A DNA stretch of 64,000 bases, taken from assembly GCA_965215565.1 (NCBI GenBank), contig CBDCDZ010000004.1, positions 160,001 to 224,000 of the forward strand. Direction: 5' to 3'. The notes below the pieces were generated by a model, which was not told the origin of the DNA, did not search any database, and worked only from the letters and a program-made list of their open reading frames with translations. Each line of letters starts with the position of its first letter. The stretch's first letter is position 1. The DNA is from Trueperaceae bacterium. Lineage in GTDB: Bacteria; Deinococcota; Deinococci; Deinococcales; Trueperaceae. Positions 1 to 64,000 of this stretch are shown here, in pieces. The position numbers and the translations under genes are program-made.

Positions 1-56
1 GGTCTGACAGTACTTTAGGACCAAGCCGCTTAGTACGAGTGATGCTCCGCAACTTT

Positions 57-183
57 TAGCAGTTCCAAAACATACTGAGACGGATGGGCGCAGGTATCAT
101 CCTAGAACGTGCGTGCTGCACAATATTCTTAAAAGTGAGAGTGTTGCTTCGCATCGCTTCTCTTAATATACGGATACCTGCTA
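57..183 (-). mobile_element. MITE family A copy with a TGCTTCGCA mini-element (about 145-165); one end degenerate
   Basis: TAGCAGTTCCAAAACATACTGAGACGGATG...GATACCTGCTA matches the reverse complement of 5915-6025. Confidence 0.85.
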
Positions 184-286
184 TTTGAAGACGCTCTAAC
201 CTAATGAGTGCTGCGGCGCTGTCCTCCTCGCTCCTCTTTCGTATGCTCATCCTGAGGTATTAGCCTCAACCATAGGGGGAGTAGAC

Positions 287-760
287 ATGAACGAAGACAA
301 TCTTAGACAACTCTTAGCCGACGGTCTGCCAGCTCTCAAAGCCGGCGGGCGCATCGCCGCCGAATCAGCCGACGAGATCAAATCGTCCGCTTCTGATTCA
401 GAGCTGAAGTCGCTCTTGGAGACCGGCAACGAGAAGTCTAAAGAGTGGCGAGAGCGCGTGAACCGGGCGATGGAGGAAGTGGGCGCGAGCGGCGAGGGCG
501 AGAACCCGATCATGAGAGCGCACTACGACGTCTCGAAGCAGATTCGTGAGGCTGCGCCGGATGACCAGGTGCGCGACCTCGGCATTATCGCCTCAGGGCA
601 GTTAGTGTTGCACTATTGGATCGCAGCGTTCGGCACAATGGCGGCGTACGCGAAGCAGCTCAACCTGGAACAGACCAAGCAGGAGATGGGAAGCTCTATG
701 GAGGAGGCGAAGGAGGCGGACGAGGCGCACACGAAGCTCGCCGAGCGGATCATGAGCTAA
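287..760 (+). CDS. DUF892 (YciE/YciF-like) ferritin-like protein
   Basis: RDLGIIASGQLVLHYWIAAFGTM resembles the DUF892 RDAxxIxxxQxxEHYEIAxYGT motif; GGGGAG RBS. Confidence 0.75.
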   Translation: MNEDNLRQLLADGLPALKAGGRIAAESADEIKSSASDSELKSLLETGNEKSKEWRERVNRAMEEVGASGEGENPIMRAHYDVSKQIREAAPDDQVRDLGIIASGQLVLHYWIAAFGTMAAYAKQLNLEQTKQEMGSSMEEAKEADEAHTKLAERIMS

Positions 761-782
761 GACGCCGGACTGACGGGAGACA

Positions 783-810
783 AGGAGGGGCTCATGGTGA
801 GCCCCTTCTC
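783..810 (+). terminator. GC-rich hairpin, putative terminator
   Basis: GAGGGGGCTC-ATGGT-GAGCCCCTTC just after the stop at 760. Confidence 0.5.
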
Positions 811-858
811 TCATATTTGATTGGGGCGACAGCGGCGTGAGGCTGTTACACTAGCCGG

Positions 859-1380
859 ATGATCTTCTTCAACTCCTGGGCAGATATAGGGCGCGTGCTG
901 CTGGTCGGTCCGCTCGCCTACCTTACCCTCCTGCTGATGCTGCGCGTTTCGGGCAAAAGAACGCTCTCAAAGCTTAACGCCTTCGACTTCATCGTTACGG
1001 TTGCTTTGGGCTCGGTGCTGGCGAGCACGCTTTTGAGTAAAGACGTGGCGCTCACCGAGAGCGTCGCGGCGCTGGCTGTACTCATCGTTGGTCAGTTTGT
1101 CATCACCTACCTGTCGGTGCGTTCAAAACGCTTCCAGAGCTTCGTCAAGGGGGAGCCAACGCTTCTCTATTACAAACAGCGCTTTTTAGAGGCACAAATG
1201 AGGCGTGCACGTGTGACGAAAGAGGAGGTGAGAGCGGCGGTGCGGGCGAGTGGGCAGGGGTCGCTTGAACGAGTCGGAGCAGTTGTTCTCGAGACGGATG
1301 GCAGCTTGTCGGTGGTAGGAAGTTCAGAGAGCAGCGCTAGCGAGTGGCTTGCGAATGTCGCTGAGCCTGGAGAGGGATGA
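859..1380 (+). CDS. DUF421/YetF family membrane protein
   Basis: SGKRTLSKLNAFDFIVTVALGS, three TM segments, C-terminal VVLETDGSLSV. Confidence 0.9.
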   Translation: MIFFNSWADIGRVLLVGPLAYLTLLLMLRVSGKRTLSKLNAFDFIVTVALGSVLASTLLSKDVALTESVAALAVLIVGQFVITYLSVRSKRFQSFVKGEPTLLYYKQRFLEAQMRRARVTKEEVRAAVRASGQGSLERVGAVVLETDGSLSVVGSSESSASEWLANVAEPGEG

Positions 1381-1689
1381 ACCGTAGGACCGAGCACGGC
1401 TTGTGCGAGAGACGCGCGCAACTGTTGCACGAGAATTTAGTCTACTATGATGCTTAGTCGTATTTCTCAGCCTGTAAACGGCTCGCCATAAACTCTTAGA
1501 ATAAACGTTCTGCGTAATAAGTTCAAAAACTGCTAGTTATTGCGTGCATCACGCAATAACTAACCTTGCATCTTAGGGAATCCGAGATTTAGCGTTTAGG
1601 ACGATAAAAACTACCTCATTTTTTCCTATTTCGCAGATGATTTAATAAGAGATGCCTGGCAGCATCCTCTACGTCAACTATGATGCGTT

Positions 1690-1742
1690 TAGCAGTTCCA
1701 AGATATATTGAGACAAAATGCCGCTTTCTGAAAGCCCGCAGG
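1690..1742 (-). mobile_element. MITE family A remnant with a CCTGCGGGCTTTCAGAAA-type mini-element
   Basis: TAGCAGTTCCAAGATATATTGAGAC end, then TTTCTGAAAGCCCGCAGG (reverse complement of the inserts near 7432 and 17367). Confidence 0.6.
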
Positions 1743-2015
1743 AAGGATGCCCGTCCAGATGACGTCGGTCTGGACGATATCGACCTCGCTCGACTGCGTT
1801 TCGAAGTATTGCAAGTACAAGGCGAGGCGGCCATCGGCCTGCTCGGGCGTCTGCACGAGGTTGATGGTGACGCCTGGGTTTTCCTCCATGTAGCGTTCAG
1901 CCAGCGTCTGCGTGATTTCGAACTCTTCACCGACTGTGACGATGGCGATGATGACGTCTTCTTACGCCCAAGCGGTGCTCACGAATAGAAAAAGAACGAG
2001 AATAAAGCGGACCAT
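1743..2015 (-). pseudogene. Truncated sugar (trehalose/maltose-type) ABC substrate-binding protein
   Basis: GAGGT RBS, ATG at 2015; signal peptide MVRFILVLFLFVSTAWA, then TAA (1962-1964), then in frame ...RLALYLQYFETQSSEVDIVQTDVIWTGIL; ends at the MITE remnant. Confidence 0.75.
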
Positions 2016-2071
2016 AGCGACCTCTTTTCAGCGCCCCGAGTTGTGTGTTCGGGTCTGGTATAGCCTAAATA

Positions 2072-2182
2072 TAGCAGGTATCATCTGGTTTGAGCCAATC
2101 TCACTAAAGAGAACATTGTTTAGCACGCACTTTAGGGGATGATATCTGCGCCATTTCAGCTCAATGTTTATGATAACCGCTT
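2072..2182 (+). mobile_element. MITE family A copy (111 bp, no inserts)
   Basis: TAGCAGGTATCATCTGGT...TAGCACGCAC...GATGATATCTGCG; right end degenerate. Confidence 0.85.
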
Positions 2183-2304
2183 TAGTGAGGCGCGTATCAC
2201 GTTCACCCTCGATGACGCACCCTTCGCTTTACATCCTTTCGGGCGTAGTTTTGGACGCCTGACTCGAGCCGAAGAACATCAAGGGCTTAATGTACCTTTA
2301 TCGC

Positions 2305-3210
2305 TCAGGAGCCCGCTGGAGGCTGGAGCTGAACGAGCAAGAAACCCGCCTCGGAAGGGTTGCGCAGCGCACCCCGCACGATGACGTCGCCGTCCTCGAG
2401 CGCCGCACGCACCTCACCCAACCTCACGTTACTGCCCGTCGAGGTGCGGAAGGCAGCCCGAAAGCCCGAACTTCCGCTCAGCAGGTTGTCCAGGGAGCCG
2501 AGCGTCACCGAAAACTGCCCCTGCTGAGCCTCCTCCGGGGCAACATGGAGCGCGAAGAGATTCGGCGTGCGTTCGGCTAGACTGGTCGCCAGGGCCTGCT
2601 CGAGTTCTGGAATCTCCGAGTGGTCGGCGTCCGAGGGCGCGAGGTCCGGCCCGTTACAAGCACATACGCTCTCACGCCACACCTTACTATTTTGCACCGC
2701 GCCGATCAACAGTTGACCGTGTAGCAGTTCGTGGTAAACCAGCGTACGGTTGGTGAGCACGTCAAGCGGAGACTGCGCGCTGGTATCCGTTTCGCTGAGC
2801 GCCGCTGGGTCAAAGGCAAGAACGTTGTCAAAGGTGATCGTCTTTTCCTGCGGCCCAGTCCGCACGCTGCCGCGCCAGAGGTAGACACCCGCTCGGTCGC
2901 TCGATTGCGCCTGTAGCGCGCCGTCCCACCGCTGTAGCGACGTGGTGATAGTGATGGAGACAGTTTCTACTGCGCTCCCTCGAGGACAACGGACCGAGAG
3001 GTTGATTGGTTGCGAGAGGCTTCCAATAACCTCACTTACGTCAGCGGGCAAGGGTAACTGCTGCAGGTCAGCTAACACGCGCTCGAAGGTTTGCTTTGTG
3101 CTCTCGGGGGCGGGTTGTGTGGACGCCGAACCCAGAAGAAGTAGAAGTATGATGCTCGCACCAAAAGCTCGAGCCCTGCTTCTTAGATACGGTCCTGCTC
3201 GCTGAGTCAT
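2305..3210 (-). CDS. Secreted hypothetical protein with HExxH motif (possible zinc metallopeptidase)
   Basis: Hydrophobic signal IILLLLLGSA; LVYHELLHG; ATG overlaps the upstream ORF stop (ATGA). Confidence 0.6.
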   Translation of the reverse strand: MTQRAGPYLRSRARAFGASIILLLLLGSASTQPAPESTKQTFERVLADLQQLPLPADVSEVIGSLSQPINLSVRCPRGSAVETVSITITTSLQRWDGALQAQSSDRAGVYLWRGSVRTGPQEKTITFDNVLAFDPAALSETDTSAQSPLDVLTNRTLVYHELLHGQLLIGAVQNSKVWRESVCACNGPDLAPSDADHSEIPELEQALATSLAERTPNLFALHVAPEEAQQGQFSVTLGSLDNLLSGSSGFRAAFRTSTGSNVRLGEVRAALEDGDVIVRGALRNPSEAGFLLVQLQPPAGS

Positions 3211-3403
3211 GCCTCCCGCCACGCCTCCTCGTTGCGCTTTTTGAAGTCACTAAACGCATTTACGAGTCCCTTTGTCGTCTCCACCAAAGTCTTGAAAAGC
3301 GCCTCGACGCGCGGATCTTCAACCTTGACGTCTAAGTGCGTTACCAATTCCTGCCTCATGCTTTACTCTTCTGCGTGTGCTGCTTCAGGTTGTCTACCAC
3401 CAT
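3207..3403 (-). pseudogene. Small hypothetical protein with an apparent 1-nt frameshift
   Basis: AAAGGAG RBS, ATG at 3403 gives MVVDNLKQHTQKSKA*; the shifted frame continues MRQELVTHLDVKVEDPRVEALFKT...FKKRNEEAWREA*. Confidence 0.5.
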
Positions 3404-3574
3404 TTACGCTCCTTTGCTGACACTTTAGGGTGTTTGTCCTTGCCTAACCTGGCAAGCTCGCACAATCGAGGGCTCGCAAAGTGCGCACTAAGAATATTGG
3501 TCTTGTTCAACCGCGAACCGGTCAGTCGGTGGACCGATCCTTCCTCTATCTATGTTACTCGTATGTCTATGTTA

Positions 3575-3674
3575 TACGAGGTTGCACGGCTTAGTTTGCA
3601 AACTAAGCCGTGCCCATCTATGATGGTAAGCTCTGACGCCCTCCGTAAGGATAAGCAAACCGTGCAATTCCGCA
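3575..3674 (+). mobile_element. MITE-like family B copy
   Basis: Ends TACGAGGTTGCA...TGCAATTCCG(C/T)A; internal perfect palindrome GCACGGCTTAGTTTGCAAACTAAGCCGTGC; homologues at 23755 and 31805. Confidence 0.8.
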
Positions 3675-3741
3675 TTACTCGTACGACCGGCACAGATACT
3701 CGGTACCCGTGTTCCTTTAGAATTAAAGAGAGGGGGAGATA

Positions 3742-5910
3742 ATGACTACAGAGATAACCTGTCGTTTCCGCGCTGAACCCGGACCGTGGACCGGTTGGCA
3801 GGACGATTGGGCGGTAGCTGAAGAGTTGGTCGCTCAGATGACCTTAGATGAAAAGGTCGCGCTCGTGTCGGCTCCGGTAGCAGTGGACGCCGCGCCGGAG
3901 GGCGCACACGGCTCGGCTGCGGCCACGCCCGGTGTGCCTCGCATGGGTATTCCTATGTGGGACGAGAGCGACGCTAGCATGGGGGTCACCAACCCTAATG
4001 GCGTCCGCAGTCAAGAGAACGTCACCGCCTTCCCCTCGCTGATTGCGCTCGGCGCGACCTTCTGCAAGGGCGCAGCGCACGCGGTGGGCGAGGCTGTCGG
4101 CGCTCAGTCGCGGCACTTGGGTTTCTCCGTCCAGCTCGCTGGGGGCATGAACCTGGTCCGCGAGCCGCGCGGCGGGCGCATCTTCGAGTACGTCGGCGAG
4201 GACGCGCTACACTCCGGGATGCTCACGGGGGCGTCCGTCGCAGGTATTCAGTCTCAAGGCGTCGTCTCGACGCTCAAGCATTTCGCCCTCAACCCCGAGG
4301 AAACCGGACGGGTGATGGTCAGCTCGGATATCAGCGAAAAGGCGCTGCGTGAGTCTGACCTGCTCTCGTTCCAGCTTGCCGTCGAACACGGTCAACCGCG
4401 CTCGATCATGACCGGCTACAACATGGTCAACAAAATTTATGCGTCGGAAAGTCACTTCCTGCTCACTGCGGTTCTCAAGGGCGACTGGCAGTTCAAGGGC
4501 TTCGTCATGTCGGACTGGGGCGCGACCCATTCAACTGACCATGCGGCGTGGGCTGGGCTCGATCGGCAGTCGGGCTGGGACCTGGACACGGCGCATTTCT
4601 TCGGCGAGCCGCTGAAGAGCGCGGTGATAGGGGGTAGGGTCAGCGAGGCGCGGTTGGACGATATGGTGACCCGTATCCTCGCCTCGCTGCACTCCGTTGG
4701 TGCGCTAAAGGGGCGTCGGCTGCGGGACCCCGCTCCATTGCCACGCCATCTCGAGGTCGCGCAGAGGGTAGCTGAGCAGTCCACCGTGCTACTGAAAAAC
4801 GACGGTGTCTTGCCGCTAAACTCGCCGCAGAGTCGTATCGCTGTCCTCGGTGAAAACGCCGATCTCGGGGTGCTGTCGGGCGGCGGAAGCTCGGCAGTGA
4901 CGCCACCTGACCACGCTAAAAGAGAGGGGATGCGCGTTCCGCAGATGGAGTTCCCGCGCATCTATCACGGTCCTTCGCCGCTGGCGGCGCTGAAAGCACG
5001 CTTTGACGAAGAGGTGGTATTTCTAGGTGAAGACCCATCGGCGCTACGCGACGACGACATCGCCATCATCTTTGCTGAGAAATGGGCTACTGAAGGCTGG
5101 GACGCCCCCGACCTCTCTTTGGGTGACGCTCAAGGTGACTTGATTGCGCGTGCGGCGGCGCGGGCGGCCCGCACGGTGGTAGTCCTGGAGACACCGGGGG
5201 CGGTGTTGATGCCCTGGCTGGACGACGTATCAGCGGTGCTGGCTGCGTGGTACGGCGGCACTGCCGGGGCGGAGGCGATCGCGGCGGTGCTGGCGGGCGA
5301 TGTGACGCCTTCGGGTCGGCTGCCGGTCAGTTTTCCGGTCAAAGAGGCGGACCTGCCGCGTCCGAAGGTGCGCTCTTCTGAAAACACGACGTCCTTTCCG
5401 GGGCAACCGCGCCGGGGCGACTACGTCGGCGTCAACTACGATATCGAGGGGGCCGATGTTGGCTACCGCTGGCACGCGCGCGAGAGGCAACCGGCCCTGT
5501 TCCCATTTGGATTCGGATTATCCTACACGCGCTTCGACTATAGCGATGTCGAGATCGCGCTCAACAGCGACGGGCTGATCGAGGTGTCGCTGAAAGTGAG
5601 CAACGCAGGCGAGCGCACCGGCACCGACACGCCGCAGGTTTACATCGCGCCGCCGCCAGTCGAGCCAGCCAGCGCAAGCCGGCCGACCTTCCGTCTCGCT
5701 GGCTGGGCGCGTGTTGCGCTCGAGCCGGGGCAGTCGGCGACGGTGCGCATCATCTGCGACGAACTGCGCGTGATAGCGTCCTACGACCCAGATACCCCTG
5801 GCTGGACTGTGGCTGAGGGCGACTACCGAGTCCGCCTCGCTCGGAACGCCGCAGCGGAGCCGGAGGTCGAAACGGCGCTCACGCTGCAAGGAGAGCACCT
5901 AGCGCCCTAG
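3742..5910 (+). CDS. GH3 beta-glucosidase with C-terminal Fn3-like domain
   Basis: GGRIFEY, TLKHF, nucleophile motif FVMSDWGA, SGRLPVSFP, FPFGFGLSYT. Confidence 0.95.
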   Translation: MTTEITCRFRAEPGPWTGWQDDWAVAEELVAQMTLDEKVALVSAPVAVDAAPEGAHGSAAATPGVPRMGIPMWDESDASMGVTNPNGVRSQENVTAFPSLIALGATFCKGAAHAVGEAVGAQSRHLGFSVQLAGGMNLVREPRGGRIFEYVGEDALHSGMLTGASVAGIQSQGVVSTLKHFALNPEETGRVMVSSDISEKALRESDLLSFQLAVEHGQPRSIMTGYNMVNKIYASESHFLLTAVLKGDWQFKGFVMSDWGATHSTDHAAWAGLDRQSGWDLDTAHFFGEPLKSAVIGGRVSEARLDDMVTRILASLHSVGALKGRRLRDPAPLPRHLEVAQRVAEQSTVLLKNDGVLPLNSPQSRIAVLGENADLGVLSGGGSSAVTPPDHAKREGMRVPQMEFPRIYHGPSPLAALKARFDEEVVFLGEDPSALRDDDIAIIFAEKWATEGWDAPDLSLGDAQGDLIARAAARAARTVVVLETPGAVLMPWLDDVSAVLAAWYGGTAGAEAIAAVLAGDVTPSGRLPVSFPVKEADLPRPKVRSSENTTSFPGQPRRGDYVGVNYDIEGADVGYRWHARERQPALFPFGFGLSYTRFDYSDVEIALNSDGLIEVSLKVSNAGERTGTDTPQVYIAPPPVEPASASRPTFRLAGWARVALEPGQSATVRIICDELRVIASYDPDTPGWTVAEGDYRVRLARNAAAEPEVETALTLQGEHLAP

Positions 5911-5914
5911 CTTA

Positions 5915-6025
5915 TAGCAGGTATCATCTGGTCAGAAACACTATCACTTTTTAGAACATCGTTTAGCACGCACATTCTGAGATGATATTTGCGCTCATCC
6001 GTCTCGGTATGTTTTGGAACTGCTA
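5915..6025 (+). mobile_element. MITE family A copy (111 bp, reference empty form)
   Basis: TAGCAGGTATCATCTGGTCAG...GTTTTGGAACTGCTA; terminal inverted repeat TAGCAG/CTGCTA. Confidence 0.9.
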
Positions 6026-6162
6026 TTAGGTGCACCGAGTCGTTTTAGGTGTAGAGATGAGAAACGCTGCAGGCTAAGACGCTCTACTCTTGCAAGCTGC
6101 ATTTGAAATGCTTGGCTTCAAGCTTAGGTGACTCTACTCCTGTCAATACCGTCAAACTTTAG

Positions 6163-6318
6163 TACTTGCGCACCCACCTCACAAACCTTACCCACCTGCA
6201 AACATCAAGCCTAACGAACAGGGTACGCGCCCTCACCGAATTCTTCTTCGCCACGGGCTGTGGGGTCAGCGAGACCTATCAACTCGAGATGCTCTACCGC
6301 AGGCACCTTCCGCAGTGA
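6163..6318 (+). pseudogene. Relic fragment of a tyrosine recombinase (box I-like)
   Basis: RVRALTEFFFATGCGVSE resembles RDRAxxExxxxTGxRxSE, with the catalytic Arg replaced by Gly. Confidence 0.4.
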
Positions 6319-6984
6319 GGTAGGTAAGCAACCTACGGTTACTTTTATCTCGTAACCTCGACGGCTAGAGTAACAAGCGAACAGAAAAAGGATGAGGTTA
6401 TGGGCAGCGACTTTGCGGCAGACACTCGCTCTGATGCTCCAGAAGGAGTTGCGTTGTTGTAGTGCGAGGTTGCGACAGCGCGAGAGGGAGGAGAAGACGG
6501 CCTCAATAGACTTTCTAGCTCGGGCAAAGAAACCACACCAGAAGCCTGGCTACATAGCATTTTGCTTGGGTGGGGTGTAGATGCCCAAGCCTAGATAAGC
6601 TTTGTCACCAATGAGGCTGTGCAGGTCATCGTAGCGTTCATCAAGCAAGCACCTGGCTACGGTGATGTCATGTTCGTTTGCAGGGGCGATTCCAAAGCGA
6701 CAAATAGACTCTATTCCTGTACAGATGGCGTGGAGTCTAAAGCCGTAGAACTTCTTTGTTGCACCTCCGCGTCCTGAGTCTGCTTCGCTCAGTAGGCGGT
6801 CTCTGGTATAACGCACGCCTTTGCAAATCGGTAGTTGTGAATCAATCAAGTAGACCCCATCATGCTCTGCAATGAGCAGCGCTAAGTCAGCATAAGTACG
6901 CTCAAAGTTTCGTTGGACGCGGTAGAAGCGGCTTAGTTCGGGTAGGCTAGGAAACAACGTTTGATACTCTTGCTTGACCACAAA

Positions 6985-7167
6985 TGCTAAAGTGAAGTTT
7001 AGATGTCGTACTTTTGATATCTAAACCGCGCGGAAAAGAGCCTTTAGCTGGGCGTATTATGCCGTTATCGACGCGCGTTGATTCAAAGATGCTACCTCTG
7101 GCTAAGGGCTTCTCAGCGCGTACCCTCAGACGCTCTCAATTTACGACATCATTCTTTCAGTTCAGTA
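6985..7167. mobile_element. About 180-bp insertion with imperfect terminal inverted repeats inside the IS982 gene (boundaries approximate)
   Basis: TGAAGTTTAGATGTCGTA pairs with the reverse complement of TACGACATCATTCTTTCA; separates two transposase segments. Confidence 0.55.
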
Positions 7168-7319
7168 CAAGTACCACAGCCCTTGATTTTTCTGTTGCAA
7201 TATTTCGCCCACCAGTACGCTAGTCATCAGTTCGCTATAGCTCGCTTTCTGATTGCGCTTCTTAGGCAGGCTCAAGTGTCCTAATCTCTGAACGGCTTGC
7301 AAGTAATCATCGACCAATA

Positions 7320-7576
7320 TAGCAAGTATCATTTGGTTTGAGTGAACGAAGTTATGCGAAGAGACGCTCTCACGATGTAGAACACCGTTGCCTAACGGCA
7401 AACTACGTCATTCGCTTTGCGAAAACTTCGTCCCTACGGGCTTTCAGAAAGCAGCACGCACATTTGAGAATGAAATCCCGCTCTCAGGCGAAGCCGTCCC
7501 GCTAGGCTTTGCCTGAGAGCGGGATGGCTGCGGCTGAGACTTGCGCTATTCCAATCAGTACTTATGTCAATTGCTA
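7320..7576 (+). mobile_element. MITE family A copy expanded to 257 bp by three nested inserts; TA target duplication
   Basis: TA at 7318-7319 and 7577-7578; removing the element and one TA restores the transposase frame AVYVLVDDYL. Confidence 0.92.
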
Positions 7577-7739
7577 TACATACACAGCCGTGAAAATGTC
7601 TGTTACAGTTTGTTTCGAGAGAAGTTCTGTGGATCGCATAACCGTGAGCTTCTCTCTTCTTTACCTCTTTGCCAACTAGCAGTCGAGGTACGTAGTGCCA
7701 AACTTAAAGTGTAGAACCTTTACTTTGAGAGAGGATGCG

Positions 7740-7922
7740 ATGACTCAAAAAGCGATACAAGAACTCGAGTCCTTACCCGAAGAGCTTTTGGATGAGGTGC
7801 TGGATTTTGCCCGCTATCTAAAAGCTAGACGTGCCCGTACAAATGACGCCCTCCTTAGTGAGGCAGCGCTGGCGCGTGAATGGAACACCCCTGAAGAGGA
7901 CGAGGTTTGGCAGAATTTGTAG
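7740..7922 (+). CDS. DUF2281-like putative antitoxin
   Basis: LESLPEELLDEVLDFARYLK...LLSEAALAREWNTPEEDEVW; GAGAGG RBS. Confidence 0.75.
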   Translation: MTQKAIQELESLPEELLDEVLDFARYLKARRARTNDALLSEAALAREWNTPEEDEVWQNL

Positions 7923-8136
7923 CCGAAGTTTGACGACGCCCAGCCTTATCGAAACGGTGAAGTAAAGCGTGAAGAAGAGGTTGAGGAAGGGCTCGAGGCA
8001 AGACTAGTTCACTTCACATAGGTATCAGGTTAAACGCTCGGCGTGTTTGAATATGCAGGTTCGTTATGCGCAAATTATCCGAGCGCAGGAGCAAACCCGT
8101 AGTGGACGGTAGTGTCCAGCGACATTATTGGGTTCT

Positions 8137-8844
8137 CTAGTGTCGATCTAGCTTCATCACGCTCTCGATCTTCTCGAGATGTGCAGCCTCAACCTCTGCC
8201 CATTTATCTTCGTTTTCTCCACCTTCACGTAACGCTTTTGCGTTCCAGCCTGTCGGTGCTAAATCGTCGATGAAGATGATCAGGAGTTCTTTACGGTTTG
8301 CAGCGTCAGGAACGTGAACAAGTCTTGCGTAAGTATACTCGTCAGGGTATCTGTAACCCTCGTCGGCGAGAAACTGACGCACGAGATAACCATCTGTTCC
8401 GGGTTGATCAAACTGAAATCTTCCGAGAGCAACTCCAGCCGCAGTATCTGTGTAGAAACCAAAGTCCCCTATCTGCACGCGGAGCGGAGAATCTGTGTAG
8501 TCATAGGCGTAATCGTTGTCCGGTAAGAAACCTTCGAATTGCAGCCAAAAGAAGCTTTTCAGCGTTCCGTCCGGGTGTTCTTCAACAAAAAAATGCTGTT
8601 CGACCTCGGCAGTGCCGTAAAGCGTAAAGGTCTGACCGCCAAGGTAGGTGTAGTTTTCACTAAAAGTCATGAGCACGGCAGGGTCAGCGGTGGACGAGAG
8701 GACGTTACCCAGAACGCTTCTTCTCAATCCGGAAAATTCAGGTTGCGTCGTTAGTCTAGCGGGGTCCGTCAGGTAAAAATAGGTAACAGCGGCACTGAGA
8801 ACGGTGAGAACAGCGCCGATCACGAACCAGATGATTTTCTTCAT
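8137..8844 (-). CDS. Hypothetical protein with N-terminal membrane anchor
   Basis: 235-aa ORF starting MKKIIWFVIGAVLTVLSAAV. Confidence 0.75.
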   Translation of the reverse strand: MKKIIWFVIGAVLTVLSAAVTYFYLTDPARLTTQPEFSGLRRSVLGNVLSSTADPAVLMTFSENYTYLGGQTFTLYGTAEVEQHFFVEEHPDGTLKSFFWLQFEGFLPDNDYAYDYTDSPLRVQIGDFGFYTDTAAGVALGRFQFDQPGTDGYLVRQFLADEGYRYPDEYTYARLVHVPDAANRKELLIIFIDDLAPTGWNAKALREGGENEDKWAEVEAAHLEKIESVMKLDRH

Positions 8845-8938
8845 GTCCAGTCATCCTAACGGGCTCATAATTTCCGTGCGAGCTCCGAACCGCACCTCTC
8901 ACAACTCGGTCAAGACGTTGCTACACTTTTTAGAAACG

Positions 8939-9733
8939 CTAATCCACCGCATCCAAAAACATCCCCATCGCATGATAGCCCGCATCCACATAGATGGTCT
9001 CACCCGTAATCCCACTGCCCAAATCATCCGAAACGAGCGACAGCGCCAACCCCGCCACCTCATCTTGGGTGATGTTGCGCTTCAGCATCGAGAGCTTGCC
9101 TGCCACCGAATACATATCGCCAAAGCCCGAAATGCTCCGCGCCGCCACGGTGCGAAGAGGTCCCGCGCTAATCGCGTTCACGCGGACGCCTTGCTCGCCT
9201 AAGTCGTAGGCGAGAAAGCGGACGCTCGCTTCTAACGCCGCTTTCGCTACGCCCATCATGTTGTAGTGCGGCACGACACGCTCGGCTGCCAAGTAGGTCA
9301 TGGCGAGGATGCTGCCGCCGTCCGTCATAAGAGGTTGGGCGCGTTTTGCCATCGCCACGAGCGAGTACGCGGACACGTCCATCGCCGTTTTCCAGTCCTC
9401 ACGGCTTACCTGATAGAAAGGTTTCTCGAAGGTTTCGGGAGGTGCGAAGGCGACCGAGTGGATGATGAAGTCGAGCGTGCCGAATTCGTCTTTTACGGCG
9501 GCGAAGACTTTATCCAAGTCGGCGTCTTGGGTGACGTCGCACTCGAGTAGCACCGTTTCATCCATCTCCGCCGTGAGCTTCTCCAAAGTCCCTCTAAGCC
9601 GCTCCGCCTGATACCCAAAGGCGAGCCGCGCCCCCGCTGCTGAAAGCTTTTGCGCGATGGGCCAGCCGATAGAGCGCTGATTGGTGACGCCGAAAACGAG
9701 TCCTTTTTTGCCTGAGAGGTCGATTGTGTACAT
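8939..9733 (-). CDS. fabI: Enoyl-ACP reductase
   Basis: GVTNQRSIGW, HSVAFAP, YNMMGVAKAALEASVR, VNAISAGPLRT. Confidence 0.95.
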   Translation of the reverse strand: MYTIDLSGKKGLVFGVTNQRSIGWPIAQKLSAAGARLAFGYQAERLRGTLEKLTAEMDETVLLECDVTQDADLDKVFAAVKDEFGTLDFIIHSVAFAPPETFEKPFYQVSREDWKTAMDVSAYSLVAMAKRAQPLMTDGGSILAMTYLAAERVVPHYNMMGVAKAALEASVRFLAYDLGEQGVRVNAISAGPLRTVAARSISGFGDMYSVAGKLSMLKRNITQDEVAGLALSLVSDDLGSGITGETIYVDAGYHAMGMFLDAVD

Positions 9734-9769
9734 GGAAGACAACTTAACATGTGGCTTGGGAAAGAGGTG

Positions 9770-10738
9770 CTAGCGCAGCCCAAACACCCGCGCGACCAAG
9801 GGCACGTCGCCTAGATGAAAGGTGTGCGTGGTGAAGATGTGCATCCAGGCGTTGCCGAGCGCGAGCGTCGAGACGCCTTTGATAACGCCCCAGAAGAGGT
9901 CGCCTGCCAAGAGCCAGGTGAGCGACAAGCCGACATCGGGTGCGCTGGTCCACTCGAGGAAGTATTCGTTGAGGTTGAAGAGCATATAGGCGACGCCAGC
10001 GAGCACCGCGCCTGTCACCCAGGAGCGGGCAAGAAACGCGAGGCGTGGAGCCAGCAGTGCTTGGGTAAAGACTGCAACAGGGACGAGCGTGCCGAGACCG
10101 TAGATGAGTAGGGTTAAGGCGTGTCCCAGCACGGACGTAGACCAAAATGCGTCAGTCGCAAAAGGTAGAACGCCGATTACACCTACTACCACGGCGAAGG
10201 GGACGAACACACGCGGTTTAGGGAAACCCAGGAGAAGCTGCGCCGCGCTGTACCCGCGTACACCCATGAAGAAGGCGAGGGGAAGCGCGGTGAAGACCAG
10301 GAAGTTGTAGCCGACCCAGACCAGCGACGACCCTACCGGACTGAGCCCTAAAATGTCCTGCGTGCCGTCCGCAAATGCCCCGAAGTGGATGTGAGTGTGA
10401 ATGTTGAGCGTGAGCCCGATACCCATCGCTACAGCCATGTACGCAACGAGCCAAACCGTTTCCAAAAGCGCCCGCGTGCGCGTTAAGCCGAGGTCGTAAG
10501 TGTGATCCACCGGCTTGAGTCCTGCTCTGCGGGCGAGAAAGAGCATAAGGGCGATGAAGGGCAAAACGGCAACCTGACCGAGCAGATAAGGAAGGGGCTC
10601 CTGGTTGCCGTAGCGCAACCAGGAGAGGTCGGCGAAGAAGATCAGATAGGTGATAGCGGCGAGCCAAACTAGTGCGACGCCAACGAGGTAGGGATTGAGA
10701 CGCACTTGAGGGCGGGGTGCAGGTAGGGACGTCGACAT
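9770..10738 (-). CDS. Multi-pass membrane protein, possibly a degenerate CPBP/Abi-like protein
   Basis: About 8-9 hydrophobic segments; C-terminal HIFTTH; divergent from a TetR gene. Confidence 0.65.
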   Translation of the reverse strand: MSTSLPAPRPQVRLNPYLVGVALVWLAAITYLIFFADLSWLRYGNQEPLPYLLGQVAVLPFIALMLFLARRAGLKPVDHTYDLGLTRTRALLETVWLVAYMAVAMGIGLTLNIHTHIHFGAFADGTQDILGLSPVGSSLVWVGYNFLVFTALPLAFFMGVRGYSAAQLLLGFPKPRVFVPFAVVVGVIGVLPFATDAFWSTSVLGHALTLLIYGLGTLVPVAVFTQALLAPRLAFLARSWVTGAVLAGVAYMLFNLNEYFLEWTSAPDVGLSLTWLLAGDLFWGVIKGVSTLALGNAWMHIFTTHTFHLGDVPLVARVFGLR

Positions 10739-10757
10739 CGTGACCTCTTTTCAAAAC

Positions 10758-10786
10758 TACCAGTGGTTAAATATTTACCAATGGTA
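10758..10786. promoter_or_regulatory. Tandem palindromic operator (TACCAnTGGT x2), probably for the adjacent TetR
   Basis: TACCAGTGGTT (10758-10768) and TACCAATGGTA (10776-10786) in the 69-bp divergent gap. Confidence 0.6.
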
Positions 10787-10807
10787 GGATAAGGTAAAAT
10801 CTTACCG

Positions 10808-11440
10808 ATGTCAAGTTCGAATGCGCAGACTGCCAAGCGGGACGGCTACCATCACGGCGACTTGCGGCGTGTGCTTGTCGAGACGGCTCGAGCTGCGCTT
10901 ATAGAGGGTACTGGCACGCTCTCCTTGCGGGCCGTCGCTAGACGGGCGGGCGTGAGCCACGCTTCGGCGTACTACCACTTCAAGGACAAGACGGCGCTCC
11001 TCGCGGCGGTTGCGGTAAGCGCCTTTGCAGACCTCACGGCGGCGACCGAAGAGGCGTACAACCGGGAAGATAGGTCGGCGTTGGAGCGTTTGGAGGTTCT
11101 TGCGCAGGCGTACGTACGCTTCGCGCTCGAGCACCCTCAGGAGTTTCGCTTGATGTTCTTGCCCGAACTGCGCAGCGACGCCGTGCGTACTGAGGTCGAG
11201 CGGGCTGGACGTGCAGGGTATGAGCGTATGGTCGCGCTCGTGACGCAGTTGCAGGTGGAGGGGCGTGTCGCTGAGGGAGACCCAGAAGAGGTAGCGATCA
11301 GCGCTTGGGCCGTGATGCACGGCTTGGCGACCTTGATGATCGACGGACCGCTCTACCGCAACACTCGCACGGCAAAAGGGCGCGAAACGCTCGTTTCAAA
11401 CGCAGTTGAGCATTTGCTGTTTGGAGTGCTCACGAAATAG
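10808..11440 (+). CDS. TetR/AcrR regulator with WHG-type C-terminal domain
   Basis: YHHGDLR, LSLRAVARRAGVSHASAYYHFKDK, AWAVMHGLA. Confidence 0.95.
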   Translation: MSSSNAQTAKRDGYHHGDLRRVLVETARAALIEGTGTLSLRAVARRAGVSHASAYYHFKDKTALLAAVAVSAFADLTAATEEAYNREDRSALERLEVLAQAYVRFALEHPQEFRLMFLPELRSDAVRTEVERAGRAGYERMVALVTQLQVEGRVAEGDPEEVAISAWAVMHGLATLMIDGPLYRNTRTAKGRETLVSNAVEHLLFGVLTK

Positions 11441-11555
11441 CCCTTCATAACGCCCTGTATCAGCTTTGTTAAGTTCATTACACCCGCAGATACCTCCCCA
11501 AGTTTCCGCACCACCCCCTTTTCTTCCCATGACGCATTGTGGTTATAGTTGACGC

Positions 11556-13586
11556 ATGACAGTAACAGAACCTAAAACAAAGAAAGCGAAAGCTACAACG
11601 AAATCTGATTTACCTGAAAACTTACCCAAGAAGTGGTCCAGAGCGGTCATCTTGCGTGTTCAGCCCGAGATTGACGGCGGACGTTTTCCCATCAAGCGTG
11701 TCGCGGGCGAAGCCGTCACCGTGACTTCCAACCTCGTCGGCGACGGTCACGACGTGATGGGCGCGGAGCTTGTTTATGGTCCGCAAAACGGGCGAGAAGA
11801 GACGACCCGGATGCGCTTCGAAGGGAACGATACGTATACGGGTACGTTTCACGTTGGCGACCCCGGCATGTGGGTCTACCGCGTGCGGGCGTGGGTGGAC
11901 GAGTTCGGGACGTGGCTAGCACTCTTCCGCCGCCGCGTTGAGGGGGGCAGCCCTGAGTGGGAGATCGAGAGCGAGCTTAAAGATGGCGCGTCCTTGTTAG
12001 AGAAGTGCGCCAAAAAAGCCAAAGGTGACGACAAAAAGCGGCTCAAGTCGTATATCAAAGCGTTCGGATCGGGGGACGCTGAGGCGGCGTTGCAGCGAGA
12101 GGTCAAAGAGCTTGCGGCGCAGTATGACTCCCGCGAAGGAGCCGAAGACGGGCGCACTTTGGAGATACACGTGGAGCGTAAGCTCGCGCAGTTCAGCGCC
12201 TGGTACGAGTTCTTCCCGCGTTCGGTGGGCAAGCCGGGCGAGCACGGTACGCTGGACGACGCAGCGGAGATGCTGGACTATGTCAAAGAGATGCACTTCG
12301 ATATCGTCTATCTGCCGCCGATTTACCCTATCGGTAAAAGCCACCGCAAAGGGAAGAACAACGCCCAAGAAGCCGAAGCGGGCGACGTGGGTAGTCCCTG
12401 GGCCATCGGCAACGAGGACGGCGGACACAAGACCGTCGAGCCGATGTTGGGCGGGATGGAAGCGTTTGAGCGCTTTATGAAGCGGGCACAGGAACTAGGG
12501 CTAGAGGTCGCCCTAGACCTCGCCTATCAGTGCTCGCCCGACCACCCCTACGTCAAAGAGCACCCCGAGTGGTTCCGCCAGCGCCCCGACGGTTCGATTC
12601 GCTACGCGGAGAACCCACCCAAGAAGTATCAGGACATCTACAACGTGGACTTCGAGTGTGAGGATTGGAAAGGGTTGTGGTTGGAACTCCGAGGTGTCGT
12701 CGAGTTTTGGGCAGAGCGAGGCGTACGCACCTTCCGTGTGGACAACCCGCACACCAAAGCGCTGCCCTTCTGGGAGTGGTGCTTTAGCACGCTCCGCGAG
12801 AAGTACCCCGACCTTATCTTTTTAGCCGAAGCCTTTACGCGCCCTCACCAGATGTACGCGCTTGCCAAACTCGGCTTTAGCCAGTCGTACACGTACTTCA
12901 CCTGGCGCTATAACAAGAGTGACTTTGAACAGTATTTGGGCGAACTCTTCCAGAGCGAAGTCGTGGATTTCTACCGTCCGTCGTTCTGGCCTAACACGCC
13001 CGATATTCTCCCGCCCTACTTGCGCACGCGCCCCGTCTTCCAAGCGCGGCTCGTCATGGCGGCGATGATGTCGTCCTCTTACGGGATTTACGGTCCGGTC
13101 TTTGAGTTGCTCGAGAACGAACCCCATCCGGCCAGGGAAGAATATTTAGGCAGCGAGAAGTACGAAATCCACAACTGGAACTTGGACGATCCCAAATCGC
13201 TCAAGCCCCTCATGACCCGCATCAACGAGATTCGCCACGCCAACCCCGCGCTGCATAACAACCGCTCCTTGAAGTTTCACTACGTGGACAACGACCAGCT
13301 TCTAGCCTTTTCCAAACAAGAGGGCGACAACCGTATCTTAGTCGTTGTCAACTTCGATGCGAACTACGCGCAGACGGGTTTCGTCCACCTCGACTTAGGC
13401 GCGTTGGGACTCTCGGACGGCGCGTATCACTTGGAAGACTTGGTCATCGGCGAGCGCTACACCTGGGAAGGCTCGCGCAACTTCATCCGCTTAGACCCGC
13501 ACTACTTCCCCGCCCACATTCTCAAAATCACGCCTGAGCGCCGCGAGCAGAGCTTTGACTCGTACATGGCGCAACAGAGTGTATAG
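11556..13586 (+). CDS. glgE: Alpha-1,4-glucan:maltose-1-phosphate maltosyltransferase
   Basis: WYEFFPRS, YAENPPKKYQDIY, FRVDNPHTK, LAEAFT, NTPDIL. Confidence 0.95.
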   Translation: MTVTEPKTKKAKATTKSDLPENLPKKWSRAVILRVQPEIDGGRFPIKRVAGEAVTVTSNLVGDGHDVMGAELVYGPQNGREETTRMRFEGNDTYTGTFHVGDPGMWVYRVRAWVDEFGTWLALFRRRVEGGSPEWEIESELKDGASLLEKCAKKAKGDDKKRLKSYIKAFGSGDAEAALQREVKELAAQYDSREGAEDGRTLEIHVERKLAQFSAWYEFFPRSVGKPGEHGTLDDAAEMLDYVKEMHFDIVYLPPIYPIGKSHRKGKNNAQEAEAGDVGSPWAIGNEDGGHKTVEPMLGGMEAFERFMKRAQELGLEVALDLAYQCSPDHPYVKEHPEWFRQRPDGSIRYAENPPKKYQDIYNVDFECEDWKGLWLELRGVVEFWAERGVRTFRVDNPHTKALPFWEWCFSTLREKYPDLIFLAEAFTRPHQMYALAKLGFSQSYTYFTWRYNKSDFEQYLGELFQSEVVDFYRPSFWPNTPDILPPYLRTRPVFQARLVMAAMMSSSYGIYGPVFELLENEPHPAREEYLGSEKYEIHNWNLDDPKSLKPLMTRINEIRHANPALHNNRSLKFHYVDNDQLLAFSKQEGDNRILVVVNFDANYAQTGFVHLDLGALGLSDGAYHLEDLVIGERYTWEGSRNFIRLDPHYFPAHILKITPERREQSFDSYMAQQSV

Positions 13587-13809
13587 GGGGGCGCGTGTAG
13601 GGTAAGAAACTCCACATTGACGTGTGCGCCTTTCCCGATAAGGTGAAGGCGCACGTTATGTTGTATGTTGGGCAATTGTGCGCTCTGTCAGATATTTCTC
13701 GGGTGCTATAGCGCAAAATTTACGAAGTACACTTAAAGCATATTTAGAGAACGATTCAAGCAACGCTTCACCGAAAAGAAGCCATGAGTAGAAGATAGAT
13801 ATAGAAGAG

Positions 13810-16800
13810 GTGACGATGGACTCTCAAACGGTAGAACAGCCAAAAACAAAGACGAGCAGGCTCAATGACGACCCCCTGTGGTACAAGGACGCGGTGGTCT
13901 ACGAGCTGCATGTTCGCTCATTTTACGACTCAAACGGCGACGGTTACGGCGACTTCGAGGGCTTGCGGCAGAAACTCCCTTACTTAGAGGAGCTGGGCGT
14001 CAACACGCTCTGGCTCTTGCCCTTTTACGATTCCCCCTTGCGCGACGACGGCTACGACATCGCGGACTACAAGGGGATTTTGCCCGTCCACGGTAATTTA
14101 GACGACTTCAAGAGGTTTTTAGACGAAGCGCACGAGCGCGGGATGCGCGTCATCACCGAACTCGTTTTGAACCACACCAGCGACCAGCACCCCTGGTTTC
14201 AAGAGGCGCGGCAGCCGAACTCGCCCAAGCGCGACTGGTACGTCTGGAGCGAAACATCCGAGAAGTATAAAGACGTGCGCATCATCTTCACCGACACCGA
14301 GCACTCCAACTGGACCTGGGACCCGGTGGCGGGCGCGTACTATTGGCACAGGTTCTTTAGCCATCAGCCCGACCTCAATTGGGATAACCCCGAAGTCGAA
14401 AAGGCGCTCCACGAGGCGATGTTCTATTGGCTCGATATGGGTGTGGATGGGCTGCGCTTAGACGCGGTGCCCTACCTCTACGAGCGCGAAGGAACCTCGA
14501 GCGAGAACCTCCCCGAAACCTTAGACGCTATTAAACGCCTCCGCAAAGTCATCGAAGACCGCTACGGTCCCGGACGCATCCTCTTAGCCGAGGCGAACCA
14601 GTGGCCCGAGGACACGCTGCCGTATTTTGGTGATGAGGGCGAAGGCGTGCAGATGGCGTTCAACTTTCCGCTGATGCCCCGGATGTACTTGGCGCTCCGC
14701 CGCGAGAACCGTCAGCCGATTGTGGAAATGCTTAACCTGACCGAAGACATACCCGAGGACGCGCAGTGGGCGCTCTTTTTGCGCAACCACGACGAGTTGA
14801 CGTTGGAAATGGTCACGGACGAAGAGCGCGACTACATGTATAACGAGTACGCGATGGACCGGCAGTTCCGCATCAATGTAGGGATTCGCCGCCGCTTAGC
14901 GCCCCTTTTAGGGAATGAGCGCCGCCGCATCGAACTGATGAACGCGCTGGTTCTCTCTCTCAAGGGCAGCCCGATTCTCTACTACGGCGACGAAATCGGC
15001 ATGGGCGATAACGTCTTTTTGGGAGACCGCAACGGAGTACGCACGCCGATGCAGTGGAGCCCAGACCGCAACGCGGGCTTTTCCAAAGCGCCCTTTCACC
15101 AGCTCTTTTTACCGCCCGTCAACGAAGGCGGCTACGGCTATCAGTTCGTAAACGTCGAGGAGTCGCAGAAGAGTGCGCACTCGCTGTACAACTTCACGCG
15201 CCGTATCTTGGGCGTGCGTCATCAGCACGCGAAGACCTTTGGGCGCGGCGAGCAGACGATTTTAGAGGTTGAGAATCAGCGGGTGTTTGCCTTTACCCGC
15301 CAATTTGAAGGTGAGACCGTGCTGGTGGTTGCGAACCTCTCGAGGTTTGCCCAAGCCGCGACGCTGCCGCTACGAAACTTTGCGGGTCAATATCCCGTCG
15401 AACTCTTTTCGCAGATGCCCTTTCCGCAGATTGGCGAGCATGAGTATCCGCTTGCCATAGGACCGCACGGGTTTTACTGGTTCGTCTTGCGCAGTGAAGA
15501 GGAAGCTGTTGCCGTTCCGCCTGAGCTTAGCGAGGTGGAGGAGAAGCTCGAGCGCACCCTCCCCACGATTGGCGTCTCCGGCGGTCTGGAGACCCTCCTT
15601 ATCGACACGATGGTGCAGGGTAAAGCGCGGCGTCAGTTGGAAGAAGTGTTGCCCGAATACCTGGGCATTCAGCGCTGGTTCGGTGCCAAAGAACGCGGCA
15701 TCAAAATGGCGCGGCTCGTGGACGCAGTGCGGTTACAGTCGCAGCCGCAGGCGTACCTCGCGCTGGTGCGCGTGGAATTCGCGGATGGGGGGCTAGGGCG
15801 CTACTTCTTACCGCTGACCTCCATCTCTGCAACGGACGCACCTAAGCTCACCGAAGAACACCCGAGGGCGGCCCTCGCCTGGCTCACTGAATCTACGGGG
15901 CGCACCCTGCTCTATGACGCCACGGCGGACGAAAATTTCTGGTTAGCGCTCTATCAGGCGGCGCGGCGCGAGTGGAAAGGCCGTTCCTTAAAAGGGCTCT
16001 ACAGCGCGAAGGCGACGAAAGGAACCGCACTGCCCGAAGTGGACGACACCAGCGAGGTGCACGTTTTAGGCGTCGAGCAGAGCAACTCGTCGGCGACCTT
16101 TGACGCGTCTGTCTTCGTCAAGCTCTACCGCAAGTTCGGCGAAGAGACCAACCCCGAAGCGGAGATGCTCTCCTACTTGACGCAAGCGGGTTTCCCCTTC
16201 GTCCCGCAGATACGCGGCGATGTGAGGTTTAAGCGCGGCGAGTTGGAGCTGACCTTGGGGATTTTCCAGACGTATCTACCCGGCGATAGGGACGCTTGGG
16301 GCTACGCTTTAGAGGAGGGACGGCGCTTTTTAGACCGCGTCGCGGAGACCTCACCTCCGGCGAATGCGCTGCCTCAAAGTTTTGACGACACGGTTCCGGT
16401 CTGGCTCGAGGACGCCGCTGGCGAAACCCTGCAACTCGCCGCCCTTCTAGGTGTACGCACCGCCGAGATGCACGCCACGCTTGCCAAAGCCGAAGCGAGC
16501 GCCTTGAAGCCCGAGCCAACCAGCGGTGAGGAGCTTGCAGCGTTCGTCTCACGTGTCCGCAGCGAAGCCGAGGAGACCTGGAGGATGCTCAATGCACAAG
16601 AAGGTGGGCAAGGCAAGGAGATGGACAGCGAAGCCCTCGGCGCAGGCTTAGACCGCTTAGATGCCCTCGCCAACGCTGAAGCCGATTGGCATAAAATTCG
16701 CGTTCACGGCGACTATCACCTCGGTCAAGTGATGCAAGCGGGCGGTGAGTTGTACCTCTTAGACTTTGAAGGCGAACCTGCCCGGACGCTCAAAGAGCGT

Positions 16801-17166
16801 CGGCAGAAAGACCAAGCGATTAGAGATGTTGCAGGGATGCTCCGCTCGTTGGAGTACGCGGGGCTCGTTACTTTGGAAAGCTATCCAGGACGCGAACAGA
16901 ACGGCAGCTTAGCACGAGATTTGACACTGTGGACGGACATTCTCATCCGCTGGAGCGAAGCCGTATTCTTAGAGGCGTACTTTTCCACTGCAGGCGAAGA
17001 CGCTATCTTCACGCCCAAAGATATGAAGACACGTGACCTGCTCCTCTGGGCGTATCAACTCGACAAAGTGCTTTACGAGGTGCGCTACGAGTTGGGGCAT
17101 CGCCCCGATTGGGTCTGGTTGCCACTGCGCGGGCTCAGCAGGTTGCTCGGTACGCAAGCGGCGTAA
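13810..17166 (+). CDS. treS: Trehalose synthase-maltokinase (TreS-Mak/Pep2) fusion; start may be the ATG at 13816
   Basis: RLDAVPYL, LAEANQWP, LRNHDELTLEMV; kinase part EQSNSS, RVHGDYHLGQ, DFEGEP, RDVAGMLRS. Confidence 0.95.
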   Translation: MTMDSQTVEQPKTKTSRLNDDPLWYKDAVVYELHVRSFYDSNGDGYGDFEGLRQKLPYLEELGVNTLWLLPFYDSPLRDDGYDIADYKGILPVHGNLDDFKRFLDEAHERGMRVITELVLNHTSDQHPWFQEARQPNSPKRDWYVWSETSEKYKDVRIIFTDTEHSNWTWDPVAGAYYWHRFFSHQPDLNWDNPEVEKALHEAMFYWLDMGVDGLRLDAVPYLYEREGTSSENLPETLDAIKRLRKVIEDRYGPGRILLAEANQWPEDTLPYFGDEGEGVQMAFNFPLMPRMYLALRRENRQPIVEMLNLTEDIPEDAQWALFLRNHDELTLEMVTDEERDYMYNEYAMDRQFRINVGIRRRLAPLLGNERRRIELMNALVLSLKGSPILYYGDEIGMGDNVFLGDRNGVRTPMQWSPDRNAGFSKAPFHQLFLPPVNEGGYGYQFVNVEESQKSAHSLYNFTRRILGVRHQHAKTFGRGEQTILEVENQRVFAFTRQFEGETVLVVANLSRFAQAATLPLRNFAGQYPVELFSQMPFPQIGEHEYPLAIGPHGFYWFVLRSEEEAVAVPPELSEVEEKLERTLPTIGVSGGLETLLIDTMVQGKARRQLEEVLPEYLGIQRWFGAKERGIKMARLVDAVRLQSQPQAYLALVRVEFADGGLGRYFLPLTSISATDAPKLTEEHPRAALAWLTESTGRTLLYDATADENFWLALYQAARREWKGRSLKGLYSAKATKGTALPEVDDTSEVHVLGVEQSNSSATFDASVFVKLYRKFGEETNPEAEMLSYLTQAGFPFVPQIRGDVRFKRGELELTLGIFQTYLPGDRDAWGYALEEGRRFLDRVAETSPPANALPQSFDDTVPVWLEDAAGETLQLAALLGVRTAEMHATLAKAEASALKPEPTSGEELAAFVSRVRSEAEETWRMLNAQEGGQGKEMDSEALGAGLDRLDALANAEADWHKIRVHGDYHLGQVMQAGGELYLLDFEGEPARTLKERRQKDQAIRDVAGMLRSLEYAGLVTLESYPGREQNGSLARDLTLWTDILIRWSEAVFLEAYFSTAGEDAIFTPKDMKTRDLLLWAYQLDKVLYEVRYELGHRPDWVWLPLRGLSRLLGTQAA

Positions 17167-17185
17167 CGTTTAGTAAGACATTAAG

Positions 17186-17218
17186 GACTGAGGTTGAAAC
17201 TAACCTCAGTCTTTTTTT
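17186..17218 (+). terminator. Intrinsic terminator
   Basis: GACTGAGGTT-GAAACT-AACCTCAGTC followed by T7. Confidence 0.85.
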
Positions 17219-17276
17219 GATTGGATTTGGGGGCTAGAAAACGACGTTGAAAGGACGTTTAGATGTGCTTTTATAT

Positions 17277-17539
17277 TAGCAGGTATCATCTGGTCAGCTA
17301 CACCCTCACCAAAGAGAACATCGTTTCCTTTTGCTGCGCAAAAACTACGTAATCGGAAAACTTCGTCCCTGCGGGCTTTCAGACTGCTGCGCAGCTTTCA
17401 GAAATTAGCGCGCACTTCAAGTGATGAAATTCCGCAATGGCAGGGCGGCCTGACCGTAACGCTAGTTCTTCGAACTGAGATCTGCGGAGAAGTGTTGCTT
17501 CGCATGGCTTCACCCAAGCAACGATAAGTGGAAATGCTA
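17277..17539 (+). mobile_element. MITE family A copy expanded to 263 bp by nested mini-elements
   Basis: Collinear with 36433-36543 apart from three inserts, including 17496-17516. Confidence 0.9.
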
Positions 17540-17638
17540 TATCATTCAACTTCTTTGAATGTCGCATGTTTCTGTCGCCTCTTTGGTATAGCTTACCGGG
17601 TTAAAGCGGACCATTAGAAGAACAAGAGAGTGCGCGGC

Positions 17639-17667
17639 GTAGGGACGGGTTTCAAACCCGCCCCTAC
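17639..17667. repeat. GTAG-family REP-like palindrome
   Basis: GTAGGGACGGGTTTCAAACCCGCCCCTAC. Confidence 0.75.
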
Positions 17668-17732
17668 TGCATTTGCCTCTCGACCTGGTTGAATCTGAGT
17701 CGCTTTTGTTTATCGAGAGGTCACGGCAAATA

Positions 17733-17843
17733 TAGCAAGTATCATTTGGTTTGAGCCAATCTGAGAAGGGAAAACACGCTCTAGCACGCACATTCGAGAA
17801 TGATACTTGTGTGATTCAAGCTCAGTGTTTATGTGAATTGCTA
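17733..17843 (+). mobile_element. MITE family A copy (111 bp, TA flanks)
   Basis: TA-TAGCAAGTATCATTTGGT...GAATTGCTA-TA. Confidence 0.88.
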
Positions 17844-18098
17844 TATTCAAGAGGTTTTCCATAACTTTTTCAGCATGGTCCATTCGTACCAACACCCAAT
17901 CAACTGGTCTTTCTGAAACAAAAATAGTCCTACCTGAGTAGAAAATTAAGAAACAATATACGGTGCGTGAGGGATAAATGTACCACCTCTTACTTTTCTG
18001 TCCCCTTGTCTAAGGGTTTGATGAACGCACTTAGACGTCAGTGCGCACGGCAGCCCCTCTCTTTACTCGTCTATGGTGAATACAACGTGAATAATTTT

Positions 18099-19742
18099 AT
18101 GCACACTTCACCGCCCCAAACCCTCACGCAACCGGACTGGTACAAAGACGCCGTTTTGTATGAACTTTACGTACGCGCCTTCAACGATTCCAACGGCAAC
18201 GGGCACGGTGACTTGCTGGGCGTCGTCGAGAAGCTGGATTACTTAGCTGGACTCGGCGTGGACTGTTTGTGGCTCTTGCCGATTCAGCCTTCACCCCTCA
18301 AAGATGACGGCTACGATGTCTCGGACTACTACGGTATTCATCCCGACTACGGCACCTTAGATGACTTCAAAACGCTCGTGAGCGAAGCGCACGCACGCGG
18401 CATGAAGGTTATCACCGATTTGGTCATGAACCACACCAGTGACCAGCACCCGTGGTTTCTGGAGAGCCGCTCGTCTCGAGATAACCCCAAGCGCGACTGG
18501 TACGTCTGGAACGGTGACGACAAAAAGCATCCCGAGACGCGCATCATCTTCTCCGACACGGAGATTTCGAATTGGGCGTACGACGAGACGACCGACCAAT
18601 ACTACTGGCACCGCTTCTTCACCGATCAGCCCGACCTTAACTACAACAACCCCGAGGTCAGGGCGGAGATGCTCAACGTGGTGAAGTTTTGGCTCGAGCT
18701 GGGTATCGACGGCTTTCGCTTAGACGCCATCCCCTACCTCTTCGAGCGCGAAGGCACGCTGAACGAAAACCTGCAAGAGACCCACGACTTCTTACAGGAG
18801 GTCAGGGCGTTCGTAGACGAGTTTGCGCCAGGGACGCTCCTTTTAGGGGAGGTCAACCAGTGGCCCAACGACACCATTCCTTACTTTGGCAACGGTCACA
18901 ACGAGCTGAACGCGCTCTTTCACTTTCCGGTCATGCCGCGCCTCTTCAAAGCGGTAGCCGAGGAAGACCGGGGCAGCGTGGACTGGATTATGGAGCGCAC
19001 GCCGCACATCCCCGAGACGTGTAGCTGGGTGGTCTTTTTACGCAATCACGACGAACTTACCTTAGAGATGGTCACGCAAGCCGAGCGCGATTTTATGTAC
19101 CAGACGTACGCCCCAAAGCCGCGTATGAAGCTCAATTTAGGTATCCGCCGCCGCTTAGCGCCCCTACTGGACAACGATCCGCGTAAAATCAGGCTGATGA
19201 ATTCCCTGCTGATGACCCTGCCCGGCACGCCGATTCTCTACTACGGCGACGAAATCGGCATGGGCGACGATCTCTCGCTGCCCGACCGTCACGGGGTGCG
19301 TACGCCGATGCAGTGGACGGGCGAGGCGAACGCGGGCTTTAGCCAAGCGGATGAACTCTACGCGCCTATGATAGATAGAGAACCGTTCGGCTACAGATGC
19401 GTCAACGTGAACCGGCAAAAAGAGAACCCGCAGAGCCTGCTCTGCTGGACGCAGCGGCTCATCAAAACGCGCAAGCAGCACCCCGCTCTGGGGCGCGGCT
19501 ACTTCGAAATCTTACAGACGAAGAACCGGACGATTTTGCCCTTTCACAACGTCTACGAAGATGATGTGGTGATCGCTGTGCACAACCTCTCGGCGGAGAA
19601 GCAGCGCTTTGAACTCGACCTCTCGAGCTACCGAGACGCGTCTCTTAAAGATGCCCTGAGCGGACAAGAGGTCACCCTAGCAGGTGAACGGACCAGGCTC
19701 GAACTACCCCCCTACGGCGTCCAGTGGCTCGCGCTCAGTTAA
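18099..19742 (+). CDS. treS: Second, stand-alone trehalose synthase (GH13)
   Basis: WYKDAVLYE, RLDAIPYL, LGEVNQWP, LRNHDELTLEMV; no kinase domain. Confidence 0.92.
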   Translation: MHTSPPQTLTQPDWYKDAVLYELYVRAFNDSNGNGHGDLLGVVEKLDYLAGLGVDCLWLLPIQPSPLKDDGYDVSDYYGIHPDYGTLDDFKTLVSEAHARGMKVITDLVMNHTSDQHPWFLESRSSRDNPKRDWYVWNGDDKKHPETRIIFSDTEISNWAYDETTDQYYWHRFFTDQPDLNYNNPEVRAEMLNVVKFWLELGIDGFRLDAIPYLFEREGTLNENLQETHDFLQEVRAFVDEFAPGTLLLGEVNQWPNDTIPYFGNGHNELNALFHFPVMPRLFKAVAEEDRGSVDWIMERTPHIPETCSWVVFLRNHDELTLEMVTQAERDFMYQTYAPKPRMKLNLGIRRRLAPLLDNDPRKIRLMNSLLMTLPGTPILYYGDEIGMGDDLSLPDRHGVRTPMQWTGEANAGFSQADELYAPMIDREPFGYRCVNVNRQKENPQSLLCWTQRLIKTRKQHPALGRGYFEILQTKNRTILPFHNVYEDDVVIAVHNLSAEKQRFELDLSSYRDASLKDALSGQEVTLAGERTRLELPPYGVQWLALS

Positions 19743-19844
19743 ACGCTAAATTCTTGCTAGCGGCTCTGCGCTGTACTCATAAAAATTGCCGCAGGTATCA
19801 TTATGATTTGCGCTCATCCGCGCTGCTTTCCTCTCGGCGCGTCC

Positions 19845-19946
19845 ATGACCAGATGATACCTGCTGTATTCTATGACCAGATGATACCTGCTGTATTCTAT
19901 GACCAGATGATACCTGCTGTATTCTATGACCAGATGATACCTGCTA
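19845..19946. repeat. Tandem array of a 27-bp unit (about 3.8 copies) containing the MITE A terminus
   Basis: ATGACCAGATGATACCTGCTGTATTCT at 19845, 19872 and 19899; partial copy at 19926. Confidence 0.95.
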
Positions 19947-19958
19947 TATGATGACAGC

Positions 19959-20813
19959 ATGAGCCGAAACGTCGCAGTCGCTATCATCCACGGCATGGGT
20001 CCCAAAGAGCCCGACTTCGCCGACAACGTCATCCAGAAGCTCCACCACTACTTTCCGCAACACCTAAAAGGCTACGAGAACGCGTGCTTCGTCGCTAAAC
20101 CCGTCTACTGGGCGGAGATTCCTCACGAAAAAGAGGAGCAGGTCTGGGGGCGCGTCGAGGCGTCGGGCCCGATGAACAGCACCGATCTGCGTCGCTTCAT
20201 CTTCAACCTTGCGGGCGACACCTTAGCCTATCAACCGAGCGAAGGGCGTGAAGACCTCTATGTTAGCGTGCACAAGCAGCTTGAAGAGACCTTCGCCGAA
20301 CTCGCCCGTGAAGCAGGTGAGAACGCGCCTCTATGCATCGTCGCGCACAGCTTAGGCACCGTCGTCGCGCACAACTACCTCTTCGATATGCAAAACGGGC
20401 GCGAAGAGGTCTCGGAGTTGCCGCGCCCCGACACGCCCCTCGAGCGCGGTGACACGCTCTCCCTCTTCTGCACCTACGGCAGCCCTATCGCCATCTGGCG
20501 GCTCCGCTTCGGCGACGATTACAAAGCCATCGACTTTCCGGGCAAAGAGGTGGCAGAAACGTATCCCGATATGAACCCTAAGTGGCTCAACCTCTACGAC
20601 AAGAATGACGTGTTGGGCTATCCCATCAGCAAGCTAACAGACCGCTATGAGGAACTTTCAGAAGCGGGGTATCTGGAGGACCGCGCGACAGACGTAGGCA
20701 GCCTCTTCACGAGCTGGAACGCGATGTCACACCAGATGTACTTACACGATGACGACGCGCTAGAGGAGTTGGCGGGGTTCATCGCTGATATTTGGAAGGG
20801 CGCGTTCGGGTAA
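19959..20813 (+). CDS. Putative alpha/beta-hydrolase (lipase-like)
   Basis: IIHGMG, IVAHSLG nucleophile elbow, TYGSP, D.LGYP, C-terminal SH. Confidence 0.75.
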   Translation: MSRNVAVAIIHGMGPKEPDFADNVIQKLHHYFPQHLKGYENACFVAKPVYWAEIPHEKEEQVWGRVEASGPMNSTDLRRFIFNLAGDTLAYQPSEGREDLYVSVHKQLEETFAELAREAGENAPLCIVAHSLGTVVAHNYLFDMQNGREEVSELPRPDTPLERGDTLSLFCTYGSPIAIWRLRFGDDYKAIDFPGKEVAETYPDMNPKWLNLYDKNDVLGYPISKLTDRYEELSEAGYLEDRATDVGSLFTSWNAMSHQMYLHDDDALEELAGFIADIWKGAFG

Positions 20814-20900
20814 TAGTAGCTTAGTTGAGAACTTTCCGGCTAAAGTCTCCGAACAATCTGACGTTCACCCACATATTTAGTTGAATCTGCTTGAAAAGGT

Positions 20901-21410
20901 TCACTCTGCGATAAGAATAGGAAGGGTCTTGAAATCTTCTACACCAGTGGTACAAGCAGGAACAGGGAGCAGGCAGGTTGTTCCAGTTTTAATGGTGAAC
21001 TTTAATTTAGGGTTGCCAAGTGGCGCGGTTTCAGAGACTGAAACCTCAAGCCTGATAACTTGCGAGAAATCTCTGTGTAAACCTTGATACGAACAAGTGA
21101 GCCCTGCGTATTGGCTACAATCCCAGTTTTCTTTAGAGGAAACCAAATCCAAAGTAATTTCTCTATCTCCTCCATACGGAGAATCAAAAGTAGCGTAAAA
21201 GTCGGTACGCTCTAAATCTATTGACCCTCCAAAAATCTCGATATCTGCAATCTGACTCTCACCTCTTTTAATTGTAAGAGAATCTTGTAAGAAGCTGGCT
21301 CTAACATCATAGTCACGAAAACTTAGCAGTTCACAAGATGTTAGAGCCAGCAAGATAACAGTTGACAGTCCAGCTTTGATGACTCTCGGTAAAGACGTGA
21401 ATACATTCAT
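20901..21410 (-). CDS. Low-GC hypothetical lipoprotein
   Basis: Lipobox-like LLALTSC; AT-rich compared with neighbours. Confidence 0.65.
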   Translation of the reverse strand: MNVFTSLPRVIKAGLSTVILLALTSCELLSFRDYDVRASFLQDSLTIKRGESQIADIEIFGGSIDLERTDFYATFDSPYGGDREITLDLVSSKENWDCSQYAGLTCSYQGLHRDFSQVIRLEVSVSETAPLGNPKLKFTIKTGTTCLLPVPACTTGVEDFKTLPILIAE

Positions 21411-21689
21411 AAGCACTCATCCACAATCCCCTTTTAAGAAAGGAAAAGTTTTCTCCCGTGACCGCGTTTCAGGAGAAGGCAAGAGGCGTGTTGTAAGCTC
21501 GCGAAGATACTACTCATTTTTGAGCATTGTACCTTTACCCCGCGTGCCTCTCACGAAAAATCTCATAGAGGAAAATCTCTTCGCAAATCAAGAGCCAGAA
21601 CTCCGTAGTGTGCCAAAGCTATTCTCCTCTGCGGAGCGCGTCAGCCGCAAGCAAATACTTCTAAAGTTCATTTCGTTTTAGAATAGGGT

Positions 21690-22739
21690 ATGGATTGGTT
21701 ACGACGCAATTGGCCCGACCTCATCATCGGCGTCGCCCTCATCGCGGTTATCGCCGGTATCGTGGCGACGCTGCTCAGCGGCGGCTCCTTTCTCTCCTTC
21801 GGTGGACAGCGCTTAGGGGGTGATGAGGCGAACGCGCAGCAGCCCCCAGCCGTACAAGGTTCGCCGGGTGCTGAGCCGGGGCAAGACCCTACAGCGACGG
21901 ACGCGGCGGACAGTGCTCAGCAGGGGAGCGGTGTCGAGCCCGTCGCGCCTGATTTGCAGGGAGGCGAAGCGAACAGTGCACAAGTTGGCTCGGCGCAGGA
22001 GAACCCGTCCGCTGACGCACCTCAAGCTGCTGGTGTTGACGCCGCCCCGCCCTCTGAAACCGATGCGGTGCCCGCCGCAGATGAAGGTGCAGACCGAAAT
22101 GCTGCGGGTCAAGAGGCGTCACCGGAAACGGCGGACCAAGGGGCAACCGCGCCGGTAGAAGGCACCTCTTACCGTGTTTCGGTGGGCGCGTTCGCCTCGA
22201 GGGAGAGCGCTTTAAGCGTGACCGAGCGCTACAGCGCCGAAGGATTGCCCACGTTTATCGCCGCTCAAGGTGACTTGAGCCTGGCGCTCGTCGGTCCTTA
22301 TGCAACCGAGGAAGAGGCGAACCAGGTGGCGCAGCAGATTGTCGAGGACGGCGGCGAGGCGCTCGTCTACGCCTACGAACCGGAGAGTGGCGCTCCCTCC
22401 GATGAGCCGGATGTGGCAAGTGATTCGGCTTCGGCGGTGGGCGGCGCGGATGTAGCCGACGCTGCCGCGGGCTCGCCCGATGCCGCAGATTCCCCTAGCG
22501 CTGAAGGTGCGCTTGGTACTAGTGGTACCTTTTTGCAAGCGGGCGCGTTCGGCTCTTCGGAGAGCGCGCAGTTTAGGCGCGAACAGATAGAAGAACTCGG
22601 CTACGTCACTTCTGAGCGCGAAACGGGTGCGGGACTCGTTCGGCTGTTCGTCGGACCGCTCGGACCCAACGAGATCGAAGAAGCACAGGCGCAGTTGGGC
22701 GCACTCGGTATCGACAGCTTCCCGGTCTCCATCCCTTGA
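21690..22739 (+). CDS. Membrane-anchored protein with two SPOR domains
   Basis: N-terminal TM, low-complexity linker, YRVSVGAFAS...VGPY and FLQAGAFGS...RLFVGP. Confidence 0.88.
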   Translation: MDWLRRNWPDLIIGVALIAVIAGIVATLLSGGSFLSFGGQRLGGDEANAQQPPAVQGSPGAEPGQDPTATDAADSAQQGSGVEPVAPDLQGGEANSAQVGSAQENPSADAPQAAGVDAAPPSETDAVPAADEGADRNAAGQEASPETADQGATAPVEGTSYRVSVGAFASRESALSVTERYSAEGLPTFIAAQGDLSLALVGPYATEEEANQVAQQIVEDGGEALVYAYEPESGAPSDEPDVASDSASAVGGADVADAAAGSPDAADSPSAEGALGTSGTFLQAGAFGSSESAQFRREQIEELGYVTSERETGAGLVRLFVGPLGPNEIEEAQAQLGALGIDSFPVSIP

Positions 22740-22766
22740 CGTTTAGACTCACATCTCGGTGTTTGT

Positions 22767-22810
22767 AAAAGGAGAGCCGCAGCTACCGGGTTAGCTGCGG
22801 CTCTCCCTTT
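22767..22810. terminator. Bidirectional terminator
   Basis: GGAGAGCCGCAGCTA-loop-TAGCTGCGGCTCTCC between convergent genes. Confidence 0.85.
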
Positions 22811-22822
22811 GCTAAGTGCAAG

Positions 22823-23674
22823 CTAGCGTGCTAGGGCTGCCTGATGAGTTTCGGTGTAAGACGCTACGCGCTCGCTCAACCTCTCGCCGAGCTGTTTCGT
22901 CACCTCGCCCGCTCGCCCGTCTCCAATGATTTGTCCGTCAATCTTAGAAATAGGCATGGCTCCTTTTGTCGTGCTGGTGATGAAAACTTCTCTGGCGTTC
23001 ATGACCTCTTCTAGACTCACCCGCCGCGTCTCCACCTCTCTATCTCGCGCTAACTCTAATATCCGCTTGCGCGTGATGCCCTCTAAGATGCCCTCAGCCG
23101 GCGTGACGAGCGTGCCCTCTCGCGTCACGATGAAGACGTTTGCCCTCGAGGTCTCCGCCACCTCTCCGCCGCTGTGATAGAGCACCTCTATGGCGTTCGC
23201 CTTCTTCATCTCCGGGATGAGCCGCACGGCTGCCGCGTAGTTGATGGACTTGACCTCGGGAGCGTCGCGCACGTACTCGTGCGTGATGAGCGCCGCACCC
23301 TCTTCGAAGAGCTTGGGGTCGTAGTCCTTGCGCTCGTGCTGGAGCGCGACTAAGTTCGGCTTAGCCGGGGTGAAACCGTCGTCGGAGTAGCCGCCCGTAA
23401 GGAGCAGCCGCACGTTGGCGTCCCCTTCACCGTTCGCGTCTAAAAGCTTGAAGATAAGGTGCTCCAATTCGTTCTTAGCTATAGGAACCTCTAAACGAAG
23501 ACGTTTTGCTGAGCGGTAGAACCGCGCCAGGTAGTCCTCCAAAAAGAGGGGTACACCCTCTTTGACGCGGAAGAAGTCGAAGAGACCGTAGCCGCGTAGA
23601 AGCGCCAAGTCGCTCACGTGAAGCTGCGCCTGAGACGTCCGCACAATCTCGCCGTTGACCATCGTAAATTGCAT
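22823..23674 (-). CDS. Class IV aminotransferase (D-amino-acid / branched-chain type)
   Basis: RGYGLF, VKSINY, ETSRANVF, ILEGITR. Confidence 0.9.
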   Translation of the reverse strand: MQFTMVNGEIVRTSQAQLHVSDLALLRGYGLFDFFRVKEGVPLFLEDYLARFYRSAKRLRLEVPIAKNELEHLIFKLLDANGEGDANVRLLLTGGYSDDGFTPAKPNLVALQHERKDYDPKLFEEGAALITHEYVRDAPEVKSINYAAAVRLIPEMKKANAIEVLYHSGGEVAETSRANVFIVTREGTLVTPAEGILEGITRKRILELARDREVETRRVSLEEVMNAREVFITSTTKGAMPISKIDGQIIGDGRAGEVTKQLGERLSERVASYTETHQAALAR

Positions 23675-23754
23675 GATGCTCCTTTCTGCGCCTACCCCTT
23701 AGCATAGCGCAGTTCGGAAGAGGGTAGTCCGTGCCCCGCCTCATTCCATAGCTA

Positions 23755-23939
23755 TACGAGGTTGCTCGACATATGCAAACTAAGCCGTGCCTGTCACGGA
23801 TGGGACGTAAACTCGGCCCAAACCTGCTCTCAGGCGAAGCCTAGCGGGACTGCTTCGCCTGAGAGCTAGACGGCGGTGGCTGAGTCGCTGAAAAGCTCTA
23901 ACGCTCTCAACAAGGACAAGTAAATCATGCAATTCCGTA
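23755..23939 (+). mobile_element. MITE-like family B copy with nested inserts, including the 41-bp palindrome at 23826-23866
   Basis: TACGAGGTTGC...AAACTAAGCCGTGCC...AAGCTCTAACG...TGCAATTCCGTA. Confidence 0.8.
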
Positions 23940-24597
23940 TTACAACCCCTTGTTTTTCATGTTGCCTCGTTAACAAAATTCTGATGCTTCGTTTGGAATG
24001 GCTGGCTGAACCTTAAAAGTATTGCCAAGACAGCTTTTACTACGCTAGAATAACGTTGTCTGTCAAGTTTTTCACTTTAGCTTTTTGGAGGTTTCGAGAT
24101 GAGGTTTGGTGAAAGGTCACTTAGACAGTACGTGCGTGAGAACGCTCATCTTCGCGTAATTCCTTGAAGAGTCTTAGGTGAGATTTCTATTCTAATCACC
24201 TTCGAATTCACCGCGCTTACATGGAAAACTCTACTGACGAAGCATCTTGTGCGCGTCTAAGCTTCTTCAGAGTGCTTTACCGGGCGGAACGATGATGGGA
24301 GGTTCGAGGACAAGCTAAATACTCATAGCGTTTCCACCTGTTCTTGCCACAGCAAGAACAGGTGTGAGCGGATGCGAATAGAAATAAACGCTCTCAGTTG
24401 TGTAGCAGCGACTTGTGGAATTGCTATAAGTTTCAACACAGGGGGGTAGTAGGACGCCTCAGACCCGTCATTCGTCCCTTTAGGTCATAAGGGGAGCTAG
24501 TTTGAGGTCCGTCTGCTTACGAAACGCTCTCTCACAAACGTTTTGAGATGATGCTTACAGCGTATCTCATCGTAGCGTGAAGTCAAAGGATGAAACG

Positions 24598-26595
24598 ATG
24601 CCAAAACCTGCCCCCTGCACACACAAAGTATTCTTACTCCTATCCATTTATACTGCGTTCCTATGCGCCTTGTGCGCAGGAATGATTGGGGCGGCTCAGC
24701 CCGCCGTCCCTGCCCCTCAAGTGCTCGACATGAGCGCGATAGAAAGTGCGTCCGCGACGGTCGGGGTTTCTCTTGAATATCCTACGGTGATCGAATTCGG
24801 CGAGATGAGTATAGAGAGCGTCGAGGCGAGCGAGCGCGGTCAGATTCTTGCGGAGGTCGGCGGTAATACGGTGACTATCCGGGCTAACCGGGAGGAGGTT
24901 GACACCGAATTCGCCGTCAGCCTTATAGGGGGACCGACTGTGCGCTTCACCTTCGTCTCCGACCCCGGTGCCGAGGGTCCAACGCGCTACGTCGTGAGGA
25001 GTGAGCAACCTTCTGTGAGCGCGGCCGAGGAAAGCGCCGAAGCAGAGACGGTAGCAGAGGCAACACAAGCGGAGGCAGCAGAGGCAGAAGCAGAGGCGTC
25101 CGAAGTCGAGGTAGAGGAAGCACAAGCGGAGGAGGCTGAAGTAGCGGCAGAGGAAACACAGGCGGAGGAAACAGAGCCAGAGGCGTCCGAAGTCGAGGCG
25201 GTAGAGGAAGAAACACAAGCGTCGGAAACACAAGCGGAGGAAGCAGCGGAGGCAGAAGAGGCTGAAGTAGAGGCGTCTGAAGCAGAGGCAGAGGAAACAC
25301 AAGTGGAGGCAGAGGCAGAAGTGATAGCGGAGGAGGAAGCGGCAGCGGTGGCAGCAGCAGCGGCGGAGGCGCGAGCGGCGGCAGAGGCGGCGGCAGAAGC
25401 GCGAGCGGCGGCGACGGAGGCGCAAGCGGCGGCGGCGGAAATGAGCCGAGCTGATGGCAGTGGTGATCTCTTGTCACCTTTAGAGGTGGAGGCTTTGCCC
25501 CCCGAACTTGAGTTCAGAACTAGCGCCTACCAGCCTGACCCTGGGTCTATGGTGGTCCAATACGTTCTGACAAACGGTACGCAGAACTTACTCGCTCATG
25601 ACCCTCAACGCCTGCGCATCTACGCTGACGGTGAGACGGTACCTTTTGAGCAGGTGCTGCCCGCAGCAGGTCAGTCTAGGCGTCTCCCGGCTGGCGAGGT
25701 GGAATATGGTGAAATCTTCGTTCCGAATGTTTCCGCGAACGTGAGTGATTTGATACTCGAGTGGGAACTCGTCGAAATAGGACCGGGCATCACCTACCGA
25801 GCAGACAGCAATCTCATTACGTCGCTGAGCGAAGCACCTCTATTTACACCCCGTATAGCCGTCGCTGAGCAGGACGCAGCGACGCCTCCCCAAGCAACCC
25901 CTTCTCAAAGCGCCGAGCCAACGGCTGAACCTGAAGCGCCCGCGGCTGCCCCATCAGCAGCCCCGTCGGACGCGCAACCGACAACCCAAGCCGCAACGCC
26001 GAGCACCGCGGATGAGGCTGAACAGCTTCTTCCGCCCGAGATACTAGCAGAGATACGCAGGCGAGGCTCTGACATCACTGTGATAGGCGGCAGCTTCGAT
26101 GAGCCTGAAATGAACATCGCCGAGGAGGGAGCCGAAGTCACAGGCGTGTCAGAGCTTGGTACCTGGTCTCTTTACACACGCGAGAGAGCCGAAGCGGATG
26201 CCATGGTCGAGGGCGGTGAAGCGTGCATCGACGTAGGCGGTGAAAGCACACTCTTCCAGGTTCAAGATATCGGCTTTGGGTACGCGGGGTTCCCCCTCAC
26301 CAAAGGTAGGACTTACCGCCTTACCTTCGAAGCTTACGCTGACAAGCCCGTCTTCTTCCGCTCGCTCGTGGGGCTCGCCGTGTCACCCTATTCGGAGTCT
26401 TTCGCCCGAGTGGAGGCGCTCAGCACGCAGGAACAGACCTTCTTCTACACGTTCGAGGCGAGGAACGACAGCGACCTCAACCGCGTCGCTTTTCTCTTGG
26501 GCGGCAACCAAGCCTCTTCTTTCCGCATCTGCTTTGACAACATTGTGTTGTCTGAAGCAGGTGAGGTGGCGCAGAACAGGGTATCTGACGAGTAG
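24598..26595 (+). CDS. Secreted multidomain protein with Glu/Ala-rich repeats and a probable C-terminal carbohydrate-binding (CBM4/9-like) domain
   Basis: AAAGGA RBS, signal peptide, EAEA repeats, C-terminal GRTYRLTFEAYA...FYTF...ICFDNIVL. Confidence 0.7.
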   Translation: MPKPAPCTHKVFLLLSIYTAFLCALCAGMIGAAQPAVPAPQVLDMSAIESASATVGVSLEYPTVIEFGEMSIESVEASERGQILAEVGGNTVTIRANREEVDTEFAVSLIGGPTVRFTFVSDPGAEGPTRYVVRSEQPSVSAAEESAEAETVAEATQAEAAEAEAEASEVEVEEAQAEEAEVAAEETQAEETEPEASEVEAVEEETQASETQAEEAAEAEEAEVEASEAEAEETQVEAEAEVIAEEEAAAVAAAAAEARAAAEAAAEARAAATEAQAAAAEMSRADGSGDLLSPLEVEALPPELEFRTSAYQPDPGSMVVQYVLTNGTQNLLAHDPQRLRIYADGETVPFEQVLPAAGQSRRLPAGEVEYGEIFVPNVSANVSDLILEWELVEIGPGITYRADSNLITSLSEAPLFTPRIAVAEQDAATPPQATPSQSAEPTAEPEAPAAAPSAAPSDAQPTTQAATPSTADEAEQLLPPEILAEIRRRGSDITVIGGSFDEPEMNIAEEGAEVTGVSELGTWSLYTRERAEADAMVEGGEACIDVGGESTLFQVQDIGFGYAGFPLTKGRTYRLTFEAYADKPVFFRSLVGLAVSPYSESFARVEALSTQEQTFFYTFEARNDSDLNRVAFLLGGNQASSFRICFDNIVLSEAGEVAQNRVSDE

Positions 26596-26671
26596 CGCCG
26601 AAGTCGGGCTCCGCTGTAACCCCCTTTAACGCTACGCCTCGTGGGGGAGCGCCGCCGATACATCAAACTCA

Positions 26672-26804
26672 TAGCAGGTATCATCTGGTCAGCTATACCC
26701 TCACCAAAGAGAACATCGTTCAGCACGCACTTGATTGTGATGATATCTGCGAAGGAGTGTTGCTTCGCATAACTACGTTCAAGCAACGATAAGTGGAACT
26801 GCTA
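26672..26804 (+). mobile_element. MITE family A copy with a single 21-nt insert (26761-26781)
   Basis: Compared with 36433-36543: AGTGT[TGCTTCGCATAACTACGTTCA]AGCAACGATAAGTGG. Confidence 0.92.
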
Positions 26805-27072
26805 TCATGTGGATTCCGCGATTAGTCGGAATCCGTATAATACCGTTTCCGGTCAATTCCTAAAGGAATTGACCGGAGCAAGGAGTTTTCAACTGAAGGT
26901 GGCGTTACGGGCAGGTAACAGGTGAGCATTGAAAATGCTGGGGCTTTCAGCCTTAACCTGCCGTCGCATCTTCAAATGGAAGCGACGAGCGCTTATAACG
27001 GCGTGAAGTCGCGTGGTTCGCTCCCGCTGGACGCAGTCGTGTGGTTCGCTCCCGCTAGCCGTTGAGGACTCT

Positions 27073-28071
27073 TTAGCGCGGCTGCGCCTCTTCAGGGATG
27101 GTTACACCAACCTCTCTCCAGTAGCGGGCCGCGCCTGGATGTAAAGGGGTTTGCACACCTACCAGAGCCGTACCCGGGCCCATCTCACTCGCAACGCCGT
27201 TCGTCGGCTCCTGCATGAAGTATAGACCGACTTGGCTATAAACCGATTTGGTCATCTGATAGACCAGTTCCTCGTCCGTATCGGCAGAAACAACCCATAA
27301 ACCTGCGTCGCGGAAGGTCTCAACGTCCTCATCTATACCGCTAAAGGTTCCAGCGGGAATGACATATCTCGAGTAAAAGGGGTACTTATCGAAAAAACCC
27401 GCCGCCTCCGCCGCGCTGTAGGTGTTCAAGATAACAGCGTCGCCCGTTGAAGAGGTACGGATGACCGTCTCATTGGGCACACCGTAGAGCGCGTGATACG
27501 CCTGCACCTGCTGGTCTTTGAGCGCCTCAGAAGCATCTAAACCTGCAACGAGTACAGGATCGATTTCGTCGTAGAGTCCGAGCGTCGTTAAGAGACGCTC
27601 AGCAGAAAGCTGCGTGCCCGAACCCTCACCGCCTACCGCGACGGTCTTGCCCGCCAAGTCCTCGACTGACGTGACCCCTGCTCCCTCCAAGGTGACGAGC
27701 TGCGATACGGCGCTGTAGAGAAAGCCGATAACACGAACCTCGTTATAGGGTCCGTCTTCAGCAAAAATGCCCTCACCGTTGTAACTTAGAAAGACGTCAC
27801 CCGCGAACGCAACACCCATGTCCATCTCGCCCTCTTGGATGCGGCGGAGGTTCTCCCCCGAGCCCGCCGACTTCACCAAGCTGAGATTGAAGCCGTCGAT
27901 GCTTCGCCACAGGATATCGCTAACGCCCAACCCAAACGTATCAAAGGTGCCGCCGCGCGAGCCACCGCCCATCGAGAGAAAAACCTGGCTAGCGGACGTG
28001 ACGCCGAGTCCAAAACACAGGGTGAAGATGACGCCTAATGCGCCTATTCCTCGCCAAAATCTGTAGTGCAT
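27073..28071 (-). CDS. TAXI-family TRAP solute-binding protein
   Basis: GGGSRGGTF, SAGSGEN, G..GSGT, PLHPGAARYWRE; GGAGG RBS. Confidence 0.92.
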   Translation of the reverse strand: MHYRFWRGIGALGVIFTLCFGLGVTSASQVFLSMGGGSRGGTFDTFGLGVSDILWRSIDGFNLSLVKSAGSGENLRRIQEGEMDMGVAFAGDVFLSYNGEGIFAEDGPYNEVRVIGFLYSAVSQLVTLEGAGVTSVEDLAGKTVAVGGEGSGTQLSAERLLTTLGLYDEIDPVLVAGLDASEALKDQQVQAYHALYGVPNETVIRTSSTGDAVILNTYSAAEAAGFFDKYPFYSRYVIPAGTFSGIDEDVETFRDAGLWVVSADTDEELVYQMTKSVYSQVGLYFMQEPTNGVASEMGPGTALVGVQTPLHPGAARYWREVGVTIPEEAQPR

Positions 28072-28230
28072 GACCAAGCCTCCAAAGAACTGGTCCTCCA
28101 AAGAGTTGGATGCCAGAAAAGCCTTTCGAGAATAGCGCACGCTGTCATGAGTATCGGTAAACTAGGCGGGAGTTTCTTTCATTATTGGAATTTGCATGTT
28201 CCATCTCGCAGCTATACTACTACGCAAAGC

Positions 28231-28256
28231 GAAGTGCTCCGCTAGCGGAGCACTTC
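28231..28256. terminator. Palindromic hairpin downstream of glnA
   Basis: GAAGTGCTCCGCTAGCGGAGCACTTC. Confidence 0.65.
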
Positions 28257-28275
28257 TTTTCAACTTGAGTCAATC

Positions 28276-29685
28276 TTACAGATCGAAGTACATTTCATAC
28301 TCGATTGGTGATGGGCGCAACCTCGCCGCGTCCACGTCCTCGCGCTTGAGTTCGGTGTAGCTCGCCAAGAGGTCCTCGGTGAAGACGCCCCCTTCGGTGA
28401 GGAAGTCGGTGTCTTTCTCCAAGGCGTCTAGCGCCTCTTCCAAGCTCCTAGGAAGCTGCTTGATGCGCCGCGCTTCGCGGGCGGAAAGCGCGTAGAGGTT
28501 TTTGTCCACAGGCTTAGGTGGTTCCAACTCGCGCTTGATGCCGTCCAAACCTGCCATCAGCATGGCGCTGAAGGCGAGATACGGGTTTGCAGTAGGATCG
28601 GGGGCGCGGTACTCGACGCGCTTGGCTTTAGGCGAGCTTGAATACATCGGCACGCGCACAATCGCGCTGCGGTTCCTAGCCGAAATAATGAGGTTGACGG
28701 GCGCTTCGTAGCCGGGCACCAAGCGGCGGTAGGAGTTCACCGTCGGATTGGTTAGCGCAGCCAAAGCGGGACCATGCGTCAAGAGGCCCGCGACGTAGTG
28801 CATCGCCATTTTAGAGAGTCCGGCGTAGCCGTCCTCATCGTAGAAGAGCGGCTCACCGTCCTTCCACAGGGATTGGTGGACGTGCATCCCGGAGCCGTTG
28901 TCGCCGGAGATCGGCTTGGGCATAAATGTGGCGGTTTTGCCTAACGCCGTCGCCGTATTGCGCACCACGTACTTGTACTTGATGATGTGGTCCGCCACGG
29001 TGAGGAGCGTGTCGAACTTCATGTCGATCTCGGCTTGCCCGGCAGTAGCCACCTCGTGGTGATGGACTTCGATAGGGATGCCGATGCCCTCCAACTCCTT
29101 GACCATCGCGCTACGTAGGTCCTGGTACTTGTCCGAAGGGGCGCAGGGGAAGTAGCCGCCCTTAGGCTTGACCCAGTAGCCGTCGCCGACTTCGTCGGGG
29201 TCAGTGTGGGCGTCCACGGCGAAGATGCGGTAGCCGAAGTTGTAGGGGTCGGTGCTGTAGGTGACGCCGTCGAAGATGAAGAACTCGGCTTCCGGTCCCA
29301 TAAAGGAGGTATCGGCGACGCCCGAATCCTTGAGGTGCGCCTCAGCGCGCTTGGCGACGCCGCGCGGGTCTTTGCTGTACAGCTCGCCGGAAATCGGGTC
29401 AGAGATGTCCGCGATCAAGACGAGCGTCTTGTGCGCGGTGAAGGGGTCGACGAAGGCGCTGCTCGGGTCGGGGGTTAGGAGCATGTCCGAAGCTTCGATC
29501 TGCTGAAAGCCTTCGATGGACGAGCCGTCGAAACCCAAGCCCTCGTCGAAGGCGTCGTCGTCGAAACCGCTCACCGGCAAGCTGAAGTGCTGCCAACGCC
29601 CTGCAACGTCAGTGAAACGGATGTCGATAAATTCGACGTCCTCGTCTTTGATGAATTTGAGGGTTTCTTTAGCATTTTGGAACAT
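28276..29685 (-). CDS. glnA: Type I glutamine synthetase (GSI-beta-like)
   Basis: FDGSSI, GPEAEFF, HHEVATAGQ, FMPKP..GDNGSGMH, adenylylation-type KNLY motif. Confidence 0.95.
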   Translation of the reverse strand: MFQNAKETLKFIKDEDVEFIDIRFTDVAGRWQHFSLPVSGFDDDAFDEGLGFDGSSIEGFQQIEASDMLLTPDPSSAFVDPFTAHKTLVLIADISDPISGELYSKDPRGVAKRAEAHLKDSGVADTSFMGPEAEFFIFDGVTYSTDPYNFGYRIFAVDAHTDPDEVGDGYWVKPKGGYFPCAPSDKYQDLRSAMVKELEGIGIPIEVHHHEVATAGQAEIDMKFDTLLTVADHIIKYKYVVRNTATALGKTATFMPKPISGDNGSGMHVHQSLWKDGEPLFYDEDGYAGLSKMAMHYVAGLLTHGPALAALTNPTVNSYRRLVPGYEAPVNLIISARNRSAIVRVPMYSSSPKAKRVEYRAPDPTANPYLAFSAMLMAGLDGIKRELEPPKPVDKNLYALSAREARRIKQLPRSLEEALDALEKDTDFLTEGGVFTEDLLASYTELKREDVDAARLRPSPIEYEMYFDL

Positions 29686-30210
29686 GAATAGGAGCCACCT
29701 CTCAAGAGAAAGTCGTCCCAATATATCGAGTGGTACGCACATTGTCAATGCTTTTGTGGCAAAATGTCCGGTTTAAGTTCAACAACGTAATAGTTTTTGC
29801 TAGACTGAAGTCAATAAGTCGTCTATAGGCCACTAAGCGTACATTTTTATCTACACAAGTTGACAAAACTAGGTTGCGCAGATGTTTATATCCAGGGCAG
29901 TCTGACGTCTACATCTGTAGCTGGAGGGACGCCACGTGAGTCTATCATTTCAGTACAGTTGTGCAGAGAAATAAGCACGCGCTTTTGGAAAAGGTACGAG
30001 AATGCAGGCGAGTGACTTGACAACGCGCGCGTAGGTGCGTCATGCTCAGCACAGCTTGATCTGTTTTGATATCAGGGCATGTCGGGGTAGGTTATCGCAG
30101 ATACCACTAGGGCGTGCGCCCAAGGCGCATCACTGCAAAGTGAGCGCGTTTCTGATCGGCTCCGAACGCCAGTGAGACGAATGACATTCGCATCTTCCGG
30201 GAGGCTTTAC

Positions 30211-31551
30211 ATGGCGGCATCTAAGTCTGACATCCACAAGACGCTCGAAAATGAGGGTGTCCAATTTTTACGGCTCCAGTTCACCGACATTATGGGACAT
30301 AACAAAAACGTCGAGGTGCCCGCCTCGCAGTTCGAAAAGGCGTTGGACGGCGAGATGATGTTCGACGGTTCGTCCGTGGAGGGGTTCACCCGCATCGAAG
30401 AGTCCGACATGCTCTTAAAGCCCGACTTCGAAACGTTCTTAGTTTTTCCTGACCTCATTGAAGATGCCGGACGCGGGCGCGTCGCCCGTCTGATCTGCGA
30501 CATCACCTACCCGGACGACACACCCTTCGAGGGCGATCCGCGCTATATCCTCAAACGCCAGGTCGAGCGGCTTCAGAAGCTGGGCTTCGACGACATGTAC
30601 GCGGGACCGGAGCCGGAGTTCTTCCTATTCGAGCGCGACGTGAATGGCGGTGTGACCACCGTCACCCACGACGCCGCCGGTTACTTCGACCTCGCGCCCG
30701 TCGACAGAGGAGAAGAGGCCCGGCGCGACATGGTCAACGCTCTAGTCGAGATGGGCTTCGAGATCGAGGCGGCGCACCACGAAGTCGCGCCGGGCCAGCA
30801 CGAGATCGACTTCAAATACGACAAAGCTGTCGCCACTGCCGATTCCATCGCCACCTTCCGCTTGGTGGTGAAGCGCGTCGCTATGAACCATGGACTCCAC
30901 GCGACGTTCATGCCGAAGCCCGTTGCGGGCATCAACGGTTCGGGGATGCATACGCACCTCTCGCTCTTTAAGGACGGCAAAAACGCTTTTTTCGAAGAAG
31001 GCGCGGAGCATCAGCTTTCGCAGACAGCGCTCCACTGGATTGCGGGCCTACTAGAACACGCGAGCGGCATGGTGGCGCTGACTAACCCTATCGTCAACTC
31101 GTATAAGCGCCTCACGCCGGGCTTCGAAGCGCCCACCAATATCGCCTGGTCCGCCTCGAATAGGAGCGCGATGATCCGCATCCCGGCGCGGCGCGGCGTC
31201 GGCACGCGCAGCGAACTGCGGATGCCTGACCCTGCTTGCAACCCCTACCTGGCGCTCGCCGCGATGCTCGCCGCCGGAATAGACGGGCTCGAGAATAAGC
31301 TCACGCCGCCGCCACCCATCCAGCGCAACATCTACGAGATGAGCGTGCGCGACCGCCGCAAACATAAAATCAAAGAGTTGCCGGGGACGCTCCGCGAGGC
31401 GATTCAAGCCCTGCGCAAGGACCGGGTCATGAAAAACGCCTTGGGCGAACACGCCTTTAACCACTTTTTAGACGCGAAGACGATGGAGTTCGACGCTTAT
31501 AGGGTGACGGTGCATGATTGGGAGCTGCGGGAGTACTTAGCGGAATTTTAG
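30211..31551 (+). CDS. glnA: Type I glutamine synthetase (GSI-alpha-like)
   Basis: [50 protein letters not shown]. Confidence 0.95.
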
Positions 31552-31739
31552 TTGTTTTGCTCGGTGCTCGAGTTGGGGTCATACAAGTCGCGCATCTGCC
31601 TCACCAGAAAAAACGCCAGCACATTCCTGAAGTTCTTGGTTTTGTCGTCACTCTCTCCCATTTTGAGGAACTGATGGATGAGAAAGTCATCAGGATACGC
31701 TTTGCTCGCCTTTTTGATAATCTCGTCTAAATTCGACAT
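31548..31739 (-). CDS. Small hypothetical protein (possibly truncated)
   Basis: 63-aa ORF with GAGG RBS; overlaps the glnA stop. Confidence 0.45.
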
Positions 31740-31804
31740 CTCGCCTCACTTCGCTGTAGTTTACCGGAAAGCGAGCGGCGCACTAGGTGAAGCGTAGGGG
31801 GTAA

Positions 31805-31892
31805 TACGAGGTTGCAAAACTAAGCCATGCCCATCTGTGATGATAAGCTCTAACGTTACCAGTAAGGATTAAGTAAGCTGTGCAATTCCGTA
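31805..31892 (+). mobile_element. MITE-like family B copy (left palindrome arm deleted)
   Basis: TACGAGGTTGCAAAACTAAGCC...TGCAATTCCGTA. Confidence 0.8.
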
Positions 31893-31895
31893 TAA

Positions 31896-32615
31896 CTAGC
31901 GCGGTTCCGCCTCTAGAACCCCATTTTTCAGATGGTAGCGGGCGTCCACCTGCTCTACTAACCCTTCATCGTGCGTGACCATCAAAACCGCGCTGCCCTC
32001 TTCACGCGCCAGCTCGACGAGGAGTTCGTACACGGCTCTGGCGCTCTGGCGGTCCAAACTGCCGGTGGGCTCGTCCGCTAAGATGACGCCGGGGCGGTTG
32101 TAGAGCGCGCGCGCCACCGCTACGCGCTGCCGCTCGCCGCCTGAGAGCTTTTTGGGCAAGAAGCGCATACGCTCCGAGAGCCCTACCCGGCTGAGCAAAT
32201 CTCTACCCCTCGCCGCGTTCACCTCGCCGCCGATACGTCCTGGCAGCGTCACGTTTTCCAGCACGCTCAAATCTTCTAGCAAATAGTGTTGCTGGAAGAT
32301 GAGCCCTATCTTGCGGGTGCGCAAGGAGGCGAGCACGCGCTGGTCCAGGGCGTGAACGGCTCTTTCGCCCCAATAAATCTCGCCCGACGTAGGTCTGTCC
32401 AGACCGCCCAAAAGGTGCAAGAGCGTGCTTTTGCCCGAGCCTGAGGGTCCCAAAATGGCGACGACTTGTGCGGGCGCTAAGGTCAAGTTGACGCCCCTAA
32501 GAATCTCGAGCCGCGCTTCGGGGGTGTCGAAAGCGCGGTGCACGTCTGAGCAGCGTAGCGGGGGCGGGCTCGTATGTTGAACGGACGCGCGTGGTGCTTG
32601 AGGAGACACAGACAT
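31896..32615 (-). CDS. LolD-like ABC transporter ATP-binding protein
   Basis: GPSGSGKST, LSGGERQR, LADEPTGSLD, VTHD. Confidence 0.92.
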   Translation of the reverse strand: MSVSPQAPRASVQHTSPPPLRCSDVHRAFDTPEARLEILRGVNLTLAPAQVVAILGPSGSGKSTLLHLLGGLDRPTSGEIYWGERAVHALDQRVLASLRTRKIGLIFQQHYLLEDLSVLENVTLPGRIGGEVNAARGRDLLSRVGLSERMRFLPKKLSGGERQRVAVARALYNRPGVILADEPTGSLDRQSARAVYELLVELAREEGSAVLMVTHDEGLVEQVDARYHLKNGVLEAEPR

Positions 32616-32823
32616 CACGGACGTTAATATAACCACAGTTGTCCCAAACCCCTGTAACCGCGCACAGCGCTATGCTACGCTATGGGCTAATGATGTGTTC
32701 TAGTAGCTATGACGACTTAGGGTGTAGACAGGGCGGGACAGTCGCATACGGTTTTTTCACCCATCCTTTAAGAGATAGGGCGCGGTATGTAGGCGCGCAA
32801 CACCTCAAGGGAGTGAACGGCTG

Positions 32824-33519
32824 ATGGCGTCTCAGTTCACCCACTTTCTTTCGCAAGTCCCACTTTTCAAAGGTGCCCCCGAGCGCGCCCTGGAAATCGC
32901 CGCTGAGTCCCTCCAGCCCAAGCGCATCGGCAAGGACGACATCTTGTTCCGCGAGGGCGACATGGGCGAGGTGCTCTACATCCTCGCCGAAGGGATGGTC
33001 AAGCTCTACAAAATTGACCTGGAGGGTCACGAGAAGACCTTGGCGGTCTTGAAGCCGCCCGAATTCTTCGGCGAGATGGCGCTTTTGGGCGAGCAAGGGC
33101 GCAGCGCCGCCGCTATCTCCATACGCGACACGCTCGTCTACATGCTCTTCAAGGACGACTTCAACAAGCTCATCGGCGAGTACCCGAGCATCAACTTGAA
33201 CGTGACCTATACGCTGGCGCAGCGCTTACGTGGCATGGGCGACGAGGCGCAGGTCTTGTCCTATAAGGACGCGCAAGGGCGCGTCGCTTACGTGCTTCTG
33301 CGGCTCTACCGGGGCGGCTTAATTGACTTCGCCGACGAAGGCACGGCGCTTTTGCGCCTCACCCATCAAGAGCTGGCGAGCTTAGCAGGTACGAGCCGCG
33401 AGACGGTGACGCGGGCGCTCAAAGCGTTGGAGGGCGAAGCGGTCATCAGCACGAAGCCGCGCGAGGTGTTCATTAACGATCCAGAGGGGCTCGAGGAGAT
33501 TTTGCACGGCGTCCGCTAG
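32824..33519 (+). CDS. Crp/Fnr family transcriptional regulator
   Basis: FGEMALL...RSA cNMP-binding domain; HTH THQELASLAGTSRETVTR. Confidence 0.95.
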   Translation: MASQFTHFLSQVPLFKGAPERALEIAAESLQPKRIGKDDILFREGDMGEVLYILAEGMVKLYKIDLEGHEKTLAVLKPPEFFGEMALLGEQGRSAAAISIRDTLVYMLFKDDFNKLIGEYPSINLNVTYTLAQRLRGMGDEAQVLSYKDAQGRVAYVLLRLYRGGLIDFADEGTALLRLTHQELASLAGTSRETVTRALKALEGEAVISTKPREVFINDPEGLEEILHGVR

Positions 33520-33562
33520 ACCCCTGCCCCCTGCGCCGACAGGCTTAGCGCACCTGCGCGTC

Positions 33563-34828
33563 ATGGAGCGCGCGGCGGCGTATCCTAATGGCGCGGTAAC
33601 CATGCTCCACGAGCGCTACGGTCCCGTGTTCGCCTTCGGCTTCGGCGCGCTGCGCTTCACCTGGCTCATCGGCGCGGACGCCAACCGCTTCATGCTGCAA
33701 GACGCCGCCGAGCACTTCACGCTGCGCCGCGCTTACCGCTTCTTGCAACCCATCACGGGCGACTACGCCCTCATCACCAGCGACGAGCCCGCGCACCTGC
33801 GCCGCCGCAGGCTGGTGCAGCCCGCGTTTCACCACAAGCGGCTCACTAGCGTCGTCCAACTGATCGACAGGCATCTGAACGACCTCTTGACGTCGCTCCC
33901 TTTGGGGCGACCTTTCGACCTCTACGGCGCGGTGCGCCCGAGCATCTTGCGCGTCATCTGCGAGACGCTGTTGGGGCGCGAGACGCTGCAGCGCACACCC
34001 GACCTTGTGACGCACGTCGGCGCGATGATGGCGTTCGCGAATCGCCCTTTCTTGGCGCAGCAATTTAGAGTTCCGCTGCCTGGAACGCCCTGGCAGCGTT
34101 TCGTGCGCTCGAGGCGCAGCGCGGACACGCTCCTCTTCGCGGAGATCGCGCGGCGGCGTGGCGCTGAGCCGACGGACGACGTCATCGGGATGCTTCTAGA
34201 GGCTAAGGACGAAGCGGGCGAGGGGCTCTCTGACCGGGAGGTGCGTGACCAAGCCGTGAGCCTCGTCTCGGCGGGCTTCGACACGACGAGCGCCGCGCTG
34301 AGTTGGGCGGTGTACGCACTTCTGACGCACCCCGACGTTCTAGGGCGTCTACGCGAAGAGGTCAGCGTACTAAAGGAACTGACGCTGGCGTCGCTCTCTC
34401 TTCCACACTTAGACCGCGTCGTCAAGGAGACGCTGCGGCTCTATCCGCCTGCGCCAGCGGGCTTGCGGCAAGCGGACAGAGACTTAGAGTACGCGGGCTA
34501 CGGGCTTAAAAAGGGAGAGCTGGTGGCGTTCTCGAGCCACCTCACCCACCGCCTAGCGCCCTACCGGGACCCGCTCACGTTCAACCCCGAACGCTGGAAC
34601 CCCCAAAGCGAAGCGGCTGACAAGCCGCCGCCCTTCGCCTATCTCCCCTTCGGCGGCGGTTCACGCTACTGCATCGGCGCGTCGCTCGCCACCACCATCC
34701 TTAAAGTAGGTCTCATCAGGCTGTTGCAGCGCTACGACGTCCGAGCCGCTTGGACCTCGCCCGTGCAGGAAACCGGCAACACCGTTCATCCTAAAAATGG
34801 CTTGTGGGTACGCCTCAGCGTTCGTTGA
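33563..34828 (+). CDS. Cytochrome P450 (true start possibly 33506)
   Basis: AGFDTT, KETLR, PERW, FGGGSRYCIG. Confidence 0.95.
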   Translation: MERAAAYPNGAVTMLHERYGPVFAFGFGALRFTWLIGADANRFMLQDAAEHFTLRRAYRFLQPITGDYALITSDEPAHLRRRRLVQPAFHHKRLTSVVQLIDRHLNDLLTSLPLGRPFDLYGAVRPSILRVICETLLGRETLQRTPDLVTHVGAMMAFANRPFLAQQFRVPLPGTPWQRFVRSRRSADTLLFAEIARRRGAEPTDDVIGMLLEAKDEAGEGLSDREVRDQAVSLVSAGFDTTSAALSWAVYALLTHPDVLGRLREEVSVLKELTLASLSLPHLDRVVKETLRLYPPAPAGLRQADRDLEYAGYGLKKGELVAFSSHLTHRLAPYRDPLTFNPERWNPQSEAADKPPPFAYLPFGGGSRYCIGASLATTILKVGLIRLLQRYDVRAAWTSPVQETGNTVHPKNGLWVRLSVR

Positions 34829-34876
34829 TACGAGTCTCATCGTCCTCCAAAATGCTGCTCGGTTGAGGTGCGTTTT

Positions 34877-35470
34877 CTATGCGCGCTTCGCCTCGATTCG
34901 TTTTTTCAAACGCGCTTTGACCTCAGCCCAGTCGCTATAAATAATTGAGAAGACCATCGTGTCGCGGACGTAGTCTCCTTTGGCGACGTGGTGCGCGCGC
35001 AGCGTTCCTTCGTACTGCGCGCCGAGCGCGCGGATCGCCCGCTGCGAGTGCGAATTGCGTGTGTCGGTGATGATGTGAACGCGCAAAAAGTTGAGCACCT
35101 CAAAGGCGTGTCGCAACATCAGGTACTTGCTCTCCACGTTGACGCTCGTGCCGTACACGTCGGGCGTCAGCCAGGTGAAGCCGAGTTCGGCGTTGCGGTG
35201 GCGCGGCGCGATGTCGGCGAAGCGGCTCGTGCCGACGATTTCGCCGCTCGGCTTATGGACGAGCGTAAAGGGATACGCCCGCCCCTGCTCACGCTCTTCA
35301 AAGGCGCGAGCGAAGTAAGCCTCAGCCTGTTCGTCCGTGACGGGCGTTGAGGTGTACCTAAACAGTTCGGGCGTCGCTTTGGCGATGGCCATGAGCGCCG
35401 GGATGTGCGCTTCGGCTAGGGGCTCGAGCCTCACGACGTCACCTTCTAGAACGAGCGGATGGGAGATCAT
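34877..35470 (-). CDS. GNAT (RimJ/RimL-like) acetyltransferase
   Basis: VRLEPL, ELGFTW, N..SQRAI..LGA.YEG.LR. Confidence 0.9.
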   Translation of the reverse strand: MISHPLVLEGDVVRLEPLAEAHIPALMAIAKATPELFRYTSTPVTDEQAEAYFARAFEEREQGRAYPFTLVHKPSGEIVGTSRFADIAPRHRNAELGFTWLTPDVYGTSVNVESKYLMLRHAFEVLNFLRVHIITDTRNSHSQRAIRALGAQYEGTLRAHHVAKGDYVRDTMVFSIIYSDWAEVKARLKKRIEAKRA

Positions 35471-35558
35471 GGGCTAGTCTAAAACATGGGCGTAGAGATA
35501 GCCAAAAGGGAGATAGCCAAAAGGCTGAACGAAAGCGTTGTAGGAGCAGTAAGCTAAA

Positions 35559-35611
35559 AGCAATGAGTCTAAAGAATTTCACTCATTGCTCATTGCTCGG
35601 TACTCATGGCT
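35559..35611. repeat. Heptamer-based (GAGCAAT/ATTGCTC) palindromic repeat, family C
   Basis: AGCAATGAGT...ACTCATTGCTCATTGCTC; related copies near 44609, 50262, 54255, 55881 and 62042. Confidence 0.75.
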
Positions 35612-35616
35612 GCTTT

Positions 35617-36279
35617 TTACCTTACTTGCTCACGCACCTCCGTGATGACCGGCGTCGGCGCGCTGAAGTCCACGTGCATAGGCACAATTTCGGCGTGCTC
35701 GATCTGGCGCTGCTGACCCAACATGCTGGTGATGACGACGGCGTGCGACACGACGATGAGCGTCTGCATGTGCTGGTAGCGGCTCAACACGCCTAAGATA
35801 CGCTCGCGCACCTCTTCGACGCTCTCCCAACTGCGCGCGTCGGGGGGCGGCACCTCACGCTCGCGCACGGGCGTGCGGCGGTCCACTTGTGGGGCGCCGC
35901 TCGAGTCGCGGTTCATGCGCCTATCTGCGAAGGGGATAAAACCGGTGTAGTAACTGAGCTGCTTATTCGCTTCCTGCTGAATCTGCTCGTCCACGTCGCC
36001 CAAGGGGTCTTTTTGCGGCAGCCATTCGTGCAGATCATATTCGACGTAGAAGGGTTGGTTGAGCGAGCGGCTCAAAATACCGGCGGACTCCAGCGCGCGC
36101 GCATACGATGAGCAGAGGATTCCCTCGGCCTCCTCCAAGCGGTAGTCGTTGGCGATGACGCTGATCTGCATCCTGCCGAGCTGAGTCAGCGGCGCGAACG
36201 AGCGCGCCCAACCGCGCACACCCCGCGCTTCTAGAGCGTGCCAGTCCGTCTCGCCGTGACGGATAAAAAAAAGTTTCAC
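35617..36279 (-). CDS. Histidine phosphatase family protein
   Basis: FIRHGE, SS..RA.ES, L.EW, VVSH. Confidence 0.88.
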   Translation of the reverse strand: MKLFFIRHGETDWHALEARGVRGWARSFAPLTQLGRMQISVIANDYRLEEAEGILCSSYARALESAGILSRSLNQPFYVEYDLHEWLPQKDPLGDVDEQIQQEANKQLSYYTGFIPFADRRMNRDSSGAPQVDRRTPVREREVPPPDARSWESVEEVRERILGVLSRYQHMQTLIVVSHAVVITSMLGQQRQIEHAEIVPMHVDFSAPTPVITEVREQVR

Positions 36280-36432
36280 ACCACTGCCTTTCGTGACCCT
36301 CTCGGGCACGCCGAGTCCACCCGGATGAGCGGCGCACGCGCATGAGAAAAAGTATAGACGTAGGTTAGCATCCAATTCACCCTCTAAGCTTAACGTGGCT
36401 TATAAGAACGCAGCTATGCGAAGTTTAACTTT

Positions 36433-36543
36433 TAGCAGGTATCATCTGGTCAGCTACACTCTCACTAAAAAGAACATCGCCTAGCACGCACGTTCAGGGA
36501 TGATATCTGCGGAGAAGTGTAGCAACGATAAGTGGAACTGCTA
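36433..36543 (+). mobile_element. MITE family A copy (111 bp, empty form)
   Basis: TAGCAGGTATCATCTGGTCAG...AAGTGGAACTGCTA. Confidence 0.92.
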
Positions 36544-36557
36544 TTTATTCGTAGCAG

Positions 36558-36983
36558 GTTACTTCGTTCCGTCTCCTCTCGAAAGGAGCAGCCTACGCAA
36601 GGCTTTACTTCGCGGAGATAGCTTCGCTCAATCAAAGTCTAGTCTGCAGTCCATTTCAGTATGTTTCGGAACTTCTACCCGTGCAGGCGCACCAGAAACG
36701 CTCCTCTAGTTCATCTTGTGGAAGGCGTTCACATCCGCTACAATAGTTCATGAATTTTACAGATGCAACAGTTACTTCGTTCCGTCTCCTCTCGAAAGGA
36801 GCAGCCTACGCAAGGCTTTACTTCGCGGAGATAGCTTCGCTCAATCAAAGTCTAGTCTGCAGTCCATTTCAGTATGTTTCGGAACTTCTACCCGTGCAGG
36901 CGCACCAGAAACGCTCCTCTAGTTCATCTTGTGGAAGGCGTTCACATCCGCTACAATAGTTCATGAATTTTACAGATGCAACA
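36558..36983. repeat. Direct tandem duplication, 2 x 213 bp
   Basis: 36558-36770 and 36771-36983 appear identical. Confidence 0.95.
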
Positions 36984-37030
36984 GATGCGCGCCCTTTACG
37001 CAACCCTTATCGCAACGTCAGGAGCGAGTT

Positions 37031-37960
37031 GTGAGTTTTGCCTCACTCTACAAGAGCGGCGTGTTAGGCGTCGCCGACGCGCCGCCCATATCGAACTTCA
37101 TCAAAAAACAGGGCTGGCGGTTGGGTGTCGGGCGCTTCGTCGCCGGAGAATCGCTGCCCGACGTGCTCGAGTCCGTGCGCGAGTTAGAGCGCAAAGACTT
37201 AGGAGCCATCCTCGACCTGTTAGGCGAATTCGTCGACACCGAAGAGGGCGCGGAAGCGATGACGAATGAGATTCTCGCTACGCTGGACGGGCTCGCTGAG
37301 CGAGAGGTCGAGCGCTACATGAGCGTGAAGCCAACCCAACTCGGGCTCGGCGTGAGCTTAGACCTCGCCGTCAAAAACGCCCGCCGCATCGCCGAAAGAG
37401 CGAGAGAAATAGACGCCGACATCTGTCTGGACATGGAGAACGTGACCTACGTCGACGGCACCTTAGACCTCTACCGCGCCCTCCACAAAGAGGGTTACCA
37501 CCACGTCTCCACCGTGCTGCAGAGCTACCTCTATAGGACGCTGGACGATCTTAAAAGCTTGCTCGAGCTAGACCCTAAGCCCACCGTTCGCGTCGTTAAA
37601 GGTGCATACTTAGAAGGTGAGGACGTCGCTTATCAAGACAAGACTGATGTGGATAAACAGCTCCGCGAGATGATCTACGTGGGGCTCGAGGGCGGCGCGA
37701 AGATAGGCATCGCCACCCACGACGAGGCGATCATCCGCGAGAGCGAGGCGTACGTTCGCGGCGCGGGGCTAGGACCGGAGCGCTACGAGTATCAGCTCCT
37801 CTACGGCGTTAAGCCCAACCTGCAAAAAGCCCTAGTTGAGCGCGGTCACATCGTGCGCATCTACATCCCTTACGGTGAAGACTGGTACGGCTACTTCAGC
37901 CGCCGCTTGGCGGAACGCCCAGCGAACATGCTTTTCATTGCGAAAGGGCTGTTAGGTTAA
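37031..37960 (+). CDS. Monofunctional proline dehydrogenase
   Basis: RFVAGE, LGE, SVKPTQLG, DME, RVVKGAY, ATHD, YFSRRLAERPAN; AGGAG RBS with GTG start. Confidence 0.95.
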   Translation: MSFASLYKSGVLGVADAPPISNFIKKQGWRLGVGRFVAGESLPDVLESVRELERKDLGAILDLLGEFVDTEEGAEAMTNEILATLDGLAEREVERYMSVKPTQLGLGVSLDLAVKNARRIAERAREIDADICLDMENVTYVDGTLDLYRALHKEGYHHVSTVLQSYLYRTLDDLKSLLELDPKPTVRVVKGAYLEGEDVAYQDKTDVDKQLREMIYVGLEGGAKIGIATHDEAIIRESEAYVRGAGLGPERYEYQLLYGVKPNLQKALVERGHIVRIYIPYGEDWYGYFSRRLAERPANMLFIAKGLLG

Positions 37961-37990
37961 ATGTAGAAGAAAAGAGGTAGGTTGAGCAAA

Positions 37991-38189
37991 TAGCAGTTCC
38001 AAAACATACTGAGACGGATGAGCGCTTACGAAGTTTTGCCTCCGGCAAGGGTATCGTCCCTTAGAGTGCGTGCTAGTTACGCAGTTTTCCGCTTACGAAG
38101 TTTTTGCAAAGCAAAAGGAAACATTGTTTTGTGAAGTGAGAGTGTTGCTTCGCAAAACTTCGTACACTCTGACCAGATGATACCTGCTG
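37991..38189 (-). mobile_element. MITE family A copy (199 bp) with four ~21-22-nt mini-elements, one nested
   Basis: Inserts at 38026, 38076 (itself interrupted at 38093) and 38146, relative to 5915-6025. Confidence 0.92.
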
Positions 38190-38372
38190 AAAGTAGTCAG
38201 AGGTCAGAATTCAGTAGTCAGTGTAAAAGATGTTTACTGAGTTCTGACCCCTCTTCTTAGTGACCGTCTCTTTGCAATGTCTATACCCTGGTTTCTAACC
38301 TTTCATTCCTGTTAGGGTGTCGTTGCAAGCCGCAATAGGCACCTTATTTTATTCTTGTGGAGGAAAAACGAT

Positions 38373-39941
38373 ATGGAGAAACAAGTCGTCAATGACCTTT
38401 TCGAACCGTACAGCGTCGAGCCGTACTCGGACTTTACTCAGCCCGAGGTCGTAGAAAGTTACCAGAAAGCGCTCGCCGAGGTGCGTAACCAGCTTGGGCA
38501 AGACTATCCGCTTGTCATCGGTGGCGAGAAAATCGAGACGGGGGAGTGGCTCGAGTCCCACAACCCGAGTGACACAAAAGAGGTAGTCGGACGTACCGCC
38601 AAGGGCAAGAAAAAGCAGATCGAGAAGGCGATGGACACCGCCTGGGAGACGTTCGAATACTGGTCACAACTGCCAATGGCGCACCGCGCCAGAGCGCTTA
38701 TGAAACTCGCCGCCGTGATGCGCCGCCGCAAGTTTGAACTCTCCGCTTGGGAGACCTTTGAGGCGGCGAAAAACTACAAGGAAGCCGAAGCGGACGTCGC
38801 CGAAGCTATCGACTTCGTCGAGTACTACGCGCGGGAGTCGCTCAAGCTAGAAGGGCCGCTGCCCACCTATGACTACCCCGGCGAAGAGAACACCTCTTTC
38901 TACATCCCCATCGGCGTCGGCGTCGTCATCCCACCCTGGAACTTTTTGCTCGCTATCCTGACGGGTACAACGATTGGTCCCGTGGCTGTCGGCAACACTG
39001 TTATCCTCAAGCCCTCGCCCGACACCGTCATCATCGCGCAGAAATTCATGGAATGCGTCGAAGAGGCGGGCTTTCCGCCCGGCGTCATCAACCTCTTGAC
39101 GGGCGACGACGCCGAACTCGGCGACGCGCTCGTAGACCATCCGCGCACGCGCTTCATCAACTTTACGGGTTCGGTGGCGACGGGCCTGCGTATCAACGAA
39201 CGCGCCGCAAAGGTGCAACCCGGTCAGAAATGGATTAAGCGCGTTTGTTTGGAGATGGGCGGTAAAGACGCCCTCATCGTGGACGAAACCGCCGACTTGG
39301 ACTACGCCGCAGAGGTCGCGGCGGCGAGCGGTTACGGCTTTCAGGGTCAGAAGTGCTCCGCGATGAGCCGCCTCATCGTGGTGCAAGAGGTCTACGACGA
39401 ATTTTTAGAGAAGTTTATAGGGCGCGTCAAAGCGCTTAAAGTCGGTCCTGCCGAAGAGAACCCCGATGTCGCCGCCGTCATCAACCAAAAAGCGGTGGAT
39501 AAAATCATGAGCTACATCGACAACGGCAAGGTCGAGGCGAAGCTCGTAGCAGGGGGCGAACGTGGGGACGAAGCGGGTCACTTCGTCCAGCCCACCGTCT
39601 TCGCCGACGTACCCCAAAGCGCCTCCATCGCCTGTGAGGAAATCTTCGGTCCCGTCGTCTCGGTCATGAAAGCCAAGGACTTTGACCACGCTTTAGAGAT
39701 TGCCAACGCGACGGTTTACGGGCTCACGGGCGGCGTCATCAGCAAGAGCCGCGCACGCTTGGAGCAGGCGCGGCGGGAGTTTCAGGTCGGGAACCTCTAC
39801 TTTAATCGCAGCATCACCGGGGCGTTAGTCGGGATTCAGCCTTTTGGTGGGTATAAGCTCTCCGGGACGAACTCGAAGGCGGGGGGACCAGATTATCTGC
39901 GGCTGTTTTTGGAGATGAAGACGGTAGTTGAGCGGTTTTAA
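38373..39941 (+). CDS. pruA: 1-pyrroline-5-carboxylate dehydrogenase
   Basis: PPWNF, FTGS, EMGGK, GFQGQKCSA, EEIFGP, follows the proline dehydrogenase. Confidence 0.93.
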   Translation: MEKQVVNDLFEPYSVEPYSDFTQPEVVESYQKALAEVRNQLGQDYPLVIGGEKIETGEWLESHNPSDTKEVVGRTAKGKKKQIEKAMDTAWETFEYWSQLPMAHRARALMKLAAVMRRRKFELSAWETFEAAKNYKEAEADVAEAIDFVEYYARESLKLEGPLPTYDYPGEENTSFYIPIGVGVVIPPWNFLLAILTGTTIGPVAVGNTVILKPSPDTVIIAQKFMECVEEAGFPPGVINLLTGDDAELGDALVDHPRTRFINFTGSVATGLRINERAAKVQPGQKWIKRVCLEMGGKDALIVDETADLDYAAEVAAASGYGFQGQKCSAMSRLIVVQEVYDEFLEKFIGRVKALKVGPAEENPDVAAVINQKAVDKIMSYIDNGKVEAKLVAGGERGDEAGHFVQPTVFADVPQSASIACEEIFGPVVSVMKAKDFDHALEIANATVYGLTGGVISKSRARLEQARREFQVGNLYFNRSITGALVGIQPFGGYKLSGTNSKAGGPDYLRLFLEMKTVVERF

Positions 39942-40032
39942 GAGTTTTAGAGGAGCGGCAGAGGCGAGAAGCACTGCGTCTCTGCCCTCTTTCATATTGC
40001 GATGAGATTGCACTTGTAACCGGGGTAGAGTA

Positions 40033-40695
40033 GTGAGTATTGACTATTTCAACAGTGGCGACGCTGTCGTTCACCGAGGCGTTTATAAAGGCAAAGTCTG
40101 GATTGCTCGAGCTGTAAGAGTCGTTGAGGATACGCTAACATGCACCAAACTCCTTCTTGCACCTGGAACGCTCTGTAAATTCTCGGCTGGACTTGTAGCT
40201 CGAAAGTACAGCAACGACTCTAAAAACGCGCCGCAAAGCCGCTGGGACGAACAAGAAACCGTAGACTGGCAACTTGTAGACCGAATTTGGCGAGAGAAGC
40301 GCTTTCTAATCCTTTTGCAACCCGGTCAATACTACTCTATTCAACTCTGTTGGCAGCACGATACCGGAAAGTTTCTCGGCTGGTACGTCAACTTCGAATT
40401 ACCCTTCACACGCAACCATATAGGTTTCGACACGCTCGACCTAGAACTTGACCTCATCATCAAACCAGACTTATCTCTCCACTGGAAAGACACCGATGAA
40501 TACTACGAGGGGGTTAGACGCGGCATTATCACATCCGACCAAATTTCAGGAATCGAAGAGGCTAAACAAGAAGTCTTCGATCTTATCAAGAGGAAAGTTG
40601 CACCCTTTGACGGAAGTTTGCTAACTTGGCGACCTCCTAATGACTGGTCCTTACCTACGCTTTCTCCAGGCTGGAACTCAACGCATGAAGATTGA
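40033..40695 (+). CDS. DUF402 family protein
   Basis: GWYVNFE.P...DTLDLELDL...WKD.DEY. Confidence 0.85.
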   Translation: MSIDYFNSGDAVVHRGVYKGKVWIARAVRVVEDTLTCTKLLLAPGTLCKFSAGLVARKYSNDSKNAPQSRWDEQETVDWQLVDRIWREKRFLILLQPGQYYSIQLCWQHDTGKFLGWYVNFELPFTRNHIGFDTLDLELDLIIKPDLSLHWKDTDEYYEGVRRGIITSDQISGIEEAKQEVFDLIKRKVAPFDGSLLTWRPPNDWSLPTLSPGWNSTHED

Positions 40696-40769
40696 TTCTA
40701 CTGCGAAATCTCGAGCCCTGAACTCGCCTCCAAAATATTGCATACTCTTTGTATCTACTTGGAGGTTTT

Positions 40770-41012
40770 ATGAAAACCAAAGTTCAAAAGTGGGGCAACA
40801 GTTTAGCTTTGCGCATCCCCAAATCGTTCGCCGCAGAGACGAAGATAGGGCCCGACACCGAAGTTGACTTGAGCTTAGTCGAGGGCAAGCTCGTCGTTAC
40901 ACCTCTCAAGAGGTCTAAGTATTCGCTCGAGCAACTCGTAGAGGGCATCACCGAAGAAAACACGCACGCCGAAGTAGATACAGGTGAACCCGTAGGCAAA
41001 GAGGTCTGGTGA
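40770..41012 (+). CDS. mazE: AbrB/MazE-type antitoxin
   Basis: KVQKWGNSLALRIP...YSLEQLV.GIT.EN.H.EVD.G.PVGKEVW; GGAGG RBS. Confidence 0.9.
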   Translation: MKTKVQKWGNSLALRIPKSFAAETKIGPDTEVDLSLVEGKLVVTPLKRSKYSLEQLVEGITEENTHAEVDTGEPVGKEVW

Positions 41013-41043
41013 TAAGCGGCTCGCTCGGTGTTCTCACATGAGG

Positions 41044-41985
41044 TTACGAGACGACGTTCTCGAGTTCCTCCCCTGCTAAAAAACGCGCCACGTTCCGTTC
41101 GATGAGGTCCTCTGCGCCGCGCGGTCTGCCCCCGGCAGCGTGCGGCGAGATAAAGGCGTTGTCTAGGTCCCAAAGAGGTGAGTCGCTCGGCAGCGGCTCC
41201 GTCTCGAACACGTCCAACATCGCGCCTGCAATTCTCTTCTCCTTCAAAGCGTCAGCGAGCGCCACCTCGTCAACGGTGTCGCCGCGCCCGACGTTGACGA
41301 GCCACGCGTGAGCGGGGAGCTGCGCTAACTTCTGCGCGCCGAGCGCGTGCTTCGTCGCGTCCGTGGAGGGCAGAATCATCACGAGCGCGTCGGTACGGGG
41401 TAGCAGCTCTGACAAGTCGTCCTCTTTGCGGACTGGGAAGCCCGCGCGTTCGCCCTCGCTGCGGGCGACGCCCGTGACTTTTGCGCCCAAAGTCTCGAGG
41501 AGGGGCGCGAGCGTCTGCCCGATGCTGCCGAAGCCCCAGATGGTGACGTTCGCGTCTTCCAAGGTGCGAAAGTCATCCCTGGGTTTGACGGGCTGCACGC
41601 CGCCGAGTTTACCAGGCCAGCGCCCTTCGCGCTGCGCGTCGCGCATCTCGTGAAAGCGCCGCGCCGCGACGAGCAGAAGCCCGAGCGCGTGCTCCGCTAC
41701 CGTCCGGTCGTGCAGCCCGCTCCCCGAAGTGACGATGATGTCCGAGTCGAAACCTGCCCCCAAAACCTTGTCCGGTCCCGCCGCCAACGACTGAATCCAT
41801 CTGAGCCTTGTGAGGCGCGCCGCCGTGTCGCGGAGCATCTCGGGCGTGTTGCCCCATACGACGAGCACCTCGGCGTCCTCATGCTCGGATGGGAGAGGTT
41901 GGTCAGTCGCGTAGGGGTGAGCCTCGACCTCGCTAGGCAAGGCGGAGAGGTCTAGGCCCGTGGAGGTAGGGTAGAGTAGCTTCAT
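41044..41985 (-). CDS. D-isomer-specific 2-hydroxyacid dehydrogenase
   Basis: GFGSIG, VNVGRG, LDVFETEPL, SPHAAG. Confidence 0.92.
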   Translation of the reverse strand: MKLLYPTSTGLDLSALPSEVEAHPYATDQPLPSEHEDAEVLVVWGNTPEMLRDTAARLTRLRWIQSLAAGPDKVLGAGFDSDIIVTSGSGLHDRTVAEHALGLLLVAARRFHEMRDAQREGRWPGKLGGVQPVKPRDDFRTLEDANVTIWGFGSIGQTLAPLLETLGAKVTGVARSEGERAGFPVRKEDDLSELLPRTDALVMILPSTDATKHALGAQKLAQLPAHAWLVNVGRGDTVDEVALADALKEKRIAGAMLDVFETEPLPSDSPLWDLDNAFISPHAAGGRPRGAEDLIERNVARFLAGEELENVVS

Positions 41986-42215
41986 AGCGCTACCTTATCA
42001 GAGTTTGGGGCGTCTGCGTCCTTGGGGGCGTCAGCAGAGAGGCTGCCCTGACTTCGGGCAGCCTCCGCGCACTTGATTGGGATATTCATCCTACCTCTTC
42101 GGGCGACGCCGCTACGTCAGGTATGCACCGAAACGGCTACCGGGGTCGGCGTCAGCGCTGTGAAGTGAGGCAAAATGCATCTCCCGCCCATATAGATCTG
42201 CTCTAGGATGAACCT

Positions 42216-43865
42216 ATGGTCTGGTTTGTACCTTTTGCTATATCTATATTCGTTATATCTATAAGAGAACGGCACCCTGGCGCTTACGCCCGGCGCGCCA
42301 CCTTCGCGCTCGTCCTGCTCGCATCGGTGCTCACGTCCGCCGCTGCGCAGGGCGGCTTCAACGCAAACACTTACTATCAGCAATGCTTGCGGTTCGAGGC
42401 GGGGGGTGACCTCGAGACGGCGCGTCAGAGCTGTCTCAACGCGCTCAATATCCGCGCTGAATTCAGCGCGGCGACGCTGGCGCTCGCGCGTATCGAGCTA
42501 GGGCTCGGCAGACTCGGCGAGGCAAAGGCGCGTCTTTTGGAGCTTTCGCGGAGCGCCGCCCAAAGCGCTGAAGCGGCGTTGCTCCTCGCTGAAATTGCTC
42601 TAGAGGAGGGTGGCCTGAACGAAGCGGAGGCCTACCTGGAGCGAGCGCAGCGAGACTCGCGAGCCGGTCAATCCCTAGAGGCGCGGCAACACTTCCTCAG
42701 CGGTCAGCTCGCGCAGGCGCGTCGGCGCTCCGCTGACGCGCTCGCTTATTTTCAAAGCGCCGTCGAAGCGGAGCCGCAAAATATGACGTACCGCCTCGCG
42801 TTTGCGCGGTTGCAACTTGGACGCGGCGACGCGGCGGCGGCGGTGCAGACCTTGCAGAGCGCGTCCGGGCGCTCCGCTGACCTGCTCTCGCTGCTCGCGC
42901 AGGCGCAGTGGTTGGAGGGTGACTTGACGGGGGCGGCGCGCAACTTCGAGGCGGCCGTCGCCGCGCGGGGCTTTACGGATAGTGACAGGGCGGCGCGCGA
43001 TCTGCGCAACCTCGTTTTGGTCTATTACGGTCAAGGCGACGTGCAGCGCGGCGAACTCGCCCTTAAAACGGCGCTGCGGCGCGGCGACTTGCGCGAAACG
43101 GTCCTCGGGCAAAGCACGCTCTGGCTGGTTGGCTTCGTGGTCCTTTTGGCGCTTCACCTCATGGGGGAGAGCCGCGTCGAGCAGACCTCGAGCTTGGAGC
43201 CCACGCAACACCCCGAGCCCTGGACCGTCGGGCAGGTCTACCGCGTTCTCTTCGTCGCGCTCATCGCTGCGCTCAGCCTGGTGATTCTCTACGGCTATAT
43301 CCGCTACGAGAACCTCCTCGCTCTTTTGACGCCTTTACAAAGCGCCGAGATGAGGGCGCTCTTCTTGGCGGCGCTGGCGCTTCTGCTCGCGGGGCTCTCG
43401 CTCTGGCGCGTCACGGTGAACGGTTGGCAACCCGTCAAGACGCTCCTCGGACCCCCCTCTCAGGCACTTCTAGGCGTGGGGCTAGGCGGGCTCTTGCTCG
43501 CAGGGACGTTCGGCTTCCAAGCGTACGCGGCGGGGGCGTTCTGGGACGGACTCTACCCGGCGAACGTGCCCCTCTTTCCCGCGCTCATCGCGGTGCTCGC
43601 GCTGCCCTTCGCCGAACTCTTTTTCCGCGCCTTTGCCATTCCCTCGCTCGAGCGCCGCTACACCCCCTTCTACGGGGTGGCTATCTCGAGTGTGCTCTAC
43701 GCGCTTGTGCTCGGCACGCCGCTCTTGCTCCTCTTCATCGTTGGCACCGTCCTGGGCGTCGTCTACTGGCACACGAAGAGCGGCTTCACCCCGTTGCTCG
43801 CGCAGCTCACCTTTAACGTCGGGCTCTTGCTGAGCGCCAGCGGGCTGCTCACCCCGTTTTTTTAG
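42216..43865 (+). CDS. TPR-repeat protein fused to a CPBP/CAAX-protease-like membrane domain
   Basis: Signal-like N-terminus, TPR-like Ala/Leu helices, about 8 TM segments, AELFFR. Confidence 0.75.
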   Translation: MVWFVPFAISIFVISIRERHPGAYARRATFALVLLASVLTSAAAQGGFNANTYYQQCLRFEAGGDLETARQSCLNALNIRAEFSAATLALARIELGLGRLGEAKARLLELSRSAAQSAEAALLLAEIALEEGGLNEAEAYLERAQRDSRAGQSLEARQHFLSGQLAQARRRSADALAYFQSAVEAEPQNMTYRLAFARLQLGRGDAAAAVQTLQSASGRSADLLSLLAQAQWLEGDLTGAARNFEAAVAARGFTDSDRAARDLRNLVLVYYGQGDVQRGELALKTALRRGDLRETVLGQSTLWLVGFVVLLALHLMGESRVEQTSSLEPTQHPEPWTVGQVYRVLFVALIAALSLVILYGYIRYENLLALLTPLQSAEMRALFLAALALLLAGLSLWRVTVNGWQPVKTLLGPPSQALLGVGLGGLLLAGTFGFQAYAAGAFWDGLYPANVPLFPALIAVLALPFAELFFRAFAIPSLERRYTPFYGVAISSVLYALVLGTPLLLLFIVGTVLGVVYWHTKSGFTPLLAQLTFNVGLLLSASGLLTPFF

Positions 43866-43888
43866 GGGATTCAAAACAAGGCGTTAAA

Positions 43889-43916
43889 GGAGGGGAAGGC
43901 TCGAGCCTTCCCCTCC
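43889..43916. terminator. Perfect palindrome between convergent genes
   Basis: GGAGGGGAAGGCTCGAGCCTTCCCCTCC. Confidence 0.75.
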
Positions 43917-43972
43917 AAGTTATTCGCGGCGACGCGCTTCTAAAGCTTAACGGCGCGCTGCAAACGTGAAGG

Positions 43973-44518
43973 CTAGTCGTTAGGGTCTAAGATAACGGAC
44001 GCGCCGGAGACTCTTCGGTCAGCTTGATCAGGCGCTTCCTCGTCTCGAGTCCCTTGCGCGGACTCTTGCGCCGGCTCCGGCTGCGCGTCGAGGCTCCTTT
44101 CATACGCGCGGAGCATCCCGCGAAACTGCTCGCGGAAGAGCTTGTGCTCGCGCCTGGTGCGCTCCAACTCCGCCTTGAGGTTGTGAAGTTGCGCTTCGGC
44201 GTCGCGCAAGATATCGTCTCGCTTCGCCCTGCCCTCTTGAACGGTCAGCTCTGCCTCGCGCTGCGCCTGCTCTTTCAGCTCGTTGCCGATGCGCTCCGCT
44301 GAAACCACCGCGCGCCGCAACTCCAGCTCGCCTACCTGAAGTTCTTCGATGCGCTCGCTCTGCCCCTCCAACTCGTTTTGCAAGTCTTGATTGTCGCGCA
44401 AGAGGTCCTCAAAGGTGTCCGCGACGCGCTCCAAAAACTCGCGTACCTGTTTCTTTTTATAACCGCTCATGGCGGTGTCGAACTCCTGATGCTGAATGTC
44501 TAGCGGGCTTAGCTTCAT
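43973..44518 (-). CDS. divIVA: DivIVA domain protein
   Basis: MKLSPLDIQHQEF...GY...QV.EFL followed by coiled coil. Confidence 0.92.
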   Translation of the reverse strand: MKLSPLDIQHQEFDTAMSGYKKKQVREFLERVADTFEDLLRDNQDLQNELEGQSERIEELQVGELELRRAVVSAERIGNELKEQAQREAELTVQEGRAKRDDILRDAEAQLHNLKAELERTRREHKLFREQFRGMLRAYERSLDAQPEPAQESAQGTRDEEAPDQADRRVSGASVILDPND

Positions 44519-44711
44519 GGGGAGAGTATAGCAGGTCTGGAAAATGCGCTGAAACGTTGTTTTCTATCTTTTTTTGGGAAGCGTTGCGGCGTGATTAGGA
44601 AGAGAAAAGCAACGAGTAGCGAGCAATGAGTGGAAGTCAAAGGCTCGAGAACTTAACGAGAGGGTGAAACCTCTTGCTCGTCTTCATAGCTTTCTCGAGC
44701 CCTTCAACTCT

Positions 44712-45347
44712 CTACTCAAACAGTGCCGAGCCGATACGTACGCACGTCGTGCCCTCTTCTACCGCAACCTCGAAGTCACCGCTCATCCCCATCGACAGTT
44801 CTTTAAGCCCTAACCTCTCGTTTAATTCCCTGAGCCTGCGGAAGACAGGGCGGGCGTCCTCGGGGTTGTCGGAGTAGGGCGCGATGGTCATGAGCCCCGC
44901 CACCTCGACGTGCGCCAAACCTTGCGCGTGCCGCACCAAGCTCTCGGCATTTGTAAGCGCTGCGCCCTCTTTGGAGTCTTCGCCCGCCACGTTGACCTCC
45001 ACCATCACCCGAAAGGTGTGCTCGCGCTTCGCGCCCTGCTTGTCTAACTCGTCGGCGAGCCGCGCCGAGTTGAGCGAGTGGATTGTGTGAAAGGGCGCGC
45101 AATACTTGACCTTGTTGCGCTGCAAGTTGCCGATAAAGTGCCACTCGGCCTGCAAGACCTCATATTTGTCCTGCCACTCCTGCACGCGGTTCTCGCCCAG
45201 AATAGCGTGACCATACTGGAGCACCGCGTCTTCGATCTCTTCGGCGCTATGTCCCTTGGTGACGGCGACGAGTTTGACCTCATTCGGGTCGCGGTCGGCG
45301 CGTTCGCAGGCTGCCTCGAGCCTTTCCCTGACCTCTTTAAGCGACAT
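44712..45347 (-). CDS. yggS: PLP homeostasis protein
   Basis: VAVTK, GENRVQE, WHFIGNLQRNK, LSMGMSGDF, RIGSALF. Confidence 0.95.
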   Translation of the reverse strand: MSLKEVRERLEAACERADRDPNEVKLVAVTKGHSAEEIEDAVLQYGHAILGENRVQEWQDKYEVLQAEWHFIGNLQRNKVKYCAPFHTIHSLNSARLADELDKQGAKREHTFRVMVEVNVAGEDSKEGAALTNAESLVRHAQGLAHVEVAGLMTIAPYSDNPEDARPVFRRLRELNERLGLKELSMGMSGDFEVAVEEGTTCVRIGSALFE

Positions 45348-45542
45348 CTTTAAGTAACATTGTGATCAGACATTAAGACTCAACCTCTTTGAACGCAGCG
45401 TCGTTCTTCTGTTGGGTCAAGAGGTGCGTGCGAACACTCGAGCCCGTTCTCCGCAACCTCTTCGTTAAAGAGAAGCTACAGTACCTTTCAGACATAATGA
45501 CTCGTTCATGACAATTTGTTACTCGAGCCCCACTAGACACCC

Positions 45543-46394
45543 TCACAGCTTAGGCAAAAGCGCCTTGACGAGCCGCCGAAACGCCGGACCGGACTTCGCT
45601 GCTGTTTCCAACACCTCGTCGCTGTCGGCGTGGTGCGCGCTGTCGGGCACCGCCATGTCCGTGACCGAGGAGAGTCCCAGCACGCGCATCCCTTCGTGGC
45701 GAGCGGCGATGACCTCGTGTACGGTGGACATGCCGATGGCGTCCGCACCCCACGCGCGAAAGGCGCGCAGCTCGGCGCGGCTCGCGTAGCTCGGACCGCT
45801 GATGGCTAAGTAGACCCCTTCGCGAAGCCCGATATCTTCAGCCCTCGCCGTCTGCCGCGCAAGTGCCAAGTAGTCGGGGTCGTAAGCGTCGAATAGGACC
45901 GGAAAGCGCGGTCCTAGCGCGTCGTCGTTGGGTCCGACGAGCGGGTTCGCGCCCGTGAAGTTGATGAAGTCGCGTTGGAGCATCAGCTCGCCCGCGCGCC
46001 AGTTTGGGTTGAGACCGCCACAGGCGTTCGAGACGAGCAAGGTGGACGCGCCGAGCGCGTGCATGACGCGCACCGGGAAGGCGGCGGCTTGCGCGGAGAT
46101 GCCCTCGTAGAAGTGGACGCGCCCATTCATCGCGACGATCTTTCTGCCCGCCAGTTCGCCCAGGATAAGCTCGCCCGCGTGCCCTGGCGCGGTGCTTGCG
46201 GCGAACCCTGGGATGTCGCTGTAGGAGAGCGTCGCGCTAGCGTCGATGTCGCCCGCCAAGGGACCCAAGCCGGAGCCTAGCGTAATGGCAACCTCGGGCG
46301 TGAGGTCCGTCGCCTCGCGGATTCTCGCGACTGCCTCGGTGACTTTGTCCTGCGTCAAGAGGTCCGCGTCGGGAAGGGTATGAGAGTCGGTCAT
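45543..46394 (-). CDS. punA: Purine-nucleoside phosphorylase (trimeric type)
   Basis: LGSGLG, GHAG, GRVHFYEG, NACGG, GMSTVHE. Confidence 0.92.
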   Translation of the reverse strand: MTDSHTLPDADLLTQDKVTEAVARIREATDLTPEVAITLGSGLGPLAGDIDASATLSYSDIPGFAASTAPGHAGELILGELAGRKIVAMNGRVHFYEGISAQAAAFPVRVMHALGASTLLVSNACGGLNPNWRAGELMLQRDFINFTGANPLVGPNDDALGPRFPVLFDAYDPDYLALARQTARAEDIGLREGVYLAISGPSYASRAELRAFRAWGADAIGMSTVHEVIAARHEGMRVLGLSSVTDMAVPDSAHHADSDEVLETAAKSGPAFRRLVKALLPKL

Positions 46395-46485
46395 AGAAGC
46401 ATCATAACAACCGCGCTGGGCGCTGCAGTGGAGGCTGGGGAGCGGACCGCCGCAGGGTACACCCGCCGTGGTATGTTGGCGCTCT

Positions 46486-47766
46486 ATGGTTTACCCCGAT
46501 GTGCTCGCGATTGAACCCAAACGACTTATCGACGCCGAGCTGAGCGTCCCCGGCTCCAAAAGTTTGACGAACCGCGCCCTCATCGTCGCAGCGTTAGCGG
46601 ACGGCACCTCCGTTTTGGAGGGCGGGCTCGTCGCGGAGGACGCCGAGGTGATGCTCGGGGCGCTCCGCGCGCTCGGCTTTGGTGTCGAGGTGGACGGCGC
46701 GACCTTTACGGTGCATGGGCGAGGCGGGGAGATTCCTAGCACCTCGGCGGAGTTGGATTTGAAGCTTTCGGGCACGTCGATTCGTTTTCTCACCGCTTTA
46801 GTCGCCTTGGGAAGAGGTCACTACCGCTTGGACGGCAACGCGCGGATGCGGCAGCGTCCGATTCAGGATTTGCTGGGCGCGCTACAGCCACTTGGCGCAA
46901 CTGTGGGCACGCAGTTCGAGACGGGGTGTCCGCCCGTCATCGTCGAGGCGGCGGGGCTCTCAGGCGGCGAGGCGCGGATTGCGGGCAGCAGTTCGTCCCA
47001 ATACCTCTCCGCGCTCCTCATGGCTGCGCCTTACGCGGAGGGTCCCGTCACGCTCGAGGTCGAGGGCGAGCTGACCTCCAAACCCTTCATCGACATGACG
47101 TTGGACCTCATGAGCGATTTCGGCGCGCGTGTCGAGCGCGAGGGCTACGAGCGCTTCTCCGTCACGCCGCAGACGTACCAGCCGCAGACGTACCGCGTCG
47201 AAGGGGACGCGATGGCGGCGGGGTATTTCTGGGCGGCGGCGGCGATCACTGGGGGGCGCGTGCGTGTCGAGAACGTAGGCAGCCGCTCGTCACAAGGTGA
47301 CAAGCGCTTGGCTGACGTTTTGAGCGCGATGGGCTGCGCCGTGACCTGGACCGAGGATAGTTGCGAAGTTGCCGCGCCCGAAGGGGTGCTGAGGGGCGGC
47401 ACCTTCGACCTCAACGACATGAGCGATCAAGCGCAGACGCTCGCCGTCGTCGCGCTCTTCGCGGATAGCCCAGTGCGCATCACGAACATCTGGAACTTGC
47501 GCATCAAAGAGACCGATAGACTGCGGGCCCTCTACACCGAGCTGAGCAAGCTCGGCGCGGAGGTGGAGGAGGGCGAGGATTATATCGTCGTTTATCCGCT
47601 CGAGACCTTTTCCTCTCGGCGCGTAGAGATAGACACCTATGACGACCACCGCATGGCGATGGCGTTTGCGCTCATCGGCTTAAAGGTGCCAGGTGTTGTG
47701 ATTAGAGACCCAGGTTGCGTCCGCAAGACGTTCCCCGAGTTCTTCAAGGTGCTCGCTGCACTGTAA
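46486..47766 (+). CDS. aroA: EPSP synthase
   Basis: PGSKSLTNR, SSQYLS, RIKETDR, DDHRMAM, KTFPEF. Confidence 0.96.
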   Translation: MVYPDVLAIEPKRLIDAELSVPGSKSLTNRALIVAALADGTSVLEGGLVAEDAEVMLGALRALGFGVEVDGATFTVHGRGGEIPSTSAELDLKLSGTSIRFLTALVALGRGHYRLDGNARMRQRPIQDLLGALQPLGATVGTQFETGCPPVIVEAAGLSGGEARIAGSSSSQYLSALLMAAPYAEGPVTLEVEGELTSKPFIDMTLDLMSDFGARVEREGYERFSVTPQTYQPQTYRVEGDAMAAGYFWAAAAITGGRVRVENVGSRSSQGDKRLADVLSAMGCAVTWTEDSCEVAAPEGVLRGGTFDLNDMSDQAQTLAVVALFADSPVRITNIWNLRIKETDRLRALYTELSKLGAEVEEGEDYIVVYPLETFSSRRVEIDTYDDHRMAMAFALIGLKVPGVVIRDPGCVRKTFPEFFKVLAAL

Positions 47767-47830
47767 GCCGACGTCGCCGCTATTCTAAAAATCGCCAACA
47801 CGCAGCTTAGCGCGCACGAAGTAACGGGTT

Positions 47831-48526
47831 ATGATGTACCTTATGGACGTACTTGGTGAAGTGAGGCGCGTGGACGGTGAGGATGACCAGAAGAGTGGCA
47901 GGTTGATTGTGACCTTAGATGGTCCTGCTGCTTCGGGCAAGTCGAGCGTGGCGCGGCGCGTGGCGCAGGCGCTGGCTGTGCCTTTCGTCTCGAGCGGCCT
48001 GCTCTACCGCGCCGCAACCTATCTGGTTTTAGAACATGGCGTCAACCCGGCGGACGAACCCTCCGTGCTCGCCCTTCTAGCCCGACACGACGTCGAACTC
48101 GTCGCCCTGCAAGGTTCACCTGACCGCGTCCTCTTTGACGGAGAAGACATCTCCGCGCAGCTCCACACCACCCGGGTGGACGCGAACGTCTCCGCTGTCG
48201 CCCGTCACCCCGGCGTGCGCGCGTGGGTCAACGCGCGGCTCAGGGAGATTCGCGGCTCGTTCGTCACCGAAGGGCGCGACATGGGTAGGGTTGTGTTTCC
48301 GGGGGCGGCGCACAAGTTCTACCTGAGCGCCCCAGCCGAGGTGCGCGCGGCGCGGCGGGTGGGCGAACGCGACATGAGCTTGCAAGAGGTGACAAAGGCG
48401 CTAAAGTTGCGCGATGAGCGCGACGCAGGGCAGCTCACGCCCGCGCCCGACGCCGTCCACATCGAGACGCAGAACCTGACGCTCGAGGACGTCGTCGCCG
48501 CCATCCTCGAAGAGGTGCGGGTGTGA
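47831..48526 (+). CDS. cmk: Cytidylate kinase (start uncertain)
   Basis: [26 protein letters not shown]. Confidence 0.95.
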
Positions 48527-49416
48527 ACTCCGAGTCGTTCGCTACGCCCGCCGCCGCCCTGGAGCGCGTCGTCATCACGAGTTCAAAGTATAAACCGCAA
48601 GCGCACGAACTCGTTGCGGCGGCGGCGAAAAAGTTGCGCGCGCTGGGCGCGGAGGTAACTGAAGACGCCGAAGGCGCGCTCCACCTAGCCCGAGACGCCG
48701 CCCACGCCGACCTCATCATCTCCATCGGCGGCGACGGCACGCTCCTCTCGACGGCGCGGCGTTTAGTCGGCGCTTCCGTCCCGACGATGGGCGTAAACTT
48801 GGGTAAGTTGGGCTTTTTGGCGGAGCATAGCACCGAAGATTTGTGGGCGTACCTGAGCGGCGACACCTCCGAGGAGGGCTGGCGCTTGGACCCTAAGATG
48901 ATGTTAGAAGTCGGCCTCCAACTGAACGGCGCAGCGCAAGAGACCACCCGCTACGCCCTGAATGACGTGATCATCTCGCAGGGCGTGATGACGCGCCTCG
49001 TCAGCATCGACATGGCCGTGGACAACTTCCACGCTTCGCAGTACCGCGCTGACGGGCTCGTCATCTCGACGCCCGTGGGCTCGACGGCGTACTCGCTCTC
49101 GCTGGGCGGTCCCATCTTGGCGCAAGGGCTCCGCGCCTTTGTGATTACTCCGATTGCGCCGCACTCGCTCACGAACCGCCCGATGGTCTTGGAGGGGTCC
49201 TCACGTGTCTCCTTCTGCGTGCACGGTCCCCTCAACGAGGTGGCGCTCGTCGTAGACGGTCAGGAGCGCCTAGAGCTGCAAGAGGGCGACCGCTTTACCG
49301 CCCAAGCTGCACCTACCGACTTCCTGCTCGTGTCGTCGGGCAAGCACAACTACTTCGACATCTTGCGCACGAAGCTTGCCTGGGGCGCGACGCCGGGGTT
49401 GAATGAGGCGAGTTGA
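48523..49416 (+). CDS. nadK: NAD kinase
   Basis: GGDGT, GKLGFL, LND, DG...[14 protein letters not shown]. Confidence 0.95.
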
Positions 49417-49442
49417 GCGGTTCGTAACATCGCGCCTCTCTA

Positions 49443-49552
49443 TAGGATTTTTGATTTTGTCGAGTTTGTATCACGCAGGTATCACTATATAATGTGTGTT
49501 CTACGCGATGTTCTTGAAGGTGAGAGCGTTCGTAACCAGATGATACCTGCTA
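49443..49552 (-). mobile_element. Degenerate MITE family A copy (110 bp, TA flanks)
   Basis: ...CGCAGGTATCAC...GATGTTCTT...ACCAGATGATACCTGCTA-TA. Confidence 0.8.
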
Positions 49553-49607
49553 TAGAATCGTGAGGTGGCTTGCTGCTAGTCGCCTCATAAAGCGTCAGTC
49601 TAGGGCT

Positions 49608-50216
49608 ATGAGCAAGCTTCTTCCTGAATTTTTTCGCCGCCAAGACGAGCGTCCTGACGGTTACTTTTATCAGTACCCGCGTTTCGTCGCGCATATCGAC
49701 GAGGCGGCAATAGGTGCGGCTTACAACCTCTACGACGAGCTTTTGCCCGCTGGCGGTCACGTCTTAGACCTCATGGCGAGCCACGTCTCGCACCTGCCGG
49801 ACAAGTTCGCGGCAGTGACAGGCTTAGGGCTCAATTTAGAGGAGCTGTCGAACAACCCTCTCCTCAGCGAACCTCTCGTTTTCGACCTCAACCGCTCGGA
49901 GACGCTCCCCTTTGAGAGCGAGCGATTTGACGGCGCAGTCTGTACGGTGAGCGTGCAGTATATGACCCGCCCTGACGACACCTTTGCCGAGGTTGCGCGG
50001 AGCTTGAAGCCCAATGCGCCCTTTATCGTGACCTTTTCCAACCGGATGTTTCCTACCAAAGCCGTGCTCGCCTGGCGCGCAGGCGACGACGCCTCACACG
50101 TGCGGCTCGTACGCAGCTATTTTGAGCAAACGCCCGCGTTCGGCTCGACGTATAGCCAGCACCATCAGCCCGAGCAAGGCGACCCCCTCTACGCGGTGTG
50201 GGCGTATAAGAGGTAG
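49608..50216 (+). CDS. Class I SAM-dependent methyltransferase-like protein
   Basis: FY..PRFV.HID, VLDLMAS..SHLP, VSVQY, FSNRMFPTKA. Confidence 0.85.
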   Translation: MSKLLPEFFRRQDERPDGYFYQYPRFVAHIDEAAIGAAYNLYDELLPAGGHVLDLMASHVSHLPDKFAAVTGLGLNLEELSNNPLLSEPLVFDLNRSETLPFESERFDGAVCTVSVQYMTRPDDTFAEVARSLKPNAPFIVTFSNRMFPTKAVLAWRAGDDASHVRLVRSYFEQTPAFGSTYSQHHQPEQGDPLYAVWAYKR

Positions 50217-50339
50217 AAAAGAAGTCGGACAGCATTGTGGTGGATGAAGGGTGATGAGGAACGAGCAATGAGCAACGAGTGAAATTCTCGTTGCCCATTG
50301 CTTTTAACTCGTTGTTAAATTGCTGGGTATAGCTGGTAT

Positions 50340-50493
50340 TAGCAGGTACCATCTGGTCAGAGTGTACGTAAGTTTGTCCCGGAGGGAAACTTCGTAAGCG
50401 AAGCAACACTCGCACTTTGTGAAACGATGTCGAGCACGCACTTTAAGGGATGATACTTGCGTTCAATTGTCTCAGTGTGTCGTGGAACTGCTA
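50340..50493 (+). mobile_element. MITE family A copy (154 bp) with two nested mini-elements
   Basis: A TGCTTCGC-type insert (about 50363-50405, minus strand) is itself interrupted by 50376-50397. Confidence 0.9.
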
Positions 50494-50598
50494 TATTATC
50501 CGTGCTCCAAATGTTTTGAGCCGCTCGAGCCAATGATAGCAACCTGAGCCGCCAGTTTGAAATGTGAAAAATTTACAGCTATCCGCTATAGTGGGCGC

Positions 50599-52998
50599 AT
50601 GAAGCTCTTAGCCCTGGGGGGGCTTCGCCTCGAAGACAGTGACTTCTCGCGGGTCAAGCCGCTCTTGCTGTTGGCGTATCTCGCCCTGGAAGGTCCAAAG
50701 GAGCGGCGCTACTTAGCCGAACTCTTCTGGCCCGGCGCGAGCAGCCACCTCAACAGCCTCTCGGCGGCGCTGAGTCGTCTCCGCAAGGGCGCACCCGGCG
50801 CGTTAGAAGCCGACGAACTGCGCGTGTGGCCCGCCTTCTTTTCGGACGTAGCGGACCTCTTGGGGGCGTTAGAGCGTGGCGACGCAGAGCGGGCGTTGAC
50901 GCTCTACACGGGCGCGTTCTTGGAGGGCGTCTACCTCTCCGACTGGAGCCCCGAGCTAGAGGAGTGGGTCTACGCTTCGAGAGAAGACCTCGCGGCGAGG
51001 GTCCAACACGCCGCCCTGCGTCTAGCCGAAAGTGACGCCGCTCAGGGGCGTTTTGCCGACGCCGCGCACCGCGCCGAACGTGCCTTTACGCTCCCCGGCG
51101 CGCCCGAGAGTGAGCCCGAAGACCTGAGCCGCTTCTACCTCCTCTTACAAGCGGCCGGTCACCCCTCAGCTGCGCACCTCAGAGCGGAGGCGCAGGGGTA
51201 CGCCGTCACCCTCGAGTTTTCACCACGCGAAGCGCAAGCAAGGCTCCAGCGCGTGCTCGTCGGACGTGAGAGCGAAGCGGCGCGGCTCCTGACCCTGGCA
51301 CCGGGCGAATCCGCCTGGGTCTGCGGCGGCGCGGGCATGGGCAAGACGGCGCTCTTAAAGAGCGTTCAGGGAACCTATCTCCCCGGACGCTCGCTCTTGC
51401 CCTACGCAACGTTGGAGCCGCTCGCTGGAGCCGCCTTGCAAGAGGGCGAAGGCGCGGTGCTGCAAGCCCTCGCCAAGCTGGAGGGCTTTTGGCTCATCGA
51501 CAACTGGGAGAACGTAGACGCCGCCAGCCAAGTCCTCCTGCGCAAGCTCCATGACCTTCGCCCCAGAGCGCGTCTCGTCATCGCCTCGCGCGAGAATCCA
51601 CCTTTCGGGGTGGACATGCGGCTCGAGCTTTCCCCCCTCTCCGAACGCGATTTAGCAAGGTATACTGGCGCGTGGGAACGTACCCAAGGCGTCCCCGCGC
51701 TAGTCGAAGCCTTCTTGCGCGGCGAAGCGCCTGAAAAAGCGTTGGAGGCGCAACTCGCCGCCCTACCCACAATTGCCGAAGAGGTCTACTTAGCCCTCGC
51801 CCTCCTAGACGACGCCGACCCCGACACCGCGCTCGTGCGCCGCGCTCTGTCGCTCAACGCGCAAGAGATGGCGCGAGCCCTAGAGTCCTTGCTCGCCGCC
51901 GGTCTCGTCGAGCCCTCGGGCAAGGTGCGCGTGCGCCGCGTCGCGTTAGAACTTTTAGAGGCGCATCCCACCCGCTTGGGTCCTCTGTCGCTCCAACTCG
52001 CCCGCTGCTTGTCGGGCGTCGAGGCGTTTCCACTCTACGAACGCTCGAGACCTCTTTGGGCGCAAGAGGATGAAGCCAATGTTGTCGGCGCGTACCTCGC
52101 CTGGGCGGAGGAGTTGCTGCGCCGCGGCTTTCCGCAGCGCGCCTTCGAAACCCTAGAAGACGCGCCCGACACGCGCCCCGTGACCTTTTTGAAAGGGCGC
52201 GCCCTAGAGCGCTCTGGGCGCTATCAAGAAGCGTTCGCCTGCGTCCAAAGTCTCGCTGAAACGCCCGAAGTGCTAGCGCTCAGGGCGACGCTTCACTACC
52301 GCTTAGGTCATCCGAAAGAGGCGAAGCGCGCGGCGGAAATTGCCTTAAAAGGGAGTATCGAGGCGCGTGCGGAGGGGCAGAATGTGCTGGGAAATGTAGC
52401 CTATTCAGAGGGTCAATATACTGAATCGGCAAAACTGTTTCGCAGAGCAGCGGCGTTGTGGTTAGCTGTGGGACAGAAAGTAAGGTGGGTAGGTGCGCTC
52501 AACAACGCCGCAGTAGCGCGGAGTGATGCGGGTGAAGACGCTGAACAAGCGTATCAAGAAGCATTGGTGGCGGCAGGTGCAAATCAGGTATTACGTACTA
52601 TGGTGCTTACTAATCTCGGGTGCGTTTACGAAGATCGAGGCGAGTTCGGTAAAGCTATAAAGACATACGAAGACGTGATTACTTCAGCTAACGAAATTAG
52701 AGCTACCGTAGCTTTAGCGACAGCTTGGAACAACATAGGTGATTGTTATAAAGAAGATAAACCCGAAAAGGCTGTAGAAGCCTATAAGCAGGCATACGAG
52801 TTTGCTCAAGAAGCGGGAGACTCTTATATTATTGCCACAACGCTTGCTAACCTAGCAGAGGTCAGTAATGATTTTGAAGCTTGGCAAGAAGCTATGTACC
52901 TCTTTGAAGTAACTGGACACTCAGATCAAATAAGGCAGCACCGAACTCAACTCCCCGAAAGTCACCTGTTCAGGGTGCGGTCAGGGGTAAACGTTTAG
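50599..52998 (+). CDS. SARP/BTAD-like transcriptional activator with P-loop and C-terminal TPRs
   Basis: LLLLAYLALEG...R..LAELFWP...LSRLRK winged HTH, LY.G.FL.G...EEW, GGAGMGKT, TPR motifs NVLG, NLG and NNIG. Confidence 0.85.
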   Translation: MKLLALGGLRLEDSDFSRVKPLLLLAYLALEGPKERRYLAELFWPGASSHLNSLSAALSRLRKGAPGALEADELRVWPAFFSDVADLLGALERGDAERALTLYTGAFLEGVYLSDWSPELEEWVYASREDLAARVQHAALRLAESDAAQGRFADAAHRAERAFTLPGAPESEPEDLSRFYLLLQAAGHPSAAHLRAEAQGYAVTLEFSPREAQARLQRVLVGRESEAARLLTLAPGESAWVCGGAGMGKTALLKSVQGTYLPGRSLLPYATLEPLAGAALQEGEGAVLQALAKLEGFWLIDNWENVDAASQVLLRKLHDLRPRARLVIASRENPPFGVDMRLELSPLSERDLARYTGAWERTQGVPALVEAFLRGEAPEKALEAQLAALPTIAEEVYLALALLDDADPDTALVRRALSLNAQEMARALESLLAAGLVEPSGKVRVRRVALELLEAHPTRLGPLSLQLARCLSGVEAFPLYERSRPLWAQEDEANVVGAYLAWAEELLRRGFPQRAFETLEDAPDTRPVTFLKGRALERSGRYQEAFACVQSLAETPEVLALRATLHYRLGHPKEAKRAAEIALKGSIEARAEGQNVLGNVAYSEGQYTESAKLFRRAAALWLAVGQKVRWVGALNNAAVARSDAGEDAEQAYQEALVAAGANQVLRTMVLTNLGCVYEDRGEFGKAIKTYEDVITSANEIRATVALATAWNNIGDCYKEDKPEKAVEAYKQAYEFAQEAGDSYIIATTLANLAEVSNDFEAWQEAMYLFEVTGHSDQIRQHRTQLPESHLFRVRSGVNV

Positions 52999-53001
52999 TC
53001 T
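52970..53001 (+). promoter_or_regulatory. Putative SARP-type promoter: TCAGGG direct repeats 11 bp apart plus a TAGTCT -10 box
   Basis: TCAGGGT at 52970, TCAGGGG at 52981, 8-nt spacer, TAGTCT at 52996-53001. Confidence 0.45.
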
Positions 53002-53068
53002 ATTTTTGAAGGAGATACTTTCGTATAAGCCGAAGATATTTCGCTCTAAAAATAAAAGGAGATCGGAC

Positions 53069-53224
53069 ATGAGTGACAGAAGTGATGAGGAAAAGAAAAA
53101 AGACAGCCCCAAAGAGGTGAGCGACTTTCTCAAACAACAGAAGAAAGGTTCACGCAACCCTTCAAAGGATGAAGATGCGAAAGATCAGGGCAATGACACA
53201 GATGGGATAAAAATAAGGGACTAA
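53069..53224 (+). CDS. Small highly charged peptide (51 aa)
   Basis: AAAGGAG RBS; MSDRSDEEKKK...DGIKIRD; followed by a strong terminator. Confidence 0.7.
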   Translation: MSDRSDEEKKKDSPKEVSDFLKQQKKGSRNPSKDEDAKDQGNDTDGIKIRD

Positions 53225-53259
53225 GCGAACGGCGTGAAGTGACCTAAATTTTTATTAGC

Positions 53260-53295
53260 GAAAAGCGGTGCAAAAGTGATTTTGCACCGCTTTTC
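53260..53295. terminator. Bidirectional terminator
   Basis: GAAAAGCGGTGCAAAA-GTGA-TTTTGCACCGCTTTTC. Confidence 0.88.
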
Positions 53296-53318
53296 AACAC
53301 CAGTTCAAACCCTCAAGC

Positions 53319-54194
53319 CTACCCCCCACGCTTCTCAAACAGCGGAATAATATCCTCTAAAAAACGATTGAACGCCTCATTAAGCTGTTCAATATGTTCC
53401 GGCATCGCCTCGTCGAAGCTGTCCTCGCAACCTTGTAAGTAGAGGGCGCGGTTGACCTCTAGCGAGAAGCCGGGTTTATGATGCGCGAAGACGGGGTTGC
53501 TGTAGCGGCGCTGGATGTCCGCCATCGAAAAGGGCGAGTTGAGGAGGGCGCGGGGCGGTACGTTGGGGCAGACTTTCATCACATCGGCGAAGTGATGCTC
53601 GAGCCTCTCGGTAAGTACGTGCGCGGTCTCCGCGTCCACGCTGGTGTACGCCCCCGGTGTTTTTGGTTTACCCATTTCGTCGCCGCCGGTGATTAAAGTG
53701 AGCGCCGGACGCAGCTCGCCGGTGTCCGGTCCGATGGCGGGTCCGACGGGTGCCATCGCGTGGCCGTCTACGAAAAAGAGGATGTCGTCGCGCTCTAGGG
53801 CGTGCTCTATCGCCTTGTGAAAGGGGTCCCAGTAGGTTTCTAAGCGGGCTTCGGCGGCTTCTTGGCTGAGGTGATAGTCTTTGGGGTAGAGAGGTTCGGC
53901 GCTGAAGTCGGTGAGCTTGATGACGCCGTTCGCGCCGCCCTCGTCGCGCCGCCGGTTATAGTCCACCACAAAGCGCGACGCCGCCGCGTTGAAGTGCAGC
54001 GCCCCCTCCGCTTGGAAAATCTGATCGGTGTAGGGGTCGCCCTCGAAGAAAAGGCGCTTCAAGAACCGCTCGCGCAAACCTTTATCACTCGCTCTGTCGC
54101 CCAGCATTTCGGACAAAATGTCATTGGGGACGAAGCCGGAGGAGTGCGGGGTGGAGATGAGTACGGGGAGGTGTTTGATCGCAACGTCGAACAT
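53319..54194 (-). CDS. N-formylglutamate amidohydrolase family protein
   Basis: STPHS, D..TD, SRFVVD.NR, YW.PFH, D.H.M, LEVNR.LY. Confidence 0.88.
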   Translation of the reverse strand: MFDVAIKHLPVLISTPHSSGFVPNDILSEMLGDRASDKGLRERFLKRLFFEGDPYTDQIFQAEGALHFNAAASRFVVDYNRRRDEGGANGVIKLTDFSAEPLYPKDYHLSQEAAEARLETYWDPFHKAIEHALERDDILFFVDGHAMAPVGPAIGPDTGELRPALTLITGGDEMGKPKTPGAYTSVDAETAHVLTERLEHHFADVMKVCPNVPPRALLNSPFSMADIQRRYSNPVFAHHKPGFSLEVNRALYLQGCEDSFDEAMPEHIEQLNEAFNRFLEDIIPLFEKRGG

Positions 54195-54390
54195 AAAGCA
54201 CTAGTATAAAGCAAGGCGTTTTCTCTGACTGTTCGGCTTTGCACGTCTTGACTTAGCAATGAGTTCCGAGCAATCCAGTCAAGCTGGACGGGCGGTGAGC
54301 AACGAGTCTAGAGGGTTTTACTCACCGCTCGTTGCTCATTGCTTTTAACTTTCTAGGACAGAACCAAATGGTTGCAGAGTGTGAGCCTCC

Positions 54391-55656
54391 CTACTCCCCC
54401 AAATAAACCCTCGTCTCCGGCTTAAACGCTGCCCACGCGAACCAGAGCGTGTTGTCGTGGACGATAGGGGAGAGCTGTTCGCCCCTGAGTTCTCCCGCTA
54501 CCGCTTTGCCCAAAAGGTTCCAGGTGCTGTTCGTCTCGGAGTCTACGAACGCGCCCTCTTGCCACGCAAAGGTAAGCTCTCGGCCTCCCAAACGCCTGTC
54601 GAACACGCCGACTGCGCCCACGTCCTGACCCTGAGCGATGCTCTGAGTGTCTAACGCGCTCGCCGTGCCCTCTTGCCAAAGGACAGCGAGAGGTGTTCCG
54701 CCAAGTTCATCGTTAATCACGTGCTCTTGCGACAAAATCTCGAAAGGATACGCCGCCGTTTCCTCACCCTGCACCACGCTCACGATGCGCTCTTTGGGCG
54801 TGAGCCTGCCGTCCGTGACGCCCCGAAAGAGAAAGGCGGGGCTGCCCACTGCGTCGTAACCGACGTAGGGGTTTTGTCCGTAGGAGCGGCGGTAGCCGGT
54901 GTCTTGGGAGAGCACGCTCGCACTGGGGAAGGCTTCTCTAGCTTGCTCAAACGAGACGATTTGCGCGGGCAGGCGTAAGAGTTCTGTGTCCGTGAGCGTG
55001 CCGACGTTGCCCTCACCCAGAATTTGTGACCACAAGGTGCTCGTTTCAGAATCGAACATGAGCAAGTTGGAGTTGTACAAAAGCCCTGAAACGCCGAAGG
55101 TGACTTCTAAACCTCTTGAAACTTGGGTCTCTTCACCGACTTGCGCAGTGTAGGCGTCTATGAAGGTGGGCTCGAGCCTCGCAACCTTAGCCTCGGGGTT
55201 GACCTCTTGCACCCTCGAGAGCGCGTCCTCAACCAGCGGAATGCGGCGGTCAAACGCTAGCGCGCTGTTGCAGAGCGGGCAGAAGGTGACGGCGACGGGC
55301 ACGTCACCCAAGGTGTCGTTGACGATTTCGTGCCAGGTCAAAATCCGCAGCGGGTAGATTTTGGCGTCATCTCGCAACGAGAGTAGGACGACGGGCTCTT
55401 GGGGCTCCAACCACGCCGCCGCCTCGTCCTGCGAGACGAACGCAGGCGCTTCAGACGCGGATGCGACCTCTTGCCAGTCCCCGCTAAAGCCGAGCGCAGG
55501 GATGCCCTGCGGGGGAGGACCACCGCTCAAGACCTCTTCCAAGGGGATGTTGGCGCGTTCTGTATTCGCGCCGAGGCGACCGAATGCGGTGTCGAGCGTG
55601 CTCTGCGCCAAGGCGCTTCCGACGAGAAAAATTATCAAGCAAACGAGCTGTCTCAT
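54391..55656 (-). CDS. Secreted DUF3179 family protein
   Basis: GGPP..GIP, HEIVND, TFCPLCNS, FGVSGLLYNSNL.M.D..T...WSQ, WFAW.AF.P. Confidence 0.88.
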   Translation of the reverse strand: MRQLVCLIIFLVGSALAQSTLDTAFGRLGANTERANIPLEEVLSGGPPPQGIPALGFSGDWQEVASASEAPAFVSQDEAAAWLEPQEPVVLLSLRDDAKIYPLRILTWHEIVNDTLGDVPVAVTFCPLCNSALAFDRRIPLVEDALSRVQEVNPEAKVARLEPTFIDAYTAQVGEETQVSRGLEVTFGVSGLLYNSNLLMFDSETSTLWSQILGEGNVGTLTDTELLRLPAQIVSFEQAREAFPSASVLSQDTGYRRSYGQNPYVGYDAVGSPAFLFRGVTDGRLTPKERIVSVVQGEETAAYPFEILSQEHVINDELGGTPLAVLWQEGTASALDTQSIAQGQDVGAVGVFDRRLGGRELTFAWQEGAFVDSETNSTWNLLGKAVAGELRGEQLSPIVHDNTLWFAWAAFKPETRVYLGE

Positions 55657-55713
55657 AGCGTCAGCTTAGCGGCACTTCGACCTCTTTGCGGTCAACCGCT
55701 TGACCTGAAAGAA

Positions 55714-55870
55714 GCAATCCAGTCGAGCTGGTTATGTGATCCAGTCAAGCTGGTGGTTTTAGCTTCCGCAGGAACGAACGGTCTTGCGAAGCAAACGATT
55801 ACGAAGTTTTCGTAGAAGCGAAACGGTAAGCAACGAGCATAGGTCAGAGCGAAGCTCAAAGCACTATGTG
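55714..55870. repeat. Cluster of GNA-hairpin mini-elements outside any MITE
   Basis: ATCCAGTC(G/A)AGCTGG x2, TTCCGCAGGAA, TTGCGAAGCAA, TTACGAAGTTTTCGTAGAA, GAGCGAAGCTC. Confidence 0.65.
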
Positions 55871-55984
55871 CTTCACCTATTGAGCAATGAGTGAAAACCT
55901 TTAGACTCATTGCTTGGTACTCATTGCTCATTGCTCCTTAGAACAACGCCGCTACCTCATCTCCTTTCACGGTAAACTCCCCCT

Positions 55985-56485
55985 ATGCCCAATAAAGACG
56001 CACTATCCCATTTCGGTTCGGACCCAGGAGAGGCGCAGGCAATCCTCGTCCGCGAATTTGACGCTTTCGAAAAGGTCCAGACCTATTTACAGGAGCGCTG
56101 GACGGAGCCCCTGCGCCCCGATGCGTGGAGCCCCGCGCAGATTTTTGAGCACGTCTTAAAAACGAACGTCTCGATGAGCAAGGTGCTCTACCTCTTGCGC
56201 CGCGACGCGCCGCTGCCCGAGATGCCTAAAAAGCCCGCCAACGTCGAGAACGGAAAAGTGCAGTCGCCCGAGTTCGCGCTACCCGGCGAGCCGCAGCCTT
56301 TAGAAGCGCTGTTGCCCAAGTGGAAAGAGGTGAGAGAACGTCATCTGCAAGAGGTGGACAAGACGTCTACGTGGCGTGAGCGGACGGTGTTTCATCCTGT
56401 TTTTGGTGACTTAGACGCCCTACAGTGGGTGCAGGCGGCGAGCTTGCACATGGCGCATCATAGGAAGCAGTTGGAGGAGAGGTAG
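55985..56485 (+). CDS. DinB family protein
   Basis: WSPAQIFEHV, HPVFG.L...QW.....H..HH..Q. Confidence 0.9.
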   Translation: MPNKDALSHFGSDPGEAQAILVREFDAFEKVQTYLQERWTEPLRPDAWSPAQIFEHVLKTNVSMSKVLYLLRRDAPLPEMPKKPANVENGKVQSPEFALPGEPQPLEALLPKWKEVRERHLQEVDKTSTWRERTVFHPVFGDLDALQWVQAASLHMAHHRKQLEER

Positions 56486-56608
56486 CAGCCATCTCTGCGT
56501 TCTGATTTAATGATGAGGTGGTGCTTTACTTGGCATTTCAGCTTGTCAGCACTTCAGGAAAAACCTAAAAACCTGACTAGCTGACAACCTGACCTGCCGA
56601 TACGCTCT

Positions 56609-57061
56609 TTACTCTACAGCCAGCCCCTCCAACTGCTTAATTTCTTCGATAAACCTGTCCACCGAGTCGAAGTCGCGGTAGACGCTTAGAAAGCGGATGT
56701 AGGCGACGTCATCCAAACTTTTCAAGAACTTGAGCGCGCGAATGCCGATCTCTTCCGCACCGATTTCGGGGCTCTGCACGGTGTCTTCAAAGGTGTAGGC
56801 GAACTCTCTAAGTTGCTTCTCCGTCGCGGGGCGCTTGTTACAGGCGATGCGGAGTTTGTCCAGGAGCTTGTCGGGGTTAAACGCCTCGCGCCGCCCGGAG
56901 CGTTTGGTGACCATCAAGGCTTCGAACTGGGCGCGTTCGTAGGTGGTGAAGCGGCGATTGCAGACGGTGCATTCGCGCCGCCGCCGGATGGCGTTGCCCT
57001 CATCCGAGGGGCGCGAGTTGACGACGCGCGTCTCCAAGGATGAGCAGTAGGGACACTTCAC
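56609..57061 (-). CDS. nrdR: Ribonucleotide reductase repressor
   Basis: KCPYC, IRRRRECTVC.RRFTTYE, ATP cone, AYIRF.SVYR.F. Confidence 0.97.
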   Translation of the reverse strand: MKCPYCSSLETRVVNSRPSDEGNAIRRRRECTVCNRRFTTYERAQFEALMVTKRSGRREAFNPDKLLDKLRIACNKRPATEKQLREFAYTFEDTVQSPEIGAEEIGIRALKFLKSLDDVAYIRFLSVYRDFDSVDRFIEEIKQLEGLAVE

Positions 57062-57096
57062 AGTCTCTTCCTCACGCTACTTTTCGCAGTTCTTTC

Positions 57097-58014
57097 TCAC
57101 GAAACATCCTCCGTGCCGAGTGAAAAATAGTAGCGCTCCATTTCAGAATCGGCGTCGTCATACTCTTCGTCACCCTCAGCGTCATCGTCCATATCTAGGT
57201 CTTCCTCGGACTCTGAATCGTCGCCAAAGTTGTCCTCGTCTAAATCGTCTACGTCCACACCGTCAAGCTCGTCCTCTAGCTCATCCTCTTCGTACAGGCT
57301 CGCCTCGAGGTCATCCTGGCGCACGTTTTCGTCTAACGCCGCGCGCACCTCGGGCAGCAAGGATTCGATGACTTTGGGGGGCGGCGGCAGCTCGACGTAG
57401 AGCCTGTGACCGGAGAGCCCGGTTTGCCTCGAGCCCAGATACAGCACGTTTTGTACCAAAGGCGCGTCGTGTTTAGGGTCCGACGCCGAGCGCGACGGCA
57501 CCACGACGTTGACATTCAGGTTGTCGTAGCGCGATTCGAAGCCCGCCGCCATGCGCGTGATCGCGCCGCGCACCGCCACCATGTGCGGCTCGACGGCGTT
57601 GCGGGGCGGCGCAACCAAGACGAGCCAACTCTCGTTGAGGATGCGCGCGGCGGTTTTAAGGACTAAAAAGGTGCTCTTGAAGTTTTCGTCTAACAGCTCG
57701 CCGAACTCGCCTTCGCCCAGGTCACGAAAGCGCGTGTTGCTCTCGAAACTCGCCACGTGCACCACGCCTGTCAGGTCCCCAAAGATTTCGAACACCTTGT
57801 CGAAGGCGGCTTTGACGTCCATCTGGCTGGTCATGTCGGCTTGAATGGGGATGGCTTGACCGCCCAACTCCTCGATTTCGGCAGCGGTCTTAGAGGCCAA
57901 ATCCACGTCTCTGTCGGCGCAAACGACGTCGTAGTCGGCTTGCCCGTAGGCGAGCGCGACGGCCCTGCCGAAGCCCTGACCCACATTCGTGACGAGGATA
58001 ACACTTACACTCAT
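57097..58014 (-). CDS. Atypical SDR-fold protein with a long acidic C-terminal tail
   Basis: VTNVGQGFGRAVA, ADMT; no YxxxK seen; D/E-rich last ~70 aa. Confidence 0.8.
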   Translation of the reverse strand: MSVSVILVTNVGQGFGRAVALAYGQADYDVVCADRDVDLASKTAAEIEELGGQAIPIQADMTSQMDVKAAFDKVFEIFGDLTGVVHVASFESNTRFRDLGEGEFGELLDENFKSTFLVLKTAARILNESWLVLVAPPRNAVEPHMVAVRGAITRMAAGFESRYDNLNVNVVVPSRSASDPKHDAPLVQNVLYLGSRQTGLSGHRLYVELPPPPKVIESLLPEVRAALDENVRQDDLEASLYEEDELEDELDGVDVDDLDEDNFGDDSESEEDLDMDDDAEGDEEYDDADSEMERYYFSLGTEDVS

Positions 58015-58153
58015 GAAGCCCTAGCATACCTACCTTTGTGCGCGTACACAAGAGCGTGAGGGACAAGGGCAGGCGTTCTCTGCTGATAGGTATTGGCGTA
58101 AGGGTGGTTTTCTGGTCCGCAAGAACGAGTGGAAGGAGGCTCGAGCGCGACCT

Positions 58154-59119
58154 CTACAGGGTTAGAGAACGACTCAAAGCGGTGAAGAGGCCTTTCTCGA
58201 GCCCCGCAATCTCCTGTGCAAGTTCTCCCGCTCGAGCGAGGTGCGCCGCTTGCTCACCCGCCTGAGCGAACGAAACGGCTTTGAGTTCTTGCGCGAGGTT
58301 TGTCCAGAGAGTTCCTGAACGTTCAAAGCCGGTGGTGAGGTCCTTACCGAGTTCTAGAATAGGGGAGACCTCTCCTAAAAAATCGCGGTACAAAAGCCGA
58401 AAGCCGCCCCCACCCGTACCCCGCTTCTCAATCCCTTGATACCCGTACCGCGCTGCCCACGAGAGGTCTGGGAGTTGCGTCCAGTTAGGCAAATCGGCGG
58501 CGAAGCGCCTGAGCCCAGCGAGTCCTTCGTTTTCTGAAGGCGGCTCGAGCATGTACTCAACAGTCTTTCGAATTGCTAGAGGTGCAAGCTCGGCAATGTT
58601 GACCTCTTTAATTTTAGGCGCAGGGGCGTAGTGGTAGGGTTTTAGAAGCGGTGGGCGAGGGTCCTTGACCGCGTCACGGAAGTTGTCCAAAGTCATTTTA
58701 GAGAACCCCTCTGCCGCGATGTCCGCTGTTAAGACCTCTTCAGCTTCTGAACCCACAACGACAAGTCCATGCCCCGTAAAATGTGCGTCGTCGTAATAAG
58801 GAATCGGGTGAATATTGGTCTGCGCCAGAACAGGACGGTTAGACGCTAAAGACTCGGCGATAAGCTCGGGTTGCCAAGAGGTCGCCCACGGAATCGGACA
58901 ACCCACCAAGCGGTAGAAGTTGCCTTCTAAGTCGGGGGCGCGTCCGTTGAAGCGGCGCGTGGGGCTGCTGTTAGGTTCCTCGAGGTAGAAAAACCCCAAG
59001 CCGCTCCCCAAGCCAAAAGTCAGCGCTTCGGAGAGGTTCACACCGTCAAAGGCGAGCACGCTTCTTAACGCGGACGAGGAGCAGTGTGCGCCGACGAGGT
59101 TGGGGAAATTAAGCCTCAC
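58154..59119 (-). CDS. BtrH-N / DUF4872 papain-like protein
   Basis: G.HCSS, SEAL.FGLGSGLGF.Y, HF.GH..VVVG, GTGGGGFR.LY..FL. Confidence 0.82.
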   Translation of the reverse strand: MRLNFPNLVGAHCSSSALRSVLAFDGVNLSEALTFGLGSGLGFFYLEEPNSSPTRRFNGRAPDLEGNFYRLVGCPIPWATSWQPELIAESLASNRPVLAQTNIHPIPYYDDAHFTGHGLVVVGSEAEEVLTADIAAEGFSKMTLDNFRDAVKDPRPPLLKPYHYAPAPKIKEVNIAELAPLAIRKTVEYMLEPPSENEGLAGLRRFAADLPNWTQLPDLSWAARYGYQGIEKRGTGGGGFRLLYRDFLGEVSPILELGKDLTTGFERSGTLWTNLAQELKAVSFAQAGEQAAHLARAGELAQEIAGLEKGLFTALSRSLTL

Positions 59120-59207
59120 GTTATTGACCTTTTCGTTTTTAACCTCTTCACCTCCGGCCTCTTCACCTTTGACCTCTTTGAACCTGACCTCTTCTCAACC
59201 TCTTCGC

Positions 59208-60041
59208 TCAGTCGCCGTACTCATAAAACCCATGCCCACTCTTCCGCCCCAATCGCCCCGCTTCAACCAACTTTCTCAACCCCTGCGTTGGGCGAAAGCG
59301 CTCGCCCACCCCTTCGGTCATCGACTCGGAGATGTAGAGCATGGTGTCTAAACCGACGTAATCGGCAAGCTCAAGAGGTCCCATCGGGTGATTCAGCCCG
59401 AGTTTGACGGCGGTGTCGATGTCTTCGGGTGAGGCGACGCCCTCTTCTAACATCCGCATGGCTTCGGTTAAGAGGGCGGCTAGCGCCCGCGTGGTCACGA
59501 ACCCCTGTCTATCCTGTACGACAACCGTCGTTTTACCGCACCTCTCCGATAAAGTTTGCGTCGCCGCTAGCGTCTCATCCGAAGTCTGCACCGCCCGCAC
59601 GATTTCGATGAGGCTCATGCGCTCGGGCGGGTTGAACCAGTGCATTCCGATGACCTTGTCGGGGCGCTTCGTCGCGGCGGCAATCGCGGTGACGGAGAGT
59701 TCGCTCGTGTTGGTGGCTAGAATGGTGTGCGCGGGCGCAGCTTCGTCCAACTGCGCGAAGAGGGTGCGTTTGAGGTCCAACTTTTCCGGCACCGCTTCAA
59801 TCACATAGTCTGCTCTCGCCACCTCTTCTAAGTTCGAGGTAACAAAAAGACGTTCTAATGCCGCCTCGTCGTTGCGTTTGGCAATGCGTTTTCGTGCTCT
59901 TTCTAAAGCGCTGTCGGAGGGATCGAAAAGATGCACCTCGAGCCCGTTCATCAGAAGGAGTGCGGCGATGCCGCCGCCCATCGTACCTGCGCCGACGACG
60001 GAGACGCGCGCTACGTCTGTTTGAGAGGGTTGACTGTTCAT
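59208..60041 (-). CDS. 3-hydroxybutyryl-CoA (3-hydroxyacyl-CoA) dehydrogenase
   Basis: GAGTMGGGIA, EAVPE, TNTS, GMHWFNP, HPMGPL, LGRKSG.GFY. Confidence 0.95.
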   Translation of the reverse strand: MNSQPSQTDVARVSVVGAGTMGGGIAALLLMNGLEVHLFDPSDSALERARKRIAKRNDEAALERLFVTSNLEEVARADYVIEAVPEKLDLKRTLFAQLDEAAPAHTILATNTSELSVTAIAAATKRPDKVIGMHWFNPPERMSLIEIVRAVQTSDETLAATQTLSERCGKTTVVVQDRQGFVTTRALAALLTEAMRMLEEGVASPEDIDTAVKLGLNHPMGPLELADYVGLDTMLYISESMTEGVGERFRPTQGLRKLVEAGRLGRKSGHGFYEYGD

Positions 60042-60182
60042 ACGTCATTCTATGCCCGCTAAGCGCCACTAGCGCTGTTGTTCTCGCATAGCCGAGCGCA
60101 ACTCTGTTCAAGACCCGGACGCCCAAAGAGGCTATGTTAGGCTGACGAAAGCGTTTCGTTCCACAGCTAAAAGGAGACCTCC

Positions 60183-62039
60183 ATGTCCGACGCATCCTCT
60201 CAGTCCAGCTATCAACCCATCGAAGACTACGGGCTCATCGGCGACATGCACACGGTGGCGCTCGTCGGTGAGGACGGCTCCATCGACTGGTGCTGCTTGC
60301 CCCGCTTCGACTCGCCCTCGGTCTTCGGGGCGATTTTGGACGACGAGAAGGGGGGCAGGTTCAAGCTCGAGATGATCGCCGAGACCGTCACTCACAAGCA
60401 GTTTTACTGGCCTGAGACGAACATCTTGGTCACGCGCTTTTTGTCCGAGGAGGGCGTTGGCGAGGTCACGGACTACATGCCTGTAAGTGACGAAACGTAT
60501 GACATAGGTAAGCGGCAGATTATCAGGACCGTCAAGGCGGTGCGCGGCACGGTGCATTTCAAGATGACCTGTGCGCCCGCCTTTAACTACGCGAGAGATA
60601 CGCATGAGGTCGAGGTGTATGAGGACGGGGTCTGCTTCTCGAGCGAACACCTCAGCTTAGGGCTCTCCGCCGAAGTTCCCTTAGAGAACGGCGGCAGCGC
60701 CGTCACCGCCGAATTTGCGCTCTCTGAGGGTCATACGACCACCTTTGTGCTGCGCGAAATCGGCGAGTTCAGAGGTTGCGGTGACGTCCTTTCTGAGCAG
60801 GGCGCGGTGAAGGTCTTCCGCGAAACGGTCAACTACTGGCGGCGCTGGCTCTCCCAATGTACCTACACTGGGCGCTGGCGCGAGAACGTCCACCGCTCGG
60901 CGCTGGCGCTCAAACTCCTGACCTATAAGCCCACCGGAGCCATCGTCGCCGCGCCTACGACGAGTCTGCCTGAAGGCATCGGCGGCGAGCGCAACTGGGA
61001 CTACCGCTACACCTGGATTCGCGACGCCGCCTTTACGCTCTACGCCTTTTTGCGCATCGGTTTTACGGAAGAGGCGGGCGCATTTATGAAGTATCTGGAA
61101 AAGCTCTGTGAAGAGGACAACGCGAACGGCTACCCCTTGCAAATTATGTACGGCATAGGCGGCGAAAAAACGCTCACCGAAGAGAATTTAGACCATTTAG
61201 AAGGCTACTGCCATTCCAAACCCGTGCGTATCGGCAACGCGGCGCACGACCAGCTTCAACTCGACATCTACGGCGAAATCATGGACGCGATCTACTTATA
61301 CAACAAGTACGGCGCACCGATTTCCTATGACCTCTGGTGCTCGGTGCGCGAGTTCGTGAACTGGGTCTGCGACAACTGGCGTCTCAAAGACGAGGGCGTC
61401 TGGGAGATGCGCGGCGGCAAGCAGCAGTTCGTCTACTCGAACGTGATGTGCTGGGTGGCGGTGGATAGAGGGTTGCGCTTAGCGGACAAGCGCTCCTTCC
61501 CCGCCGACCGCGCCCGCTGGCTCAAGGTGCGCGACGAGATTTACGAGGAGGTTATGACGAAAGGTTGGAGCGAGGAGCGCGAGGTGTTCGTGCAGCACTA
61601 CGAGAGCACCGCTTTGGACGCCGCCAACCTCATCATGCCTCTGGTCTTTTTCATCTCGCCCGTAGACCCGCGAATGCTCAGCACCTTAGACGCCACGCTC
61701 AAAACGCCCGAAGAGGGCGGGCTCGTGTCGAATAGCCTCGTCTACCGCTACAACATCAGCGAGAGCGAGGATGGGCTTTCCGGTGAAGAGGGCACTTTTA
61801 ATATCTGCACCTTTTGGCTCGTCGAGGCGCTGACGCGGGCAGGGCAGCTCGAGACCAGCCGCCTAGAAGACGCCCGTCTCATGTTCGAGCAGATGTTGGG
61901 CTACGCCAACCACCTAGGGCTCTACGCTGAGGAGACCGGGCATCACGGCGAAGCGCTAGGCAACTTTCCGCAAGCGTTTACGCATTTAGCGCTGATTAGC
62001 GCGGCGTATAATTTGGACAGGTCTTTAGGAAGAAGTTGA
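60183..62039 (+). CDS. GH15 glucoamylase/trehalase-like hydrolase
   Basis: [43 protein letters not shown]. Confidence 0.93.
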
Positions 62040-62110
62040 AGGCAACGAGCAATGAGTAAAGACCTTTGATTTTCACTCATTGCTCGGAACTCATTGCTGC
62101 TTCCCGCTCA

Positions 62111-62935
62111 TTACTTCTTTCTCGGACAATTCTTCCCAATCGGAATACACATCGGCGTGCCGCTCACCGGATCGGGGATGATGCAAGCCTCGAGCCCGAA
62201 CGCCTCTTTGAGGTTATCTGAGGTCATGACCTCTTGCGGCTCTCCTTGCGCGTAGATGTGCCCCGCTTTCATGATGACGAGCGTGTCGGCGTAGCGCGCG
62301 GCTTGGTTGAGGTCATGCAGCACGACGACGATAGAGGTGCCCTGACGCTGGTTGAGTTGGGCGAGCAGGTCCATCACCTCGATCTGATAGGCGAGGTCTA
62401 AGAAAGTTGTGGGCTCGTCCAAGAGCAGCGTGTCTGTCTCCTGTGCTAAGGTCATCGCAATCCAGGCGCGTTGGCGCTGCCCGCCGGAGAGCGCGTCGAG
62501 GGGGCGGTCTGCGAAGTCGGTCATGGTGGTGGTCTCTAATGCCTTTTGTAACGCCCTTTCATCCTCTTTTGACCACTGCTGAAAAAAGCCCTGATGCGGG
62601 TAGCGTCCTTGCGCCACCAACTCGCGCACCGTCAAGCCTTCGGGCGCGTCGGGACCTTGCGGCAAGAGTCCTAAATGCTTGGCAATCTGCTTCGTGGGGA
62701 CCTTTTGGATCGCTTTGCCGTCTAAAGTGATGCCCCCCTCTTTCGGCTTCATGAGCCGCGCAAGCCCGCGCAGCAAGGTGGACTTGCCGCAGCCGTTCGG
62801 TCCAATGAGCGCCGTTACTTTGCCCCGCTCTACTGAGAGGTTGAGGCTGTGAATCACGTCCGTTTTCTCGTACGCTAAGACGAGGTTTTCGGCGCTTAGG
62901 ACGGGTTCGGACGTGGTGTCGTAGCTTGCAATCAT
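62111..62935 (-). CDS. Iron-siderophore ABC ATP-binding protein (FecE/FhuC-like)
   Basis: [40 protein letters not shown]. Confidence 0.95.
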
Positions 62936-63004
62936 AAACTTTCCTCTCTCGCTCGAGCCTCTACGTAAAACGAATATGCACAGACAACTCGGAAGAACTT
63001 AGCC

Positions 63005-64000
63005 TCACATATCCCGGTAGCGCCACAGCAGATACATAAAATAGGGTGCGCCAATCACGGCGGTGACGATGCCGGCGGGCAGTTGACTCGGCGCGATGAT
63101 GGTGCGTCCGATGAAGTCAGCAGTGAGAACCATCAAGCCGCCTGTGAAGGCTGTTGCAGGGAGCAACCCTTCGTGCCCAGGACCGACTAAGCGCCGCGTG
63201 ATGTGCGGGGCGACGAGCCCAACGAAGCCAATCGTACCCGCCGCCGCTACCGCGCCCGCTGCGAGGGCGACGCTCAAGAGGATGAGGAAGCCTCTGGTTA
63301 GCTCGAGCCTCAGCCCCAACCCCGCCGCGCTCTCCTCCCCGAGTGCCAATGTATTGAGCTGTCGCGCACTGAGAAAGGTGAGGGGCAGGAGAATGGCGAG
63401 CCACAGCGCCGTCGTGCGCACCTCTTCCCAGCCACGCCCGTACACGCTCCCGGAGAGCCACACGTACGCCCGCTGCACGTCGTTGATGTCGCCGAAAACC
63501 ACCATCAGTGTCGTCAGCGCTTGGAATACGGCAGCGAAGCCGACGCCGATGAGGATGAGGCGCAAGGGCGAACTCCCGCCGCGCCACGCGAAGAGGTAGA
63601 TGAGCGCCGCCGTAACGAGCGCACCCACGAACGCCGCCCAGGGTAGGAGTTGAATCGGGACGTTGTCGAAATAGATGAGGAGCGACACGGCTGCTAACGC
63701 CGCCCCGTTGCTGATGCCCAAAATACCGGGGTCCGCCAGCGCGTTGCGGGTGATGCCTTGCAAAATCGCGCCCGATACCGCGAGTGCCGAGCCGACTAGG
63801 ACCGCTAGCACGATGCGCGGCAACCGAAAGAGGCGCACGACTAAGCGGTGGTCATCGTTGCCCGTTTCCATGCCCAGCGTCGCTTTGATAACGTCAAGAG
63901 GTGCGATGCGGTACTCACCGTAGCTCACGCTCATGACGCCGACGCTTAGCACCAGAAGGAGGAGCACGAAGGTAACAGGCAAGGCGCGCTTGTCGATGCG
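63005..64000 (-). CDS. FecCD-family iron ABC permease (5' end outside the window)
   Basis: RLPR, Q..TRN.LADP.ILG, GFVGL.APH, GAPYF. Confidence 0.93.
   Translation of the reverse strand, partial: RIDKRALPVTFVLLLLVLSVGVMSVSYGEYRIAPLDVIKATLGMETGNDDHRLVVRLFRLPRIVLAVLVGSALAVSGAILQGITRNALADPGILGISNGAALAAVSLLIYFDNVPIQLLPWAAFVGALVTAALIYLFAWRGGSSPLRLILIGVGFAAVFQALTTLMVVFGDINDVQRAYVWLSGSVYGRGWEEVRTTALWLAILLPLTFLSARQLNTLALGEESAAGLGLRLELTRGFLILLSVALAAGAVAAAGTIGFVGLVAPHITRRLVGPGHEGLLPATAFTGGLMVLTADFIGRTIIAPSQLPAGIVTAVIGAPYFMYLLWRYRDM

Follow-up and report, generated by a model that had tools for sequence, protein, structure and literature searches.

Insertions in the MITE A copies of the window

The window analysed here is a 64,000-nucleotide stretch (positions 160001–224000 of contig C4) of the source Trueperaceae genome, G000. 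It contains copies of a host repeat, MITE A, which differ from each other by short inserts at fixed positions. The labels F1–F9 for insert families and A–D for hosts were coined in the present analysis. The features of the window are as follows.

26672..26804, plus strand: host MITE A copy (subfamily B), one site filled
26761..26781, minus strand (that of the hairpins and their GNA loops): F1 element of 21 nt at MITE position 87/88, exact, directly after AGTGT; an empty counterpart was seen
17277..17539, plus strand: host MITE A copy, three sites filled
17325..17404, minus strand: nest of sister elements, 80 nt (F2 in F2 plus two tandem F5), at MITE position 47
17428..17478, minus strand: nest of a different class, 51 nt (F3 holding a 27-nt F4), near MITE position 70, ends approximate
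17496..17516, minus strand: F1 element of 21 nt at MITE position 87/88, exact, directly after AGTGT
37991..38189, minus strand: host MITE A copy, three sites filled
38026..38048, plus strand: sister element (F2 type), 23 nt, at MITE position 75
38077..38120, plus strand: nest, 44 nt (F2 in F2), at MITE position 47
38146..38166, minus strand: F1 element of 21 nt at position 22/23 of the minus-strand MITE, exact, directly after AGTGT
145..165, minus strand: decayed F1 copy, its 3' part and the adjoining MITE bases altered by a deletion
50363..50405, plus strand: F1 variant of 22 nt at MITE position 22/23, with a nested insert
50377..50397, minus strand: sister element (F2 type), 21 nt, nested in this F1 copy in the opposite orientation
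7343..7363, plus strand: F1 variant with the last two bases different, four copies in the genome
36433..36543, plus strand: empty MITE A copy (subfamily B), both F1 targets free
5915..6025, plus strand: empty MITE A copy (subfamily A)

The original prediction described exact 21-nt inserts at 26761, 17496 and 38146, each after AGTGT and without target duplication. This is confirmed by the empty copy at 36433–36543, in which the same flanks are joined with zero bases duplicated or lost. The copies at 145 and 50363–50405, which had been listed as related, do belong to F1, but the first is decayed and carries a deletion, and the second is a 22-nt variant with a sister insert. The variant at 7343–7363 was missing from that list, which was thus incomplete.

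The 9-mer with which F1 starts, TGCTTCGCA, occurs five times in the window against 0.88 expected, and none of 100 shuffles reached five. Genome-wide, it is present in 113 copies, compared with 22–55 expected from Markov models; 53 of the 113 are located after AGTGT and 80 after GTGT or GCGT.

The window also contains four tandem copies of the 27-nt left end of MITE A (19838–19949), and comparable arrays of ends are found elsewhere in G000 and in its congener G001. Beside the empty MITE there is an exact 213-nt tandem duplication at 36558–36983, whose start falls within a decayed MITE end containing an F1-type insert. The heptamer tandem repeats at 55719–55822 host F7, a 22-nt hairpin-plus-tail element that itself contains F1-like and F2 inserts. 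In the second congener, G002, an ISL2-type element is split by the same F7, and three G000 copies of that ISL2-type element are empty. A Glu/Ala-rich low-complexity coding repeat with 15-21-36 nt periods is located at 25021–25400.

MITE A and its spectrum of inserts

MITE A has 6-bp inverted ends and a 3-bp target duplication, the two features that define a MITE; the duplication is clear in five of ten filled/empty pairs compared by eye with G001. A 16-nt motif identifies 407 left ends in G000, and 82 of these belong to 109-nt empty cores. Of the 136 longer, filled copies, 134 were aligned to the profile of the empty repeat. The inserts have discrete lengths of 21 (75 inserts), 22 (16), 23 (35), 24 (18) and 25 nt (18), occupy five positions, belong to several families, and additionally form nests of 40–90 nt. 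F1 is one among several insert families in MITE A, and the predicted length of 21 nt holds as one of these discrete lengths but not as the only one.

In subfamily B, MITE positions 22 and 88 form, in the folded repeat, the two arms of one internal inverted repeat, and are therefore not independent targets. The two MITE positions on opposite strands named in the original prediction are both used, but in this subfamily they cannot be counted as separate evidence for a target. In subfamily A, the opposite arm contains neither ACRC nor F1.

A partner transposase of MITE A was searched for and not found, and the search for a long, gene-bearing version of F1 or MITE A also returned none. The plasmid collection contains no full-length match to MITE A. 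One long insert at a MITE site was considered as an autonomous version and rejected, because it is a decayed IS110 (G000:C4:3452616-3453448), positioned between duplicated MITE A segments. Seven intact-looking IS110 copies are present elsewhere in G000.

Old MITE A cores are kept at orthologous promoter positions in G000 and G001, for example at G000:C4:2078732 and 4219467. They are approximately 80–90% identical, retain the inner inverted repeat and are located upstream of genes, which may reflect domestication.

Structure of the 21-nt element

The F1 family has about 90 copies in G000. Read on the opposite strand, the element starts with two nucleotides, the first of which is T, followed by a 9-nt hairpin with a 3-bp stem and a GNA loop, a single nucleotide, and a second 9-nt hairpin of the same kind; we refer to this layout as 2+9+1+9. 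The G(T/A)AG stretch, originally listed in front of a short spacer, is no free-standing tag but the loop of another mini-hairpin.

Covariation was examined in 87 inserts (31 distinct), which were selected by host context only and thus blind to structure. Pair 4-10 is of the Watson-Crick type in 30 of the 31 distinct inserts (AT in 16, GC in 14), as is pair 5-9 in 30 and pair 14-20 in 27, with AT/GC swaps present, whereas pair 3-11 is so in only 18. None of 5000 shuffles reached the values tested for pairs 3-11, 4-10 and 14-20, a comparison that overstates the signal, since the rows are related. The first loop is G-N-A in 85 of the 87 inserts, with GAA in 71 and GTA in five. Furthermore, a scan for the perfect 2+9+1+9 design, blind to the flanks, retrieved 61 copies from G000 and none from the reversed genome. 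The base that follows is A in 61 of 61 and the following dinucleotide AC in 60 of 61.

Nearest-neighbour folding of the three 21-nt inserts of the window was no better than that of shuffled sequences (z from 0.08 to 0.55). Support for the hairpins therefore comes from the covariation and from published thermodynamics. GCGNAGC mini-hairpins are reported to be very stable and nuclease resistant, and nearest-neighbour-type models do not account for this stability, according to the same source (PMC13037366). From its base pairing, F1 is predicted to fold into two tiny hairpins.

Target site and host repeats

A strict search for F1 in G000 yielded 98 hits, with 4 and 5 in controls, and in 89 of the 98 the insert is followed by ACRC on the 3' side of the hairpin strand. 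The AGTGT of the original prediction is found at the three window copies, but the target itself is this ACRC. The hits are divided among MITE position 22 (67), position 88 (20) and other places (11, of which two are MITE A copies with an interrupted left end).

F1 resides in four unrelated host repeats. In addition to MITE A, these are a second MITE with TAGCAG ends; an ISL2-ended MITE, which measures 113 nt when empty and 134 nt with F1; and repeat D, with F1 in 5 of 24 copies. In these three, F1 is placed before ACGC. Empty copies of all four exist, and their 5' flanks are unrelated. A similar stretch of 9–10 bases at the F1 target is shared by four unrelated host repeats (L022, L168, G000:C4:543821 and 1768442).

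By a loose rule, 109 of 4420 ACRC sites in repeats are filled. For unique intergenic DNA the figure is 3 of 8861, and for genes, at chance level, it is 3 of 75809. ACRC alone is therefore not sufficient. At site 22, none of 31 targets after GAA and 43 of 100 targets after GAG are filled, as tallied by eye.

The preference for repeats, and the location of 89 of the 98 strict hits in MITE A at two sites, would fit a history in which few ancient insertions were multiplied only by MITE transposition and gene conversion between copies, F1 having no mobility of its own. The same holds for one variant that appears to be fixed in a MITE lineage of another genome, G142. However, the flanks follow the host backbone to within 4–5 nt on both sides, the four hosts have no common 5' flank, inserts nest and stack in tandem, and the stems covary, which passive inheritance would not maintain. 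Such passive spread is already largely refuted by the unrelated hosts, and we give it hardly any probability.

The joints were compared with the nearest empty copy in 36 pairs. Positions -6 to -1 of the 5' flank match in every one of the 36 pairs. At position +5 the bases agree with the host backbone apart from two mismatches in the 36 pairs, which leaves room for homology of at most 4 nt. G is found at +3 in six of seven copies of one F1 variant, and at +1 in seven of seven copies of one F2 group; these variant-linked changes of the flank are not predicted by conservative strand transfer. In the F3 class, located at MITE position 70 genome-wide, the adjacent host base is changed in all 34 close filled/empty pairs, and its insertion is thus not conservative. 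F3 often holds the 27-nt F4 insert.

These flanks bear on the main rival to the strand transfer that we favour, in which host repair captures nuclease-resistant oligonucleotides with no dedicated transposase. An Ssn-like nick just 5' of the first hairpin would free the strand, and a few bases of its 3' flank would anneal at a matching ACRC. The double-hairpin flap would escape trimming and be ligated, and the target of a family would be the 3' flank of its donor. The family-specific similarity of targets is one-sided and on the 3' side, the variant-linked changes are at +1 and +3 with none at -6 to -1, and the unrelated F3 class alters the adjacent base, all of which agree with capture. It is also in keeping with the nuclease resistance reported for mini-hairpins (PMC13037366) and with the cutting of ssDNA upstream of hairpins described for Ssn enzymes (PMC11893778). 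Against capture by repair, the 5' joint is exact without homology, and the host backbone is already followed at +5. Ligases should seal such a homology-free 5' joint poorly. We consider capture by host repair rather unlikely.

Probable repeated gain of F1

A tree was built from 217 MITE A backbones, with the neighbouring comparison columns left out. With 57 of the copies filled, the state of site 22 requires 45 steps on this tree, whereas the nearby columns require 4–29; shuffled states need 50.5 steps on average and at least 42. The presence of F1 is scattered over the tree. In 86 close pairs, defined by at most three differences in 106 and at least one filled member, one copy is empty in 67, the inserts are different in 12 and the same in 7. 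One cluster of 11 near-identical MITE copies displays many combinations over four sites. Copy by copy, gains are indistinguishable from precise losses. Sister elements form tandem head-to-tail stacks 5' of a kept ACR target and also nest in each other.

A de novo bubble search was dominated by chance matches in genes, and from it only multi-copy inserts were used. The comparison between species covered 800 kb from G001 and 400 kb from G002. G002 lacks an F1-type 21-nt insert that is present at G000:C4:1750855, and G001 lacks a sister 21-nt insert located at G000:C4:3038099, in an IS1-like pseudogene. Orthologous MITE loci are mostly not common to different species, and within the regions compared there was no clean filled/empty orthologue of F1 at positions 22 or 88. 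Public contigs, which break at these repeats and are therefore uninformative, contained no strain-level 21-nt indel and no bridging empty allele. The IS1-like transposase pseudogene (G000:C4:3037878-3038425) contains one 21-nt and two 42-nt inserts in total, all of which are absent from the G001 copy.

Because filled, empty and variant copies are mixed within close pairs, and three further unrelated hosts contain the element, it is likely that F1 was inserted many separate times. We are highly confident that it is mobile on its own. The view of F1 as a mobile mini-element that consists of GNA hairpins, inserts at specific sites without duplication and parasitises MITEs is thus supported. Confinement to one MITE lineage, lack of a target consensus elsewhere and heterogeneous lengths had been named as grounds for abandoning this view; the inserts occur in several hosts, have a target consensus in unrelated repeats and in other genera, and are of discrete lengths.

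Distribution across genomes

The F1 pattern was detected in 5 of 128 genomes of the family, with 57 matches in G000, 12 in G001, 15 in G002, five in G054 and one in G142, and none in controls. A wider pattern matched 7 of 81 family genomes, and the match in G018 lacks the stems. When the design alone was searched for in 265 genomes of the phylum, counts were clearly above control in G000, G001, G002 and G142, and in G055, where the excess is partly made up of SRM repeats. G142 carries 22 copies of a variant in which the second stem is swapped, and the 13 copies viewed are all positioned before AC in one MITE A lineage. The variant appears to be fixed in this lineage, which indicates that filled MITEs also spread the element by descent.

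In the species-level collection, 41 of 64 parts of which were scanned, the F1 pattern is present at at least 81 loci. Among the matches listed, ACRC comes next in 10 of 10 from Trueperaceae and in 3 of 71 from others, and the three were treated as chance. No conclusion drawn here depends on genome G110. Contig C3 of G000 (23.7 kb) is a near-exact doubling of an 11-kb plasmid and is probably an assembly artefact.

Search for the enzyme

G000 has only one Y1 domain, on the minus strand at G000:C4:3786234-3786551, placed in frame inside a type IIG restriction-methylase. A regular expression for the HUH motif matched 15 of 3925 predicted proteins, and the downstream Tyr motif is present only in this fused domain. 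About 17 kb separate this domain from the nearest F1 copy listed, and copies do not cluster around the rayt gene. The gene (G000:C4:3784707-3788666, L001) is situated outside the window and combines the Y1/RAYT-like HUH domain with peptide repeats derived from palindromes. The palindrome family of the RAYT domain numbers about 130 copies genome-wide.

Searches of G001 and G002 revealed no Y1 gene. G002 still carries palindromes typical of the G000 RAYT, so such genes come and go, and their absence is not decisive. IS200-type ends in G005, G054 and G142, inspected by eye, do not resemble F1. The replication-strand count is 41, 39 or 36 of 92, depending on the origin assumed (p 0.35, 0.17 and 0.047); the lagging-strand bias is weak and varies with the origin chosen, and none is robust. 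Together with the guide layout of IS608 and REP elements, which F1 lacks, these results leave the HUH/Y1 partner of the original prediction unproven, and a classical Y1 protein of the IS200 or RAYT type is unlikely to be the enzyme.

Four other candidates were rejected as partners: DUF559 is encoded in 18 of 81 genomes but not in G000, GxxExxY in 2 of 81 and in no carrier, XisH in 10 of 81, including the three congeners but not G054 or G142, and the four-helix bundle in 17 of 81 but not in G054 or G142. An Ssn (GIY-YIG) gene was detected with one query in 6 of 81 family genomes and in one of the five carriers, G002. In this genome, the Ssn-like gene (L197, G002:C10:214190-214483) has SRM repeats ahead of it. 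None of the seven families Y1, reverse transcriptase, Ssn, DUF559, GxxExxY, XisH and four-helix bundle tracks with the F1 carriers, which agrees with capture by host repair, whereas the presence of an Ssn gene in one of five carriers speaks against it. G000 encodes six tyrosine recombinases.

Reverse transcriptases of the group II intron type are present in the carriers G001 and G054. They would allow movement through RNA, with structured small RNAs cut from MITE transcripts being reverse transcribed into nicks and the 3' flank acting as the primer site, and the similarity of targets is indeed on the side that a primer would use. However, no reverse transcriptase was found in the carriers G000, G002 and G142, and G-N-A triloops are weak in RNA. 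Triloops of this type, whose middle base is free, are a motif of DNA (PMC13037366). An RNA intermediate is very unlikely.

Proposed mechanism and comparison with hairpin-reading systems

RNA movement and passive spread fit poorly; the main alternative to ssDNA strand transfer is capture by host repair. Three features lead us to prefer strand transfer: an exact 5' joint that involves no homology, a target that survives the insertion, and a fold that has been conserved between phyla. With modest confidence, we propose that F1 is a gene-less element that moves as ssDNA by means of a hairpin-reading strand-transfer enzyme acting in trans, and on balance we favour a dedicated ssDNA transferase for this role. 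The GNA strand would be the folded, active strand, and the enzyme would cut it twice, once at its 5' T and once where the second hairpin ends at its foot. The excised piece would then be joined into N^ACRC by phosphotyrosine-type, HUH-like strand transfer. Repeats, in which DNA is exposed in single-stranded or cruciform form and inserts are tolerated, may for that reason be preferred as targets, and filled MITEs would subsequently spread F1 further by their own transposition.

HUH enzymes are known to insert ssDNA precisely and without duplication by reading hairpins (PMC6006769). F1 has in common with IS200/IS605 elements (IS608, ISDra2) and their non-autonomous derivatives the absence of target duplication, a short, one-sided, fixed target that is kept, hairpins at both ends, and, on the non-GNA strand, a target 5' of the insert (PMC6006769). 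In contrast, the hairpins described for IS200/IS605 are subterminal and 20–25 nt long, whereas F1 as a whole has 21 nt, with terminal hairpins of 9 nt, and on the non-GNA strand there is no room 5' of its first hairpin for the guide tetranucleotide that these elements have at each hairpin foot (PMC6006769). Furthermore, the F1 target is constant across stem variants, unlike that of IS200/IS605, and the polarity of IS608 is reversed: on the GNA strand of F1, the target is 3' of the joint. No cognate TnpA with matching ends turned up, and apart from the fused domain of G000 the three congeners have no TnpA.

REP elements mobilised by RAYT (TnpA-REP) are, like F1, short hairpin repeats in non-coding DNA, with a G-N-A-G stretch 5' of the last hairpin, and a RAYT-like domain is present in G000 (PMC6006769, PMC3116915). 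However, the REP tag is GTAG or GTGG, 0–2 nt 5' of a stem of 7–20 bp, whereas the stretch in F1 is mostly GAAG, is itself a hairpin loop and accompanies 3-bp stems (PMC6006769). Additionally, the RAYT domain of G000 has its own palindromic repeat family, which is distinct from F1. With its 9-nt hairpins, no guide position and a target unchanged by the element, F1 lies outside the definitions of IS200/IS605 and REP elements as given in PMC6006769.

Relationship to small dispersed repeats of Nostocaceae

The small dispersed repeats (SDRs) of Nostocaceae, described by Elhai et al. in 2008 (Genome Res 18:1484), are reportedly 21–27 nt long and nested, reside in MITEs and heptamer repeats, and have filled and empty sites. 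If so, their size, nesting, residence in MITEs and heptamer repeats, and filled and empty sites are all seen here too. The system was originally put forward as unfamiliar in Deinococcota. Our literature search, which left most subscription papers outside its reach, found no paper on such elements in Deinococcota, but F1 is nearer to described systems than originally put forward, as it has the layout of 21-mers embedded in HIP1 sites of Nostoc.

SDR5 is 21 nt long, and a 2026 paper gives its function as unknown (PMC13756078). It is inserted precisely, at a fixed position after the third base of HIP1 (PMC4390886), and among HIP1-rich cyanobacteria SDR-like repeats are reported from none outside Nostocaceae (PMC5861425). 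A search for HIP1 interrupted at the SDR5 position in the N. punctiforme plasmid NC_010631 (354,564 bases) gave seven matches at 21 nt and 1–5 at other lengths. This simple HIP1 pattern is weak, so the Nostoc result is carried by the hairpin design: the plasmid contains four perfect 2+9+1+9 copies, against zero in the control, plus two near-perfect ones. The four perfect copies start with T, and the bases after their 3' end are ATCGC in three and ATTGC in one. Judged by their length and position rather than by the published consensus, these HIP1-embedded 21-mers correspond, we infer, to SDR5.

F1 resembles SDR5 in the length of 21 nt (22-nt F1 variants also exist), the precise insertion at a fixed position and the absence of an assigned enzyme, as well as in the double-GNA 2+9+1+9 layout of the HIP1-embedded 21-mers, with T first and A after the 3' end. 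The two differ in that the F1 target is ACRC and not the HIP1 palindrome, the 5' flank of F1 is free, the stem sequences are different, and the hosts are Trueperaceae rather than Nostocaceae. Since its target is not HIP1, F1 is classified as an SDR5-like variant and not as SDR5 itself. Such a variant, with its new target, is recorded here from a second phylum, and on its sequence features it is no new kind of element.

The double-GNA design common to Nostoc and Trueperaceae may serve as substrate for an ssDNA strand-transfer enzyme not described so far, or for a host-repair activity that has gone unrecognised, either of which would read the target 3' of the joint. We put this possibility forward tentatively and with some doubt. 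If true, F1 and SDR5 would be the smallest known mobile DNA, the landing of SDR5 in HIP1 would be explained by only the 3' half of the palindrome being read, and scar-free insertion of a short oligonucleotide at targets of 4–5 bases would be feasible. How elements of 21–27 nt move has been an open question since the Nostoc SDR report of 2008. The second phylum separates the conserved features (length, 5' T, two GNA hairpins and A after the 3' end) from those that are not conserved (stem sequence, 5' flank and palindromic target). Enzyme discovery can thus start from an oligonucleotide bait and mutants that are both defined, and from N. punctiforme as a test host that can be grown in culture.

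Ssn GIY-YIG nucleases and their SRM repeats also have features in common with F1, namely the recognition of ssDNA hairpins with an upstream cut (PMC11893778), and SRM-type repeats in G000, G002 and G055 carry GNA loops resembling F1. However, Ssn is described in PMC11893778 as a nuclease and is not known to have transfer activity, and F1 lacks the SRM motif. In other taxa, the loops of Ssn-associated SRM-type repeats contain F1-like GNA hairpins (L144, L154, L169, L122, L147, L182, L290, L300 and L304), and such loops are a possible origin of the F1 design.
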